A stretch of DNA of 64,000 nt from a virus. The stretch covers positions 1 to 64,000 of IMG/VR virus record IMGVR_UViG_3300040801_001819; one strand, 5' to 3'. Shown in pieces: positions 1-64,000 of the stretch. How positions within the stretch are numbered: the stretch's first letter is position 1; every line of letters starts with the position of its first letter. The notes under the pieces are model-generated. The model had not been told where the DNA came from and made no database searches. It was given only the letters and a program-made list of their open reading frames with translations. The position numbers and the translations under genes are program-made.

Positions 1-3000
1 ATAAGATTCTATGTTTCTAGACCCTATTCCTGCATAATTAGGAGTAAGAGTTGGAGTAGGTATTTCTACCCATTTACCATCCATGGCCTTATACCATTTT
101 TTAGATTTAAGATCCCATAAGTGTACAGGTTTATTCATTTTTTGCGCAAGTGTAACAGCAGTATTAGTTCCACCATAAACAGCGGCGTTAAATAAATCTG
201 TATCCATCTCTGCAATAGCAAATACACTATCAGAATTAGCTACTTGATAATAGTTTCTAACTTGTAGATTACCTTTTAAGTCATCTGCATATTTTATACC
301 AGTAAGTCTTTCAACCTCTTTTCTAGCAAGATCCATCTCTTCTTTAGAAAGAACAGTAGCAGAAGATGTTTTTTTAATCCCAGATGCAACTCTTGCATTA
401 TTAGCATCTTTATAGTGTTTATGATTTACAACACCAAATTCTCTACCTATTTGATCCCAAAATGAATCAGCACCATAAGCTCCACCTGAATGATTTGTAA
501 AATTAGAAGGATTTATTTCAGAAACAGCTTTATCTATGTTTACCTCTGTATATTGTAATCCAGTTTCAAGGTCAACATTAGCAATAACAATTTCACCAGA
601 TTCTTGATCAATCATATCGTATCTATCACCTGAATTTTTAACCCAAATATGATTATCAGGCATATTATCTCTGCCTTCAGTCTTTCCATTTGTAAATTCA
701 GAAAATAAAGTATAAAAAGTAAAGAATTCATTAGGCAACTTTCCTTGTGAAGATGCTATATATTTCTTAAAAGAAGCTATATCTTCATCAAATATAATCT
801 TTTTTGAAACTTCTCGAACATTCTCACTTGGAGTATTTTCTTGAACACTCACACCTGTTCTTTCTTCAACAAATCCAGGATCAGATCTAAGTTGTTTCAT
901 TATATCTCTAATCTCACCCTTAATCTTAGTAGGAACATTATTTCCTTCAACAACAGACTTAGTAGGAGCTTCTTTTTCATTATATTCGAAGATACTACCT
1001 TTACTAGATTTGTGTCCAAGCTTATGTGTACGAGTATATACAGGATTTCCATTAACTTCTCCTCTTAATATGAATAAACCATAATTTGGAATAGCACCTT
1101 TATCATATACTTCTTTTTGATTAAGCATTACTTTTGTAAATTTAGGGAATGTTTTATTACCCATAAAATCTACATCAACTGCAACAGAATATTTTTCTTC
1201 GTCACTGATAAATCCAGTTCCAAGACTAAATAAACTTCCGAAACCTTTTATTTTATCAGCTCTAAGCTCAGGAACTAATTTAGAACCCAATGTTTTATTA
1301 TCCCATTGATGTCTTAGCATTTGATCTTTAAAGTCTTCACCTGCAACCATATTGTCAACAGTTCTAAACATCTCATCAATCTCAAATGCAATACCTTGTT
1401 CTGCAAAGAAATTATGTGGGATATGTGAAAAGAATTGATTTAAATTATTATTAAATCCAGATTGTGAGTACGCGTATCTTATTAAATCTAGTCCAAGCTT
1501 TCTTTCGGCCGGATCAGAAGAATTAAGTAGTTGAGACCACGCTCTGTATATTCTATTGTTAAAACTTTTTGTAGCTGTTCTAGAATCTATTCCTAAAAAT
1601 TCGTATCCACCTGAAGTCTCTATTCTAAATTCTTGAATTAAGAAATTATCACTAGTTTCCTTAAGCGCAGAAATTTGTTCTGGTAAAACTTTAAATAAAT
1701 AATCATGATCTGAGTTGTTATCTTTAAAGACAGACAATCCAGACATAGAATAAGATCTAAAAGAATTTTCTAACACTCTTCCTAATTCAGGATCAGTTAA
1801 TAATCCTTTTCCCAAAGCTTCAGATACGCTGTCAAAAGCATGCAATACTTCTTGCTTACCAGCCAAGAATAAATCACTAGCTTGTAATACATCGCTAACC
1901 CATAACACTCCATTATGATAGTAATGACCCATCATGGTAGATGTAGCATGTGCATCAGTAAACCCTTTAGAAGCATATCCTAATATTTTCTTAGCATTAA
2001 GAACAGCATTCACTTTATTTTTAGCAATATGTAAAGGTAGAACTCCACCTCCATTACCTTTGGTATCAGCTTTAGCAGCAGAGACACTGGCGTTGAAAGC
2101 TCGTGCATGATCTTGAAAGAATTCAAATATATCCAGGATCTTGCCTTGTTCAATTTTCTCTTCAGTAGTAAGGGCGCCTTCTTTTTTAATTGCAGCCTCC
2201 ATATTAGATGGGTTTAAAGCAGCAACATCAGCTTCAGTAGCATCACCTTTCTTAACACCATATTGTAATCTAATATACTCCATTGGAGTTACAGTTTTGC
2301 CTGAGTCTCCAAAAGTTAATCTTCTTGCAGTTTTACCATCTGACATATTTATAACATCAACTAAATCTTTAAGAATAGGTTGACCTATAAATCTGTTAAC
2401 CCATGATACAGGAGCTCCTGCTCGTAATAACATAAATGTAATACCTGCTGTATGAACATTGTGGTTGCCACGAGAAATATAAGGATCTTTTGCAATATCA
2501 ACATACGCGTTTAAGAATGCAGATAGTACATCACTAATGCTATTCTTACCATCTGTGTCTGTAAGGTTATCAAACTTTGTATTACCTTTAGAGTCTTTAT
2601 GTCCAATACCTAAGTATCCGTTAAGCGTAATGTTTAAACTTTGGTTACTTACATGGTCCACTAACTGGTTTGCAGTCTGTGCCACACCGAACTTACCAGA
2701 CAAGTATTCAAACTTAGTCTTAATTTGTTGTATAGGGCTCATAAACTGTAAACTTCCTAACTCTTGTGGAGGAAATAAACCAATAATATCATTCTTTAAG
2801 AAACCAGCGTCAATTGATGTCATCATTTGGTCGTAAGTGTGAGGACTTGTAAGAACACTAGTATATAAATCTACTAGCATATTTTGCTTACCTTTTTTAG
2901 AGTCCATGTTACTTGGTACCTTTTGGATTTTTCCATCTCTCACTTCAAGGTGATGCGTCATAACATACATCTTGTCTATATCAAAGTCACTACCAGTCTT

Positions 3001-6000
3001 ACCAGGTACAGCATCGTAAGCAATAATACTATCTCCTAACTCAGGAGGAAGTATACCAACAATCTCTAACGGATCATTAGAAGACATCCCTTGGTTAGGT
3101 ATTCTATACGCAACCATTTGTAGTGCACTAGGATCTAAAATTTCCTTAAGCTTAGCAGCTGACATGTTCCATGGATTTATTCTCTGTGGATCATTCTCAT
3201 CTTTAAATTGTTTGTTATATTTATCAATAGTGCTTCTTATTGCACTATATGGTAACATTGCTTGACCAGGTAAAACTTTTCCAGTCTTTTTATCAATACG
3301 TGGTGGCTTTAATCCTTTTGGATCATAGTTATCAGATACTATTTTGATACCGGATCTAAGAATTTTAGTTGGGCCAGTATTTACACCCAATTCTTTTTGA
3401 GCAAGATTTAATCCTTCTAAAAAAGCTTTATCAATTAACTGATTTGTGTTGTGAGTAAATTCTTTATATTTAACTAATTTTTTAGCAGATTCAGAATTAC
3501 GATTTTGTTTAAAACTTTCTACAACTAGCGTTTTCATCAATCCTAAACTATCTGCATCCTTCATTTCAGCAATTGTTCCTTTTCCTCTTATTTTTTTTCC
3601 ATAACCTCCTATTTTATTATAAGCATCGTAAGTTTCTTTATCAAAATCTCCTGATTTGTTAGATTGATATGCATGCTCAACACTGCCGTATTCTTTACCT
3701 TTATATGTAAATCTTCTTTCTGCTAAATTAGATAAAACTTTTGTAGATTTACTTGATTCAGCTTGACCGTAATAAACATTTATAGTTCCTTCTGGAGCAT
3801 CTTCTTTTACTATTTCTTTTACAGACTCTAATCCAAAAGGAGAAACTTGAATAAAACTACCACCATTGGTTTTAACTTTAATAAGTTCTTTATTAAAAAT
3901 AGACATAAAGATACTTTGTACTCTTCCTGCTAATTGAGGAATAGCATCAAATGGCATCTCTTTTTCTAAGGCTGAAATAATATTTTCATCTCCACCTCTT
4001 GATTTAAATTCGTCAATAAGAGCCTCATAGACTGCCGTCATATTAGTAATCTTATTATCTTCTCCTATTCCGAACTTAGCACCAAGTGCTTCTCTTCCCT
4101 CTCCAACTAGTGATCCAATAGTATCATGAATCATTTGCATGATTTCTCTACCAGTTTTAGGTTCGCCATTAAGTTCATAGTTAGCTAATTTAGAAGATAA
4201 GTCAATACCAGCTAATATGTTCTTTTGGATTTGAGATCCAGTAAGAGTATCATGAATAAGCTTTGTAGGTAGATCTTGTTGTAACTTCCAGCCTGAATTA
4301 ATTAAAGGAGTTGAATTTAATTCAAATTCTGCTAATAACTCACCGTCTTTAGTGTGAATATCTGTTATTCCTTTTGCTCCAACTTTTACGCCGTCTCGAG
4401 TAATAACTTCATGAAGTTCATCTTTTTTATTAACATATGGCTCACCTGTTGCAGGATCTATTGTCATCTTATCGTATAGAGCTTGCATTGGAGTGTTTTT
4501 AACTAAACTAGGAACTAATACAGCCTGTGAATATTTTAAATATACAGGACGTCCGTTATTAATTTCGAAATATACACCTTTCAATGATTGAGCAGCAAGC
4601 TTAAGTTCTTTAGGCCCTAGCTCTTTGCCATCTATCATTTTCTTGAATACTTTCTCATGCTGAGCACCCCATTGGCCTAATCTCTCTTTAAGAAACTTCC
4701 ATCTATAAGGAGTTATCCATGCTTGAGCATCAGTGGTATTTATTCCTCCATTCACACCAGGTATTTTGTCATAAACTAAAGCTATACTTGCATTAGCTTG
4801 ACTTAGTCCATAATATTTAGAAGGGTAATTTACATCAGTGCCTGGAATTACAGATCCTTTTTTTATAATAGGATCTCCTTTTTTATTTCTTATTTTTAAA
4901 GAATTAATTATTTCATCTAAAAACTTAGAGGCAACCTCAACACCATTAACTGTTGCTTGATTAAAATACTTGTGATCATTCTCACTAAGTCTTAATTGTA
5001 ATCCATCAGTATATGTTGCAGGAATACGCTTAATTAAATCACTTTGATTTTTGTAGTAAGCAGGATCACCAGAAAATAACTTAGTATATTCAATAGTAGA
5101 AATAAGTCCATTAACCACATAATCACCAACCATTGTATGTACTGGTGAACTTTGAGATTCATATGAAGCCATTAAAGATTTATCAATAGTAAGGGCCTTT
5201 AATCCACCCTTTTCTTTTGGATCAACTTCTATAATTTTATTTTTTCTTAACTCCTGAAGAGTTTCTTTCATTCTATCCTTGATAGCTTGTACAACAAATG
5301 GTCTTAAAGCCTCTTTCTGAGTATTAGATAATCCAGAAATTGTAGATTTTTTAGGACGGTTATTATCATATAAGATAGCTCTAACTTCCTTAGAAGCTTC
5401 AGCAGGTGAGAATTCTGGAAACAATTGAGACTTAAGCGCATTCATACTCTTAGTATGATAGTGCTCTATCTTTTTTGAATCAGGAAGATTATCTATTTGA
5501 TCAGCTGCTTCAGCCATCCTGTTATATTCATCTTCAAAGTAGCCTATAAATATATCAGATGTAGCATCATCAACCTCTGTTCCTTTACCATTAGTATATA
5601 CTATACCTGTTTCAAACATTTCGAAACCTGCAAGATCCATTTTACGGGATTTATCAGCCGGAACAATAGTAGGAAATAATGACTTTTGGGCAGAAGCTTT
5701 CTTACCAAGAATTTTTACCATACTATCATTAATAGCATCAGCAATTGTTATATTAGTATTATCAACACCGTCATTTTTATTTTTGGATTTCATAGAGCTC
5801 GACAAGCCTATTTGAACATCCTGAATTCTTTCTAATGATTTAGCTTCGCGTTCACTATCATTAACAATGTCAGCAGCTAGTAAGTATTTTAACCATCTAG
5901 AATTCTTGTTATAAGTTAAGCTAGCTAAAGCTTGTATATCCATAGTATCATCTACTCCAGCTTGCTGTTTCCAGGAATTAAGCTTGTTATGTAAATAACT

Positions 6001-7677
6001 TAATGAAGAATAGGTCCAATATGTCTTACCTTCATTACCAACAATTGTATTCTCAGATAATTGAATAGCACTCAATCCTCTTGCAGTAGCTAATCTACCT
6101 AATACTAATTGATCATCAAATGGATTTTTAAATTCACCAGCTACAACAAATGGAGCTTTATCATCTTTTATGATAGCCATGGTTCTTTCCATACCTTCAT
6201 ATAAAGCTTTTACTTCACCATATCTTTTTTCCGGATCACTAACCTGAAGAATGAAGTTACGCATATCAAGGTTATTAACGTTGATACCAAGCACATTCAT
6301 TGCTCCCATTAAAATAGGAAGATTCTCACTAATACTTTTAATTTTAGACGCTAATGTTCCTCTTGTTCCTACTTGACCAATAAATTTTTTCTTTGACTCA
6401 GTAATCATGTCAGATATTTGTTCAATATCGACAGCTTTATTCATCTTACCCTTGCTGGTTAAGAATTTCTTTCTAAAATTACGGCCCCATTCAGCTTTAA
6501 GCTTACTAGATCTCGAGTTTGTAGAAGAAGCATTGATTACTTTTATATTACGACCGTTAACTTCAGTTACATAATAATCAAGTTGAGCTTTAGAGAAAGC
6601 TTGAAAAAATTCTGTAATTTTATTTCTTTCACTAATCTTCTCTGAAGTATTTAATTCTTTTAGTCTGTCTACTAATCCTTCTGTCCATGGCTTAACTAGT
6701 TTTAAGCCCTCAAGCTTCTCAACCATTAAGTCAAATACATCCTGAACATCTCCTCCTAAGTTAAAGTTAACTAAGTCAGATAGCATTGGCTCCAATGTAG
6801 TCCATACGTCATCAAATTCAACAAACTGTGGTTTACCTAAAAACCTACCAGGAACAGTAGAAATAACCATTTCATTTTTACCGTTCTCATTTACATATGG
6901 AGTTCCGTCAGGATTTTTCCTAAGCTCTCTTTTAGTATCTAATACAGTGGATAATAGTAACTTTACATTTACAGACGCAGTGTCTTTAGAATTCTTTGTA
7001 AAGCTTTCAGCGAAATTCATTCCAGTGGATTTGTCTTCTTCAGCCATTTCCACTTCTGGATTTCCATTCTCATCAGTTAAGTCAACAATTTGATCCTTTC
7101 TAGCACCTGCTTTAATACGCTTGCTTGATGTAAGACCCATGTCTTCAATTTGATTCCTTACCTCAATAACAAAATCATCTTTATATTTTTCAATAAGATC
7201 TGCACGCATTTGTGCATCAGGATCTCCTACATTTTCAGCTCTATAAGCATCAATGCTAGATTGAATAGACTCAGATATCTTTAGACCTTTTATATTCTCA
7301 ATGTTATTAAAATCAAATCCTTCCTTAGTTGAGAACAACTCATATCTAAGTTGATTAGTGATTTCAAATACGTCGTCTGGATCTATTTCTGGAAACTTAA
7401 TCTTGTTTAAGAAGTCTTTCTTGCCATTCTTAAGTTTATAGTAGAATTGGTTACCAGATTTAAATAATCTAGGATAACCATTATCATCTTGCCTTAATGC
7501 ACCTTGTTTGTCAGTCCATTTAGCATCTTTATTATTTTCCCAATCGCCGAATACTTGTTTGAATGAATCAGAAGCAATTCTTCGTGCTTCTGCATTAGCT
7601 AGTTCTTGAGTTCCCAAAATGGTAACTAGCTTTTCCTCAAACTTCATGGCGCCTATACAATTCGAATTCTTTCCCAT
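1..7677 (-). CDS. giant virion-packaged RNA polymerase (crAss-like vRNAP); N-terminus complete, C-terminus runs off the window; at least 2559 aa
   Basis: Absent from the ORF track because there is no stop inside the window. My manual minus-strand translation from ATG 7677 (or in-frame ATG 7647) is stop-free to nt 1 (7677 = 3 x 2559). The track lists no minus-strand ORF fragments in 1-7700. It has the RNAP beta-prime-like metal motif GSDFDIDKM (nt 2974-2988), preceded by AYRIPNQGMSS. It lies downstream of the ejection-protein block, as in crAss-like phages. Confidence 0.85.
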   Translation of the reverse strand, partial: MGKNSNCIGAMKFEEKLVTILGTQELANAEARRIASDSFKQVFGDWENNKDAKWTDKQGALRQDDNGYPRLFKSGNQFYYKLKNGKKDFLNKIKFPEIDPDDVFEITNQLRYELFSTKEGFDFNNIENIKGLKISESIQSSIDAYRAENVGDPDAQMRADLIEKYKDDFVIEVRNQIEDMGLTSSKRIKAGARKDQIVDLTDENGNPEVEMAEEDKSTGMNFAESFTKNSKDTASVNVKLLLSTVLDTKRELRKNPDGTPYVNENGKNEMVISTVPGRFLGKPQFVEFDDVWTTLEPMLSDLVNFNLGGDVQDVFDLMVEKLEGLKLVKPWTEGLVDRLKELNTSEKISERNKITEFFQAFSKAQLDYYVTEVNGRNIKVINASSTNSRSSKLKAEWGRNFRKKFLTSKGKMNKAVDIEQISDMITESKKKFIGQVGTRGTLASKIKSISENLPILMGAMNVLGINVNNLDMRNFILQVSDPEKRYGEVKALYEGMERTMAIIKDDKAPFVVAGEFKNPFDDQLVLGRLATARGLSAIQLSENTIVGNEGKTYWTYSSLSYLHNKLNSWKQQAGVDDTMDIQALASLTYNKNSRWLKYLLAADIVNDSEREAKSLERIQDVQIGLSSSMKSKNKNDGVDNTNITIADAINDSMVKILGKKASAQKSLFPTIVPADKSRKMDLAGFEMFETGIVYTNGKGTEVDDATSDIFIGYFEDEYNRMAEAADQIDNLPDSKKIEHYHTKSMNALKSQLFPEFSPAEASKEVRAILYDNNRPKKSTISGLSNTQKEALRPFVVQAIKDRMKETLQELRKNKIIEVDPKEKGGLKALTIDKSLMASYESQSSPVHTMVGDYVVNGLISTIEYTKLFSGDPAYYKNQSDLIKRIPATYTDGLQLRLSENDHKYFNQATVNGVEVASKFLDEIINSLKIRNKKGDPIIKKGSVIPGTDVNYPSKYYGLSQANASIALVYDKIPGVNGGINTTDAQAWITPYRWKFLKERLGQWGAQHEKVFKKMIDGKELGPKELKLAAQSLKGVYFEINNGRPVYLKYSQAVLVPSLVKNTPMQALYDKMTIDPATGEPYVNKKDELHEVITRDGVKVGAKGITDIHTKDGELLAEFELNSTPLINSGWKLQQDLPTKLIHDTLTGSQIQKNILAGIDLSSKLANYELNGEPKTGREIMQMIHDTIGSLVGEGREALGAKFGIGEDNKITNMTAVYEALIDEFKSRGGDENIISALEKEMPFDAIPQLAGRVQSIFMSIFNKELIKVKTNGGSFIQVSPFGLESVKEIVKEDAPEGTINVYYGQAESSKSTKVLSNLAERRFTYKGKEYGSVEHAYQSNKSGDFDKETYDAYNKIGGYGKKIRGKGTIAEMKDADSLGLMKTLVVESFKQNRNSESAKKLVKYKEFTHNTNQLIDKAFLEGLNLAQKELGVNTGPTKILRSGIKIVSDNYDPKGLKPPRIDKKTGKVLPGQAMLPYSAIRSTIDKYNKQFKDENDPQRINPWNMSAAKLKEILDPSALQMVAYRIPNQGMSSNDPLEIVGILPPELGDSIIAYDAVPGKTGSDFDIDKMYVMTHHLEVRDGKIQKVPSNMDSKKGKQNMLVDLYTSVLTSPHTYDQMMTSIDAGFLKNDIIGLFPPQELGSLQFMSPIQQIKTKFEYLSGKFGVAQTANQLVDHVSNQSLNITLNGYLGIGHKDSKGNTKFDNLTDTDGKNSISDVLSAFLNAYVDIAKDPYISRGNHNVHTAGITFMLLRAGAPVSWVNRFIGQPILKDLVDVINMSDGKTARRLTFGDSGKTVTPMEYIRLQYGVKKGDATEADVAALNPSNMEAAIKKEGALTTEEKIEQGKILDIFEFFQDHARAFNASVSAAKADTKGNGGGVLPLHIAKNKVNAVLNAKKILGYASKGFTDAHATSTMMGHYYHNGVLWVSDVLQASDLFLAGKQEVLHAFDSVSEALGKGLLTDPELGRVLENSFRSYSMSGLSVFKDNNSDHDYLFKVLPEQISALKETSDNFLIQEFRIETSGGYEFLGIDSRTATKSFNNRIYRAWSQLLNSSDPAERKLGLDLIRYAYSQSGFNNNLNQFFSHIPHNFFAEQGIAFEIDEMFRTVDNMVAGEDFKDQMLRHQWDNKTLGSKLVPELRADKIKGFGSLFSLGTGFISDEEKYSVAVDVDFMGNKTFPKFTKVMLNQKEVYDKGAIPNYGLFILRGEVNGNPVYTRTHKLGHKSSKGSIFEYNEKEAPTKSVVEGNNVPTKIKGEIRDIMKQLRSDPGFVEERTGVSVQENTPSENVREVSKKIIFDEDIASFKKYIASSQGKLPNEFFTFYTLFSEFTNGKTEGRDNMPDNHIWVKNSGDRYDMIDQESGEIVIANVDLETGLQYTEVNIDKAVSEINPSNFTNHSGGAYGADSFWDQIGREFGVVNHKHYKDANNARVASGIKKTSSATVLSKEEMDLARKEVERLTGIKYADDLKGNLQVRNYYQVANSDSVFAIAEMDTDLFNAAVYGGTNTAVTLAQKMNKPVHLWDLKSKKWYKAMDGKWVEIPTPTLTPNYAGIGSRNIESY

Positions 7678-7702
7678 TTGCTTTATAGCGTTTTAAAATT
7701 TA

Positions 7703-10700
7703 TTATATTATACAATCCCAGTCTCCCTGTTCTTCAGTTTTAATTACATTAGGATCTATTTCTTTTGTTTTTTGTTTCTTATCAATCTTTTCAGCATCTT
7801 TTGCTTCTTCAGAAGATTCTACTTCTACATTCTTATTAGCTTTTAGTTCTCTTTGTGCCATTTTGTTTCTAGCTTTAACTTCTTCTGAATCATTTAAATC
7901 TACAAGAATTTCATTTATTTCAGAAGTCTTATCTGTAAATATAGCGTTTTCTCTCATAGAAAGCAAATTATTTTCAGCAATTTTTTTAGCAATCTTATTT
8001 AATTGCATTTTAGATATATCACCTTTATCAACAAACTTTTTCCAAATACCATCAGAAATAGTTTCATTTAAAGAATCTTCAACAGTAATATTACCTAAAG
8101 CAGCTAATTCTGCATCGTATTTAGCATTGATTTTATCTTTTATAAATTGATCTACTTCTCCTAAATTTAAACCTTTTGGATTATAAATTTCCCCTTTTGT
8201 ATAATTATAAGGAGAATACTTTTTATCTTTAAACTCAGCTTTATTATGTATCTCTATTCTATTAAACTCTTGTAATTCTTTTTGTCTTCTTCTTTCTATA
8301 TCAGCTTTTTGTGCATCTATTGATTTACTTGATGGATCTATTGTTGTTTTTTGAATAGGAACTTCCTTAATAACAGTAGATGCTTTTTGAGCAGGTTGAG
8401 CTAATCTTTCAGCATCATATCTTTCTTTTATTAGCTTACGAACCATGTCAGCATTTTTACCGTATACTGGAATTCTTTTTCTATTTTTATCAAAGAATAC
8501 GCCGGCAAAGCCTTTCTCTCTTTCATCAACAACACCAGCATTATCAGAAGCTGCTTGTCTAGAATCAATATCTTTGTTAGCCTTAGTTGCTTCCTTAGGG
8601 CTCACTTCAGTAACTTCAGGAGTATCTTCAGGCACAGCAAATCCTATATCAAACTTAAATGGAGGTAATCCATTATCACGGCCAAGAGTTTTATTCTCAT
8701 TAAATAATGGCTTCTCAGTACCAACAACAGCGTCAGTAGACATTACGCCATTAGTCATCATTTCTCTATATTTAGGACCTATTACAGCATCATTCCATTG
8801 TTTAAGATTAAGTTGACGTCTCTTGAAATCTTGTATAAACCCAATAAGAGCATCTCTATTATCACCTACATTCTTAGGTGTAACAATAGCTTTAACATCT
8901 GTACCATAATGGATCCATTCACCTGTTAGGTGTAAATGAGTTTCTTTACCAGCTGTTTCAGCCGTCATGTGTACAAACAATTTAGCCACATCCATTGTTT
9001 TAGCATCTTTACCTAATACAGCAAATTCAGAAGGATGATCTTCTTTAAATCTTTTAAATAACTCAGGATGTTCACTTAATCTAGCCTCTTTACCAAGCTT
9101 CTTGGTAATAACAGCTATAAGTAAGTCTGCAACAAATGTAGCTTCTACTGTTGTTGGGCGTCTTAGGTTAAGCTTTAAAGGAAATGGATCTCCATTAGCC
9201 TTAGGAACATTTAAAAATACACCACCTTTGTAAGGTACTGGATTTCCTTTGTCATCTTGTGTTCTTAATACATCTATTTGTAATCCTTCAAAGTCAGGAT
9301 GATCTGTTTTATCACTAGCCTTAACTAAAGTGCCATTCTCATTAGTAACCATTAAGTCTACTTTACCCATATTACCATCAATAAATGGGAAATCCATTAT
9401 ATTGTTTTCAGGCACAGTGTTATCCTCAGTTTCTTCAACATGTAAGTTTCCTCCAAATTGATAAGTAACTTGAGTTTTAGTGTTTCCTTTAAACATCTGT
9501 CTAATAATAGCCTCTCTTTTTGGCAATTCATTAGTTTTAAAGAATGTATTTGATGGAGAGAATGCAGGTATATATGACCAAATCTCTTCAGTAAGCTGAA
9601 TCTTTATAGGAAGATGATTAAATAAAATATCTTTTTCCTCAGATGTAAGCTTATTTTTAGGATTAGCCTTAGCTCTGTTGTAAATATTAATTGCCTGTTG
9701 GGCTAATTGCAAATATTTTCCACTAGGATCACCTATCACAAAATCTAAAAGGACTGGTTTGCCATCCTTCATTCCAGTTTTGTCCTTACCATTAAACACC
9801 CAGTCTTTCCAACCAGGACCATTAAGATTAGCATACATAGGAACCTTTATGTTCTTATACGCTTTAGTGTTAATAGCTCTATCTTGTGACTTCTCTTTGC
9901 TTTTAGTAATCTTAGAGACAGTAGTTTGCTCCTCAGCGAACTCATCTTCTACGTTATCATTAACCTTAGCGTTGTTAGCATTGGTTATAGTCTTAGTATC
10001 TTTCTTAGCTTCATTAACGGCAGCTAACTTCTCAGCTTCTCTAGCCTCATCGTTCTTATATTCTTGAGCAAGAGCAGCCTCATTAGCTAATTCCTCTATA
10101 TTCTCATTAACAGTAGCAAGTTCAGCAGCTTTTTCATCTTTAGTTAAGAATGGAGCATTTTCAATTTCCTTCTTAATAGCTTCACCTTGCTCTTCATTCT
10201 CTATTTTAGAGTTGATCTTTTCTTTTAAAGCTTCTTTTTTAAGACCATTTCTATAACTTTCACTGCGAATAGCGTCATTCTCTAATTGATTAAGCATTAT
10301 CTCTGCGTTATTACGCTCCTTAACCATATTAGCTTGAACAAGCTCATTAGTGATATCTTCTGTAAAACCTTGAGCTATCCTAGAATCTTCCCTTTTTTTG
10401 TCAGCATCTCTTGGATCATCTTTGTTTTCAGCATCATATTGTTTAGTTAGTTTAGATATTCTAGCCTCATTTTCTTTTATGATTTTTTCAATATGTGGTT
10501 TTCTTAACTCACTTACTTTACCTGATTTAAGTTGATCTTTGAATGCTTGATTCATTTCAGCTAAAGCTCTTAACTTAATTACTCCTTCAACTTTATTAAG
10601 TTGAGTTGTAGACATAGCATTAATATTCGGAATAGAATAAGTAGTAGATTGGATTTTTTCATCCATCTTCTTTGAGTTCTCAACAAATCTTTTAGTTCTG

Positions 10701-12412
10701 TAATTATTCTGGGCCATTTTAGCCGCAATATTACCTTCGTATTTATTAGAGAACTTCAAATAATCTAATCTCATCTCTTCAGACTTTTTGATTACTTCAG
10801 GAATACTCTTTTTAGCTAATTCTAGATTAAATTCACCACCACCTTGTTCTTGTAAAGCTTTAGCTTCTTCTTTAGTCATATTAGCAATACCTTGAAGAGC
10901 TTCAATATGCTGATCAAATTTACCACGATTCAATGCATCAGTAGTCATCATCAACATCATTTCATCTAATACCATCTCTCTGGCTTCAATGTTATCGTTG
11001 TTGTCAGCATCAGATAGCCTTTGTTGCATAGACATAAAGTTCTTAGCACGATCATTAAGTGTAGCTCTATAAGTCTCTTCGTAATTGCTTTCGAATTCTC
11101 TTCTTTTCTTTCCTTTTCCGAGCTCATTTAAGCCCTTACCTGCCATTTGAAATAAATTACCACCTAATCCACCAAAGAATGCAGATGTCATCATCTCGTC
11201 AGAGCCAATGGCGTCAGACATGATCTCATTATACTTATCTCTTGTGATTAATCCAGCATTTAGGTCAGCAAGTGCCTTACCTTGTTCAGCAATATAATAT
11301 TGATAAGATTCTTCAGCACCTTCAGATAAGAATGTACCAATTCCACCACCAACTTTTTGTTGCCATGGTTTTAATTTTAATTGTTTACCTTTTTGAGAAG
11401 CTTTAGATAAGGCATTCTCCATTCTTCCAGTATGAGGATTGAAGATTTTACCTAATGCTAAGTATTGTGGTATATCTTGAAGTAACATAGCCCAACCTTT
11501 ATTGTAGTTAGAAGCAGCGGCCTCAGAGGCTAACTTAGTTGCTTCTTCTTCAGTAAATGGTAAGCCTGTTTCTTTATTTGTTCTTTTTAAGTAATCAGCT
11601 TTTGCACTTTCGAATGTGCCACTAGCTTCCATAGAATTTTCTATATGTCTAGATACGATAGCTTGAGAAATACCTTCTGTCATCCATGTAGCTTGTTTAC
11701 CCATGTTTCCAGCAACATCAAGTATACGCGAAAACTTACCACCAAGCTTAGAAGCTCCTCTACCTAAGAAGCCTAATGCTTTAGTAGCAGCCATAGAAGG
11801 AATAAGCATGCTTAGTGTAGAAGCTACACTAACACCATTACTAAACCACCATCCTGGATCTCCCGGATCAAATTTACCAGGATTCTCAGTATAAATAGCC
11901 ATTTTATCTTGACTCCATGTTCTAAGACCTTTACCAGCTTCAGTCATGAAGTTACCCCAGTCTTTTTCGTCACCAGTCATATAATCCAGTGCACTACCAA
12001 GATCTAAGATATAACCTAAACCTTCAGTAGTACCAGCTACAATTTGACCAACAACAGCTTGACCAAGCATATTACCTGCTTGCTCCCAACCGGATTGATT
12101 CATAGCGCGTTGTTTATTTAAAGCGTCAACACCACCAGTAGGCATAAATATGCTAGATCCAAGATAGTCTGTATAATCTTCGATGTCTAATCCTTTATAC
12201 ATTTTATCTTGAACAACCTGTGGTCCTCCACCACCAAACTTAGCTTTACCTTTATTTGGATCTTCAGCAGGAACATCTTCATCACTACCACCAAACTTAG
12301 CCTTAGGTTTTGACTTTTCGTCAGTCTTAGGCTCAGTATTCATTAGTGTTTCATCTGTGGATGGATTCTCTACAATGCTTAAGTCTAAAGCTTCATTATT
12401 CTCCTGTACCAT
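7703..12412 (-). CDS. large virion ejection/cargo-like protein (1569 aa)
   Basis: Track ORF located between the tail genes and vRNAP. It has a duplicated KAKFGG motif at the N-terminus and a long charged coiled-coil-like centre. Function is inferred from size and position only. Confidence 0.5.
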   Translation of the reverse strand: MVQENNEALDLSIVENPSTDETLMNTEPKTDEKSKPKAKFGGSDEDVPAEDPNKGKAKFGGGGPQVVQDKMYKGLDIEDYTDYLGSSIFMPTGGVDALNKQRAMNQSGWEQAGNMLGQAVVGQIVAGTTEGLGYILDLGSALDYMTGDEKDWGNFMTEAGKGLRTWSQDKMAIYTENPGKFDPGDPGWWFSNGVSVASTLSMLIPSMAATKALGFLGRGASKLGGKFSRILDVAGNMGKQATWMTEGISQAIVSRHIENSMEASGTFESAKADYLKRTNKETGLPFTEEEATKLASEAAASNYNKGWAMLLQDIPQYLALGKIFNPHTGRMENALSKASQKGKQLKLKPWQQKVGGGIGTFLSEGAEESYQYYIAEQGKALADLNAGLITRDKYNEIMSDAIGSDEMMTSAFFGGLGGNLFQMAGKGLNELGKGKKRREFESNYEETYRATLNDRAKNFMSMQQRLSDADNNDNIEAREMVLDEMMLMMTTDALNRGKFDQHIEALQGIANMTKEEAKALQEQGGGEFNLELAKKSIPEVIKKSEEMRLDYLKFSNKYEGNIAAKMAQNNYRTKRFVENSKKMDEKIQSTTYSIPNINAMSTTQLNKVEGVIKLRALAEMNQAFKDQLKSGKVSELRKPHIEKIIKENEARISKLTKQYDAENKDDPRDADKKREDSRIAQGFTEDITNELVQANMVKERNNAEIMLNQLENDAIRSESYRNGLKKEALKEKINSKIENEEQGEAIKKEIENAPFLTKDEKAAELATVNENIEELANEAALAQEYKNDEAREAEKLAAVNEAKKDTKTITNANNAKVNDNVEDEFAEEQTTVSKITKSKEKSQDRAINTKAYKNIKVPMYANLNGPGWKDWVFNGKDKTGMKDGKPVLLDFVIGDPSGKYLQLAQQAINIYNRAKANPKNKLTSEEKDILFNHLPIKIQLTEEIWSYIPAFSPSNTFFKTNELPKREAIIRQMFKGNTKTQVTYQFGGNLHVEETEDNTVPENNIMDFPFIDGNMGKVDLMVTNENGTLVKASDKTDHPDFEGLQIDVLRTQDDKGNPVPYKGGVFLNVPKANGDPFPLKLNLRRPTTVEATFVADLLIAVITKKLGKEARLSEHPELFKRFKEDHPSEFAVLGKDAKTMDVAKLFVHMTAETAGKETHLHLTGEWIHYGTDVKAIVTPKNVGDNRDALIGFIQDFKRRQLNLKQWNDAVIGPKYREMMTNGVMSTDAVVGTEKPLFNENKTLGRDNGLPPFKFDIGFAVPEDTPEVTEVSPKEATKANKDIDSRQAASDNAGVVDEREKGFAGVFFDKNRKRIPVYGKNADMVRKLIKERYDAERLAQPAQKASTVIKEVPIQKTTIDPSSKSIDAQKADIERRRQKELQEFNRIEIHNKAEFKDKKYSPYNYTKGEIYNPKGLNLGEVDQFIKDKINAKYDAELAALGNITVEDSLNETISDGIWKKFVDKGDISKMQLNKIAKKIAENNLLSMRENAIFTDKTSEINEILVDLNDSEEVKARNKMAQRELKANKNVEVESSEEAKDAEKIDKKQKTKEIDPNVIKTEEQGDWDCII

Positions 12413-14660
12413 ATTTATCTATTTGTGACAATAATTCATTTGCAAGATATGAAGCCATATCTGATTCACCGTGTATTTCTCTTGATGTAAATCCACCAAC
12501 ATGTATTTTCCAAATTTCTTGATCACCTATTGTTTCTTTTTTCCAAACTATTGGAACTTCATTTCCATCTAAAACAACAGTGCTATTTTTTCCAGTAAAT
12601 TTACCTTCAGTAGCCCCTGTTCTTAAACCTCCATTTTGTTTAATCATTGGTAACATTTCATAATTGGCCAGCATTCTTTTACCTTTATCTTGTAAACCAG
12701 GATCAGTAGATTTCATTAATTCAATAGCAACTTCTCTTTGCTCTTTTCTACCAGCTTCACCTCTTGTAACACTTTTAACTTCCATTACAGATCCATTTTT
12801 ATCTTTAATAACTAAATGCTCAATTGGATAACCCATAGCATCTAGTCCATCTGTAACTCTTATTTCAAATTTATATTTTGCTTCAGGTGAACTAGGATCA
12901 GTTGGGTAGTTTTCCTGTATATATTGATTTATAGACATTCCTGTATAAGCTTCTGAATAACCAGCTCCTAAGAAGTTTTCTGAAAGGTTTTGATTAATAG
13001 CTCCAATTTTACTAGAATATTTACCAGAGTTTAATGCTCCAAATTCAGTATATGACTCAGAATAAGGATTCTGTTCAAGATATTTTTTAGATTTATCTTT
13101 AAGGGCTCTTGATCCATCTTTCATTTTATCTACTATATCATCATCGTAAGCTAAGTCTTCACTTCCTACCCAGTTAAATATACTTCTATTTGCTATAGAA
13201 TTTTTATTTACCTTCTCACCAGTCATTTCTAAGTACTTTGAAAGTAAGAAATTTTCCATTTCATCACTTCCTGTTCCAATCTCACTTAAAGTACCATTTT
13301 TTCCAACAACTTCAACTCCGCCAGGTAATTTTCTAATAGCTTCAGTTAAAGAAGTAATAGCTTCATCTTGATTTTTAGCTTGATCATATCCAGGAACACC
13401 TTTTCTAACCTTATCATATAGTTTTTTACCTTCTTGTTCTTGAGGAGTAAGTTCCTTGAATGTTTCTTTCTCAATAGAGTCAATTCTATTCTTAAGATTA
13501 AAGTATTTAACCTTAGAATCATTAAGACTCTTTTGAGCTAAAGCATACGCATCAGGATTAGCCTTTATTCTCTCTGGAGTCCAGTTAGCAGCTAAAGCAC
13601 CAGTTTGTCTATCAATTTCTTTTAAAGCTAAATCTTTATTTTCTCTAATCCGATCAATACTATCAGGAGTAATAGTCTTCCATACACCATCAGCAGCTCT
13701 AACTAATTCATTAGCTTCTTTTTCTTCAAGGCCAGCGTCAAATAAAGCTTTAGCAACAGTGTCAGTTTGATAATGATACTTATATGTTTGTTCTTTTGAT
13801 TGTCCACCTAATGCGGCACCATATAATTGTCTACCAAATTCATTACCAGGAGTAAATACGTCAACCTTTGAACCATCATCTCTATATTTAACAGACCATG
13901 TTCCTATATTTTTGGGATCACCTGCATTGGGGTCAAAAAATTGTTGTTGTTTTAAAGACGCTTGTAAATCTGGATCATTAGATGCCATAATGGTTAAGGA
14001 AGACATAATCTTATTGAAATCTTTTTCTGTAACCAAACCAGAAGAATATGCTTTATTGAATTGATCTAGATTGCCAGCATATTTCATCATTTCTTGATTA
14101 GTATCAGAAGCAATAAGTTTTAGATTTTTATTAATCCAATCATTAGTATCTACTTTTGAAGACATTCCTGAACCTTGAAACTGTTTAAAATTACCTAATT
14201 CATCAAATGAACTACCAAAGTTTTTTACCTGTGTTGTAGCCCATAATTTAGCTTGTTGTGGTGACCAACCTGCTTGTTGTTCTTTCTTAGTAGCAAGATC
14301 ATTAATATATGCTTGTGCAGCTTTATAATTAGCTTCAGCTTGACCAACAACTCCAGAAGCACCAAAGGATTTCTTTTGAGATGATCTTAATTGTCTAAGT
14401 TTATTAGATAAATTTCTATCTACACCTCTTTCCATTAAGTCTTTTGAAATCTGCTCTGATTCCTTTCTAATTCTTTCTAATTCTGCATCAACGACAGGAG
14501 CATCACTCTCAAGTCTTTTAGCTTCAAGCGCTTGTAGTTCATCAGTTGCAGCCAATGAAGCATCCTGACGAGTTTGTTTAGCTAATGGAATAGCCATTAT
14601 CTCATCTAAGGAAAGACCCTTAAATCCTGCTGTTGTAGTTTGTGAAAATCTATTTGCCAT
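12396..14660 (-). CDS. virion/ejection-block protein (754 aa), function unknown
   Basis: Track ORF; overlaps the downstream gene by 17 nt, suggesting translational coupling. No motif recognised. Confidence 0.5.
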   Translation of the reverse strand: MANRFSQTTTAGFKGLSLDEIMAIPLAKQTRQDASLAATDELQALEAKRLESDAPVVDAELERIRKESEQISKDLMERGVDRNLSNKLRQLRSSQKKSFGASGVVGQAEANYKAAQAYINDLATKKEQQAGWSPQQAKLWATTQVKNFGSSFDELGNFKQFQGSGMSSKVDTNDWINKNLKLIASDTNQEMMKYAGNLDQFNKAYSSGLVTEKDFNKIMSSLTIMASNDPDLQASLKQQQFFDPNAGDPKNIGTWSVKYRDDGSKVDVFTPGNEFGRQLYGAALGGQSKEQTYKYHYQTDTVAKALFDAGLEEKEANELVRAADGVWKTITPDSIDRIRENKDLALKEIDRQTGALAANWTPERIKANPDAYALAQKSLNDSKVKYFNLKNRIDSIEKETFKELTPQEQEGKKLYDKVRKGVPGYDQAKNQDEAITSLTEAIRKLPGGVEVVGKNGTLSEIGTGSDEMENFLLSKYLEMTGEKVNKNSIANRSIFNWVGSEDLAYDDDIVDKMKDGSRALKDKSKKYLEQNPYSESYTEFGALNSGKYSSKIGAINQNLSENFLGAGYSEAYTGMSINQYIQENYPTDPSSPEAKYKFEIRVTDGLDAMGYPIEHLVIKDKNGSVMEVKSVTRGEAGRKEQREVAIELMKSTDPGLQDKGKRMLANYEMLPMIKQNGGLRTGATEGKFTGKNSTVVLDGNEVPIVWKKETIGDQEIWKIHVGGFTSREIHGESDMASYLANELLSQIDKYGTGE

Positions 14661-14661
14661 A

Positions 14662-14853
14662 TTATTTGTCGTTAAGCTTTGCTAACAGCGCATCCTTATC
14701 ATTCATAAATATAGTGATAAAATCCTTAACATCCTCACGTTTAATGATAATTCTTTCATTATTGTAAGTAATTATGAATCTGTTTAACCTATGATCAATA
14801 TAAATATCATCATTGTCAACTACATTTAGTAATAATAAATACGCTCTAGTCAT
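14662..14853 (-). CDS. small hypothetical protein (63 aa)
   Basis: Track ORF that fills the gap between co-oriented neighbours with 1-4 nt junctions. Confidence 0.45.
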   Translation of the reverse strand: MTRAYLLLLNVVDNDDIYIDHRLNRFIITYNNERIIIKREDVKDFITIFMNDKDALLAKLNDK

Positions 14854-16352
14854 CTTGTTTTTTTCTTTTTTTTCTTGCCGTTAATATACTTGCCAGTAGC
14901 GTCAAAGTCCATTCCCATTAGCTCTGGGTATTTTTTGAATAACTGTTCTTTTCCTATTTCTCCAAGGTTGGATCCTAATTGAGAAATCAATTGACTCTTC
15001 TGAATATCATAAGCGCCTTGATTTTGTTCATTAGCTAACTTCTCTGCATTTGATTGTTGTAAATTAGTTTGATCAACACCTAAGTTAAACTGTTGTCCAG
15101 TTCTATTATCTTGTCTATTAGCCTCGCCAGCTGATTGCATAGCGCTAGATAAAGCTTTTGTTCCCTGAAGACTTAATCCCAATAAGTTAGCTCGAGCAGC
15201 TGCTCCAGAACCACCAGATGATCCTAATATAGCATCTCTATTACTACTGATTCCTTCTTGAACACCTTGAACCAAACTTCTTTCATCTACTTGTTGTGAT
15301 TGATACTTGTTCCCAAGTCTACCTCTTGATACTTCATCAGGCTTCTTAAGAGTAGCCAATTGATAAGCATCAGTAACAGCAGGCGCATATCTAAGTAATG
15401 TTGATGGATCATATTTAGATTGAAGATCTTCTCCTTCTCCTTCTCCTTCTTCGTCTTCTTCGTCTTCTTCTTCTTCTTCTTCTTCTTCTTGTTGTTGTTG
15501 TTGTTGTTGTTGTTGTTTTAACCAATCACCTATCTGATTGTTTTCTTGTATTTGTTCAATTATTGCTTGTTCATCTAAACTAGCATCATCAAGACCCATA
15601 GCCTTGAATTTAGCATCATTAGAATTAGCTTGCGCATTAACACCTGCGCTATATGGATTTACACCAGGAGTATGATAATCTGCGCTAGTTCCTGTCATTT
15701 GAGGAATTTGAAGAGTTTGTATCATTTTGATTAATTCATTAGGATCTATATTATTCATAAATCCTCCACCGAAATATTTATTATTATATTGTCTAGCTTG
15801 AGTAGCAGTATTATTTACCTCCATATCTAGTGCCTTTTTTTCAGCAGCACCATTCCCTATGAAACTTCCTGCTATATCAAGAATTGGAGAAGCTATTGCG
15901 CCTACACCAGGTATCATACTAGCAGCTCCACTCGCGGCACTCATAATTCCTTTAGCAGCATTACCTTCTTTAAAATGACTAATAGCTTCTGGAGCTTTAG
16001 CTAGAGCTCCTAGTCCAGGTATTGCAGACGATGCTGCTCCACCTAATAAACCTGCTGCTCCTCCTGCACCACCTAGAATACTCATTATTCCTCCTAAGAA
16101 GTGATCATTAGTAGGCCCCATTGCAGGACCTTGTGGTTGTGGTTGCTCAGTTGGCTGAGATTGCTTTTTAATGTACTCTTGTGCTTGCTGTAATCTTCCT
16201 TGCAAATCCTGAAGAGTATCAACAGATTCTTTATCTGTTCTGCCCTCAAATTTCTTAGCAATGAGTTTACTAGCTTCAGCAAAAGTTTTACCTTTTGTAT
16301 ACGAAGGTAAATTGAACATATCCATTATGCTATTGCTTTCTTTCTTTTTCAT
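14850..16352 (-). CDS. Gly/Ala-rich ejection-block protein with polyQ-polyE tract and C-terminal K6
   Basis: Track ORF. The N-terminal third is a hydrophobic G/A-rich segment (GGAGGAAGLLGGAASSAIPGLGAL...). It contains Q8 followed by an E/D run. Confidence 0.55.
   Translation of the reverse strand: MKKKESNSIMDMFNLPSYTKGKTFAEASKLIAKKFEGRTDKESVDTLQDLQGRLQQAQEYIKKQSQPTEQPQPQGPAMGPTNDHFLGGIMSILGGAGGAAGLLGGAASSAIPGLGALAKAPEAISHFKEGNAAKGIMSAASGAASMIPGVGAIASPILDIAGSFIGNGAAEKKALDMEVNNTATQARQYNNKYFGGGFMNNIDPNELIKMIQTLQIPQMTGTSADYHTPGVNPYSAGVNAQANSNDAKFKAMGLDDASLDEQAIIEQIQENNQIGDWLKQQQQQQQQQEEEEEEEEDEEDEEGEGEGEDLQSKYDPSTLLRYAPAVTDAYQLATLKKPDEVSRGRLGNKYQSQQVDERSLVQGVQEGISSNRDAILGSSGGSGAAARANLLGLSLQGTKALSSAMQSAGEANRQDNRTGQQFNLGVDQTNLQQSNAEKLANEQNQGAYDIQKSQLISQLGSNLGEIGKEQLFKKYPELMGMDFDATGKYINGKKKKKKTR
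15428..15517. repeat. in-frame trinucleotide microsatellite: CTT/CTC run followed by (GTT)9
   Basis: Read directly: cttcttcttcttcttcttcttctt then gtt x9. It encodes the polyE/polyQ tract of the 500-aa protein on the minus strand. Confidence 0.9.
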
Positions 16353-18262
16353 TATGCTATTCTATATTCGTCCATTGTAGGTTTTGTATCTACTTTGGCA
16401 ATTGTGTTTAATGCTTCTACTACTTTACTATCATCGAAAACTCTAATAAAGTTTTCATTTGTAAGACCTTTTGCTTTTATTCTTTTATTTAGTTCTTTTT
16501 CATCAATTTGCTCACCAGGTTTTAATCCTAGTTTTTCTCTGAATTCTACAAAGTTACCATATGCTTCATGTGGCTTCTTAAGGTAACGAACAGTTTCGGG
16601 AGAATGCTTTTTCATGAAGCTTCTAGTTTCCTGTTGGAAAGGATTACCTAATATCTTCATTAAGTTTTCTCCCTGAGCTGCATCAAATAAACTAGCATGA
16701 ACTCTTTCATGGGTCTCAACACCTGATGTACCATCAAATTCAGAACCAATATTAATTTTATTTTTTGATGCATCATAAGATGCTTTAGATCCAGGAACTT
16801 CTCCGCCAATTTCTTTCTTAACGTTAAGTCCTTTTAGTATCATGTTATCTATATCCTCAGGTTTTAATCCAGCTTGCTCAGCTAATTTTTGTCTTGACCA
16901 TGGATTGTTATATCTGTTTAGAAACTCTAGCGCATTCTTATCATTAATAGCTAAGTCAAAGTTAACCTTATCACTCTTCTGGGTAGTGACATAATTATCT
17001 ATCATATAGTCCTCTCTAACATCAGGAACTTTAAATGTCTCGTCAACTTTTACTAATCCTCCATATGGAGTTGTCTGATATTCACTCTTAGTGAACTCTA
17101 AATCTTTTTCAGCAGGAATAGGTCCAAATACCGGATCAATAACAGGATTAGCATTCTTCTTGGACTCCTTTTTCTTTGGATCTGTTAAGTCTCCTCCGTC
17201 AGCAAATGTATTTTCTTTTGTTCCTAATTGAGTAATTGGCCCACCAAGTGATAATCTATTTGAAAAAACGTAATCCCCAAATTTAACTTCACCTTCTTCA
17301 ACAGTGTTCATCTTGCCATTAGTGCCAATACCCATAGGTACGCCACCATAAGGATTCTCTTCATGTGTACCACCATTCTCAATAGGTATGATATCTTGAG
17401 CATCATGTTGATTTAAGAAACCTCCCATTGCAAGAGTGTTTAATAAACCTAAATGCTCATCCATTGGTTTGCCTGCAAGCTCACCTGATACATGTAATAT
17501 TTTTTTAGGATCCTCTGCTAATACAGTACCTTCACCTGGTTGTGAACCAGTTTGTGTCGGAGCTTCTGTCGGAGCTTCATCTGTATTTTCAACTGCTTCA
17601 ATAGTACCTTGAGCTTCAACAGGAGCTTTATCATATAACTCTCCGCTATTGAGATAGTCTATATACTCTCTTCCTGAGTTTTGAAAATCAAATTTCTGCT
17701 CTTTAATAACTTTAGGAGCAACAGCTGTCTTGTCTTGAACTTTTACATTTAATCCTGCTTCAGCAGGAGCATTTTTATATGTTTCTATACTTTTAACAGT
17801 TTCGTCTGGAACAAAAGCTTTTCTAAATTTGTTTATATATTGTAATACGCTTGCATTCTTACCTGGAACAACAAATCCATCAGGATTAGATAGGTACTTT
17901 CTAGCACCACCCTTACCTAAGAAATGTGTTAGTGCAGCAATATCATGTAATCCTAACTCTGTTTTGTACTTACTTTTTAGTTCTTTCGCGTATTCTTTAT
18001 ACGAAGGAAATCCAGGAAGAGTACCATCTATGGCCATATCCATTACTTGCTCTTGAAGCTCAGGCCTGTTAATAAACTCACGTTTAGTTACGCCGCGCAA
18101 TAAAGGAATGTCCTGAATATATCTATACAAGAAATGATACTTACCGGCGGCAGAACTAGTTGAATTTTCTAGAAACTTACCTCCACTAGATTCAACATGA
18201 GCAATAGCCTTCTTAAAGGCTTCTCTATCAAAATCTTTCTTTATATTCTTCTTATCCGACAT
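16352..18262 (-). CDS. virion-associated lytic transglycosylase (N-terminal) + zincin HExxH metallopeptidase-like (C-terminal) fusion protein
   Basis: The N-terminus reads AIAHVESSGG...SSAAGKYHFL, which is SLT-like (catalytic E-S, then an A-G-x-x motif). The C-terminus reads GVETHERVHAS, an HExxH motif at nt 16697-16711. Confidence 0.65.
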   Translation of the reverse strand: MSDKKNIKKDFDREAFKKAIAHVESSGGKFLENSTSSAAGKYHFLYRYIQDIPLLRGVTKREFINRPELQEQVMDMAIDGTLPGFPSYKEYAKELKSKYKTELGLHDIAALTHFLGKGGARKYLSNPDGFVVPGKNASVLQYINKFRKAFVPDETVKSIETYKNAPAEAGLNVKVQDKTAVAPKVIKEQKFDFQNSGREYIDYLNSGELYDKAPVEAQGTIEAVENTDEAPTEAPTQTGSQPGEGTVLAEDPKKILHVSGELAGKPMDEHLGLLNTLAMGGFLNQHDAQDIIPIENGGTHEENPYGGVPMGIGTNGKMNTVEEGEVKFGDYVFSNRLSLGGPITQLGTKENTFADGGDLTDPKKKESKKNANPVIDPVFGPIPAEKDLEFTKSEYQTTPYGGLVKVDETFKVPDVREDYMIDNYVTTQKSDKVNFDLAINDKNALEFLNRYNNPWSRQKLAEQAGLKPEDIDNMILKGLNVKKEIGGEVPGSKASYDASKNKINIGSEFDGTSGVETHERVHASLFDAAQGENLMKILGNPFQQETRSFMKKHSPETVRYLKKPHEAYGNFVEFREKLGLKPGEQIDEKELNKRIKAKGLTNENFIRVFDDSKVVEALNTIAKVDTKPTMDEYRIA

Positions 18263-18978
18263 TATTTCCAGGGTTTAATTTTCTGGTGTTTAAAGTTCAA
18301 ACCAATAGTTTTTCCTGTTGATTGAGCTATTGTTCTCCATCCTTTCCATATTGTAATGCCGAATATTTTGTATTCAACAATCTTACACTCAGAGTATCTG
18401 AAATACAACAAATCAGAACCATGTACCTTATACCATATTAATCCTTCTCCAATTATAGAAGTCTCTTTTGATATTTCGTCACCTTGCATTACTTGCCAGA
18501 TGTCTTCTGAAGGATCTTGAGGAATATACTTTAATCCAGCCTTTATTACCCAAGCTCCATTTTGTCTTAACTTTGTACCATCATACTTATGAAGGTTGTC
18601 TATTTCAATTTCTAATGGAATGATGTTATTATTTCCAACATGATTAGGAAAAGAAGTATCTAATCCTCCACCAAGTCTTTCTTTAAAATTCCAACAAGCA
18701 TTTCTTTTGTGCCATTTGTAAGCAACCCAGATATCTTCTTTAGTCTTCTTGTATCTCAATAAGAAAGAATAATAGTCCATTGAATATCCATGTGATGTAT
18801 TATCATCAAGTCTTGAATCATCCATCCATCCCCAGAACATACTCCTATCACCTCTTTTCCTGCTCCACCACGCTGGGAAGAACATAAACCAAGATGTTAA
18901 AAATCCTAATGCTCCTAGCCAAAAGAAACCTTTAAACCATCTCTTTTTTGCTTCCTTTTTTTCTTTATCTGTTACCAT
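18262..18978 (-). CDS. N-terminally membrane-anchored Trp-rich protein, unknown function
   Basis: Track ORF with a hydrophobic segment (FFWLGALGFLTSWFMFFPAWW) and its own promoter-like boxes upstream. Confidence 0.5.
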   Translation of the reverse strand: MVTDKEKKEAKKRWFKGFFWLGALGFLTSWFMFFPAWWSRKRGDRSMFWGWMDDSRLDDNTSHGYSMDYYSFLLRYKKTKEDIWVAYKWHKRNACWNFKERLGGGLDTSFPNHVGNNNIIPLEIEIDNLHKYDGTKLRQNGAWVIKAGLKYIPQDPSEDIWQVMQGDEISKETSIIGEGLIWYKVHGSDLLYFRYSECKIVEYKIFGITIWKGWRTIAQSTGKTIGLNFKHQKIKPWK

Positions 18979-18987
18979 TATACTGTA

Positions 18988-19016
18988 AATATATGAAATA
19001 AGACGTTAATTGTCAA
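18988..19016 (-). promoter_or_regulatory. TTGACA-N17-TATATT(TACA) promoter, nearly leaderless, overlapping the palindrome GTCAATATTGAC
   Basis: The minus strand reads TTGACA ATTAACGTCTTATTTCA TATATT TACAGTATA ATG. The same architecture recurs at 27079-27107 and 48388-48416. Confidence 0.55.
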
Positions 19017-19035
19017 TATTGACTATCATACAAAG

Positions 19036-22000
19036 TTAATACTCTGTATAATGAATGGTCATGTCATGCAAGACCATATTGTTTCCTGACGTGTTATCAA
19101 ATGTAAATTCTATGAAACTCCATGGGTTACGCATTCTGTCTCGAGACCCAGCATGTCTAGGTAAATTAACCTTCCAATGTCTGAATTTCTTGAACATGTT
19201 GTCACGAAGAGTTAACGTAACTTCACCAGAATCTTGATAGTCATTGTATACTCTTACTTTTGTTAAACCTACTGAAGGTAGGTCTGTTCCTGAAGTATTA
19301 GTCATCTCCATCTTATATGATGCATTGTTAAACACAACATCTCTTCCTCCTTGAGGAGCTACATTAAATTCTATTGTAGAAGGATAATGTACACCATAGA
19401 AGTGATTCTTCTTACCTTTGAAGTGTTCCCATACTTGAGTAGTATTTGGATTTGTAGTGATCATTCGGGCCCCTTTATTTATATACCAGGCGGGAATATA
19501 ATCATAATAAGAAACAAAACTGCCGGTAGCTTCATTGAAAGCAATTGTAAAACTTCCCTGTGACATTTTCAAAGAAAAGTAAACATCATTGTTTACACTA
19601 TTGTATCCTGATGACACTCCGAAGGCTGATACGACATTATCTTGAACAAGATCATTATATATCATTGAATTGTTAAATTCAGCATGGAATCCTTCTTGAT
19701 CAGATAATCCTTTAATTTGTCCATTAAATTGTATAATACCTTTGTTTAATATATCTGCGTAATAGAATCCATTTTGAGTTGATACTACTCCCCATTTATT
19801 TAAACATCCTGATTTAGTTGTTACATATTGGTAATCATGAAGAATACCACCTGTACCTAATTCTATTGCTACTCCATCAGCCCCTGTTGTTTGAACTCTA
19901 GGGTTGATTGATATATGAGCAACACCTGAATCTTGTAAGCAATATATTTCATCACCAGAATTTGTTACAGCGTTAATTGGACCGTATTGACCATCTAGGT
20001 CCATAATTTCATTTTGTAAGAAATCTGTCCATGAATCCACACTCTCACCTGGTATCTTCTCTTTTGAAGCCATAATTCTAGTGTCAAATTCTTTAATCTT
20101 TTTAAACTTGAATCCTGTTTCTGAATTCTGAACTAATGTAGGCTGTTGAGAATAAACTCTATTGTACTTTTGGTAATCCTCATATTTTGGTTGATACTTG
20201 TTATCCCATTCAGATAATGATAAATCACTTCTGTTTTTAAGATCAACAGTAGTCTCTACTTTAACAGAAACTATTTCACACCATCTATTATATTGTTGAG
20301 ATGTTTCTTCAATATCTGTTTTAGCAGTTTTAGTAAATGTAAATGTATTTACAAATGTATCTCCAGGTGAAGTTATAAGAACTCCATTTGTTTCAATTGG
20401 GTTATATGTTCCAATTCCAATATAGGAACTAATTGATTTAGCCTCATAAGTCATTCCTCCGTAAATAGAACCTATGTATTTAGTATTTGCATCTTTAACA
20501 AATTCACAAAGTAATACTCCATTTGTTTCTTCTATTGCAGCTTCTGTGTGAATATCTTCAATTGGCTTTCTACTAGCTAATGGATAAGAATTATCATCAG
20601 GCCCTTGCATAAATGTAATACACTTGGCTCCTTCAGATGAAAGACCAAGTATTTGAACTTCACAATCTTTATTTACAGCATCACTTCTATTCCAGTCATC
20701 AATAAGCATTGATCTATAATGATTACAATATCTTACCTTTGCATCATTATTGTAAGTAGTAAAGTCAGCTCCTCTTTCAGTTACTTCTGGTGTTCCGTAC
20801 AACTCATTTCTTCTAACTGAATCACTAGCTGTTGCTTTATGGAATGTTCCTGTAAATTCTCTATAAACTTGATGGGTTGCTATATCATGATCACTATTTG
20901 TTGGGCCAAAGAAGCTATTATCCATTAAAAAGTTAGCATTTCTTTCAATTGGGCTTATTGTTACACCTGCTGTTCCTGGTGAAATTCCATTTAAGAATTT
21001 TGCTGCAACAGTATGAACACCTGAAGTGGGGTTAGTTTCTGTTGACCAGTTGGCCGAATAGCTTTCTTTCATTAACCCAACCGTATATAGCTCATAAGAT
21101 GAATCAATACTAATAGGATCAAATAATATCTCAGGTGAGAACATCTGCATAAGTCTACTATGTTGAAAGTTTTGAGCACGCCAATCCTTAGAAGATGGAG
21201 CTTTAAATCCTTCTGACTTATTACCTCTTCCTAATTGACTAAATGTAGAATCGTTATCTCCAGACCAAGAGGTCTCAGCATAATCTATGCATTTAATAAA
21301 AGGATGTAATGTTTGAAATTTCCTTACAGGACAAGGCATCTTGTCAGACTTATTTGTATTTACAGCATCTTTTCTTTTAGCTAGTGCAACAATCTTATCT
21401 CTATGTTGATAATTAGCAATCATAGGATTTACAAAACCTTGTGTAAGTATTGTTTTATCAGTGGCTGTTCTATCTGCTCTTAATACTTTATATCCAATAG
21501 GTTTTGAATCCGGAGTAGGAAAGTTAGAACTATCATTTAGCCAAACATAGAATTCTGGCTTAAGAGTAACTTTAAGTTTATTGTAGTTTCCTTCTAAGTT
21601 TCCTTCAGGCATTTGTAAGTCACACATCCAGCTAGGATTGCTTTTTTGACCCCTTCTGTTATACAATTCAATTCCTATTCTATATATCTCTCTATCTTTA
21701 AGAAATTGCTTATTAGCAGCTTCTGAGTCAGTAAGTGTAGATCTATCTATTTCTACTTTAAAATACTTACCTTCTGCTCCTAATGTACTTCCATTAGCTT
21801 GATACTTATAAGTATTATAATCTCTGTTTATTGCATCATGTCTCTCTGGAACATTAGAATAAGTTACATTAACTGTTAATTGATTACCAGCAAGAACCTG
21901 TGCAGTATTTAAATAAACATTCTCCCATATAACAGCAGTTCCTCCTGAATTATGACCATAACATCTTGTATCAAGATCAAAATCAAAAGAACCTTCTTTT

Positions 22001-23109
22001 ATATTAATAGGAAATAACCTGTTGTCTTTTGTAGCTATATGTTTAGGTATAATAGGATCAGAACCTAAAAATACAAACGCAGCTAATCCAACAGATTCTA
22101 TTTGTGATCCGTCATCATAATAAGTAAATTCTGAGAAATTATCTATTTCCTTATCCGCAATAAGAGAAACCTCAGGCTCTTCATTAAATGAAGTGTATTT
22201 GATTCCATATATTCTAATGTGAGTAAATGATGTATCAATGTTTGGAACATTAACAATAACAGCTCGTCCAACATTTTCATTTACATCTCCTCCACCAAGA
22301 CCCGTTCCTTTGTCAAGAGACACAAGTTCAGATAACGGAGAAATGGTGGTTTGAGACCCATTCAATACGTACAATCCATATGCATATTGAATCATTCCTG
22401 CTGTGTGATTACCACCAGACACTACGCTATTAACGGTAGGTTGTGATAATTCAAATGTTGATACAGTATCAATAGAAGTAGAAGGAACGTCAATTAAATT
22501 CTTAGAGTCACCATTAGCAATACTCTGACGTATATTCATTGTTCTTATTTGATTCTTGCCATCTACAAAGTATATTTTTTGTATAACAGAATTTTCGTAG
22601 TTATATTCTATCTGAACAAGGTTATTTGTGCTTAAGCCAAGATCATTCATGTAAAGCAAGTTCAAGTCAAATTGACCTGAATTAACATTTACTAGTTCCC
22701 AAAAGCAATCAAATCCTGCATTATCAGTTGATACTATAATAGCTGAATCTCTAAGGGCTTTAACACCAGTTATAGTTTGCGTTCCTGATTCTTTAACTGG
22801 TCCAGCAGAACCATAATAATTAGATTCTAAATCACATCTAGGTATAACAGATGTTACTGTTGTATATTCTAAACTCTTAGTTGTACTTCCAACAGTATAA
22901 TCAATCTGTGTATCAGTAATATTAAATACCGGAATAGGAATAGTAAATACCTGCTGATTACCATGCTCATTTGTTACAGAGAATGATGATTGCTGGTCCG
23001 TAGCTAATATCCTTATGTTTTTGGCATCAAAGTATTTGTCAGACTGCTTGTTTTTAGCAAGGTCTTTTGACATACCACGATATCCTAAAAGTTGTTGTTT
23101 AATTGGCAT
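19036..23109 (-). CDS. large tail protein (1357 aa; muzzle / tail-tubular-B-like by position)
   Basis: Size and position just upstream of the ejection/cargo block mirror the crAss-like tail muzzle gene. No motif-level support. Confidence 0.45.
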   Translation of the reverse strand: MPIKQQLLGYRGMSKDLAKNKQSDKYFDAKNIRILATDQQSSFSVTNEHGNQQVFTIPIPVFNITDTQIDYTVGSTTKSLEYTTVTSVIPRCDLESNYYGSAGPVKESGTQTITGVKALRDSAIIVSTDNAGFDCFWELVNVNSGQFDLNLLYMNDLGLSTNNLVQIEYNYENSVIQKIYFVDGKNQIRTMNIRQSIANGDSKNLIDVPSTSIDTVSTFELSQPTVNSVVSGGNHTAGMIQYAYGLYVLNGSQTTISPLSELVSLDKGTGLGGGDVNENVGRAVIVNVPNIDTSFTHIRIYGIKYTSFNEEPEVSLIADKEIDNFSEFTYYDDGSQIESVGLAAFVFLGSDPIIPKHIATKDNRLFPINIKEGSFDFDLDTRCYGHNSGGTAVIWENVYLNTAQVLAGNQLTVNVTYSNVPERHDAINRDYNTYKYQANGSTLGAEGKYFKVEIDRSTLTDSEAANKQFLKDREIYRIGIELYNRRGQKSNPSWMCDLQMPEGNLEGNYNKLKVTLKPEFYVWLNDSSNFPTPDSKPIGYKVLRADRTATDKTILTQGFVNPMIANYQHRDKIVALAKRKDAVNTNKSDKMPCPVRKFQTLHPFIKCIDYAETSWSGDNDSTFSQLGRGNKSEGFKAPSSKDWRAQNFQHSRLMQMFSPEILFDPISIDSSYELYTVGLMKESYSANWSTETNPTSGVHTVAAKFLNGISPGTAGVTISPIERNANFLMDNSFFGPTNSDHDIATHQVYREFTGTFHKATASDSVRRNELYGTPEVTERGADFTTYNNDAKVRYCNHYRSMLIDDWNRSDAVNKDCEVQILGLSSEGAKCITFMQGPDDNSYPLASRKPIEDIHTEAAIEETNGVLLCEFVKDANTKYIGSIYGGMTYEAKSISSYIGIGTYNPIETNGVLITSPGDTFVNTFTFTKTAKTDIEETSQQYNRWCEIVSVKVETTVDLKNRSDLSLSEWDNKYQPKYEDYQKYNRVYSQQPTLVQNSETGFKFKKIKEFDTRIMASKEKIPGESVDSWTDFLQNEIMDLDGQYGPINAVTNSGDEIYCLQDSGVAHISINPRVQTTGADGVAIELGTGGILHDYQYVTTKSGCLNKWGVVSTQNGFYYADILNKGIIQFNGQIKGLSDQEGFHAEFNNSMIYNDLVQDNVVSAFGVSSGYNSVNNDVYFSLKMSQGSFTIAFNEATGSFVSYYDYIPAWYINKGARMITTNPNTTQVWEHFKGKKNHFYGVHYPSTIEFNVAPQGGRDVVFNNASYKMEMTNTSGTDLPSVGLTKVRVYNDYQDSGEVTLTLRDNMFKKFRHWKVNLPRHAGSRDRMRNPWSFIEFTFDNTSGNNMVLHDMTIHYTEY

Positions 23110-23671
23110 ATCTCAAATGTGTTTTTGTTTTTGAACTTCCATTAAGTCTATTCTTTAAAGTAGAGTAAGGTATTCCTTCTTCCTTTGCTGCGTATTTAGC
23201 ACAATCATATATTTTTCCAGTAATTGTATTAATTACTTTTTTTGCATTTGGATGCTTATGGCTTTTTATATCTTTAAATGATCCAACTTTTCCATACATT
23301 GAATTCTTTTTTCCAAGCTTAGCTTTTCTTTGCTTAACTTTTGTTTCCATAGTATGTTTTTTTCCAGTCCATAATCCATTACAATGCAATGTAGGGTTCC
23401 CAAATCCTCCAACATTTAGATTATAATTATCTCCTTTTTTTACCCATTCTTCATCAACTATAAATGCTTCCTCCTCATAAGCCTCCTTAGAAGTATTAAA
23501 GAAACTAAGTACAGTGCATACAAAGTTTCTTCTGCCATATTTTGCAATAGCTTTCTTAAGAGCAATACCACTACCTATATAACTGTCATTTAAGTTGCTT
23601 GTGGAATGAACTCCAACGTAGGTCTTGTCATTTATAAGGCATTTAGTTTGATATGTAAAATGGTATCTCAT
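23099..23671 (-). CDS. GIY-YIG homing endonuclease with NUMOD3-like and HTH C-terminal DNA-binding region
   Basis: N-terminus reads HFTYQTKCLINDKTYVGVHS...SYIGSG...R...E...N (GIY-YIG core). A KHTMETKVKQRKAKLGKKNSMYGK segment is NUMOD3-like. IPYSTLKNRLNG is HTH-like. Confidence 0.8.
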   Translation of the reverse strand: MRYHFTYQTKCLINDKTYVGVHSTSNLNDSYIGSGIALKKAIAKYGRRNFVCTVLSFFNTSKEAYEEEAFIVDEEWVKKGDNYNLNVGGFGNPTLHCNGLWTGKKHTMETKVKQRKAKLGKKNSMYGKVGSFKDIKSHKHPNAKKVINTITGKIYDCAKYAAKEEGIPYSTLKNRLNGSSKTKTHLRYAN

Positions 23672-24477
23672 TATTGTATTCTTAAATGTTCCTGCGCTCC
23701 TAGAAACGCAAATCTATCTTGGAATTGAGTTCTAGAAGGTATTAGTTGAGTTATTTGATTGACTAACGTCTCCATTTCATCATCAGAAGGTAATTTTAAA
23801 TTAGCATCTGCTTGAGCAACGTTTGCGTAATAGTCTACTTCAGCCTTATTGAATTTTCTATCAGAGATCTGATCCATATCATTTAAGATATCAAACCATC
23901 TGTATTTTATATAACTTTCAATACATCTAAGTAATGACGCATTGTTTGCTATTAATGGATAACATTCTTCATCAGTTGCAATAGCCTTGTAAACTATAAC
24001 CACTGTTCCTGATTCGAAATTAGTAAAGATGTTATTGCTATTCAATGAATATGTTTGCCCTCCAGTTGATCCAGTAGAAGCAGACTTAAACTTTCCATAG
24101 TGATCGTGAAGAGTATCAGTTCCTGTTCTTAATGGTATTAATGTGTATCCTGAATTAGAAGACGTTGATGTTGATGATGTAGCGGCGCTTGTTGAATAAT
24201 TATTATCTAGGCCTGTTGATGATGCTGTTCCTGTTAGAACTGAACTAACTTTAAATACCTGGTTAACATGCATAACATCAGCCGGAAGCTTACCCTTATG
24301 ATTTACTATCTTTATATTATCTTCTTTAGAGATATACAATGCAGGAGCGTCAAGTAAACTCATAACCTCAACAGCTTTGTCTACAATAAACTCCCAACTA
24401 AGATCCTTAAGAACTGGATTTTGCATTAGCCTATCAGCTACTATTTTTAAACTTACTACTCTACCTGTTTGTGCCAT
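23671..24477 (-). CDS. virion-module protein with Ser/Thr-rich linker, unknown function
   Basis: Track ORF with a STSAATSSTSTSSNSG tract. Its stop overlaps the GIY-YIG start (TAATG). Confidence 0.5.
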   Translation of the reverse strand: MAQTGRVVSLKIVADRLMQNPVLKDLSWEFIVDKAVEVMSLLDAPALYISKEDNIKIVNHKGKLPADVMHVNQVFKVSSVLTGTASSTGLDNNYSTSAATSSTSTSSNSGYTLIPLRTGTDTLHDHYGKFKSASTGSTGGQTYSLNSNNIFTNFESGTVVIVYKAIATDEECYPLIANNASLLRCIESYIKYRWFDILNDMDQISDRKFNKAEVDYYANVAQADANLKLPSDDEMETLVNQITQLIPSRTQFQDRFAFLGAQEHLRIQ

Positions 24478-24483
24478 GTCTTG

Positions 24484-25014
24484 TTATTTTAAGAATGCGT
24501 CAATACGACCCTGAAATATAGATTTAGAAAGATCCCTCTTCATTGTTCTATTAAATCTCATCTTATATACGCTTTTATTTTTATATGTTGCTTTTGATCT
24601 TAAGTAAACAATTCTAAACATATGACCGTCAGTATGCTCATTGGTAAACTTAATTTTCACTCTTTTTTCTCTTGCCTTTGGGTTTTCACTCCAAAGTTTT
24701 CTTGTTTCTTTCCAGTTGGTTGGAAGGTGGTTTATAATAGAACCGTCGTCATCAATCTTAACTTCAGTTTTCATCTTACGTAGTTCTATCTTTCCTAATC
24801 CGTTAGGAATAATATACCCTGCTCCTTTTCTAGATAACCTGTCTCTTGTGTGCTCATTAAACTCTCTTATGATTTTACCATAAATAAGCCTAGACACATC
24901 TGTTCTATATTTCTTTTTATAGAATCTATAATAATCATTTGTTCCGTAGTCAGCCTTTACTATGTGACTTCTATTGTCCTTTTCTTTCTCCATCTGCGTC
25001 ATTAGTACTATCAT
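24484..25014 (-). CDS. HU/IHF-like DNA-binding protein (candidate)
   Basis: IYGKIIREFNEHTRDRLSRKGAGYIIPNGLGKIELRK follows the HU/IHF pattern F..I...L..G..V.L.G.G.F...R, followed by a beta-arm-like segment. An IHF-like gene is conserved in crAss-like structural modules. Confidence 0.4.
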   Translation of the reverse strand: MIVLMTQMEKEKDNRSHIVKADYGTNDYYRFYKKKYRTDVSRLIYGKIIREFNEHTRDRLSRKGAGYIIPNGLGKIELRKMKTEVKIDDDGSIINHLPTNWKETRKLWSENPKAREKRVKIKFTNEHTDGHMFRIVYLRSKATYKNKSVYKMRFNRTMKRDLSKSIFQGRIDAFLK

Positions 25015-25654
25015 CAGGAATACTTAAAGTTCTTGATAAATCTTGTACAACTAGTTTTACAATGTCATCAACCATTGATAATTCTACCGGATATGCTCTA
25101 TCCCATGCTTCACATTCTGTTTCATCAGCAGTTGTGCATTTCAATGCATGAGCATCATCAGGATTCTCAAATATGTCAGCAATCTTAATTTCAGTCATAA
25201 GCTTTAGCTTATTTGATCCTGATACTAAATAGAATCTATTATCATAATCAACAGTTCCGTATATCATCTGAGCTGTAAAGTGATTATGCCCAATGAAAGG
25301 TATTCTTTCTAATGGGATTATATTTACATGTATAGCTGAACTGTCATATTTTCTAACAGTCATTGGGCCATCTTTTCCTTTAATCTTAATACTAGAAGGT
25401 AAAGCTTCAGTAGTCCTTAAAATTCTTCCAAAGCAAGGATATCCATTAATAACAGAAGCTACTTCAAGACTTAAGCATAACTCTTGTTTAGTTTCAACCG
25501 GCATAGCCCAAGGCTTGGTATCAAATCTTTGTTTAAGCAACATTGCTCTTTTGCTATCTATAAGGAAGGAAACAAATTCTTCAGTGATATCCATATCATC
25601 ACTGTTAATTTTAAGTTTCTCAAAAACTGTATATATTAATTCTCTTTTTGTCAT
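24971..25654 (-). CDS. virion-module hypothetical protein (227 aa)
   Basis: Track ORF, co-oriented and tightly packed with neighbours. Confidence 0.5.
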   Translation of the reverse strand: MTKRELIYTVFEKLKINSDDMDITEEFVSFLIDSKRAMLLKQRFDTKPWAMPVETKQELCLSLEVASVINGYPCFGRILRTTEALPSSIKIKGKDGPMTVRKYDSSAIHVNIIPLERIPFIGHNHFTAQMIYGTVDYDNRFYLVSGSNKLKLMTEIKIADIFENPDDAHALKCTTADETECEAWDRAYPVELSMVDDIVKLVVQDLSRTLSIPDDSTNDADGERKGQ

Positions 25655-25953
25655 TATCTTCTTATTTCATTTAGTAATTTGTCAGCTTCTTCATCATACA
25701 AGAACCTAGCAATAGTTCCATTAGGAGCGTAAAATTCATTACCGCCAATATAGATCCATCTCTTGCATTCCATTAAATATTTCATAGAATCTGATATATC
25801 ATCCTCTTTTATAAATATAAGCTCAACTATACGTCTACATAGCAAACCCTCAGATGAAGCATATACCCAATCCTCTAACCACAAAAGCCTCTCATTATTT
25901 GAGAGGCTATATGGTATTGTTATTGACCCTATTATTACGTCATTATTGTCCAT
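25654..25953 (-). CDS. hypothetical protein (99 aa)
   Basis: Track ORF with a 1-nt junction on both sides. Confidence 0.5.
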   Translation of the reverse strand: MDNNDVIIGSITIPYSLSNNERLLWLEDWVYASSEGLLCRRIVELIFIKEDDISDSMKYLMECKRWIYIGGNEFYAPNGTIARFLYDEEADKLLNEIRR

Positions 25954-27054
25954 TTAATATTTCTTTCCACCAAAGAAAAATCCTCCGTTTTGACATATGA
26001 TTTGAGTTGTGTGATAAGTTCCGTCTGAATCTATCATTACTATCGAGAAACCATTTTGCCATTGTGACTTCATTGCTCTACTGGCATAATTAAAAGCTTT
26101 ACTATTAAAATCAGCGCAAGCGCCAATATTAAAACTACCAGTATTACCTTCTATGTAGGTCTGAATTCTATGAGTGTGTACAAACATACAACTTCCTCTT
26201 AGTTTATCCATGTGAGCTTTAGCGCAATGAACATTGAAATATATTCCGTGGAATATGTCTAAATGTTTTCCAAGCGTAAAGTAATCTTGTTGCCAAGACT
26301 CTTTCACATTAAACCCTCTTTCCCATAATCTTAAGGCTTCAGTAGGTGAATCTAATGGTGTCTTAGCGTTGTCCATATTTTTCATCCATCTGTTATACCT
26401 ATCCTCATGGTTACCATAAAGGTAAGTTTTCCACACTTTCTTTGGAAGTATAGCCTCATATTCATCTAATATGTCATTGCCAACTTCGTATTCATCGTCA
26501 AGTGTTAAACCCGGTACTGCGGTGAATCTTCCTTTATCATAAGAAGACAGAGTATTCATATCCAAAAAATCACCAATTAAATGTAACCCTTTTATTTCAC
26601 TTCTGTAATCAGCTAATAATTCCTTAATGCCTTCATGCATTCTGACATTATGGAAAGGTACGTGATTACATCCTAATACAATGTGCATTCCAACCTGATT
26701 TGCCAATGGCGGTGTTTGCACTGCATGTAAATTAACTTTCTTTTTTAATAAAGTAGTTGGCGCATTATTTGCGACAACTGGGCTTAAAGTCAAACCCATT
26801 TTTTGCGCCATCTCTTCAAGTTGCTTTTTCAATTCACTCTCTTGAGATTGACTTAATGTTTTTAGAGGTTTAATCTCAGGAGCTGCCTGATGCTTTTTAA
26901 CCTCTTTTTTTGCTTTTTTAATATCTTCTAAGGTAAAGGTTCCGAAACCTCCGTATTCAACGTCTAATGCATCAGAAATCCTTTGATTGCCACATTTTAA
27001 ATACCCGTTTCTTCTCCCTAAAAAATCCTTAATTTTATTGATATCTGAACTCAT
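25954..27054 (-). CDS. calcineurin-like metallophosphoesterase
   Basis: Ordered MPP motifs are present: GCNHVPFH, GDFLD, GNHED, HGIYF, VHTHR. It has its own promoter upstream. Confidence 0.65.
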   Translation of the reverse strand: MSSDINKIKDFLGRRNGYLKCGNQRISDALDVEYGGFGTFTLEDIKKAKKEVKKHQAAPEIKPLKTLSQSQESELKKQLEEMAQKMGLTLSPVVANNAPTTLLKKKVNLHAVQTPPLANQVGMHIVLGCNHVPFHNVRMHEGIKELLADYRSEIKGLHLIGDFLDMNTLSSYDKGRFTAVPGLTLDDEYEVGNDILDEYEAILPKKVWKTYLYGNHEDRYNRWMKNMDNAKTPLDSPTEALRLWERGFNVKESWQQDYFTLGKHLDIFHGIYFNVHCAKAHMDKLRGSCMFVHTHRIQTYIEGNTGSFNIGACADFNSKAFNYASRAMKSQWQNGFSIVMIDSDGTYHTTQIICQNGGFFFGGKKY

Positions 27055-27078
27055 AAAATATATATATTGATTTTTGTA

Positions 27079-27107
27079 AATATACGCATTTTATGTATAT
27101 AAGTCAA
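27079..27107 (-). promoter_or_regulatory. TTGACT-N17-TATATT(TACA) promoter upstream of the phosphoesterase gene
   Basis: The minus strand reads TTGACT TATATACATAAAATGCG TATATT TACAAAAATC, within a 99-nt intergenic gap. Confidence 0.5.
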
Positions 27108-27153
27108 GAAATAGTATCATAAACTATTGATACATAGAATTAGTTATAAACAA

Positions 27154-27897
27154 TTATGATGAATATTGCAATGAACCAGAGTCAGCAATTGCAAAATCAA
27201 ATGTTAAATTTTGTACAGTTGTTATAGCCACATTAGGAGCATAAGTAAAAAGTCCGCTATCAATAGAGCTAAATGGCACAACTTGATTTACAGTACAGTT
27301 TACTGCACTTAATTTCAAATTTCCAGTTGCAGGTAAAGATAATATTTTTAAATTCAATGCGGGATCTCCCTCTGGATCAACATAAGCTGGTGTTGTTTCT
27401 GTTGTAAAATTAGCTCTTGTAAATACATGGAACTCACCGTAAACAAGGTTTATTGTAAGATTTCCTATTGAACTTGGAGGAAGATTAACCTCTGCTTCAG
27501 CTGTAAATGTAACTACTCCTGGAGTTATTGCTCCATATGAACCAGATCCATCATCAGCTATATTAAATGTCATTGCTGAATCAGTATATCCAGCCGTTTG
27601 TGCTACATCGGCAACATACGTTAAGTTTCCACCTGTTATGTCAGCTAAAGCTATTTCTTGACCAACAGTAACCGCAACAGCAGATAATAATAATCCTCCA
27701 ACAGCTGGAAGAGTTAATATCTTAACTGATTGTACGCTGTCTCCTTCCGGGTCAGAATAAACTGGAGTGGTTAGAGTTGTGAAATCAGCTATTGTAAATA
27801 CGTAAGTCTCATTGAACGTTAAGTCAATAGTTATATCACCTACTTGTGTTGGAGGTAGGTTTACACTTCCTCCTGTTGTTACATTAAATATTGCCAT
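27154..27897 (-). CDS. virion protein with two cadherin-like/VCBS-type repeats (DPEGD motif)
   Basis: Internal duplication of about 110 aa: NLPP..G...I.L.....VFT.A.FTT.TTP.Y.DPEGD......KIL.LPA.G.L.LS.V. Paralogs lie at 28387..29343 and 41542..42279. Confidence 0.6.
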   Translation of the reverse strand: MAIFNVTTGGSVNLPPTQVGDITIDLTFNETYVFTIADFTTLTTPVYSDPEGDSVQSVKILTLPAVGGLLLSAVAVTVGQEIALADITGGNLTYVADVAQTAGYTDSAMTFNIADDGSGSYGAITPGVVTFTAEAEVNLPPSSIGNLTINLVYGEFHVFTRANFTTETTPAYVDPEGDPALNLKILSLPATGNLKLSAVNCTVNQVVPFSSIDSGLFTYAPNVAITTVQNLTFDFAIADSGSLQYSS

Positions 27898-27906
27898 TTT
27901 TTTATT

Positions 27907-28203
27907 TTATGCTTCACAGCGTAAAGCTACCATTATTCCAGAAGCATCTGTTTTTAAATACTCGAGATTTCCCATTTGAAGATGACTATCATTGAATACG
28001 CCTCCAATACTAACTGCCTTTGTTGCGCCAGTACTAGTTGTATAAATAATATCACCTATTACAGGATATGAACCAAACCCATTGTGCCATAACGACGCAC
28101 TGTATGGAGAAAGATCAGCTAAAGCACAGCCATTACCAGTTATAGCGCTTACACTAAATTCTGTAAGATTACCTCCGTTATTTGTTATTGTAAATAATGC
28201 CAT
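27907..28203 (-). CDS. hypothetical protein (98 aa)
   Basis: Track ORF, co-oriented with neighbours. Confidence 0.45.
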   Translation of the reverse strand: MALFTITNNGGNLTEFSVSAITGNGCALADLSPYSASLWHNGFGSYPVIGDIIYTTSTGATKAVSIGGVFNDSHLQMGNLEYLKTDASGIMVALRCEA

Positions 28204-28399
28204 TATTCTTTTTCTTTAAAGCGTCAGATACTGCTTGGCCACCTATTGCTGCCATCCATAATCCTCCTACAATTGCTACTACATTTCCAATAGAGCTTTC
28301 AGGAGTTATTACTACTAATATCATTATGCAGGCGCTCCCTATTAGAGCGCCCCATAATTTTCTACTTGTTATTAATCTACTAAACATTATTGAACCCAA
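28178..28399 (-). CDS. small two-TM membrane protein
   Basis: Two hydrophobic spans are present: WGALIGSACIMILVVI and VVAIVGGLWMAAIGG. Confidence 0.45.
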   Translation of the reverse strand: MGSIMFSRLITSRKLWGALIGSACIMILVVITPESSIGNVVAIVGGLWMAAIGGQAVSDALKKKNNGIIYNNK

Positions 28400-29343
28400 G
28401 TTAAAGAACCTTCATCCCTTGCAGAGTAAGCAAATACATCTGAGTTAACTGAATCTTGATCAGGACCCTCATGAGTAAAATCTCCTGCTGAAAGTTGTGC
28501 TCTTGTTATTATATCACCAACTACTATTGGTGTTCCTGCTATCTTAAATACTCCAACATTCTCTAATGAAATATCATCTATTCTAATTGCGGCAAGTAAA
28601 TCACCTTCTGCGTCAGAATAAGGATCAGTTGTGTCAGTTGTGAACATAGCTAATGTAAGAGTTGTTATTGCCCTGTTTGCAGGATAGATGGTATTATCAC
28701 CTATCACAGGAGTAGCATTCTCTGTATTAGATAGAACTGTGACTGTCATTGTAGCTGGAGAAGATTGCATAGGATTCTGATTGTTGTCATATACACTCCA
28801 AGTGAATGAAGTTCCATAAGCTGTATCTACGTTTCTTGTATACGTTAAGTTTGGAATATTAGCCTGTGTTATCACCTGGCCAGCAGTAACTGCAACTCCA
28901 CTTAATTTTAATGTACCAGCCCCTGGTAAAGTTTTTATAACTATATTTCCACTACCATCACCATCAGCATCAGCGAATCCAACTAAGAATTCTGAAGCAG
29001 CAAATGTGTATATGGTCTCAGACAATGTAATAGTATTCGCACTTACTGTTGGAGCTGTATTACTTGAGTTATCAGGTATATCAACTACCGGTGAATCTTC
29101 TGGGAAGAAGCCTGATCCTGTCACATTAAGTGTATTCATACAGATATCTGGATCTTTTTGTTGAAGAAGACTAACCATTACGTCTAGCTTTTGAAGGGTA
29201 ACATACGTATCAGAATAGCAAGCGTATTTATATATCATTTTAAGTAATGAAATGTTGGCTATTGAGCCAGCTCCATAAAACTTAAATCTTTTGTCTATTC
29301 GTAGCATTGATGATACGAATACATTTGCATTATTATCTGTCAT
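28387..29343 (-). CDS. virion protein with two cadherin-like repeats (paralog)
   Basis: Repeats contain DADGDGSGNIVIKTLPGAGTLKLSGVAVTAGQ and SDAEGDLLAAIRIDD. Confidence 0.55.
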   Translation of the reverse strand: MTDNNANVFVSSMLRIDKRFKFYGAGSIANISLLKMIYKYACYSDTYVTLQKLDVMVSLLQQKDPDICMNTLNVTGSGFFPEDSPVVDIPDNSSNTAPTVSANTITLSETIYTFAASEFLVGFADADGDGSGNIVIKTLPGAGTLKLSGVAVTAGQVITQANIPNLTYTRNVDTAYGTSFTWSVYDNNQNPMQSSPATMTVTVLSNTENATPVIGDNTIYPANRAITTLTLAMFTTDTTDPYSDAEGDLLAAIRIDDISLENVGVFKIAGTPIVVGDIITRAQLSAGDFTHEGPDQDSVNSDVFAYSARDEGSLTWVQ

Positions 29344-29347
29344 ATTA

Positions 29348-29920
29348 TTAAACTGTTAAGACACAATCAATAACACCTATTGAAACTATACTTCCGGCAG
29401 ATGAAACCACTGGATTTATACTATCGCAAGAATCACATGATGTTGATGTGTATAGGTTAACTCTATCTAGAAATGTAATTGCATCTTGAAATCTACCTAA
29501 TTGTAAGGCATTCTTCATTGATTCAACATATAAATCTAATAAGAGCGCGTTTTGAAAATTCTCATTACAATTCAAGCATGATAGGTCAACCTCAGCCAAT
29601 AGCTTAGCCATTACAGCATAGTATTTGGCCATAGGAGCCGTAGCAACAATAGCTGCATCTGGTTCATTTGATGTGAATTCTCCGAAGTAAATACCTTCGA
29701 AACTATCAACACCTGCAATTGCAGTGGTAATAGTAAATGATTCATTATTATCAATCCCTGACAACAATGAAGATAAATCAACTCCATTATTAGGATCTTT
29801 ATATGTAGCTTCTGTCCACAGAGTAGCTCCTGTAATTAAATTACCGACACCTGCATCAAGTACAACTGTTATTGTTGTCTTGTCATTAGAAACTAAAAAT
29901 GTATTAACTGTTATAGCCAT
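29348..29920 (-). CDS. virion-module hypothetical protein (190 aa)
   Basis: Track ORF that starts right after a terminator. Cys pairs are present (CLNC, CDSCDS). Confidence 0.5.
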   Translation of the reverse strand: MAITVNTFLVSNDKTTITVVLDAGVGNLITGATLWTEATYKDPNNGVDLSSLLSGIDNNESFTITTAIAGVDSFEGIYFGEFTSNEPDAAIVATAPMAKYYAVMAKLLAEVDLSCLNCNENFQNALLLDLYVESMKNALQLGRFQDAITFLDRVNLYTSTSCDSCDSINPVVSSAGSIVSIGVIDCVLTV

Positions 29921-29930
29921 TTCTTTGTAT

Positions 29931-29966
29931 TAAAAAAGGGATAAAGAGATTAACTCCTTACCCCTT
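29931..29966 (-). terminator. rho-independent terminator after the 321-aa gene
   Basis: The minus-strand RNA reads AAGGGGTAAGGAG-TTAAT-CTCTTTATCCCTT (13 bp including 2 G-U pairs), followed by TTTTTTA. Confidence 0.7.
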
Positions 29967-29993
29967 TTGGTTATTTGATTTTTTAGTCAGTAA

Positions 29994-30959
29994 TTATATT
30001 ACTGGAAATACTGTCATTCCTGCGCTTAAAGCTGTGTTTAAGTCATTAATCAACACGTTTGTAGCGGCTTGGCCAGCTAGGTTAGTGTAAGGAATAGCGA
30101 TAGTAATTTGTTTCTTACTTTTCTTAGCTTCATCACGTCCTTCATCAAAGTACGCAAGTTCGATAATATTGTAAGTTCCAGTCTTACTAGTTTCATAAGT
30201 ATTCTCAAAGTTGTGTGGATATCCAGCCTCACGGTAGAAATCATTTCTTTCACCTTTTAAATACCATTCCATAGAAGCTACTGTTTTACCTGATCCAATT
30301 CCAGGGTCAGATGCAACAACATTCTTAGCAGGTAAAGTTGTCATCTTTAAATCAGCAGAGAAATCAATGTTTGTTTTCTCTTTCTTGCCAACAACATAGT
30401 TGTCAACTTGATCTTTCTCAGTAATTACTAAATTGACATTAGTTGTAGCTCCTGTCTTAGTAAAAGTAAAGTAAGGATTTGTAGAAGCAGTTGCTCCAAC
30501 CTCACGTGAGAAATTACGATTTAATGACGTAATAAGTCCATCTACAACAGCTTCCTGATCATCACCAGTAACTACTTTGTAAAAAGCTTTCTTTACATAT
30601 TCATCTTCAGGAGAATAAGAGCCAAACCCTTTGATTACTATTTCTACTGTTACTAGTTCACCAACAACCGGAGCTGCTAATTCACTAAATGTTACGACAC
30701 CTAAAGTAGGAGCCACATACTCTATTGCTTTTGCATAGATTAAGTTTCCTGGTTTGATTGTGTCTGATGCAACAATGTTACCTGCTGCGTTTTTCTTGTA
30801 AATCTTACAAGCTGTGTTTGCTGCAACGTCAGTTCCATCAGCAGATAATACTACGATGTCTCCAACAGTTCCAGCTTTTAAAGCTGTAATACTTGTGTGT
30901 CCAGGAGTGGCTAATCCTGAATAAAAATGTCTAACTTGGTTTTGCCCAGCTAATCCCAT
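29994..30959 (-). CDS. abundant virion protein candidate (321 aa; auxiliary capsid or other major structural)
   Basis: Track ORF in the capsid module, followed by a strong terminator. No motif recognised. Confidence 0.45.
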   Translation of the reverse strand: MGLAGQNQVRHFYSGLATPGHTSITALKAGTVGDIVVLSADGTDVAANTACKIYKKNAAGNIVASDTIKPGNLIYAKAIEYVAPTLGVVTFSELAAPVVGELVTVEIVIKGFGSYSPEDEYVKKAFYKVVTGDDQEAVVDGLITSLNRNFSREVGATASTNPYFTFTKTGATTNVNLVITEKDQVDNYVVGKKEKTNIDFSADLKMTTLPAKNVVASDPGIGSGKTVASMEWYLKGERNDFYREAGYPHNFENTYETSKTGTYNIIELAYFDEGRDEAKKSKKQITIAIPYTNLAGQAATNVLINDLNTALSAGMTVFPVI

Positions 30960-30979
30960 AATGTTTAATTGTTTTTAAT

Positions 30980-31720
30980 TTATACTCTATTATTTGTTTG
31001 TATTCTAGTTTGTAGTGTGTTTTCTCTGTAATCTCTTACAGCTAATTCCACTGCTCTATTTACAATCTCACGGTGAAGATACGAATTTAATTCGGATCCT
31101 GCAACACTTGTTGCACCATTTATTGTTAAACCTAATCCTCCAACTTGCGTATCAGTAGTTAAATTACTGAGGATGATTGGGTTAGGGTACTTTACGTACC
31201 TTATATTATATTGACTTAAATTTTCAGAAGACACTAATTCAACAGTATTTGAGCTATTTTCTTTAGAAATATCAACTCTAAATACCTTATTTGCGTTAGG
31301 CTTTCTGAAAGGGTTTTTGTAGCTTACCATAAACTCGTCGTGAGTTATAGGCTTTACTACTACTACTTTTCCGTTCAAGCATGATACTGAACTAGATATT
31401 GTAGCTGTTTCAGCAACAATGAACATAATGTCGTTTGGTAGAGAAAACATCTTAGAGTCTTCCACTAAACCTCTAGTTGAGGCAACAACATCAGTTGCTT
31501 TGTAATCTTTCACTAACTCATTAAGAGCTCTTCTCTGGTGTTCAGAATCCTCAAAACTTTGTCTTGAAGGGTTGCCTCCTGTATATAATGACTTTACCAA
31601 CTCTTCTTGAGCTGTGGTTAGATACACGGATCTTTCATAATTGTCAAGACCCGGTGCACCTTCCCCTAATGTGTTATTATATAGTAAGTCAAATTCTGAT
31701 CTGAATTCTGCCACTGTCAT
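30980..31720 (-). CDS. capsid/connector-module hypothetical protein (246 aa)
   Basis: Track ORF, co-oriented with neighbours. Confidence 0.5.
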   Translation of the reverse strand: MTVAEFRSEFDLLYNNTLGEGAPGLDNYERSVYLTTAQEELVKSLYTGGNPSRQSFEDSEHQRRALNELVKDYKATDVVASTRGLVEDSKMFSLPNDIMFIVAETATISSSVSCLNGKVVVVKPITHDEFMVSYKNPFRKPNANKVFRVDISKENSSNTVELVSSENLSQYNIRYVKYPNPIILSNLTTDTQVGGLGLTINGATSVAGSELNSYLHREIVNRAVELAVRDYRENTLQTRIQTNNRV

Positions 31721-31724
31721 TTAA

Positions 31725-32621
31725 TTACTCTCTAGTATTCTTTAATTTTGCTTCTAAAGTCAACCTCATCTCTTGTCCTAGTGGACTTGCAAGATATGCC
31801 GCTGCTACTTCTAACGTTGGAGTATCTCCCTCAGAGAGTGGCTCTCCTTCTTTAGTATAGAACTTCTTGTCTTTCTTATCAATCACATTGTGCTCATGGC
31901 ACTCTTCAATAAGAACCTTAGTTGTGATGAATTTGTCATTCGTAATTGCTACGAACAAGTTAGGATCTGCTTCAATCATCTTAGCAGTTTCAATCTGTAA
32001 GAAATCTAATTTCTGATTCTTAGCAGTGTATCTACCTAAGTTTCTCAAGATGTATCTCAATACAGCTTTGTTGTTCTTGTATTCAACATATTTTTCAAAT
32101 GCTAATACTTTGTTTCCAACAGCAGCTTTGTCTTTTAAAGTTTGCTCTCCTTCTGCAACTAATACAAACCTATAAGTAGCTTTGTCTCTAATTTCGTCAA
32201 GGCTACCAGCCACTAAAGGACTAACTTTTAATACTTTATATCTGATATAATCATACGGATCAGAAAGATCCAATACCATATCATCTTTTCCTAAGTAAAT
32301 TGGGAAAATACCATTCTCCTTATTACTTTCTTTCCAGAAGTCTGAATAAATAGATAGATTAACTCCACCTAATACGAATTCTAATCCTTCTTTCTCTTTG
32401 TTGGTAAGAACATTTTTCATCTTCTTATTGTCCAACGTCGGAGCAGGTATTGCTATCTCTGTTCCGTTAAATAATCCTCCATAGCCAACATGCTTTGGAT
32501 CCTTGATGTTAGTACTAGTCTTTACTAAATACTTAACAGTCACTGTTTCATTCCTTAAAAAATCTGTTACAGGAGTTGTATCCTTAACAGTATCTTCTGA
32601 TACTTTTGCTTTCGCGCTCAT
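31725..32621 (-). CDS. capsid-module hypothetical protein (298 aa)
   Basis: Track ORF downstream of the MCP terminator. Confidence 0.5.
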   Translation of the reverse strand: MSAKAKVSEDTVKDTTPVTDFLRNETVTVKYLVKTSTNIKDPKHVGYGGLFNGTEIAIPAPTLDNKKMKNVLTNKEKEGLEFVLGGVNLSIYSDFWKESNKENGIFPIYLGKDDMVLDLSDPYDYIRYKVLKVSPLVAGSLDEIRDKATYRFVLVAEGEQTLKDKAAVGNKVLAFEKYVEYKNNKAVLRYILRNLGRYTAKNQKLDFLQIETAKMIEADPNLFVAITNDKFITTKVLIEECHEHNVIDKKDKKFYTKEGEPLSEGDTPTLEVAAAYLASPLGQEMRLTLEAKLKNTRE

Positions 32622-32704
32622 TTCTTCCTAAATTTAATATAAATAATTCTTCCTAATTCTCCTTATAATAATGTGGATTTGATAAAGTTCAATATTCCAC
32701 TAAA

Positions 32705-32737
32705 ACTTAAATAATTCCCTCTCCGAAGAGAGGGATT
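32705..32737 (-). terminator. rho-independent terminator after the major capsid gene
   Basis: The minus-strand RNA reads TCCCTCTC-TTCG-GAGAGGGA (8-bp GC-rich stem with a UUCG loop), followed by ATTATTTAAGTTTT. Confidence 0.75.
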
Positions 32738-32749
32738 ATTATAAAACTA

Positions 32750-34249
32750 TTACGCTAATACGTAAGGTATCAATTGTGCTGTTCTAGTTGGATCGTAAAC
32801 TACGACACCTAGCTGACAGAACTTAGTGATTGTACCAGCATCCTCTAAAGTACCCATGTTACCATTATTGATAGCTCCGGTGAAAGGATTTCTGAAGCCC
32901 CATTGGTAACCTCTGATTTCTTCTTTACCTCTAACTTTCACAGTTTGGATATTTGGCTCTTCTGGAGTTCCGATGTAGAATATATCGAATCTATAAGATT
33001 CAGCTACACCATTACTTCCTGGGATACGTATTGTGTTACGTACTTTGTCATCATAGAAGTCATCAACCTCTAATTTAACTGTTACACCATTTGGAGCCAT
33101 GTATTCAGTGAACTGGAATCCAGCCTTCATAGCATTACTATGTAATGGAGAAGTAGTTGAACTTACAGTTTGAGCATTGGTTCCTGGAGTAGATACGTTA
33201 GTGGCCCATCCTGAAGTTGTCTGTAAGACAGCTTTGTGGAATTCAGCAGCACCTCTTTCACCTGTTCTCAAGATGAATACACGTTGGTCAAATCCTAATT
33301 TACCTTCAGATAATCCAAAAAGGATTTCTTCTAACATCTCGATAGAGAAGTCATTGTAGTAGTAAGTATTTGATTGCTCCATTTGCTCACGGATACCAGA
33401 TCCAATTTTGATAGATCTTCCAGATACATCTTTGTTGTGGTATTCACCATCAGCAGTTCTGTTAGATTTACCATAAAGCAAATATTTGTTTTTGTACATT
33501 GAGAATTCTTGCTCAACCAACCAGTCTTCGTAAAGAGCTAATGTTGGGAAAACTTTTTTCTCACCAGACTTAGTAAGTACAGGAATACCCATAACTACTT
33601 TCTTGCCTGTTGCATCACCTGGTAATTTGTGGTCAATTCTAATAGTGGTTAACTCACCTCTCATAGAAACAGGAGTAACTCTACGAACCCCACCTACTTC
33701 TCTGGAAAGACCTTTTCCAACTGGAGCGAACTCTTCATTGAATCTTTTACCTGATACTAATTCTTCACCTGGGATACCATCTCTGCTTGATCCAGCTGTT
33801 TCACAAGTGTAAACCCAAAGGTTACCTTCTGCTTGGCCATCATCAATTACTCGGATAGGATATACCTCATTTTTCTCACCTACGATTATCTCACCTTTGA
33901 AGAACCATTGTTCTGGGAAAGCTAATTCGAAAGTTGTTCCACCTTCACCAACATTGTTGGTTGCTAATGTTACTGCTGCACCTTTATAGCGTGCTTCGAA
34001 CAATGGAATATTTCTACGAGAGCTACCTATAAGTTCCCAATAGAATTCATTGTCATTTTCTACATACTTAGTCTCAAACATGTTTAGCATATTCTCAAGA
34101 GATTTACCTCTATGGATAGCTAAAAGTTTGATCATAGCGTCATTGATCTTTTGAGGAGCTGCTTTCCAAATTGCACCTAAAGTGTTCTCTGGATTTATCA
34201 TTCCTGCAAAAGCTTTTGCGTCAGTTACCTGAAATCTACCTAATTGCAT
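32750..34249 (-). CDS. major capsid protein (candidate, 499 aa)
   Basis: The size is typical of crAss-like MCPs. It lies directly downstream of an acidic scaffold-like gene and is followed by a strong terminator. Not verified by homology. Confidence 0.6.
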   Translation of the reverse strand: MQLGRFQVTDAKAFAGMINPENTLGAIWKAAPQKINDAMIKLLAIHRGKSLENMLNMFETKYVENDNEFYWELIGSSRRNIPLFEARYKGAAVTLATNNVGEGGTTFELAFPEQWFFKGEIIVGEKNEVYPIRVIDDGQAEGNLWVYTCETAGSSRDGIPGEELVSGKRFNEEFAPVGKGLSREVGGVRRVTPVSMRGELTTIRIDHKLPGDATGKKVVMGIPVLTKSGEKKVFPTLALYEDWLVEQEFSMYKNKYLLYGKSNRTADGEYHNKDVSGRSIKIGSGIREQMEQSNTYYYNDFSIEMLEEILFGLSEGKLGFDQRVFILRTGERGAAEFHKAVLQTTSGWATNVSTPGTNAQTVSSTTSPLHSNAMKAGFQFTEYMAPNGVTVKLEVDDFYDDKVRNTIRIPGSNGVAESYRFDIFYIGTPEEPNIQTVKVRGKEEIRGYQWGFRNPFTGAINNGNMGTLEDAGTITKFCQLGVVVYDPTRTAQLIPYVLA

Positions 34250-34275
34250 TTATTAATTGTTTAAAAAAGTTGTTA

Positions 34276-35373
34276 CTATTCTATTTGTAAATCTTTAAGA
34301 TCAGCTAATGTAAAAGTTCCATCATCATCCGGTACATCTGTGTTGATGCGTCCATTTTCAGTGAAATCAGCTCCTCTTAAGAGAGTTTCAATATTTTTAG
34401 AGATATCTGTTTCTTTAGCATTACCAAATACTGAGAAATCAGTTAATCCCTTTGTTACAAAGAAAATGGCTTCTAACTTAATACGAGATCCAATAGGATC
34501 TTGTTTTTGAGCTTTAATGAAAGCATTTTCCTTATTCCCTAAATCAGTAGTCATCTGTTTGTATAACTCATCTCTTTGTTCTTTGTTGAGTTTAATACCA
34601 GGAACTATTTCTTCAGTTTTTTCAAGATGAGACTTAATATCATTTATAGATTCTTTTTCTTCATCTTTAGCTGCTTGGATTGCATCAGCTATTTTCTTTT
34701 CTTCTATTCCGATAATAGATGATAATGCTAATTTAGCATCTTCTATGTCAGATCCGGAATCAATACTTCTTTGAGCTAATATTTCAGCTCTTTCTTTATT
34801 GTATCCTCTACTCAAGAAGTCTTGAGCAATAACTCCTTTACGGAATTCTAAGTTTGCATCAGATTCAATGTATTCATCTGAAACTCCTTTTAATTTCTCT
34901 ACAAGGTTAAGTTGTTTTGAAACTGCGCCGGCATCTAAGCCAGCCTCTGAAGCTTCTTTGATTGTTCTCTGTGTAACAGTCAATCTTGAATCCACTTCTT
35001 TTTGAATTGCAGCATTTAAATCTTCTAATGATTTAATACTTGCTGTATCTTCAAGTCCAGGTAAAACTCCGCTAGTTTTGAATTGGTTAGCTAGGTTTGA
35101 ATAAAGCTGTTCAGTATCATTCGGTTTAGGAGAGGAAGAATTGCTTCCCGCATCATCACCTGAAGTTTTACCTCCCTGAACTTGTGTTTCTTTTCCCTTA
35201 GCTACGCTCTCTGAATCATCTTGATCCTCACCAGTGGGTTTATTTTTTTCTTTTGAGTCTTGGGCCTTGCCTAAGTCTTCTAATTCTTTGTCACTTGCAG
35301 TTGTAAACTCTTCAAACAGTCTGTCTGTACTGTTGTCATCAAAAGCAAGATCATTTAATGTTAATCCTTCCAT
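34276..35373 (-). CDS. scaffolding protein (candidate)
   Basis: Acidic, low-complexity N-terminus and a helical, charged remainder. It lies immediately upstream of the MCP. Confidence 0.5.
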   Translation of the reverse strand: MEGLTLNDLAFDDNSTDRLFEEFTTASDKELEDLGKAQDSKEKNKPTGEDQDDSESVAKGKETQVQGGKTSGDDAGSNSSSPKPNDTEQLYSNLANQFKTSGVLPGLEDTASIKSLEDLNAAIQKEVDSRLTVTQRTIKEASEAGLDAGAVSKQLNLVEKLKGVSDEYIESDANLEFRKGVIAQDFLSRGYNKERAEILAQRSIDSGSDIEDAKLALSSIIGIEEKKIADAIQAAKDEEKESINDIKSHLEKTEEIVPGIKLNKEQRDELYKQMTTDLGNKENAFIKAQKQDPIGSRIKLEAIFFVTKGLTDFSVFGNAKETDISKNIETLLRGADFTENGRINTDVPDDDGTFTLADLKDLQIE

Positions 35374-35460
35374 TGTTTATTATATATAATAATTCTCCTT
35401 ACATGCGAAAATACGCAATCAATCACTGTTTTTCTAGCACGCATTATAGCTAAAACGTTA

Positions 35461-36105
35461 CTATTTTAGTATTGTCCATGACTTTTTAAAGCCAATATAC
35501 TTGTTTCCTTGAGTATCTATACCTCCTCCCCAAGCGTTTCCATTCTGTGTTTGAAAGTATAAATCAAACTTAACATCAGGCTGACTTGTTCCTGTTGGCG
35601 GTAAAACTAACTCTAATCCAGTTAGCACTGTCATCTTTGGTCTAACATGCATTACTTCTGGAGTGTATGTAAATTTCTTCTCTTTAATATCATAATTAAC
35701 ACGGTAGGCTAATAATGACCCGCGTGTCTTAGCGTACAAGTCAACCTTGATAGTGTCGTTATCAATAGCAACCTCATTGTACTCTTTAATTTGAATAGAT
35801 TCTAAGTATATATTACGAGCCTCAATACTATCTTTCTCCTTTATAGCTTTTTCGTACTTATCCTTGTATTCTTGATCAACTATAATCTCAGTGTCTCCTT
35901 TTATATATACAGGAACCTTTTTAAATTCAGGATCAGGAATTGAATCATTATCGTTATCAACTATAACATCTCCACTAGATCCTGATGATCCTGATATTGT
36001 GATAGTAACATCATCTGGAATTGGCTCTGGCCTAGTATTAATATAAATCATTACCGCTAAAGAAATACTCAATCCTAATATTACATAATTTTTTATCTTC
36101 TCCAT
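35461..36105 (-). CDS. N-terminally membrane-anchored protein downstream of the endolysin (lysis accessory / spanin-like candidate)
   Basis: A single N-terminal TM (YVILGLSISLAVMIYI) and a 1-nt junction to the endolysin gene. Confidence 0.35.
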   Translation of the reverse strand: MEKIKNYVILGLSISLAVMIYINTRPEPIPDDVTITISGSSGSSGDVIVDNDNDSIPDPEFKKVPVYIKGDTEIIVDQEYKDKYEKAIKEKDSIEARNIYLESIQIKEYNEVAIDNDTIKVDLYAKTRGSLLAYRVNYDIKEKKFTYTPEVMHVRPKMTVLTGLELVLPPTGTSQPDVKFDLYFQTQNGNAWGGGIDTQGNKYIGFKKSWTILK

Positions 36106-36106
36106 T

Positions 36107-36670
36107 TTATTTTATTTCAAAATGTGGCATATCATCCAAACTCTGATCAAATATAATTATACCATCTGAATCCCAATTTCCTCCCCATCTTATGTTATGT
36201 GTAATTTCTCCCTTATCTTTTAATTCTCTTGCGCAAGAATCTATAATTCCTGCAACATATGCTAAGTGCATTCCATCGTATGATATTTTCTTTCTAGTAT
36301 CAGCATCATCGTGCCATACATAAATATCAACCGCTTGTGATGGATTGTAATTGTGTTTTCCTTTCTTAACAATACCATCTACATTAGTTATTGTTCCTTT
36401 ATGTAGTTGTATTGTTCTTCCTATTGCGTAATATGATTGCTGAGTCTCAACAGTCCTATATCCTTCTGCTATTCCGAAGTCTACGTTACTTCTAGATATT
36501 GCAAGGTTTAAAACCTTTTGTATATCTACATGACATGTTGCTAATTTTTTAGCGCTATTATTACTAAACTTAAATCCCATATCTTTATTATCTTTCTTCA
36601 GGGGTGGACTTATCGTCTCCGTTTGGTTTTTCTTGAATAATTTTATTAATATTAACAGAAGTTTCAACAT
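36107..36670 (-). CDS. endolysin, peptidase M15 (L-alanyl-D-glutamate / D-Ala-D-Ala peptidase type)
   Basis: Zinc-ligand pattern GKHNYNPSQAVDI ... DDMPHFE. The true start is probably Met31 at nt 36580, just after the holin stop, rather than 36670. Confidence 0.75.
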   Translation of the reverse strand: MLKLLLILIKLFKKNQTETISPPLKKDNKDMGFKFSNNSAKKLATCHVDIQKVLNLAISRSNVDFGIAEGYRTVETQQSYYAIGRTIQLHKGTITNVDGIVKKGKHNYNPSQAVDIYVWHDDADTRKKISYDGMHLAYVAGIIDSCARELKDKGEITHNIRWGGNWDSDGIIIFDQSLDDMPHFEIK

Positions 36671-37172
36671 TTATTTCAGGTGTATTTTTTAGTAGTTTCT
36701 TTAACCAATCAGGAAAAAGAAACTGCACCTTCTTTAGCATATTCCTCCCGCTGACAGCTTCCATGTTTTCAAACACAGAATATATTTCGACTAATGTTGC
36801 AGCAACAACGGCTAGTTCAGATAGTGTAAAAATAGCATTTCCTAATGATATTGGAGATATTTTAAGTATCATTGTTTCGAAAATTATAAATACTAATATT
36901 CCAATTCCATATTCATAGGTTTTTCTCCATGTGTTTCTCATACCTTTTGAATGCAATGTACTCCAAAAATATTTTTTAAAAGGGTTAAACTTAAGATTTT
37001 TCTGGTGTAGACTTTTACGAATTCCAGTTAATAGGTCTAATAGGATAAGCATGGCTAGTCCAATTAGCATAGGGCCGAGGTTTAGCAAAACAGTTAAGAT
37101 TGGGGTTAAGGTTAATATTAAAGCCTTTTTCTCTAAAGTCAGTTTGCCAAAGAATAAAGATATTGAACTCAT
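36588..37172 (-). CDS. holin (Phage_holin_4_1-like)
   Basis: Multiple TMs, LILLDLLTGIRKS and EIYSVFENMEAVSG motifs, and position adjacent to the endolysin. Confidence 0.7.
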   Translation of the reverse strand: MSSISLFFGKLTLEKKALILTLTPILTVLLNLGPMLIGLAMLILLDLLTGIRKSLHQKNLKFNPFKKYFWSTLHSKGMRNTWRKTYEYGIGILVFIIFETMILKISPISLGNAIFTLSELAVVAATLVEIYSVFENMEAVSGRNMLKKVQFLFPDWLKKLLKNTPEINVETSVNINKIIQEKPNGDDKSTPEER

Positions 37173-37372
37173 TTTTATTTTTAAGACAGTTTATTATTGT
37201 GTAAGTTGCAAAAGTACAAAAAACATCAACCATTATTTAATGTCTATTATTGCTATAACGTTATTTATTAATATTTTATATACAGAATGTAAGACTAGAT
37301 ATTTCTCCAGTACTGACATTCACAAAATTAACAGTACCAGCACCAATTCTGTGTTCATTTATGTTTTTATTA

Positions 37373-38122
37373 TTATAATTCTCCTGATTGACTTTGCGTA
37401 ACATTTAATCCAGATGATTGATTTGATTCATTACCTGAACCATCAATTGCACTTACTGTCCAACTAGATGTAGTACCTGCTAATTGCCCTGTAACACTAA
37501 GTAAAGTTACATTACCTGTTGTTGCAAATAATAATCCATTTTTAAAAATTCTATATCCTGTAACTGCAACATTATCTGTTGAAGCTGTCCAATTTAATGT
37601 AAAAGTAGTTTCAGTTATAAAACTAGCTGATAAATTAGTAGGTACTGTTGGTGCTTGAGTATCTGAACCTGAACAAGCCTGAAACTCTGAAACTATACCT
37701 AATGTACTTATTTTAAAAACATATCTAATTAAATTAAATTCAGAATCTTCAATTTGTATTGAATAGTATCTATTATTTCCATTTAATACTGTAACTCCCC
37801 CAGAATCCAAATAGATAGTGTCTCCATTTTGAATGATAGCAGTTCCAGTTGTATTTATATACCTAGTTGCTGGGCCATATAAAGCACTACAACTATCACT
37901 TAAAATAATATTACCATTTTTAGAAATTACAATACTTGAATAATTAGTTACATTACCGTAATTTCTAAACTCTAATAAACTTGTAGCAGGTGATGTATAA
38001 TAATTTGTATCATAAGCATTATTATCTGCATCAGATATACAGTCAACTAAATCATTTGTAGTTGGATTAACTTCATTAACCACATCTTGTAAACTAAATG
38101 TATTTGTATCTGGTACTGCCAT
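37373..38122 (-). CDS. tail-fibre-cluster protein with C-terminal fibronectin type III domain
   Basis: APTVPTNLSASFITETTFTLNWTASTDNVAVTGYRIFKNG...SAIDGSGNES is a classic FN3 pattern. Confidence 0.6.
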   Translation of the reverse strand: MAVPDTNTFSLQDVVNEVNPTTNDLVDCISDADNNAYDTNYYTSPATSLLEFRNYGNVTNYSSIVISKNGNIILSDSCSALYGPATRYINTTGTAIIQNGDTIYLDSGGVTVLNGNNRYYSIQIEDSEFNLIRYVFKISTLGIVSEFQACSGSDTQAPTVPTNLSASFITETTFTLNWTASTDNVAVTGYRIFKNGLLFATTGNVTLLSVTGQLAGTTSSWTVSAIDGSGNESNQSSGLNVTQSQSGEL

Positions 38123-39804
38123 TATATTCCTGCTTTTTCTAATCTAGCTTCTAACTCGGCTATCTTAGCAATTAATAAATCTATATATGCTACGGATTTA
38201 ATACCTTCTTTATCTGTTCTCACAAACTCCGGATGGTTTTCTTCAAGCTCTTGAGCTACTACACCGTAACGTTTTTGACCTTCTTCCTCTTTTAATTCAA
38301 AAGTTTTCCAATCTACAACTATAACCTCTTTAGTATCAACATCTTTTATATTCTTCTTTAATCTCTTATCAGAAGATAATATAAAGTTAGTGGCTGTTAC
38401 TGTACTTGTAAACCTACCTGTACCACTAACATCTAGTTTAAATGTATTATTTGTGTTACCTATTGAAACATTACCGGTAGGATTTATCATCATCGCTTGT
38501 GCACCCGAAGCCATAAAGAATCTTGTGTTAGTAGATGTTATACTTGTTCTAGGAGCTAGTAATAAATCACCTGCTATAAATCCACCTGCACCACCACTAT
38601 CAGCTGCTGCTATTTGACAGTTTACAGCACTTGTATCAATACTAGCTAGTGCAGAGTGAAAAGTAATACCTAAATTTGATGTTGATGAACCTAAATAAAA
38701 CCGTGTTTGAGCTGTCAAGTCATCTACAAATCTACCTGTACCATTAACGTCTAGTTTGTAATTTGGACTAGTAGTCCCGATACCTACATTTCCTGAGCAT
38801 TTGAATGTAGCCACTACTGTATCATAAGTATTATCTGTAATAAAATTACCACCGCCAGAAACAATAGTAACGCTATCTGCTTCATCATTATCTCTAATAC
38901 CTATTAATAAATGTCCAGCTTGTGCACCTTGTATTAAACCGCCAAATGTGCTTCCAGTTATTAAATTATTAGTGTTTATACCTAATGTTTCCGCTTCATT
39001 AAATCCACCAAGTCTAATAGTATTGTTAGCTACTTTAATAGCTGAATGATCATTACCATTAGTTCCTACATCTAACAATGATTGTGGGTTAGTATTCCCA
39101 ATACCTACGTTGCCAGTTGACCTAAACGTTGCTATTGTTGTAGGTACATTAAAACCAGCTTCACCTATAATTTTAAAACCTGTTCGATTTACAGTACCTT
39201 CTTTAAAAGCAGTTATTCTTGCTGCAACGTGATCGTTCCATCCAAACAATATACCTGTTTCTCCTGCTGTATTTGTGCTGTCATATTTTGAGTTTATTAA
39301 CTCAATCATATTATCAGCACTATTTGAATCACCGTAGATATCTAACTTAGCAGAAGGACTAGTAGTCCCGATACCAACGTTGCCACCCAATCCTGCTAAA
39401 ATTAAATTTTGAGTTCCGTTACTACTAAATGTAGAATTAACATAAGCTCCATTTATATCTGCTCCAATTATTATTCTATTATTTCTAATAGAGTTGTTAT
39501 CATATAAAGTTATTGTAGAGCCTGAACCTAAAGTGTTAGATAAATTACCACTAAAACTATCATTTATATCACTTCTTAAATACTTAGGGTCTGTTTGAGA
39601 AGTAATATCAAATGAAGATATGTAACCTGCGCCATTGGTAAGTTGATTGTTGTTTGTAGGTATATTTGAGGCTAGTGCATAAGAATTTGGGTCTAAAGTA
39701 CCATCACCTTTTAGAAATTGAGAAGAATTTCCCCCTTTAGTTCTAAAAAAATTTGATGAAATATAACCATCTATGTCTATATCAAATAATTTTTTTAATG
39801 CCAT
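38122..39804 (-). CDS. tail fibre/spike with C-terminal intramolecular chaperone (peptidase S74) domain
   Basis: Four GNVGIG(T/N)T.P..KLDV.G repeats. The C-terminus reads SSDKRLKKNI...YGVVAQELEENHPEFV...VAYIDLLIAKIAELEARL. Confidence 0.8.
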   Translation of the reverse strand: MALKKLFDIDIDGYISSNFFRTKGGNSSQFLKGDGTLDPNSYALASNIPTNNNQLTNGAGYISSFDITSQTDPKYLRSDINDSFSGNLSNTLGSGSTITLYDNNSIRNNRIIIGADINGAYVNSTFSSNGTQNLILAGLGGNVGIGTTSPSAKLDIYGDSNSADNMIELINSKYDSTNTAGETGILFGWNDHVAARITAFKEGTVNRTGFKIIGEAGFNVPTTIATFRSTGNVGIGNTNPQSLLDVGTNGNDHSAIKVANNTIRLGGFNEAETLGINTNNLITGSTFGGLIQGAQAGHLLIGIRDNDEADSVTIVSGGGNFITDNTYDTVVATFKCSGNVGIGTTSPNYKLDVNGTGRFVDDLTAQTRFYLGSSTSNLGITFHSALASIDTSAVNCQIAAADSGGAGGFIAGDLLLAPRTSITSTNTRFFMASGAQAMMINPTGNVSIGNTNNTFKLDVSGTGRFTSTVTATNFILSSDKRLKKNIKDVDTKEVIVVDWKTFELKEEEGQKRYGVVAQELEENHPEFVRTDKEGIKSVAYIDLLIAKIAELEARLEKAGI

Positions 39805-39810
39805 TTTAGT

Positions 39811-40836
39811 TTACCCTATAGTTATAACTTTATATTGATTTGTTGTAGGTGCTGTATTAAATGATATTCTAATACTATTTGCATTTATTTTTTCTACTTG
39901 AGCTTCTACTTCTGCAAATGGACTAGAGTTTTGATAAATTTGGACTATTACATCAGTGTTAAAATTATGTACTATAGTATAAACTGTAGCAGAACCATTT
40001 CCTATAGTATTAATTAATTTTTTTAAACCATTAACAGTTACATAATTAGCAACAAAAGTTTGTAATGTAGCAGGTGTAACAGCTCTGTCAGTGTCTGTTC
40101 CAGTATTTACTTCTGCCTGAGTGGCTATTTCTATAATTCCTCTTTCTTCTGTAGAAGCATTTACAATATCAGGTATATTTTTATTAACTACTGTCCAATC
40201 AGATAATGAAGCAGGGTTGTTTACTTCTGCTATTAACATATCACCTATTTGGACTGCTTCTGTATAAAAATTACCTGCTACAGTTACAGTGTAAGTATAT
40301 CCTACTAATATTCCAGAAGGAGTAGTATCTAGATTTGGAACATTTGTAGAAGCATTATATCCTCCTATGTATTTTAAAGCTCCTGCTACAGAACTATTAA
40401 CATAATTTCTAACTTCAATTAGTGCATTTTGCACATTAGTTGAAGTATAATCATTACCTGATGAATTAAATGGAACTTCTGATGCATTTTGATCTGCTGT
40501 AGCTCCTGCTTCAATTCCATCTAATTTAGATTTATCAGAGGGACTCATTAAACCTACTAAGGTTGTTGTAGCTATTGGTAGTATCGCATCTGTACCAGTA
40601 TCTGAAAATACAGTTAAAGTAGTTCCATTTCTTGTAAAACTCAAATTTGTAGAACCTGATTCACCTAAATCCAACCATGTTGAAGATAATCTTATATACA
40701 AGGTTTGTTCTGTTGAGTTATAATATATTTGTCCTTCTGATGGAGAAGATGGTGCAGTTGCTAAAACTTGTATTACTGCATTTAATAATTGATTCTTTAC
40801 TAAGTCTATATCTATTAAATAATCTTTTTTTGCCAT
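39811..40836 (-). CDS. tail fibre protein
   Basis: LVGLMSPSDKSKLDGIEAGA and ASTEERGIIEIATQAEVNTGTDTDRAVTPATL are common phage tail-fibre motifs. Confidence 0.6.
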   Translation of the reverse strand: MAKKDYLIDIDLVKNQLLNAVIQVLATAPSSPSEGQIYYNSTEQTLYIRLSSTWLDLGESGSTNLSFTRNGTTLTVFSDTGTDAILPIATTTLVGLMSPSDKSKLDGIEAGATADQNASEVPFNSSGNDYTSTNVQNALIEVRNYVNSSVAGALKYIGGYNASTNVPNLDTTPSGILVGYTYTVTVAGNFYTEAVQIGDMLIAEVNNPASLSDWTVVNKNIPDIVNASTEERGIIEIATQAEVNTGTDTDRAVTPATLQTFVANYVTVNGLKKLINTIGNGSATVYTIVHNFNTDVIVQIYQNSSPFAEVEAQVEKINANSIRISFNTAPTTNQYKVITIG

Positions 40837-40841
40837 TTTGT

Positions 40842-41531
40842 TTAATTTAAATATGCTTTACCTGAAAATGAAGCACTAAATGTTATTATTGTGTTATTAT
40901 TATCTGTATGTTTTATATTTCCTTCTACTTCATCTCCACTAGAACTTACTATAGAAACTGAAGGGAATTTTGATAAATTATGATTAATACTCCAAACTGT
41001 TGCAGGTGTATTTTGTGTAAATTCAAAACTTTTATCATTGCCAATTATATCTACATATTCATGTGTTAATTCGTCTTCAGAAACGACTATATATTTACCT
41101 GCTTGTCCAACCTTACTATTAGGAGTATCACCTAACTCATCATAAGTTAGTGTTCCTGATGCACATTTAGTTCCATCATTATCTCTTTCTACTGTAAAGC
41201 TAAATGTATCAATAGTTTCCGATGTAGTTCCATTTACTACATTTACGTCACAACTATAAAATACACCTGGATTTCCAGAATTTTCTATTGAAAATGAAAA
41301 TGTAAGAGATGTATCAAAAACAATTACCTGAGGTGATACTAATGGAGATGTAACTCCATTTAATGTGTATGTAGCATTGTCATAATCACCTATTAAAGTA
41401 ACAGTTATTGATTCTCCCGCTAATGCTTCTACATTATACTTGTATATTGTAGCACATTCAGTGCTAGTTTCATTAGTTTTTGTGACTTTGTATGTACTAT
41501 CACTTCCTATTGTAATATTAAAATCTGCCAT
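40842..41531 (-). CDS. tail-cluster hypothetical protein (229 aa)
   Basis: Track ORF, co-oriented with neighbours. Confidence 0.5.
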   Translation of the reverse strand: MADFNITIGSDSTYKVTKTNETSTECATIYKYNVEALAGESITVTLIGDYDNATYTLNGVTSPLVSPQVIVFDTSLTFSFSIENSGNPGVFYSCDVNVVNGTTSETIDTFSFTVERDNDGTKCASGTLTYDELGDTPNSKVGQAGKYIVVSEDELTHEYVDIIGNDKSFEFTQNTPATVWSINHNLSKFPSVSIVSSSGDEVEGNIKHTDNNNTIITFSASFSGKAYLN

Positions 41532-41541
41532 TTTATCTTTT

Positions 41542-42279
41542 TTATCCTACAAATATTCCAGAAATATCTGCTATTTGAAATGTAAATCCTTGTAAATCTC
41601 CATCAGTATCTGTTAAATCTGGAACATATGTTAAGAAACCTGCGTCTATATCATCAAAATCAATTACCTCATCAGTTGCTACCTCAATTCCGTTTATAAA
41701 AATCTCTCCAAGAGCAGGCAAGCTAGTTATCTTTAAGTATAATGCTGGATCACCCTCCGGATCAGAAAAAGCAGGAGTTGTAGCTGAAGTAAACATGGCT
41801 CTTGTAAATACCAATGTCTCTCCGTAACCAATAGTTGCTGATCCAGTTCCGACAGTTGATGGTGGTAAATTACTAATTTGATCAGCAACTACCACAGCAA
41901 CAGTTCCAGAAAAAGGACTATATGTACTTGATCCAACATCTGATGTAGTATAAGTGAAATTTTCATTATATCCATCAGTATCTGCTGCATCACATTGATA
42001 TTCCAATTGTCCTGCTATAATCTGTGCTTCAGTAACAATATCATTAGGAGCTGCCGCAATAGAATTTATTGTGAGAGCCCCTTGAGTTGGTAATGTTAGT
42101 ATTTTTACATTCTGAAAAGCATCACCTTCAGGATCTGAATACGCAGGGCTAGCAAGTGTTGTAAAATCAGCAACTGTAAATGTATATAATTCATTATATG
42201 CAAGATTTACAGAAACAGTACCTGGTTGATTAGGTGGTTGATTAGACTCAGCTGCTATACTTAGTGTTATTGTGCCCAT
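41542..42279 (-). CDS. virion protein with two cadherin-like repeats (paralog of 27154..27897)
   Basis: Same two-repeat layout, with SDPEGDAFQNVKILTLPTQG and SDPEGDPALYLKITSLPALG. Confidence 0.6.
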   Translation of the reverse strand: MGTITLSIAAESNQPPNQPGTVSVNLAYNELYTFTVADFTTLASPAYSDPEGDAFQNVKILTLPTQGALTINSIAAAPNDIVTEAQIIAGQLEYQCDAADTDGYNENFTYTTSDVGSSTYSPFSGTVAVVVADQISNLPPSTVGTGSATIGYGETLVFTRAMFTSATTPAFSDPEGDPALYLKITSLPALGEIFINGIEVATDEVIDFDDIDAGFLTYVPDLTDTDGDLQGFTFQIADISGIFVG

Positions 42280-44693
42280 TATTTCTTCGCGCTTGAAGGA
42301 GCTGGTTTATTAGCTACCTTGTTCTTAATTGCTATCTCTTTATCTTTACGAGCCATTTGATCATTATGCTTCTTCATATCCTGAGTTAAAGCCTTCTCTT
42401 TAAGGCCTAGTTCAGCTTGAAACTTCTCGTAATCATCATCATTATCTTCAGGCATTTCTACACCGTTCTCTTCATTAGCCATCTTAATTCTTTCAGTCTC
42501 TTCTTTAAGCTCAGCTATATATCTCTTAGTTTCATCTTCTCTATCAAACTCATAAGCAGATCTTTCTTCATCTCTAAGCTCTTTGGCAGCTTGTTGCTCC
42601 ATTTGAGCTTGAAGTTGTTTTTGTTCCATTTCTCCTTGCTTAGCTTTTTGCTCTTTCATTGATTGCTCATCTTTCTCAATCATTCGTTGTACTTCACGTA
42701 AAGATGGTGAGTTATACATTTTCATAGCAGCAGAGAATGTAATCATTTGGTTTTGTAAACCTAATTGAATCATTCCGTCTAATTTTTGTTGGATTTGATT
42801 TATTCCATCTTCATTAGATACAGCAAGACCATATTCTTCTTCAGCAAATTCATCGCCGTCAATTTCCATGATCTGTCTAGTCATGTCATCAGCAATGTAA
42901 GAGAATTTTAATTCTTGGCCCTTCAGTGCAATCTTAGCTGTCTCAATTAATATTTCGAAACATCTTTTCTTACAGTAATCATGAAGAGTAAATAATTCCT
43001 CAGTAATGTGATTGGACTGAGATACGGCCCTTTCTATACCGCCCATAGTCTCTCTGTTCTCAGTCTGACCTAATCTTTGCCTAGATACGCCCGTGATCTC
43101 GTCCATCTTAGCTGAGGCAAATTCCATCATTTCCATATGGACTTGAATGAAATCTCCAACTCTTTGTTCTAAAACCTTACCAGTTGTATTTCCTACTGAC
43201 CCGGCAAGTTTTCCTTTTGCCATACCTTTCTGTCCTTCTTTAAAACTGTCAACAACAGATATACCAGATTTACGTGCAAAATATAACCATTTTGTTACAT
43301 TCCACCCGGTTGGTATTTTAGCTAGATCTAATTCAACAATAGCACCTAAGTATTTAGATAGCGCTTCATTCACTCTATACCATGATATGTCAAACAGGTA
43401 TTGGAATGGTTTAGCTCTATCAACCATAGACACGGCTTCTTGCTCATTTGTACTATATATCTGGCCAACTATTCCACATGAATTGAATGAAGGCTCATTT
43501 ATTTTATTGTATTGTATTTCTCTTGGTTTGATCTGAACATAAGTATCTTTACCAATCTTAGCGCCTTTCCACCATTGAGTTACCCAGAACTTTTCTGAGG
43601 TCTCACCTTTAGCTTCATCTAAAATATAATCTTCAGATCTAAATTTAATTTGTTTTTTACCTAATGTGTCAAAGTAAGTTATCTTCTGTATTTGCTTCAT
43701 TGACCTCCAGAACATTCTAAGAACTCTTATGTTTCCTGCTCCGTCTGTGTACGTGTTTCTTCCTTGAGATCCACTTCCTGCGAATATCCCAGATGACTCT
43801 ATAAATGAATTTATTGTTTCTCTCTCGTATATTTCCCATCCTTCTTTATCATCAATTGCTAAATTCTCTCCATCTAAATCTGTTCCGTCTCCTTTAAATT
43901 CTCCGTTGTCTAATTTCTTAACATCAGCGTCTTTAAGATCCTCGTAGAATGTATCTTGTATTTTACCAGGGCTCCAGAAGTCATCAATTACAATAACATC
44001 TGCATCTTCTATTTTATTAGAGTATCCTGATCTTAATGTATGTACTTTAAGTGGGTTTAATTTTTCAAATGTAACTTTACCATTTACAATGTCGAACATG
44101 TAAATTTCTTCACCCATAATAAGAGCATCCTTAAAGCCTTGCTGAAACTTAATCTTCATGTTTAGCTTCTCAATGTAGCTACGCATAAGTAAGTTGGCAC
44201 GCTTTTCTCTTAAATCTTGGTAATCAAAGTTTATGTAGTCGCCATATGCTTGAAGTTCCTTGTCTAGTTCTTCATCTGATAAGTCAGACCCAATGAATTC
44301 CTTAATCTTTGCTTGGATCAAGGCCATCTTATCTTTCTTAATTTTAGATACAGTATCTGGATTAGTTATTTGTACAGTCCAATCAAACTTACGCCTTTTC
44401 TCCTCACCAACAAGTACATTAACTCGTGGTGCTATAATTGGATAATGCTGAATAGCATCAGGAATAAAATGTTGTTCCAATCCACCTGGATTAAGAACTA
44501 ACTTCATATCGCGTAAGTCCACCTTACCATTGTAAAGGTCAAGGTTTATTTTCTTTCCTTTAAATTTTCTACGTATAATAGTATTGTTTAAGTAACTGTT
44601 ATGATCGGCCCAGTCTAAGTGGGATTGTCTCCATTTAGGTCCTTTTTGCTTAAAGGACAACTTTTGTCTTGGAAAACTTTTATCTGTTGACAT
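42279..44693 (-). CDS. portal protein (candidate, 804 aa)
   Basis: Lies immediately downstream of the large terminase. The size and the charged helical C-terminus (EQKAKQGEMEQKQLQAQMEQQ) fit a crAss-like portal. Confidence 0.65.
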   Translation of the reverse strand: MSTDKSFPRQKLSFKQKGPKWRQSHLDWADHNSYLNNTIIRRKFKGKKINLDLYNGKVDLRDMKLVLNPGGLEQHFIPDAIQHYPIIAPRVNVLVGEEKRRKFDWTVQITNPDTVSKIKKDKMALIQAKIKEFIGSDLSDEELDKELQAYGDYINFDYQDLREKRANLLMRSYIEKLNMKIKFQQGFKDALIMGEEIYMFDIVNGKVTFEKLNPLKVHTLRSGYSNKIEDADVIVIDDFWSPGKIQDTFYEDLKDADVKKLDNGEFKGDGTDLDGENLAIDDKEGWEIYERETINSFIESSGIFAGSGSQGRNTYTDGAGNIRVLRMFWRSMKQIQKITYFDTLGKKQIKFRSEDYILDEAKGETSEKFWVTQWWKGAKIGKDTYVQIKPREIQYNKINEPSFNSCGIVGQIYSTNEQEAVSMVDRAKPFQYLFDISWYRVNEALSKYLGAIVELDLAKIPTGWNVTKWLYFARKSGISVVDSFKEGQKGMAKGKLAGSVGNTTGKVLEQRVGDFIQVHMEMMEFASAKMDEITGVSRQRLGQTENRETMGGIERAVSQSNHITEELFTLHDYCKKRCFEILIETAKIALKGQELKFSYIADDMTRQIMEIDGDEFAEEEYGLAVSNEDGINQIQQKLDGMIQLGLQNQMITFSAAMKMYNSPSLREVQRMIEKDEQSMKEQKAKQGEMEQKQLQAQMEQQAAKELRDEERSAYEFDREDETKRYIAELKEETERIKMANEENGVEMPEDNDDDYEKFQAELGLKEKALTQDMKKHNDQMARKDKEIAIKNKVANKPAPSSAKK

Positions 44694-44751
44694 ATTTCAT
44701 GTTTTTGTAAAAATAACTCATTTTACTCTTATTGTTGTTGTATTATTATAG

Positions 44752-47100
44752 CTATATCGTACCGCTCTTTTCCCATCCTGCTTTTCTCATTGCTTTGTTC
44801 CAATTTTCATCTAAAAATGGATCATCATGGAAGTGATTAATAGGATCTTCTATCTTATTCTCTTCAAATTTATCTACGTACCTTTTTCTATCCTCTCTAA
44901 GAATCATAACCATATCCATTGCTGAAACTCTATCCGTATTTATATCAGGATTCCAAGCAATAGCTTCTTTTATATAGCCAATACTTCTTATTCTTCTGAG
45001 GTTAGGTACGCTAACAAGGTCAGTATCACCAGTTTCTTCATTAAAAACCTCAAGTTCGTATTGGGATAACATCCATTGTCTTTGTAAGGTTTTACCAAGC
45101 TTGATGACTTCAGCAGTTGTTCTAGTACCTTTAGATCTATTACCATATAATGTTGATTTAATAATTTCCATATCCCTAAGTATCTCCGGACTATCAGCTA
45201 ATAAATGCAATGCATTCTTATTTGAAAAGTAAGTAAATAAACCCTTAAGGTTATTCTCATAATTAGCTTGGGCATTGTAGAACTGCGTAAGTCTTAAGCA
45301 CTGCTCGTAAAAACTGTCTGCTAATACTGGTCTGCCAGTATATTCTGCTACAATCTTATCTGTCCACAAATCAAATACAAATATACTTGCCAAGGATCCA
45401 CCAATTGTATAATCATTATCAATAGGGTCAATTCCTGCTATGTATCTGTTTTGAAATACTCTGCCATCTCTATCTTTTTGTGGCATCTCAAATATCTCAA
45501 CTGCTCCATCAGATGTAGCTCCTTTTACTTTATAAGGATATTCTCTAATTGGGATTAAGTCTTGATCAACTTCCCATTTTACAAATCCCTTTTCATCATA
45601 TGTTAAATTACCAACCCAATGTTCATCAACGAAGCTTTGTAATCTTGGTAATATATCTTCTAAGTAATCTCTTAAGTCTGCAACAGGAAATGCTGTACCC
45701 TGTGTACGCATAATTGCTTCCTGTGGTGTTATAGGTTCCTCAGCTTTCTTTTGTATAATTGCATTAGGATCACTAGATCCGTACTTAACAATTGCTCTTG
45801 CTTTATTGATTTCAATTAAGGCGCCTATTACATCGCTATTTCCATTCTTATCATACTTACCCGTATAGTTTAAATATGTTCCAAAGAAAAATGCGCATTC
45901 ACCTTTTCCAAAAGCATTTCTATCAAACACGTTAGGCATTGAATAGATGTTATGTCCTGCTGAGTTATAGAATATTTCTTCTAATCCCTCAAAGGCTCCA
46001 CCTTCAACACCACCGGTACCACCTGCCATCATGAATCCAAACGCATATCCGGATTCTTCAACTGAAGGTCTAGCAATACCCCAAGCAGTAAGGAAGTCAT
46101 CAAATTTACCTGCTTCTTCCCAGAGTACTAACGCACCCCTTTTACCCCTGGCCTTTTGTGCATCATTCTTTAATGTAACACCGAGAACTTCATTTAGAAC
46201 CCCTACCTCAGTACCAGTTCTTGTGTCTTTGCGCCCCATTCTCCAGTGCATGTCATTTAAGGAATCTTTTAATGAGCGTATACGAGGAAATGGAGTGTGT
46301 GAGGCGCAGAAATCTATTGTTGAGACAAACTTATTTAGTATCCCATCCTTAGTTAAGTATTCCTTTTCATTTGCTATTGCAAAAGACTTAACTTTACTTC
46401 TTGATTTAGTTCTGTCACCTAAGATAAAATTCTTAGCTAACATGGTGCTTGCCTTTACAGAATATCCACAACCCCTTCTTTTTAGATTGGCCCCATGCAT
46501 ACCATGTGCTCTTGCTATTTCTACGTAATGATAGAACCAGTAATCTGCATCATACACAAAAGGAAACGCTTCAACTCTGTCTGATTGTTTTGTTCCGTCA
46601 ACAACTTCTGCTCTTAATAATGGCGCGTAGTTTAACTGAAAATAATAATTACCAGGTATCCATTCACCATCGCTTTCTCTTATATATCCTTCTCTGCAAC
46701 GTCTAGCTTCTTCAGCCCAGAACTTATAATACTCAGAGTTTGGATTCTGATTTGGAAACAACTTTGTATAACATCCGTGTTTCTCAAAATGAATAGCAGC
46801 AGGTCTAAAATACTCCATGTCTTCTAAGACATGCGGATTAGTAAGATCAACAGCTATCCTTCCATTAGGATCTAATTTTCTTACAGACATATTTGGATCA
46901 TCAGACTTTAATGGCAAGAGAGGATTCTCCCATCTTTCTAGATCCTTAAGCCTAGGCCTTGTAGGGCTGGCTAAGTTTTGAATAAACTGAATTGAATCTA
47001 TATCAGCTAAGAGGTCATCTCTTTCTTCCCTCTTCATTCCAATAAGCAACTCCTCAGTTAACTCTGTCTGTGTTTCATTAAATTCCCTCATTGGTATCAA
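44752..47100 (-). CDS. terL: terminase large subunit
   Basis: 782 aa. It has a Walker-B-like LVLWEEAGKF and a nuclease Asp cluster (IAGIDPIDND), and lies upstream of the portal. Confidence 0.75.
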   Translation of the reverse strand: MIPMREFNETQTELTEELLIGMKREERDDLLADIDSIQFIQNLASPTRPRLKDLERWENPLLPLKSDDPNMSVRKLDPNGRIAVDLTNPHVLEDMEYFRPAAIHFEKHGCYTKLFPNQNPNSEYYKFWAEEARRCREGYIRESDGEWIPGNYYFQLNYAPLLRAEVVDGTKQSDRVEAFPFVYDADYWFYHYVEIARAHGMHGANLKRRGCGYSVKASTMLAKNFILGDRTKSRSKVKSFAIANEKEYLTKDGILNKFVSTIDFCASHTPFPRIRSLKDSLNDMHWRMGRKDTRTGTEVGVLNEVLGVTLKNDAQKARGKRGALVLWEEAGKFDDFLTAWGIARPSVEESGYAFGFMMAGGTGGVEGGAFEGLEEIFYNSAGHNIYSMPNVFDRNAFGKGECAFFFGTYLNYTGKYDKNGNSDVIGALIEINKARAIVKYGSSDPNAIIQKKAEEPITPQEAIMRTQGTAFPVADLRDYLEDILPRLQSFVDEHWVGNLTYDEKGFVKWEVDQDLIPIREYPYKVKGATSDGAVEIFEMPQKDRDGRVFQNRYIAGIDPIDNDYTIGGSLASIFVFDLWTDKIVAEYTGRPVLADSFYEQCLRLTQFYNAQANYENNLKGLFTYFSNKNALHLLADSPEILRDMEIIKSTLYGNRSKGTRTTAEVIKLGKTLQRQWMLSQYELEVFNEETGDTDLVSVPNLRRIRSIGYIKEAIAWNPDINTDRVSAMDMVMILREDRKRYVDKFEENKIEDPINHFHDDPFLDENWNKAMRKAGWEKSGTI

Positions 47101-47632
47101 ATATTCCTACAATCTTATTGCCAGATTGGGCTTTTAATTCTTTTTCCTTTATAATCTCCTTTTCAATTTCATTAAGAGCTTTAATTAGCTTTGGTATTTT
47201 TTCAACAGAAGCTGTTATCTTGTTAATGTCATGAATAGGTTTATTTGTTCTTAAATCTCTCTCATTGATATCAATAGTATCTAAGAAAGATGATATTTTT
47301 TCAATTACACCACGAGTACTTTCTAATAATTTAGTGCTAGTTGTCTCAGACAATCTCTTGTAATAAACTATTGCTTCATCTATATACTTAGGCTTTATCC
47401 AATCTTCTCCTAAGTCTATATCTAAGCAGACCTGATCATGTCTTTCTTCTTCATCAAGTATATACATATAATCAGATCTTTCATCTGCCATATAATACAC
47501 ATAAGACAACTCTTGAGTTGCCTGAAACTTGTCTTTGGATTTATCACAATCCCATATTTCCCTAAAAGGCTTAATCATTAACGCTTGTGGCGAAAATGTA
47601 ACCTTATTGTTTACAATTTCAAATACATTCAT
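47078..47632 (-). CDS. hypothetical protein upstream of terL (possible small terminase subunit)
   Basis: Position only; it overlaps the terL start by 23 nt. Confidence 0.3.
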   Translation of the reverse strand: MNVFEIVNNKVTFSPQALMIKPFREIWDCDKSKDKFQATQELSYVYYMADERSDYMYILDEEERHDQVCLDIDLGEDWIKPKYIDEAIVYYKRLSETTSTKLLESTRGVIEKISSFLDTIDINERDLRTNKPIHDINKITASVEKIPKLIKALNEIEKEIIKEKELKAQSGNKIVGIFDTNEGI

Positions 47633-47653
47633 TTCTTTCCTCTCTTTTTATTG

Positions 47654-47727
47654 TGGTATTAAATGGAATCGAACCATTGACACCCCACGGCTTCAACATG
47701 GTGCTCTACCTACTGAGCTATAATACC
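47654..47727 (-). tRNA. tRNA-Phe (anticodon GAA)
   Basis: Hand-folded cloverleaf on the minus strand. Acceptor GGTATTA/TAATACC; D arm GCTC-AGTAGGTA-GAGC; anticodon arm CCATG-TTGAAGC-CGTGG; T arm AATGG-TTCGATT-CCATT. No encoded CCA. Confidence 0.8.
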
Positions 47728-47944
47728 AAATAACAGTGGGCGAGGAGTATTTTTTGACAACTTTGCCTCCCCGCGAATCACTGTTGATGTTACACAGGCG
47801 CCGCATCTTAACCATATTTTACAACTATAGCTTGCGGCATTCTGTGTTGATTTTAATACTGTTGCAGGTTACAATCCGACTGTAACGCACAATGCTTTCA
47901 CATTAGCTCTGCCACCTGAGACTTACTGCATTAGATTTTATTAG

Positions 47945-48017
47945 TAGCGTGTCTCAGATTTGAACTGAGGATCTCTGGGATATGAACCCAGCGAGATGGC
48001 CGCTTCTCTAACACGCA
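47945..48017 (-). tRNA. tRNA-Met (anticodon CAT), initiator-like
   Basis: Hand-folded. D stem GAGA/TCTC; anticodon arm CTGGG-TTCATAT-CCCAG; T arm CTCAG-TTCAAAT-CTGAG. Acceptor positions 2-7 pair, while 1:72 is U-U. It abuts the HNH stop codon. Confidence 0.75.
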
Positions 48018-48377
48018 TTATTTTATTATATCTTTATACCAACCAAATTGTTCTGCTGTCTTTAATAAATGGCAATTAGCACATAATACTTGACATTTCT
48101 CTATTTCTTCTTGTATTACTATTAACTTACAACTAGAATGCATTAGTTTAGTTATATTTTTTTCTTTATCTCTTAAATGATCAAACTGCAATACAATTGG
48201 ATTAGATTCACCACATTTAACACAGTTATTTTCTTTCAAATAATCCCAGCAATATTGCCTTAATATTAGATTCTGTTTCCTTTTACGAATACTATTTCTA
48301 AGTTTTATTGCTTTTTTATTTTTCTGATAATGCTTTCTTGCAGCAGAATTTTGATCTTCCTTATTCTTATAACCCAT
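48018..48377 (-). CDS. HNH endonuclease
   Basis: CVKCGESNPIVLQFDHLRDKEKNI...LCANCHLLKT shows the CxxC...DH...N...CxxCH pattern. Confidence 0.8.
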   Translation of the reverse strand: MGYKNKEDQNSAARKHYQKNKKAIKLRNSIRKRKQNLILRQYCWDYLKENNCVKCGESNPIVLQFDHLRDKEKNITKLMHSSCKLIVIQEEIEKCQVLCANCHLLKTAEQFGWYKDIIK

Positions 48378-48387
48378 AGTTCATGTA

Positions 48388-48416
48388 AATATATGAAAAA
48401 AAAGGCCCACTGTCAA
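48388..48416 (-). promoter_or_regulatory. TTGACA-N17-TATATT(TACA) promoter upstream of the HNH gene, overlapping a weak terminator hairpin
   Basis: The minus strand reads TTGACA GTGGGCCTTTTTTTTCA TATATT TACATGAACT ATG. Confidence 0.5.
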
Positions 48417-48541
48417 GTAGGCCTATCATCATCTTTTGTGATGTTTATTAATCTTCGTCGCCTTTAACAGTTTCCGGATCAATAACTTCTATCTCTTTTT
48501 CAGATTCATCCTCTAAACCTAATGGAGGAATTTTTCCTAAA

Positions 48542-49114
48542 TTATTTTTCATTTTTTAACCCTTTTGTGTCTACGATATAATCTACATCTCTTTCTGAGA
48601 TCCTTATATACTCAACATCATTAATAACTACTACTGGCATTTCGTATGCAAACTTAGCATCAACCTGCCTATTCATTCCTCCCTCAATTCTTCTTTTAAA
48701 GTTTTCAACATTGATTTTAATTTCCATTCCTTTACACACTTGTTGACAGTGTGGACCAACTTCCATAACTTTCTGTATTGTAGAAAAGTCTTGTTCTAAG
48801 TCTGTACTACCATCAGCACCGAAAGATGCTGTTGGTAAATACAAACCTGATTCATTGGTTAGTTTGTTTCTTCGCGCTGTCAAAAACATGGTATTGAACA
48901 TTGGCTCAGTACCTTCTGGTAAAGGATATTCTTTAAGAGATGCTTCATATAACACCTGCTTAACTTGAGCTTCAGCTGATAATATCTCAGAAGAGTCTTC
49001 TACAAGACCAGCAGTTCCTCTTTTAGATTTATCACGCGTAGTGAAAAAATCTTTATGAACCTCCTGACTATGAGCTTTTTGCTTTTGTAATTCTACATCC
49101 TTTTTTACATCCAT
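48542..49114 (-). CDS. GroES/gp31-like co-chaperonin candidate with an N-terminal extension of about 70 aa
   Basis: Residues ~75-185 track the GroES layout. [22 protein letters not shown] resembles [32 protein letters not shown] resembles [17 protein letters not shown] resembles [24 protein letters not shown] resembles EEVLIMSESDILAIV. Confidence 0.45.
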   Translation of the reverse strand: [190 protein letters not shown]

Positions 49115-49329
49115 TATTTTCCTGCTTTTGGCGTTACAACTTTCTTCTCAGGTTTACTTGCTTCCTTGTCTTGAGCTGCAATCTTTTCCTGAATTTCTTT
49201 TTGATTCTTCTCGTGCATTTCAACAATCATACCTAGTTGATCTAATTCCCTTAATATAACAGAAATTTCTTCTAATGTGTAGACTCCTTCTCTTTGGGCC
49301 TTGTCTATTGCCGTAATAAGTGTTTTCAT
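49114..49329 (-). CDS. hypothetical protein (71 aa)
   Basis: Track ORF with a 1-nt junction to the downstream gene. Confidence 0.5.
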   Translation of the reverse strand: MKTLITAIDKAQREGVYTLEEISVILRELDQLGMIVEMHEKNQKEIQEKIAAQDKEASKPEKKVVTPKAGK

Positions 49330-49379
49330 AATTTGTTTTAAATTTATTGTGTAAATATACTAATTAATTTTACTAATTC

Positions 49380-49646
49380 CTAATTTATTTCTTTTTTTTT
49401 ATTCTCTTGAATCTTATTATACAGAAAGTAGCTTGCGTATAGCTTCCCTAGCGCAGGAAATGTAAAGTTAGTCTTAAGCTTAGAGAACTCTTCTCTAGTT
49501 AAGTCATCTTTTATAGTAAGAGCATTATTAATAACTCTTACGAATTCAAACTGACTACGTACTATCTCTCTAACTTCAGATACGGTTAATCCATATTTAT
49601 CTGCAAGCTCTTTAAGCTTTAAAAGATCTGCTTTACTTTCCCTCAT
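49380..49646 (-). CDS. hypothetical protein (88 aa), possible HTH
   Basis: Track ORF with an HTH-like KYGLTVSEVREIV segment. Confidence 0.45.
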   Translation of the reverse strand: MRESKADLLKLKELADKYGLTVSEVREIVRSQFEFVRVINNALTIKDDLTREEFSKLKTNFTFPALGKLYASYFLYNKIQENKKKEIN

Positions 49647-50016
49647 CTATTTCAAAATTGAATATAAGTTTAAATCCATCCTCTGTCATATTTGGTATAA
49701 GCACTGGATTGATTATATTTCCTTTCATTATTACTCCCTTCTTCCTGAGTGATGTCAATAGATTATTAAATACCTTTTGACTCATTCCTCCTAAATCTCC
49801 TCTTATTTGATTTCTAGTGTCTGTTGCAAATAGCAATTTATTTACTAAATCTTTGTTCTTAACCTCTCTTGATAGTTCATATTTATAATACAACAGAAGT
49901 GCAAGTGCGTCAATTTCCTTTTGCCTTAGCTTATGGTAAGGTTTAAGGAACTCTAGCCAGTATTTAAATATCTCTCTCTTCGAGGTCTTTATTCTTTTTA
50001 CATTTATGTTGTTCAT
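49633..50016 (-). CDS. hypothetical protein (127 aa), possible winged-helix DNA binder
   Basis: MSQKVFNNLLTSLRKKGVI resembles a wHTH recognition region. Confidence 0.4.
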   Translation of the reverse strand: MNNINVKRIKTSKREIFKYWLEFLKPYHKLRQKEIDALALLLYYKYELSREVKNKDLVNKLLFATDTRNQIRGDLGGMSQKVFNNLLTSLRKKGVIMKGNIINPVLIPNMTEDGFKLIFNFEIDEGK

Positions 50017-50233
50017 TCATTTCTATTTGTATATGCAATGTAACTTCCGGTGAGTCATTTTCTCCAGTATAGTTCATAGAAACTTTATATCTATCCTCTA
50101 CTTTATTAATTGCATTTATTACTTTATAAATCCTATCAGCTTTATCTTCAAGATATTCCATATCAACTGAAGTGTAAGCGTATCTTAATACCCCATTACT
50201 ATCCCATTGGTTTAGTTCTAAAAGTTTTTTCAT
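49964..50233 (-). CDS. hypothetical protein (89 aa)
   Basis: Track ORF, co-oriented with neighbours. Confidence 0.45.
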   Translation of the reverse strand: MKKLLELNQWDSNGVLRYAYTSVDMEYLEDKADRIYKVINAINKVEDRYKVSMNYTGENDSPEVTLHIQIEMNEQHKCKKNKDLEERDI

Positions 50234-50235
50234 AA

Positions 50236-50628
50236 TTAGTCTTTTTTATCTAAAAACCTTTCTCCATACTTTTCTTCGTACATATCTTCCCACTCAGTAA
50301 TATGAGCTTCTGCTAGATCTGTGTTTCCACAATCTACACAGTATGGAACAACCGCTTTGTCCTTAGTGCTAATTGCTCCATCCTTTGGAAATGAAATTTC
50401 TTTAATGTGCAATTTTAGACAAGTCTTGCAATATGTCACTGGCACGTTGTTGTAATCCTGCTTTTTTGTTATCATGTTTAATAATTTTAAATCGTTAATA
50501 ATGTCAGTGTCATACACTGGAAATGGTGCCATCATATTGGCATGCTCTCTGCGTTCAATTTCTTTAGTTAGGTCTTTCATTGGTTTATAATTTAATAGCA
50601 CATCCTGTTGTAAGGATTGTTCCAGCAA
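50236..50628 (-). CDS. hypothetical Cys-pair protein (CKTC...CVDC)
   Basis: Track ORF. The likely true start is Met17 at nt 50580, just after the GroEL stop. Confidence 0.45.
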   Translation of the reverse strand: MLEQSLQQDVLLNYKPMKDLTKEIERREHANMMAPFPVYDTDIINDLKLLNMITKKQDYNNVPVTYCKTCLKLHIKEISFPKDGAISTKDKAVVPYCVDCGNTDLAEAHITEWEDMYEEKYGERFLDKKD

Positions 50629-52147
50629 CTGAAGCGGCGTTTTCTAATGCAACTCTTGTTACTTTCTTTGGATCAATAATACCAACAACTATCATGTCTT
50701 CGTATTTAGCATTTTTAGCATCATACCCAAGTCTTCCATTAGTTTTATGCCTATTGATACTTGAAGTAACAACGTCTCCATTGATTCCAGCATTTTCACA
50801 TATAGTAAGTATTGGAGCCTTGCAAGCTTCTTTAAGGATGTTAATTCCTTTTTGCTCTGTCTCATGCTTAACATCTTGAATAAAGTCAATAGCATTAAGC
50901 AGTGCAATTCCTCCGCCAGGTACAATACCTTCTTCTAGCGCAGATATGACAGCTTCTTTTGCGTCAATAACTCTATCCATTTTTTCTTTCATTTCAACTT
51001 CTGAATTTCCTCCAACATAAATTACAGCAATACCACCAGATAGTTTTGCAATTCTATTTGATAATTGAGTTTTATTAAACTCTGATTTCTCTAATTTTAT
51101 TTTACCTTGTAGTTCGGAGACTCTATCTTTGATTTCTTTCTCATCTCCTTTAGCACCAACTATAACTGTTGATCCTTGAGTTACTGTAACTGAATCTGCT
51201 TGACCTAAGTAGGTACCATCCAGTTGGTTTATAAATTCTGATTTACATACTATGCCTCCGGTTTGGTATGCCATATCTTGTAGTATTTCAGCTCTTTGGC
51301 TTCCGAATCCTGGAGTCTTAACGGCTACAACTTGCGCTCCTCCTCGTGTTTTGTTTATCACTAACGTTGCAAGTGCTTGTCCTTCAATGTCTTCCGCCAC
51401 TATTAGTAACGGTCTTCCTACCTTCGTTGTTTGTTCTAATGTAGGCATTACATCCTCAACAGTAGTTAACTTACCATCCACCAACATAATATATGGGTCC
51501 TTATAAGTCACTTCCATTGTATCCGGATTAGTAGAGAAATAAGGTGAGACCATACCTCTATCAAATTGCATTCCATCTACCACGTCTATATAAGTAGTTT
51601 GGCCTTGTCCAGCTTCTACGGATACTCCTCCTTCTCTGCCTACTTTTCCGAAGGCTTCTGCCACTAATTCTCCAATCTCAATATTGTTATTTGCAGATAC
51701 TGTGGCAACTTGTTTAATCATTTCTGAATCAGTATCAACAGGAATAGCAATCGAATTTATATATTCAACTGCCTGCTTTACACCGAAATCTATCCCCTGC
51801 TTTAATTCATTTGCATCATATCCACCTGCAACAAGTTTTAATCCATGATTAAGTATACACTGAGCTATCACAGTAGCAGTAGTAGTTCCATCACCTGATC
51901 CTTGTTCAGCCTGTTCAGCTACATCTTTCATTAACTGCACACCCATTGCTTCATACCTATTTTCAACTGTCACGTTTTTTGCGACAGTTACTCCATCCTT
52001 TGTTATGATAGGCAGCATGTCTGGCCCCCTATCTATGATAACATTCTGACCCTTAGGCCCTAATGTAATCTTTACTGCATTAGAGAGAGTATCCACACCT
52101 CTCTGTATACTCTCTCTTGCTTCTCTCCCGTATTTAATATTCTCCAT
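50585..52147 (-). CDS. groEL: chaperonin GroEL/Cpn60 homolog (phage-encoded, 520 aa, no C-terminal GGM tail)
   Basis: Contains YGREARESIQRGVDTLSNAVKITLGPKGQNVII, ITKDGVTVAK and the ATP-site motif GDGTTTATV. It is co-linear with GroEL over its full length. Confidence 0.92.
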   Translation of the reverse strand: MENIKYGREARESIQRGVDTLSNAVKITLGPKGQNVIIDRGPDMLPIITKDGVTVAKNVTVENRYEAMGVQLMKDVAEQAEQGSGDGTTTATVIAQCILNHGLKLVAGGYDANELKQGIDFGVKQAVEYINSIAIPVDTDSEMIKQVATVSANNNIEIGELVAEAFGKVGREGGVSVEAGQGQTTYIDVVDGMQFDRGMVSPYFSTNPDTMEVTYKDPYIMLVDGKLTTVEDVMPTLEQTTKVGRPLLIVAEDIEGQALATLVINKTRGGAQVVAVKTPGFGSQRAEILQDMAYQTGGIVCKSEFINQLDGTYLGQADSVTVTQGSTVIVGAKGDEKEIKDRVSELQGKIKLEKSEFNKTQLSNRIAKLSGGIAVIYVGGNSEVEMKEKMDRVIDAKEAVISALEEGIVPGGGIALLNAIDFIQDVKHETEQKGINILKEACKAPILTICENAGINGDVVTSSINRHKTNGRLGYDAKNAKYEDMIVVGIIDPKKVTRVALENAASVAGTILTTGCAIKL

Positions 52148-52388
52148 CTTGTATCTTTTCTTCTAGTTCGTTAATTGATGAGACTTCACCTTCGTATATT
52201 AATTTTCTTTCTGTTGCTTCAGTATATATGATCTGTACGTTTCCAGTATAGTAGTTCATTACTATTCTTAATTCACAGATGTTTCCTTCTCTATCTTCTC
52301 CTGTTGCCGAGTAACCACTTTGTTTTACTTTTTGATTTCTTCTGTCAGGCATAAAACCTAACATTACAATTTCTTCTGCTGTTACCAT
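52134..52388 (-). CDS. hypothetical protein (84 aa)
   Basis: Track ORF, co-oriented with neighbours. Confidence 0.45.
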   Translation of the reverse strand: MVTAEEIVMLGFMPDRRNQKVKQSGYSATGEDREGNICELRIVMNYYTGNVQIIYTEATERKLIYEGEVSSINELEEKIQDGEY

Positions 52389-52600
52389 TTATCTATTGGA
52401 CATGTACATTCATCACATTTTGTTTTCGCGGCCAGTATGCAACCACACTTGCCACATCTTCCTAGTGCTGTCTTGAACTCACATTCATTACATATATCCA
52501 TTCTAGATTGATTTCTCTCCATTATCTCCTTGGATAATAACCCTAGTTTGCTCTTCCCTAGGTTTGAGAACCCATTCGCTACTTCGTCTATCTTGCCCAT
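52382..52600 (-). CDS. small Cys-rich protein (CNEC...CGKCGC...CDECTCP)
   Basis: Track ORF with a zinc-ribbon-like Cys pattern. Its N-terminus overlaps the upstream ORF, so the start may be internal (MERNQ.. or MDICNEC). Confidence 0.45.
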   Translation of the reverse strand: MGKIDEVANGFSNLGKSKLGLLSKEIMERNQSRMDICNECEFKTALGRCGKCGCILAAKTKCDECTCPIDKW

Positions 52601-52835
52601 ACTCTATTCTTCTAACATTTATTTTACTATTTTCATCTACTTTGATTATACCCCTTATTGAGTCTAACACTATTCTATATTCTTCTGCTCTTGTTAAGAA
52701 CATTGGAAGATGTAGTACATGTCCAATTTCTTCATTATCTTCAAATAAAACATATTTAACTGATGCTCCTTGAGTATCAAGATCAAAGTACCTGTAAACA
52801 GGTATTCCATTTAAATATATTTTTTCTTTAGACAT
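52503..52835 (-). CDS. hypothetical protein (110 aa)
   Basis: Track ORF; overlaps the next ORF by 98 nt. Confidence 0.4.
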   Translation of the reverse strand: MSKEKIYLNGIPVYRYFDLDTQGASVKYVLFEDNEEIGHVLHLPMFLTRAEEYRIVLDSIRGIIKVDENSKINVRRIEYGQDRRSSEWVLKPREEQTRVIIQGDNGEKSI

Positions 52836-53067
52836 AGTAATCTACTATTTCAAATGTTATTCTCATGTGCTTGATCATGAAGACTGACTTGTCTTGTATA
52901 TCAAGAACACTTATTTCTTCTCTGTCCTGTAAGAATGATACCACTCTTGGTAAAGCATGTGCTTGTATCATGAATGTAACAGATAATTCTCCACGATCGT
53001 GAGCATTATGTAATGCTTCGTTGATCTTACCTTCAATATTACTTGTCTGTACTATCCCTACTTTCAT
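52828..53067 (-). CDS. hypothetical protein (79 aa)
   Basis: Track ORF. Confidence 0.45.
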   Translation of the reverse strand: MKVGIVQTSNIEGKINEALHNAHDRGELSVTFMIQAHALPRVVSFLQDREEISVLDIQDKSVFMIKHMRITFEIVDYYV

Positions 53068-53377
53068 CGTCGTATAATCCTAATTCTTGATCATTTTTAA
53101 CTATCTCTTGCAATAATTCTTCTTGAAGTTGCTTCTGTATAGCATTAGATAAGTCAGTTACTGCTTTCGCTACCTCATCATCCTTTATACTTCCATGATC
53201 AAGCTTACTTTGTAACACTTGCTGTAAAAATCTTCTTTGTGTAGAGCTTAAGCTACTTGCTTTATGAACTATTAAAGCATAATGAGCAAGTATTGTGTCA
53301 TTATCCATATCAAGTACGCGTCTAAGTGACGGCTTGATACTTAATGTCATTCTTTTTCTTTTATTATTTTGATTCAT
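53039..53377 (-). CDS. hypothetical protein (112 aa)
   Basis: Track ORF. Confidence 0.45.
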   Translation of the reverse strand: MNQNNKRKRMTLSIKPSLRRVLDMDNDTILAHYALIVHKASSLSSTQRRFLQQVLQSKLDHGSIKDDEVAKAVTDLSNAIQKQLQEELLQEIVKNDQELGLYDDESRDSTDK

Positions 53378-53573
53378 TGTTTATATCTTTTACTTCAAAC
53401 TTCAACTTTCTTCTTGAATGCATCATGAAAGGAACAACACCCTTCTTAGAGTCTATAAGACAAACTCCAGTTTGCATTGCTATCTCTAACCACTTACGCA
53501 CATCCATTCCATCAGGAATAGCATTAATATCACACACAATAGTTTCAGTTAGTACGTTGTTTTCTTCTTTCAT
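53364..53573 (-). CDS. hypothetical protein (69 aa)
   Basis: Track ORF preceded by TTGTCA-N17-TACTAA directly before the ATG. Confidence 0.45.
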   Translation of the reverse strand: MKEENNVLTETIVCDINAIPDGMDVRKWLEIAMQTGVCLIDSKKGVVPFMMHSRRKLKFEVKDINNESK

Positions 53574-53611
53574 TTAGTAAAAATAAGAAATAAAATTGAC
53601 AAATCCTAATT

Positions 53612-53644
53612 AAAACAAAAAATCCCCACATTTCTGTGAGGATT
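53612..53644 (-). terminator. rho-independent terminator after 53668..53880
   Basis: The minus-strand RNA reads AATCCTCACA-GAAA-TGTGGGGATT, followed by TTTTTGTTTT. Confidence 0.65.
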
Positions 53645-53667
53645 CTAACATAATAGATTTAAACAAT

Positions 53668-53880
53668 TTATAGCCTGATGCTTTTAACGTAGTCAACAAT
53701 AGCCTTAAAGTTTTTAAATATGAATGCGCCAAGTAACCCTGCGGCTATGTGACTCCACCCCAATAGTATCCATACGCCTAACGAACCAAGAAGCAAGCCT
53801 AAGCCATAGAATCCAAGTCCAGTGGTAAATTTAACTATAACACTAACAACACTTTTAATATAATCAATAACTTTTTTCAT
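53668..53880 (-). CDS. small two-TM membrane protein (70 aa)
   Basis: Hydrophobic spans TTGLGFYGLGLLLGSLGVWILLGW and IAAGLLGAFIF. Confidence 0.5.
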   Translation of the reverse strand: MKKVIDYIKSVVSVIVKFTTGLGFYGLGLLLGSLGVWILLGWSHIAAGLLGAFIFKNFKAIVDYVKSIRL

Positions 53881-54225
53881 AATTTATTTTTAGTTTTAAT
53901 AATTAGATAGAAAAATCCCTTGGCCTTGTTGGTATTTCAGAACCTGGAACAGTTTTCTTTACAATTTCAATAGAGCAGTGCTACTTTTGCCCAGGACTGA
54001 TAACATTTGTTAATTCAAAAGGATCCTACTTGTTCCGTATCCAGTCCAACTCTATTATTATATGTAAATGGTTTCCATCGAGTTACTATCTTTTTAACCT
54101 CCTTACACGCCTACGCCCCATAATATTCTTAACTTATTAGCTTTAGGCTGATGTAATTCTAACACCAGATAGTTTATTTATGCAAACATACGATATAAAA
54201 GTTCTATTTCCAAATAATAGTATCA

Positions 54226-54423
54226 CTATTTTTTGTTACACATATCCTTTTCTAATTTACGTAGTCTTTCCATCTCATTTCTATAAGCTATACTTGCTCT
54301 TCTAGCTATGTCAGACATCTTTTTTATGTCTCCAGATGCCTTAGCTTCTTCTAATTGTTCAGAAAAACTTCTCTCAGATTTTTTTTTAAGCATTTTATTT
54401 CGTATATTTAAATAAATATACAA
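54226..54423 (-). CDS. hypothetical basic protein (65 aa; probable start at Met11, nt 54393)
   Basis: Track ORF. Its first 10 codons overlap a plus-strand promoter-like TATATTTAAA box. Confidence 0.4.
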   Translation of the reverse strand: MYIYLNIRNKMLKKKSERSFSEQLEEAKASGDIKKMSDIARRASIAYRNEMERLRKLEKDMCNKK

Positions 54424-54450
54424 AAAATAATTTATAAAAACAAGATAAAA

Positions 54451-54684
54451 ATGGATTTAGATCAAGAAATTAAAAAATTAAATTACGCACTGAAGAGTTT
54501 TAAATGTGACTATCATGCTGATTATGAGGAAGATAAAAATACAGGAAGAGTTACTTTCTTTTTATTAGACTCTGGAGAATTGCCAATTATAACACATGAG
54601 ATACCTTTTGGCCCTGATTTCGAACAGAGTGTAACTAACTTTAAGAAGCAGGCTATAAATACATGCAGTCATGCAAAAGTTTAA
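54451..54684 (+). CDS. hypothetical acidic protein (77 aa), in an inverted mini-cassette
   Basis: Track ORF on the opposite strand to all neighbours. Confidence 0.45.
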   Translation: MDLDQEIKKLNYALKSFKCDYHADYEEDKNTGRVTFFLLDSGELPIITHEIPFGPDFEQSVTNFKKQAINTCSHAKV

Positions 54685-54814
54685 GTTTAAGAAAAAAAGA
54701 GAGATGCGTTATGATCCTGAGAAGTTTCTTAGGATGGAATATAAGGGTATGGAAATTTTAATACAACATGATCCTCTATATGATGGACCAAGAAAAAAGC
54801 CTACTGAGAAGTAG
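54671..54814 (+). CDS. hypothetical basic protein (47 aa), second gene of the inverted cassette
   Basis: Hand-found ORF: ATG 54671 overlaps the previous stop and the ORF ends at TAG 54812-54814 inside the terminator stem. It is below the 60-aa track cutoff. Confidence 0.35.
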   Translation: MQKFKFKKKREMRYDPEKFLRMEYKGMEILIQHDPLYDGPRKKPTEK

Positions 54815-54817
54815 GCT
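54798..54817. terminator. bidirectional rho-independent terminator
   Basis: AGCCTACT-GAGA-AGTAGGCT is flanked by A6 upstream and TTTTC downstream. It sits between convergent genes. Confidence 0.7.
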
Positions 54818-54820
54818 TTT

Positions 54821-55006
54821 CTAATTTAAGTTGTTTTCTTTTGTATTTCTTATCAGTTGCATTAACAGTTGATTATAATATTGTACTGGATTAATATCGT
54901 ATCTAATAGTAAAATTCTTCATGTCATGAACATGTATCATAGGACATGGCATTTTTTTATATACTGCATCTCTTAATGCTTTTAATAGTTCTTCAGGACT
55001 CATCAA
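54821..55006 (-). CDS. hypothetical protein (61 aa)
   Basis: Track ORF. Confidence 0.45.
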   Translation of the reverse strand: MMSPEELLKALRDAVYKKMPCPMIHVHDMKNFTIRYDINPVQYYNQLLMQLIRNTKENNLN

Positions 55007-55244
55007 ATTTTAATTTTTTCCTATTATATTTTTTAATATTCTTTCTGTACAATTCAGCTTGTCTATTGAATTCTTCTCTTATTGCAATATCAAGTTGCTT
55101 GTGAGCTTGTCTTCCTCCATGAAAGATAACTCTTCTATTACCACTTCCCGAAGAGTTTGTCTCCAAGTCCTTTAATAACTTTTCTAAGTCCTGTCTTGTT
55201 ATTCCTTTGTGCTTCGGATAGGAATCTTTGTCTTCTTCTTTCAT
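54993..55244 (-). CDS. hypothetical protein (83 aa)
   Basis: Track ORF; overlaps the upstream ORF by 107 nt. Confidence 0.45.
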   Translation of the reverse strand: MKEEDKDSYPKHKGITRQDLEKLLKDLETNSSGSGNRRVIFHGGRQAHKQLDIAIREEFNRQAELYRKNIKKYNRKKLKFDES

Positions 55245-55464
55245 GTTCTAGATTTACTTTATCTTTTATGGTTTGTCCGTGTATACTAGGAATTATTCTA
55301 GCATGTCTTGATGGATCTTGTATTGTAATATGTGGATCAAGTCCACCTATATAATTCTTACTTGTAAGATTAAGTGCTGGTCTATTTTGAGGGCCATCTA
55401 AGTTCCATTTCCATTCTTTTCTATTATCCCAATTAGGATCTTTTTCTTTTTTCTTTAAAAACAT
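55138..55464 (-). CDS. hypothetical protein (108 aa)
   Basis: Track ORF. The C-terminal 35 codons overlap the next ORF and look low-complexity basic. Confidence 0.4.
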   Translation of the reverse strand: MFLKKKEKDPNWDNRKEWKWNLDGPQNRPALNLTSKNYIGGLDPHITIQDPSRHARIIPSIHGQTIKDKVNLEHERRRQRFLSEAQRNNKTGLRKVIKGLGDKLFGKW

Positions 55465-55832
55465 TTTAATTTCTTTTTAGTTCCCTTCTCAGTTTCCTTT
55501 CCTGTTCCGTGTAGTTGCTCCCATAATCCAGGTCCAACTACATTAACAACTTGTATCCAGCCTTCTTTTGTATACACAAATCTATATCCTTGTTCATCTG
55601 TGTGTATTTCTCCTAATGCACCAATACCTTTCGGTTCAGTAGGGGAGATGAATGCTTGTGATTTCCAAACAGTATTACCAATAGTTGTAGTAGGTTGAAT
55701 GAATTGCCCAACCTCATCATACATAATATTAGTAGTTGTATGTCCAGTATTTGTTATTGAAGTTTGAGGCAAACTAACCGATGTTAAGTTTTCTTCTTTC
55801 ATATTTAAATTTTTTAATTTCATCTTCAGCAT
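55455..55832 (-). CDS. hypothetical protein (125 aa)
   Basis: Track ORF. Confidence 0.45.
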   Translation of the reverse strand: MLKMKLKNLNMKEENLTSVSLPQTSITNTGHTTTNIMYDEVGQFIQPTTTIGNTVWKSQAFISPTEPKGIGALGEIHTDEQGYRFVYTKEGWIQVVNVVGPGLWEQLHGTGKETEKGTKKKLKCF

Positions 55833-56064
55833 AATCTAATCTTGTTTCACAAACATTTACTAATGTTTTTAACGCAGTTATTTCAAGTTGCATCTTGTCA
55901 ATAAGTTCTATAATATCAGATGATATCTCTGATGTATTTCTTATTACACTATTTTTAGCTAAATCCCTTTCTTTAGGATCTATTGCAGCATTATCAAAAC
56001 AAGATAGATTAGCCTCTGCCATATTATTATATGCTTCTTGTCGTAATTGCCATATTTCTTTCAT
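55774..56064 (-). CDS. hypothetical protein (96 aa)
   Basis: Track ORF. Confidence 0.45.
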   Translation of the reverse strand: MKEIWQLRQEAYNNMAEANLSCFDNAAIDPKERDLAKNSVIRNTSEISSDIIELIDKMQLEITALKTLVNVCETRLDYAEDEIKKFKYERRKLNIG

Positions 56065-56079
56065 TTCTTTAGATTTTAT

Positions 56080-56304
56080 CTAAAGATACTTAAAAAATTT
56101 GTAAATCACAAGAATTAAATAAGAAATTTTGGAGTTTGGTAGAAATTTTATGAAAAAAATGATAGTCCATGGAAGAAATATACGGATTATCCACATAATC
56201 CACCCAAGAGTCCTCGGAATGTACATTATATTGGTTGGTGTTGTCATTCCGAAGGCTACAAAGGCAGTTGTGCCTAGAACTTTAGAGAAATTTATTCTTT
56301 GCAT
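56080..56304 (-). CDS. small hydrophobic membrane protein (74 aa)
   Basis: Track ORF with two or three hydrophobic spans. The antisense 56129..56350 ORF is judged a shadow. Confidence 0.4.
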   Translation of the reverse strand: MQRINFSKVLGTTAFVAFGMTTPTNIMYIPRTLGWIMWIIRIFLPWTIIFFIKFLPNSKISYLILVIYKFFKYL

Positions 56305-56385
56305 GTGTAAAGATAACTCATTTTTCTCTGAAATCCTGTCAACTTTATAGCTAAAGTATGTTTTTAGTTACGGTAAATCCGTAAT

Positions 56386-56601
56386 TTATCCGAAATTATT
56401 CCGAATTATTTCCGAAAACTCTCCGAAAGAATCTATATAATGATCATAGACTAGCTTGCCGTTCTTGTGAATGATAAAAAGATTCTTAAACATTACATCA
56501 ACAGTAGACTTCCTGCCAAATCCTCCCTTCTTAACCCAGATCTCTTCATTGTCATCCCACTTGAAGTCATATGCTTCTAATACTTCTCTCATAGTTTTCA
56601 T
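56386..56601 (-). CDS. hypothetical protein (71 aa), first gene of the minus-strand block
   Basis: Track ORF. Confidence 0.5.
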   Translation of the reverse strand: MKTMREVLEAYDFKWDDNEEIWVKKGGFGRKSTVDVMFKNLFIIHKNGKLVYDHYIDSFGEFSEIIRNNFG

Positions 56602-56687
56602 GGCTCTAATATACGAAATATTTATTTACCCTCCTAATTCACCCTCCGTGTATGCTTTCTCATTCATTAACACCCATATATGTATAT

Positions 56688-56730
56688 AATGATAGGATAC
56701 TCATGCATAATGATAGGATAATGATAGGTT
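56688..56730. repeat. three direct copies of AATGATAGG (iteron-like) next to the A/T tract AAAATTTTTTTTTAAAATTTTTTTT
   Basis: Read directly: TAATGATAGGAT at 56688 and 56708, AATGATAGGTT at 56720, and the A/T tract at 56731-56758. All lie in the divergent intergenic region. Confidence 0.85.
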
Positions 56731-56782
56731 AAAATTTTTTTTTAAAATTTTTTTTGAAGATGAAAATATAGTCGTACGCTAG

Positions 56783-56828
56783 ATAAACCCAAACTTTAGC
56801 CCCACTCTTTTTATATTTTGGGTATAGG
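56783..56828 (+). promoter_or_regulatory. early-promoter-like conserved motif, copy 1
   Basis: ATAAACCCAAACTTTAGCCCCACTCTTTTTATATTTTGGGTATAGG aligns with copies at 57312, 58033 and 58732. Confidence 0.55.
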
Positions 56829-56970
56829 GGTATCACTTTGTGACAGCTCACCTAATTTCAAGAACATGTGGTAGAGCCTGTGCGAAATTAACCCAAATTA
56901 CAGTCATCAGCCCTTTGTGGTTCTACGTAAATGATGTCTAACACCTATGGTAGTGCAGGTGTTTTTATTT
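56829..56970 (+). ncRNA. candidate ~140-nt early sRNA (motif copy 1 to terminator, no ORF)
   Basis: Bounded by the promoter-like motif and the hairpin+T-run at 56940-56970. It contains an 8-bp long-range stem, GTAGAGCC/GGTTCTAC. Only a 2-codon ORF and a 22-codon ATG-ORF are present. Confidence 0.35.
56940..56970 (+). terminator. rho-independent terminator
   Basis: AACACCT-ATGGTAGTGC-AGGTGTT followed by TTTATTT. Confidence 0.6.
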
Positions 56971-57014
56971 CAACTAAATCAATTGGGTATATTAATAATT
57001 AAAACAACTATATT

Positions 57015-57260
57015 ATGAAAACATTCTTTCAAGTAACAGCAATGCTATCACTCACGTTCATAACTATGATGATGAGTATTATTACATTCACAACCATGTT
57101 CAATGATACACCAATACGCCCTTGGAGTAATGAGTCATTGTTATGGAACATTAAAGCACAAACATTCTTATTAGCTGTATATTTTGTATGCAAGATTGGA
57201 ATATATATGTGTAACACTTATGAGTTTAAGGTAAACAAAAAGAGGAGTTATGTAAAATAA
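57015..57260 (+). CDS. small two-TM membrane protein (81 aa)
   Basis: Track ORF with hydrophobic spans AMLSLTFITMMMSIITFTTMF and TFLLAVYFVCKIGIYM. Confidence 0.5.
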   Translation: MKTFFQVTAMLSLTFITMMMSIITFTTMFNDTPIRPWSNESLLWNIKAQTFLLAVYFVCKIGIYMCNTYEFKVNKKRSYVK

Positions 57261-57271
57261 GTAGACATATT

Positions 57272-57300
57272 GGGAGTGTGACAACAGCACTCCCTTTAGC
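57272..57300 (+). terminator. terminator-like hairpin
   Basis: GGGAGTG-N9-CACTCCC followed by TTTAGC (a weak T run). Confidence 0.45.
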
Positions 57301-57311
57301 TTAAATTAATA

Positions 57312-57356
57312 AAAACCTAAACTTCACATATACTCTTATTATACATTGGTAGTTAA
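57312..57356 (+). promoter_or_regulatory. early-promoter-like conserved motif, copy 2
   Basis: AAAACCTAAACTTCACATATACTCTTATTATACATTGGTAGTTAA. Confidence 0.55.
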
Positions 57357-57509
57357 TAATAACTATCACAACTAAATCTCGTAAACTCGTGAAAAATCTT
57401 TATTACATCAATGGAAATGCCATAGTTGCTAGTTCATTACAGGAAGCTTTAATTATTAACAAAGAGGCACAGCAAGTAGCTGTTGCCTCTTAAAAACCAT
57501 AACTAAATC

Positions 57510-57986
57510 ATGGAAAATATAGTAAGATTGGCTTTGGGAACAAAGTTTAAACCAGAAGATATTGATAACATTCTTCTTATTTGTCAAAAGACTGATAACC
57601 TTGAGGTTGCAGTATCAATGTTATTAGGCTTGTATGTTGAGCCTACATTTAATCAATATGCTGAAGATGATAGCTATTATACAAACAAAGAGTTTGTATC
57701 TTATGACCCATTCAAGGATAAAGTGACATTTAAAGGTAACAGAGTTACTAAAGTGTATGCTTGGTTCAAGAAAGATGTTGAGGCTATTGAAGAGAATATT
57801 ATCTCTAACACTTCTTATGTTAATGACGCAATGAGTGAAACTAAATTTAAAGGCACAAGAGATGAATTTGAAGATATGTTTACTCGTAAAGAGTGGAAGA
57901 GAACTGTTAATGATAAAGCAGAAACATCAACTACTTATTCTTATAATTGGAAGAAAGAGGAGATATCTTATGCTTTAGCAGAGTAA
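57510..57986 (+). CDS. early hypothetical protein (158 aa)
   Basis: Track ORF within a monocistronic promoter-gene-terminator unit. Confidence 0.6.
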   Translation: MENIVRLALGTKFKPEDIDNILLICQKTDNLEVAVSMLLGLYVEPTFNQYAEDDSYYTNKEFVSYDPFKDKVTFKGNRVTKVYAWFKKDVEAIEENIISNTSYVNDAMSETKFKGTRDEFEDMFTRKEWKRTVNDKAETSTTYSYNWKKEEISYALAE

Positions 57987-57991
57987 TTAAA

Positions 57992-58030
57992 TTGGGAGAG
58001 GACTAATCATTCTCTTCCAATCTTTTCTTT
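57992..58030 (+). terminator. rho-independent terminator
   Basis: TTGGGAGAG-N11-CTCTTCCAA (9 bp, one G-U pair) followed by TCTTTTCTTT. Confidence 0.65.
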
Positions 58031-58032
58031 AA

Positions 58033-58078
58033 AAAACCCAAACTTTACTCTCAACTCTTTTTATATATTGGTAGTTAG
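58033..58078 (+). promoter_or_regulatory. early-promoter-like conserved motif, copy 3
   Basis: AAAACCCAAACTTTACTCTCAACTCTTTTTATATATTGGTAGTTAG. Confidence 0.55.
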
Positions 58079-58139
58079 TATTAACTATTAGGCTTCATGG
58101 AGTGCCTTTATTAAAACTCCTATAAAATCATTTGAAATC

Positions 58140-58607
58140 ATGAGCAAGAATGTTCTTTCAAATCAGCCTTTAGTTAAGGCACATCCCGTTACAGGATCAA
58201 TTGTAACATATTTTGAAAATTCCAAAGGAGAAACTTTTGGAAAAATACGTGTAGACCAGCGTGCACCAGTAATTAATAATGGCTTCATGTCCTTTGCCAA
58301 TCGTAGTGCTTTCATCACCTTAGATGAAGAAACTGCAAAGGAAATGGAAACAATCCTTGTGGAGGACAAACCTTATCCAATTCAGGGTAAAGTTGTTGTT
58401 ACTGAATCGTTAACACCATTCTACGAGGGGCAAGAGCCTAAGCGTAAAGGTGCAGACGGAGAGGTAATTACTCATTTAGGTGCACCTGTTTATCGTGACA
58501 CTAACTATGTCTTTGACCTTGAGGCTAAAGATACTTTGTTAGCAGGCGATAGAGACGGCGTGGAAACACCTGTTGCTCAAGAGGCATCCTCTGCAACCCC
58601 TGAATAA
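58140..58607 (+). CDS. early hypothetical protein (155 aa)
   Basis: Track ORF within a monocistronic unit. Confidence 0.6.
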   Translation: MSKNVLSNQPLVKAHPVTGSIVTYFENSKGETFGKIRVDQRAPVINNGFMSFANRSAFITLDEETAKEMETILVEDKPYPIQGKVVVTESLTPFYEGQEPKRKGADGEVITHLGAPVYRDTNYVFDLEAKDTLLAGDRDGVETPVAQEASSATPE

Positions 58608-58628
58608 TAGTAAGGGTTAACAGTATTG

Positions 58629-58664
58629 GCCACTCTCATTAATTTGAGAGTGGCTTTTATTATT
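58629..58664 (+). terminator. rho-independent terminator
   Basis: GCCACTCTCA-TTAATT-TGAGAGTGGC (10 bp) followed by TTTTATTATT. Confidence 0.8.
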
Positions 58665-58731
58665 GCGTGAAAAAAGGTTTGCAACAAGTTGCAGAGTTTA
58701 ATTTAATCAATGTAAAAACATTGATTAATAT

Positions 58732-58775
58732 AACCAAAACTTTAAATCCTCTCTTTTTATGCACGGCGGAGTTGC
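58732..58775 (+). promoter_or_regulatory. early-promoter-like conserved motif, copy 4
   Basis: AACCAAAACTTTAAATCCTCTCTTTTTATGCACGGCGGAGTTGC. The 3-prime half diverges from the other copies. Confidence 0.45.
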
Positions 58776-58812
58776 AATACGAACTTTCCCGCGAGATTTA
58801 AATACGAAAGAA

Positions 58813-59085
58813 ATGAAAGATATATCATATAGAGGAGATGATTATAAGGTTGTTGAGAATCCTTTAGGTAGAGTTAGCTGTGATTCTTGTGTATTCTATA
58901 AGACACATTCTAACTTCGGAGGATATAATCCATCTTGTAGAGTAAAACTAGATATGGACTACTACAAAGGCTTTGGGTATAATACTAATGAGCAGAGTAC
59001 AATGTTCTCAAAGTGTGCTATTGGTGTTATGGTGTTTGAAAGCAATAAAAAGTTTAAGAGAAGAGTGTTAACTTGCGTGGGATAA
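58813..59085 (+). CDS. early Cys-rich hypothetical protein (90 aa from Met19 of track ORF 58759..59085)
   Basis: The track ORF start at 58759 lies inside motif copy 4. The ATG at 58813 is preceded by TTAAATACGAAAGAA, as at other starts in this region. Confidence 0.5.
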   Translation: MKDISYRGDDYKVVENPLGRVSCDSCVFYKTHSNFGGYNPSCRVKLDMDYYKGFGYNTNEQSTMFSKCAIGVMVFESNKKFKRRVLTCVG

Positions 59086-59156
59086 CCCAAAACCACATCA
59101 TTTCACCACCTAATTCAAATACGAACATTAACTAACCTTATTAAATTATAGCTAAA

Positions 59157-59312
59157 ATGAGCAGAACATATAAAAAGGCATATACTAAATCTAAAGCTTT
59201 CGATAAAACTTGCAGATGTCATGGTGGTTGTCCTTATTGTGAAGGTAATAGAAAATATTCTACTAAAAAAAGAAAAGAGAAAACTAAAGATGAACTTAAA
59301 AACTTAGAATAA
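59157..59312 (+). CDS. small basic Cys-rich protein (51 aa; CRCHGGCPYCEGNR)
   Basis: Hand-found ORF below the track cutoff, with a zinc-ribbon-like CxC...CxxC pattern. Confidence 0.45.
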   Translation: MSRTYKKAYTKSKAFDKTCRCHGGCPYCEGNRKYSTKKRKEKTKDELKNLE

Positions 59313-60305
59313 TTAAAAATATTTATGAATATTACTGCTACATACGATGTCTTATAATCATCATGCAAGTTACTGACCGTAAGCTAACAGTCTACCTAGG
59401 AAAAGAAATGTTAACTCGGAGGAAATCTATAACCAACAAGCTTTAGAAGAGTAGTTGGGAAAATGAAAGTACAGAACCTTGATATTAATCATTGATAGGT
59501 AAAGTAGTGTAGCAGTAATATCTCATAATTAATTAAGCTCTTTGATTGAAGGTAAACAATAATATGAAGGGTATAGACAAGCGATGCTCTCGTTAAATCC
59601 ATAAGAGCCTTATTATAAATCATTATATCAGAAATGGTTGTGTTTATTGGAAATATAATTATTCAGCATCAGTAGTAACAGATGGGCAAATAGCCGGTTA
59701 CGATGCTTGTTTTAGTTATCCCATAACTGAATTGGGCAAAGAGTTTTTAATAAAAGCGAAGACATAACACACGCTATACTATGTGTTATAAATATAGTCC
59801 AAAACCCTTATGACTTTAAACTGTAACCTACTAGTAATGGTAAAGATTGTAATAAACAAAGGATTACTTGGTATTAATATTTGAAGTGAATAATAGTAAC
59901 TACAAAATAAACATTAATATTTCATAATATATAACAACTGAAAGCGAAACAGCAATTACAATTAGGAATAGATGCAACTGTATGAGATATGTTGCTTAGT
60001 GAATACGAAACAGATAATGCTGATTTAACTGACTAACTGGAAACAGGAAGGTTAAATAATATTCATACTATTGGGAGTTCTCAGCAAGTAGTTAAAGCAT
60101 TGGAGTGTTAGATTCCTCCACCAAAAGTGCGAGTCTTAGAGGCGTGTGTACACTTTAACTACATGACCCTACTCTTATTAAAGAATGGAGAAAGCCTATT
60201 TATAGGTACTTGCTAAAGTGATTAAACCTCGCTTTAATAATAAAGAGGGTGCTAAACCAATAATAAAATTAAAATAATTATAAACAACTTAAAATCATTT
60301 AAAAC

Positions 60306-60458
60306 ATGGCAAAAGGATTTGTATTCAGACCAGAATCATTCTGGGTAGGATTACATTACTCAGAATACAACAGACGTTATTGTCTTAATCTATTGCCATG
60401 TTGTACAATATGGTGGATTAAGAAAGGAGGCAAAGTACCAGAATTAGCTAAAGTATAA
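60306..60458 (+). CDS. small hypothetical protein (50 aa)
   Basis: Hand-found ORF MAKGFVFRPESFWVGLHYSEYNRRYCLNLLPCCTIWWIKKGGKVPELAKV, with an A-rich AAAATCATTTAAAAC leader. Confidence 0.4.
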   Translation: MAKGFVFRPESFWVGLHYSEYNRRYCLNLLPCCTIWWIKKGGKVPELAKV

Positions 60459-60476
60459 TTTAAAACCAATTAAATC

Positions 60477-60620
60477 ATGACACAAAATGAAAAAGATGTC
60501 TTAAAGATGTCGAAATTAAAGTGGCGCAACTACATGCGTAAGTCTTATCCTAATTTTAAGGTTAAGCAATGGGCTAGGACAAGTTATAGGCTTGCTCACC
60601 CACAAGTAATTAATAATTAA
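60477..60620 (+). CDS. small basic hypothetical protein (47 aa)
   Basis: Hand-found ORF preceded by TAAAACCAATTAAATC, the same context as other plus-strand starts. Confidence 0.4.
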   Translation: MTQNEKDVLKMSKLKWRNYMRKSYPNFKVKQWARTSYRLAHPQVINN

Positions 60621-60640
60621 CCCTAAAACCTTAAAATAAA

Positions 60641-61015
60641 ATGAAAAGATTTTATTATTTAATTGTCCTTTTAATAGGACTAACTATGGTGCAATCATGT
60701 GAAGATGACTGCACACAAGACGCATATTGCGCACTACTATCATCATCAGATTATAGTAAAACATCATTAACAAAAGGTGGAGAAAAAGTCTATGTGTGCC
60801 ACAATGGTGATACACTTTATATAAGCGTTAATGCACTACAAGCTCACCTAGATCATGGTGATACTGAGGGTGAGTGTAGCACATTATCTTCTACTGGACT
60901 AGAATTTAAAGACGGAGCGGTAGTTGAAATACCATGTGATTATGAGTTACCTTTTATACATGTTACAGATAATGGTACTCAATGGTGGTATGGTAAGACT
61001 AGTGATAGGCCTTAA
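60641..61015 (+). CDS. predicted lipoprotein (124 aa), possibly surface-exposed
   Basis: MKRFYYLIVLLIGLTMVQS-C is a signal peptide plus lipobox-like Cys, followed by the acidic EDD. It also has a VYVCHNGDTLYISVNALQAHLDHGD motif. Confidence 0.6.
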   Translation: MKRFYYLIVLLIGLTMVQSCEDDCTQDAYCALLSSSDYSKTSLTKGGEKVYVCHNGDTLYISVNALQAHLDHGDTEGECSTLSSTGLEFKDGAVVEIPCDYELPFIHVTDNGTQWWYGKTSDRP

Positions 61016-61019
61016 TAAT

Positions 61020-61923
61020 ATTTAAAGTATGGGAGGTAGAGTAATCTACACCAGGTCAAGTGGTTTACAGCTTGATATAATAGTCGTTGAATTCGACGTT
61101 ACATAGGAAAGTGCAGAACTAACTGCCGTAACAAATAGCATCATCATCTTTATAATTGGTTGGGTTCCTATCGTTTGGAGCCCAACAACAAAGCCCGCCT
61201 ACGGGGCATAGAATAAACCAGCAATGGTATAAAGTGATTGGAACTTAAGCATTCCAATTGCCATATAAGTTTATAACTTGTATGTCACTGATAGGTATTA
61301 CATTATTATATTGTGGAGCGTCTGTGGTCTAACGGCTGATGACGCAGCAATATAACTGTCCTTTGGTAAGGGAGAGTTGAGCAGAAATGCAATAAGATAT
61401 GTAATAGGCAATGATAGTAGTTCCCGCCAGGAATGAAGTTGTTGTTATTTGTACTCCTCATGCATGTTAAGAGAAATCTATGTGCGCGTTGGTTGCAAAA
61501 GTAAGTAGGGTTGGCACCTGAAAGCAGACAGAAGTTGATAACTAAACTATCCAAAAGATAGCATGTTATACAACTTAAGCAGACTTCTGTTATTTACTGG
61601 CCTAAATCTAAACTAGACAAAGGAAAAACAGCTTGAGACATTGAGAACACAATATTCTTATCCTACTGTAATATGTAGGTACCTACGAGCTCCCAAGGCT
61701 CATGGTAAATGAATAAAGTATTATTGCATTAACAGCGGCCGCGTTGTGAACACAGGGATGTGGATCAGTAAGAAATTGAAATTATAACTCTTAATGTAGT
61801 GGTGTCGAGCACCGTAACTCGTGAATATGTTGTCTACGTGCAGTAATGTACGTGTGTGTATAAATGTGAAAGCATTTACAATGACAATCTTTTAGGGCCA
61901 TCACTCAACCCTAGGTTTTTTTA
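61020..61923 (+). ncRNA. candidate large structured RNA (~900 nt), class unknown
   Basis: No plus-strand ATG-ORF longer than about 23 codons was found by eye, and all three stop codons occur in every frame checked. Local stems are dense, for example TTGGGTTCC/GGAGCCCAA, ATTGGAA/TTCCAAT, GCGTC/GACGC and GTAAATG/CATTTAC. It ends in a hairpin plus T8. Confidence 0.35.
61893..61923 (+). terminator. rho-independent terminator (T8)
   Basis: TAGGG-N11-CCCTA (extendable by G-U pairs) followed by TTTTTTTT. Confidence 0.55.
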
Positions 61924-61943
61924 TTACATTTTAAATACGAATC

Positions 61944-62195
61944 ATGATACCTTATAAAGAAATAAAGGCTGGTGACAAAGTACACTATAAGACTAAACAT
62001 GGTGAATGGCAGAACGGTATAGTAAAAACAATACCATCACATCCATTTATTGAAGTCTTTGTAGTGTATAATTGCGCAGGAGAATGGGATTATTATTACC
62101 AATACACAGCTCAATCCACTAGATTAACTGACTTACATAAAGGTTGGTTATTCAATAGAAAGAAATTAAATATCACTAAAAAACTTTTAAAATGA
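61944..62195 (+). CDS. early hypothetical protein (83 aa)
   Basis: Track ORF preceded by TTAAATACGAATC. Confidence 0.55.
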   Translation: MIPYKEIKAGDKVHYKTKHGEWQNGIVKTIPSHPFIEVFVVYNCAGEWDYYYQYTAQSTRLTDLHKGWLFNRKKLNITKKLLK

Positions 62196-62443
62196 AAGGA
62201 TTATTTATTACAATGATTATTTTTACTCTATTAATTGTATTTGCAAATAGAAATATTCATAGCAAAAAGCGTGAATTAGCAACTTATGAAGAAAGAGTAA
62301 TGTGGTTCTTAAAGAACTATTATGAATCAGGAATGGAGTATGATATATTACTCATATCTATGGAAGGTGCTGACCTAGATAATTTTGAATGGTATGATGA
62401 TATTATACACATACCAAAGTATAAAGACGAATTAGATGAGTGA
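62192..62443 (+). CDS. early hypothetical protein with an N-terminal TM (83 aa)
   Basis: Track ORF with an ATGA overlap to the previous gene and the hydrophobic segment LFITMIIFTLLIVFA. Confidence 0.55.
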   Translation: MKGLFITMIIFTLLIVFANRNIHSKKRELATYEERVMWFLKNYYESGMEYDILLISMEGADLDNFEWYDDIIHIPKYKDELDE

Positions 62444-62771
62444 TGAGTACTTTGAAGAACAAGCTAAAGAAGGCCGCAGGAGTGCTCATTTACATATGCA
62501 AGCTTCCATGGAGTCCATCGCGGATATGGTTCAGAGTAGCGCTAAATTCAGGCCGGGTGACAAGGTATGCATCAAAAAATCAGAATTCAAAGACCTCTCA
62601 TTAAGCACACAAGAGGAAATGAACTTTATATACACTATCAAAGGAGCTACTTGGAAAGGCTTTGAAATAATGTATACGATAGAATATAATGGTAAAGAAT
62701 TGAGAACTCCAATACATGAGGACTCATTACATTTAGCACCAATACATGAAAGAAGAAAATTAGATTTATAA
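62436..62771 (+). CDS. early hypothetical protein (111 aa)
   Basis: Track ORF with an 8-nt overlap to the previous gene. Confidence 0.55.
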   Translation: MSDEYFEEQAKEGRRSAHLHMQASMESIADMVQSSAKFRPGDKVCIKKSEFKDLSLSTQEEMNFIYTIKGATWKGFEIMYTIEYNGKELRTPIHEDSLHLAPIHERRKLDL

Positions 62772-62787
62772 CAAAACCCTTAAAACA

Positions 62788-62952
62788 ATGGCAAAATTAG
62801 AACAATATTTAGTAGAAACACCGGCAGGTGAAAAATTTAGAGTATTTGCAGCAAACACATATGATGCAGGTAAACAAGTGCTAGCTAAGATAGAATTTAG
62901 AAATTCACTTGTAATTAGCAACACGCTAGTGTCACATCCTGAAATGATGTGA
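62788..62952 (+). CDS. small hypothetical protein (54 aa)
   Basis: Hand-found ORF MAKLEQYLVETPAGEKFRVFAANTYDAGKQVLAKIEFRNSLVISNTLVSHPEMM, preceded by ACAAAACCCTTAAAACA. Confidence 0.4.
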   Translation: MAKLEQYLVETPAGEKFRVFAANTYDAGKQVLAKIEFRNSLVISNTLVSHPEMM

Positions 62953-63352
62953 CAAAAAGTTGCAGAGTAAGATCTTGCAAGTATTAATAACCCCTTGAAG
63001 GGTTAGCTGGTGTGCAAAACCAGTAATGCTTGCAGTATTAATGAGCAGGTGTATAGCTGTAATCAGCACACCGCTGATAAAGGTGGATATATTGAAAAAG
63101 GGTTTGTAGTAGATATATATGAAATCAAGCTGATCAGAAACCCCGAAAGACCCAACCTGCTCTTTTAATCTAGCATACCTGAATGCCGTACTATTTAATC
63201 AGGTGGCCTGTGTGATACAGGCCAAGATATAAACTTCTAGCAAGGAGTTAAAGTAGCATGAAGATGTGAGGATATATAGCCGATCCATTCACCTCTGTTG
63301 TCACAAATCATCGTGGACCATATAGAACCGGGCGTTACGGCTCCTTGAAGTT

Positions 63353-63395
63353 AAACCAAAGCTCAAAATAATATACAATATGGATAAAATAATTG
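63353..63395 (+). promoter_or_regulatory. degenerate early-promoter-like motif (copy 5)
   Basis: AAACCAAAGCTCAAAATAATATACAATATGGATAAAATAATTG shares AAACC.AA.CT.A and TATACA..TGG.TA.AATAAT with copy 2 but lacks the CTCTT box. Confidence 0.3.
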
Positions 63396-63442
63396 ATTAA
63401 CGTACATATTTTTGTTTTGAGCTTATTTAAAAACTAGAACAA

Positions 63443-63952
63443 ATGAAAACAAAATTTATTAAAGGAACTGATAAAAAGTATTCTATTAGAGAGGACGGTG
63501 TAGTATTTTCTAATTATTATTTTAATAGGAATGGAGACAAAGTAAAAAGAAAAAACCCTCTTAAAAGTAGAAAAGATAAAGATAGAATTATTGTTCAAAT
63601 TAATTACGGTGAAGCAAAAGGTCCTAAATGTACAAAAGCTCTAGTTAAAGAATACTTTGGTTTTTTCTATTGTAAAAAATGCAGTAAAAAAACTAAAGAT
63701 AATAATAATATTCAATACTTTTTTTGTAAAAAATGCACTAAAGAAAAAAGAAGATTAAATTCAGCTAAATTTAAAAGTAACAATCCTGAAAAAATTAAAT
63801 TAAGTAGAGATAAATACAGGAAGGATCTTAAAGATGGTTATATCTCAACAGTATTAAGATGTGCTACTCAAAATTTAACTCCTGAGATAATAGATGCTAA
63901 AAAAAACCATTTAAAATTATATAGAGAAATTAAAAAACAAAAAACAAAATGA
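63443..63952 (+). CDS. basic protein with two CxxC pairs and a NUMOD4-like N-terminus (possible DNA-binding or homing-endonuclease-related)
   Basis: KKYSIREDGVVFSN resembles the NUMOD4 Y.VS..G.V.S pattern. It also has CKKCSKK...CKKCTKE. Confidence 0.35.
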   Translation: MKTKFIKGTDKKYSIREDGVVFSNYYFNRNGDKVKRKNPLKSRKDKDRIIVQINYGEAKGPKCTKALVKEYFGFFYCKKCSKKTKDNNNIQYFFCKKCTKEKRRLNSAKFKSNNPEKIKLSRDKYRKDLKDGYISTVLRCATQNLTPEIIDAKKNHLKLYREIKKQKTK

Positions 63953-64000
63953 TACCAATTAAAAAACAAATGACAGTTATGAATAAACTTGCTGTCGGCT
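63949..64000 (+). CDS. start of a further plus-strand ORF (partial, runs off the window)
   Basis: ATGA start/stop overlap with the previous gene, and the frame is open to the window end (17 codons). Confidence 0.3.
   Translation, partial: MIPIKKQMTVMNKLAVG

Follow-up and report, generated by a model that had tools for sequence, protein, structure and literature searches.

A probable remote homolog of GOLLD RNA in a marine crAss-like phage

A stretch of ~900 nt on the plus strand of a marine crAss-like phage genome (~61019-61922) is most likely a large non-coding RNA and a remote homolog of GOLLD, a reading to which we assign a probability of about 0.85. The window, i.e. the whole stretch of DNA that was analysed, comprises 64,000 nt (positions 1 to 64,000 of the IMG/VR record IMGVR_UViG_3300040801_001819). 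The molecule is conserved as an RNA, with base pairs maintained by compensatory change, and its 3' 380 nt fit the GOLLD model end to end. An earlier note on this DNA had proposed a large structured RNA at the locus and had named GOLLD as one possibility; both suggestions gained support, at a score of 52 bits against a threshold of 150 bits.

Genomic context and coding potential

The window encodes a major head protein, a portal protein, a large terminase and GroEL, and thus derives from a phage genome. The terminase shares 42-45% identity with its counterparts in crAss-like phages of Bacteroides, Flavobacterium and Cellulophaga. Judged by gene set and terminase similarity, the host genome is that of an uncultured marine crAss-like phage, for which the longest source contig measures 98 kb. 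An ORF of giant size (at least 2,564 codons; 1-7702, minus strand) runs off the window start, and the GroEL-type chaperonin (50585-52147, minus strand) matches PHROG 5725 with E = 1e-146. The only tRNAs in the window, tRNA-Phe and tRNA-Met, are located on the minus strand at 47653-48017, just past the large terminase gene; the nearest tRNAs are therefore 13 kb away from the RNA and on the other strand. Several small plus-strand ORFs of the window are preceded by a ~42-nt motif, AAACC(C/T)AAACTTTA - 7-8 nt - ACTCTT(T/A)TTATA(T/C)ATTGG, which is a candidate for the phage promoter of this block of small genes. Plus-strand copies occur at 56780-56821, 57308-57349, 58030-58071 and 58726-58767, with a partial one at 60170-60188 and a spacing of 500-700 nt.

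The RNA occupies an ORF-free gap (61016-61943) between two plus-strand ORFs, one of 124 aa with a lipoprotein-like signal peptide (60641-61015) and one of 83 aa (61944-62195). The longest listed ORF within the gap is 82 aa long, starts with TTG and lies on the minus strand (61306-61554), in agreement with the single minus-strand ORF of this length reported from the sequence before. The longest plus-strand ATG ORF is short, as had been noted, but measures 25 codons instead of ~23. The longest stop-free run of 95 codons falls within the range of shuffled sequences (75 +/- 17), no ORF is gained if TAG or TGA is read as sense, and reading TAA as sense yields a maximum of 125 codons, on the minus strand. 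The earlier statement that no credible ORF exists here thus holds, also under stop-codon recoding, and the region 61016-61943 is not protein-coding. Its G+C content, formerly counted by hand as ~39% over 61021-61920, amounts to 38.6%, compared to 32.8% upstream, 31.3% downstream and 33.7% in the whole window.

Folding is better than in shuffled sequences on the plus strand only. The 5' half reached z = -4.09 on this strand (0/100 dinucleotide shuffles were as good) and z = -1.29 as reverse complement, and the 3' half reached z = -2.34 on the plus strand. All helices that had been picked out by eye are present in the sequence and most of them appear in the computed folds; the outer ATGG/CCAT pairing at 61224-61265 did not hold up and is replaced there by ACCA/UGGU. 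Compensatory substitutions or paired deletions in a homolog were observed for GTCG/CGAC, TTGGGTTCC/GGAGCCCAA, ATTGGAA/TTCCAAT and GCGTC/GACGC. The sequence CUUAAGCA, present twice (61244, 61574), and several 6-nt palindromes are no more than chance would produce and were given no weight as evidence.

Homologs, compensatory change and partial copies

Near-identical copies of the RNA were found in two JGI metagenomes and one Logan assembly, and a syntenic homolog in a Tara Oceans scaffold (L007) was recovered by a metagenome-contig scan with the downstream protein, so that full-length independent sequences number two only. Window and Tara RNAs are 83.8% identical overall, the 3' domain reaching 97.2% and the 5' part 70.7%; the neighbouring genes vary from ~35% to 95% in 50-nt bins. 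A 47-aa ORF farther upstream (60477-60620, plus strand; MTQNEKDVLKMSKLKWRNYMRK...) shares 95% nucleotide identity with its Tara counterpart, far above its neighbours, and the adjoining lipoprotein-like gene is only ~35-55% identical.

Other searches recovered relatives or fragments at best. A comparison with 50,697 phage records by blastn (distant mode, RNA as query) and megablast (24 kb of the window) gave no match, and no full copy was present in the cultured phages, IMG/VR contigs or reference genomes searched. Flanking-protein scans of IMG/VR returned only relatives at 45-58% identity, all without the RNA, one such scan of metagenomes gave the Tara homolog and nine distant relatives without the RNA, and a protein search of 5.8 billion sequences yielded only one further cluster, the source of the partial copy L027 described below. 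Of the exact and degenerate DNA patterns searched in IMG/VR, the first returned nothing and the second only the 3' stub of another partial copy, L017. The result of a third pattern search (L018) was a chance match in coding DNA, and the same pattern in 185,579 reference genomes produced five chance matches without homology.

The divergent 5' part provides strong compensatory variation, the kind of evidence for which the earlier note had suggested collecting homologs. When only the window sequence was used to predict the fold, 17 pairs of the 5' domain had changed on both sides in Tara, and 16 of them are still paired, compared to 1-5 kept and 5-9 broken in controls with partners slid by 1-3 columns. 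The consensus fold of the 5' part contains 141 predicted pairs, and within 61027-61529, 22 pairs changed on both sides and yet remained paired; slid partners gave 0-2 such pairs and column shuffles 8.0 +/- 2.1, with 0/500 reaching 22. In the 3' domain, covariation comes down to very few changes because both copies are almost identical there. Pair 61666/61675 is C-G in the window, U-G in L005 and U-A in Tara, pair 61754/61759 changes from A-U to C-G across copies, and several further single changes in this domain convert U-G to C-G or U-A.

The same comparison bears on whether the gap could be a protein-coding gene that decayed or was recoded. Stop-codon reassignment occurs in some crAss-like phages, and the 82-aa minus-strand ORF (61306-61554) might be taken as a relic of such a gene. 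However, no recoding opens a long frame, and the substitutions between window and Tara show no codon periodicity, being distributed over positions modulo 3 as 46/41/42, compared to 8/5/23 over the codon positions of the next gene. Indels in the RNA are 1, 18, 1, 1, 1, 5, 5, 1, 1, 1, 5 and 1 nt long, and the 82-aa ORF is lost in Tara with frame-breaking indels of 1 and 5 nt. Together with the compensatory base-pair changes, this makes a coding origin a practically negligible option. Neither of the two outcomes that the earlier note had listed as speaking against a structured RNA, i.e. homologs without covariation or homologs with an intact gene at the locus, was observed.

The 5' part of the RNA (61014-61527) consists of the following elements:

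61014..61026, plus strand: conserved leader AATAATATTTAAA (alignment with Tara; consensus fold of three sequences)
61019..61140, plus strand: 5' module, a closed sub-domain of ~120 nt (consensus fold; conservation in L027)
61158..61527, plus strand: variable core of the 5' domain with ~15 helices (Tara alignment; consensus fold)

Homology to Tara begins abruptly at the leader, immediately past the divergent upstream gene's stop codon. The consensus fold of three sequences predicts pairing between 61019-61023 (UAUUU) and 61136-61140 (AAAUA). The stretch 61014-61033 weakly resembles 60055-60074 and only the last part of the ~42-nt candidate promoter motif. Within the 5' module, the helix 61028-61035/61124-61131 encloses hairpins at 61036-61049, 61055-61076 and 61083-97, and the closing pair of the last one (61083/61097) is G-C in the window, C-G in Tara and A-U in L027, the latter according to a realignment by eye since the automatic alignment misplaces the L027 hairpin. 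The module has no match among Rfam families, and an origin from a tRNA was rejected, as ARAGORN and sequence comparison found it unrelated to tRNA. The variable core is the most divergent part, with only 49-59% Tara identity in some 50-nt windows; both arms of the helix GCGUC/GACGC (61318-22/61350-54) were lost together in the Tara copy.

Two close relatives hold pieces of the RNA only. L027 (JGI 3300071328 contig Ga0612043_0429, 2807-2945) is 79% identical to 61019-61157 with the hairpins kept, and of all RNA parts retains the 5' module alone (the first ~140 nt), followed by a short unrelated hairpin (ACATAGTCTCT-TTCG-TTAGAGACTATGT) and then by the 83-aa gene. L017 (IMGVR_UViG_3300025655_000050, 196-335), on the other hand, corresponds to window positions ~61777-61925 and contains only the last ~140 nt in nearly identical form. 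It lacks several upstream genes as well as the 83-aa gene and the RNA's first ~760 nt, and a homolog of the window ORF at 62192-62443 directly follows the stub. The L017 stub has the appearance of a leftover from a deletion, perhaps retained as a terminator.

This pattern raises the question of whether the locus encodes two RNAs, an independent element of ~120 nt (61019-61140) and a shorter GOLLD-like RNA starting near 61158. The 5' module forms a closed sub-domain that persists on its own in L027 with its pairing kept and the rest deleted, the Tara copy carries an 18-nt insertion exactly at its 3' border, and bona fide GOLLDs have another small RNA, namely a tRNA, directly upstream on the same strand. 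Yet neither a terminator nor a promoter signal separates the two parts, the module has no counterpart among RNA families and does not resemble a tRNA, and L017 keeps the opposite end, so that the stubs may be plain deletion remnants. We therefore regard two separate transcripts as unlikely and continue to treat the ~900 nt as one RNA.

The end pieces that persist in relatives lacking the middle could also hint at a cis-acting DNA element or an untranslated region, such as a replication origin, a packaging site or a long 5' or 3' UTR with a terminator, instead of a free-standing RNA; the position between same-strand genes and the terminator-like hairpin at the end would fit as well. Nevertheless, folding stability is strand-specific, compensation proceeds through G-U intermediates that are workable only in RNA, the GOLLD model matches, and neither repeat arrays nor iterons were detected there. 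A purely cis-acting role is thus highly improbable.

More distant relatives have no RNA at the equivalent slot. Since two close relatives hold pieces only and distant ones none, the RNA is accessory and has been repeatedly lost, and the loss of most of it in the two close relatives suggests a dispensable function. In L003 (IMGVR_UViG_3300007540_000219, 4378-4455), a tRNA-Glu takes the slot of the RNA after the homolog of the upstream lipoprotein-like gene, an arrangement that recalls the usual tRNA-GOLLD neighbourhood; this tRNA-Glu has no sequence relation to the 5' module.

Match to the GOLLD model and fold of the 3' domain

An Infernal scan against Rfam had been proposed in the earlier note. 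With the segment 60900-62050 given alone (lax pre-filters) and E-values allowed up to 10, GOLLD (RF02032) was the sole Rfam match, on the plus strand only, at full model length (E = 1.5e-12). The Tara homolog likewise matched the full model with 55.6 bits (E = 1.6e-13). Within the ORF-free block, the match takes up the 3' ~380 nt and stops at the last hairpin before the T run. With 52.3 and 55.6 bits, both copies score about one third of the curated gathering threshold of 150, and a gathering-threshold Rfam scan of the window found only a tRNA. An E-value scan of the whole 64 kb missed the GOLLD region because sequence-based pre-filters, which are stricter on long input, reject it; long-input scans can therefore miss remote structured-RNA homologs like this one. 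Searched in the same mode, other phage loci (~22 kb) gave no GOLLD match at E up to 1, and L017 gave none at E up to 0.01. The 3' domain (61528-61922) is composed as follows:

61530..61911, plus strand: Rfam GOLLD (RF02032) match, model positions 1-416 of 416, 52.3 bits, E = 1.5e-12
61528..61591, plus strand: first hairpin of the GOLLD 3' domain, model positions 1-62 (Rfam alignments)
61592..61637, plus strand: A-rich linker, mostly unpaired (Rfam alignment; matches the variable or disordered GOLLD linker)
61638..61797, plus strand: core within the long-range helix ACAUUGAGAA (61638-61647)/CUCUUAAUGU (61788-61797) (model alignment)
61798..61915, plus strand: 3' terminal part of the GOLLD fold (model alignment; comparison with Tara and L017)
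61806-61821, plus strand: hairpin CGAG/CUCG, with two positions deleted in the model alignment
61829-34/61883-88, plus strand: helix GUUGUC/GACAAU, enclosing two hairpins (61835-54, 61861-78)
61835-54, plus strand: enclosed hairpin UACGUGCA-GUAA-UGUACGUG
61861-78, plus strand: enclosed hairpin UAAAUGU-GAAA-GCAUUUA
61893-97/61909-13, plus strand: last hairpin UAGGG/CCCUA with loop CCAUCACUCAA
61916..61922, plus strand: run of 7 T (sequence; also in the Tara copy and L017)

Standard pairs are formed at 73/98 model pairs in the window and 79/98 in Tara, and the order of the GOLLD-model helices is kept throughout. The long-range helix, annotated as a pseudoknot, forms 9/10 pairs despite a sequence unlike the consensus. 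P21a is the sole model helix absent from the alignment, and the window has an insertion of 21-23 nt at this place that forms its own hairpin. Loop motifs common to window and GOLLD are CAAAA, CNCAA and UAC...GUG.

The first hairpin consists of an outer stem (GACAGAAGU/ACUUCUGUU), inner stems, an internal loop on the 3' side (CUUAAGCAG) and the CAAAA loop (61553-61557), which is common to most GOLLD rows listed of the published alignment; all outer pairs (9/9) form in the Tara alignment. It is followed by the linker, in which ARAGORN found no tRNA (61592-61637); a linker has also been described for GOLLD env-38 (PMC12286853). The core contains twin hairpins (61662-61707) with the loop CCCAA, equivalent to the CGCAA loop of the GOLLD family, a hairpin at 61732-61747 that bears the all-G/C 8-nt palindrome GCGGCCGC (61735-61742) at the place of P21a, and a further hairpin at 61751-61762.

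In the terminal part (61798-61915), all model-filled helix positions are standard pairs, with one exception in the last hairpin. The sequence is identical or nearly so in the Tara copy and L017, and pairing is retained at the single changes from G to A (61872) and from A to G (L017, 61864). A GAAA tetraloop (61868-61871) stands in for the long L26 loop. The earlier note had described the end of the stretch as a terminator stem followed by eight T. The stem exists (61893-61897/61909-61913) but at the same time represents the last helix of the GOLLD fold, and the T run counts seven residues (61916-61922), not eight. Owing to its 11-nt loop, the stem was not called by a simple terminator scan with a loop limit of 8. 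The T run is the probable, intrinsic-terminator-like transcript end, and the RNA would be transcribed to the right, together with the block of small plus-strand genes or immediately after it, with its 3' end at the last hairpin plus U7.

Relation to other large RNAs and implications

GOLLD, an ornate phage RNA of two domains, is said to go back to Weinberg et al. 2009. In three bona fide members that we inspected, all of cultured phages, from Acinetobacter phage P577 (217.6 bits), Vibrio phage PG07 (189.9) and Roseobacter phage DSS3P8 (150.7), the RNA is located directly downstream of a same-strand tRNA, with 366-680 nt of 5' space. The window RNA, with ~900 nt and a 5' domain of ~500 nt, is within this range, and it is phage-encoded and of similar size as GOLLD in general (~0.8-0.9 kb, with many members above 800 nt). 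It further shares the first hairpin with its CAAAA loop and the A-rich linker thereafter, the long-range helix around several hairpins, the succession of the terminal helices, and an end at the last hairpin. GOLLD RNAs have a 3' region that is conserved universally and a poorly conserved 5' region (PMC12286853), and the same division is seen between window and Tara (97.2% vs 70.7%).

Differences to the bona fide members are nonetheless substantial. At aligned model positions, the window is only 35-42% identical to the three, which are 46-52% identical among themselves, and it keeps 51/108 positions that are identical in all of them. The motifs GAAAGG, GAGUA, GUGGAUA and the L27 loop GUAAUCUCA are absent or altered, the L27 loop being CCAUCACUCAA in the window, and the nucleotides invariant in the family (CAAAAG included) are not preserved as a set, with the exceptions of the CAAAA loop and UAC...GUG. 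L26 is cut to a GAAA tetraloop, and the P21a hairpin with its GC kissing dinucleotide gives way to the hairpin with GCGGCCGC; a P21a is likewise missing in the bona fide member of phage P577. The host phage is crAss-like, and the RNA lacks an adjacent tRNA, which is a frequent but not obligatory neighbour of GOLLD; no tRNA was found at the Tara locus either. A full-text literature search for GOLLD together with crAss returned no record on crAss-like phages among those sampled. Neither nhmmer nor blastn found similarity to GOLLD env-38 in an incomplete, PDF-derived copy (816 of 833 nt). A reciprocal model (R1) built from the last 128 nt of three near-identical sequences hit P577 at noise level (7.6 bits, E = 5), even if at the correct place (L024 1138-1266). 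Taking the score, the lost motifs, the non-significant reciprocal hit and the absent tRNA together, we place the window RNA as a remote homolog or variant outside the curated definition of GOLLD.

These differences might also be read as signs of an independent, as yet undescribed class of large structured phage RNA, whose match to GOLLD would reflect similar generic hairpins and an A-rich linker without common descent. The score below the threshold (52 vs 150 bits), the loss of half of the family-invariant nucleotides, the lack of primary-sequence similarity to env-38 (816 of 833 nt copy), the non-significant reciprocal search and the missing tRNA neighbour would all be expected then. Against it stand a global match that spans the model end to end on the right strand with E = 1.5e-12, the exact placement of this match at the 3' terminus of the ORF-free block with its end at the T run, the kept long-range helix and helix order, the shared loop motifs CAAAA, CNCAA and UAC...GUG, and the pattern of a conserved 3' and a variable 5' part that is the signature of GOLLD. 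An origin independent of GOLLD thus appears quite improbable, and common descent is the reading we follow.

Other families of large RNAs fit less well. ROOL is also a large phage non-coding RNA, and self-assembly would likely be the same kind of action, but no ROOL model match was obtained in 60900-62050 at E up to 10. The 5' and 3' parts of ROOL are intertwined and co-evolving (PMC12286853), whereas the two halves of the window RNA evolve at very different rates. OLE, raiA, HEARO and group I/II introns resemble it in size class and dense secondary structure but have no Rfam match in the window region, and protein genes of the HEARO or group II intron type were not found among the flanking small ORFs.

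GOLLD env-38 assembles into a 14-mer cage of D7 symmetry, with kissing loops and A-minor bridges between its subunits, as resolved by cryo-EM (PDB 9MEE; Kretsch et al. 2025, PMC12286853), and no natural RNAs other than GOLLD and ROOL are known to form closed protein-free cages. As a function of these cages, the enclosure or sequestration of cellular components such as tRNAs or ribosomes has been suggested (PMC12286853). By analogy with env-38 (PMC12286853), the RNA described here might fold into two separate domains and self-associate into a homo-oligomeric RNA particle during infection. We put the odds of oligomerisation at roughly even because contact nucleotides are altered, and those of the very same 14-mer lower than that. 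In env-38, the P21a loop forms a GC:GC kiss between subunits (PMC12286853). The hairpin with GCGGCCGC and the GAAA tetraloop, both identical in the Tara copy, are possible candidates for rewired contact elements.

One might go further and propose a separate, crAss-specific GOLLD-like lineage that kept the 3' helix topology while its tertiary and inter-subunit contacts were rewired (a GAAA tetraloop for L26, a GGCC-type self-complementary loop where the L21a GC kiss would be, and a changed L27), and that carries a new 5' cap domain, has no link to tRNAs and forms a particle unlike the D7 14-mer. This proposal is tentative and rather doubtful at present. If true, the window RNA would be the founding example of such a lineage, with an assembly stoichiometry or geometry different from the D7 14-mer, and GOLLD-family function would be independent of neighbouring tRNAs.

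As a remote homolog, the RNA extends the GOLLD family to marine crAss-like phages, and its uncoupling from tRNA islands weakens the idea of a cage acting on adjacent tRNAs. Routine annotation misses such members, given that both the Rfam gathering threshold and the speed filters for long inputs reject the RNA of the window. By itself the finding reveals no function; what it contributes is a broader range for a family of remarkable structure, together with natural variants. Near-isogenic relatives with the full RNA, its first ~140 nt, its last ~140 nt or nothing provide a comparative handle on dispensability. Moreover, since the helices are kept and most invariant contact nucleotides are gone, the RNA represents a natural experiment on which contacts are needed for fold and assembly.
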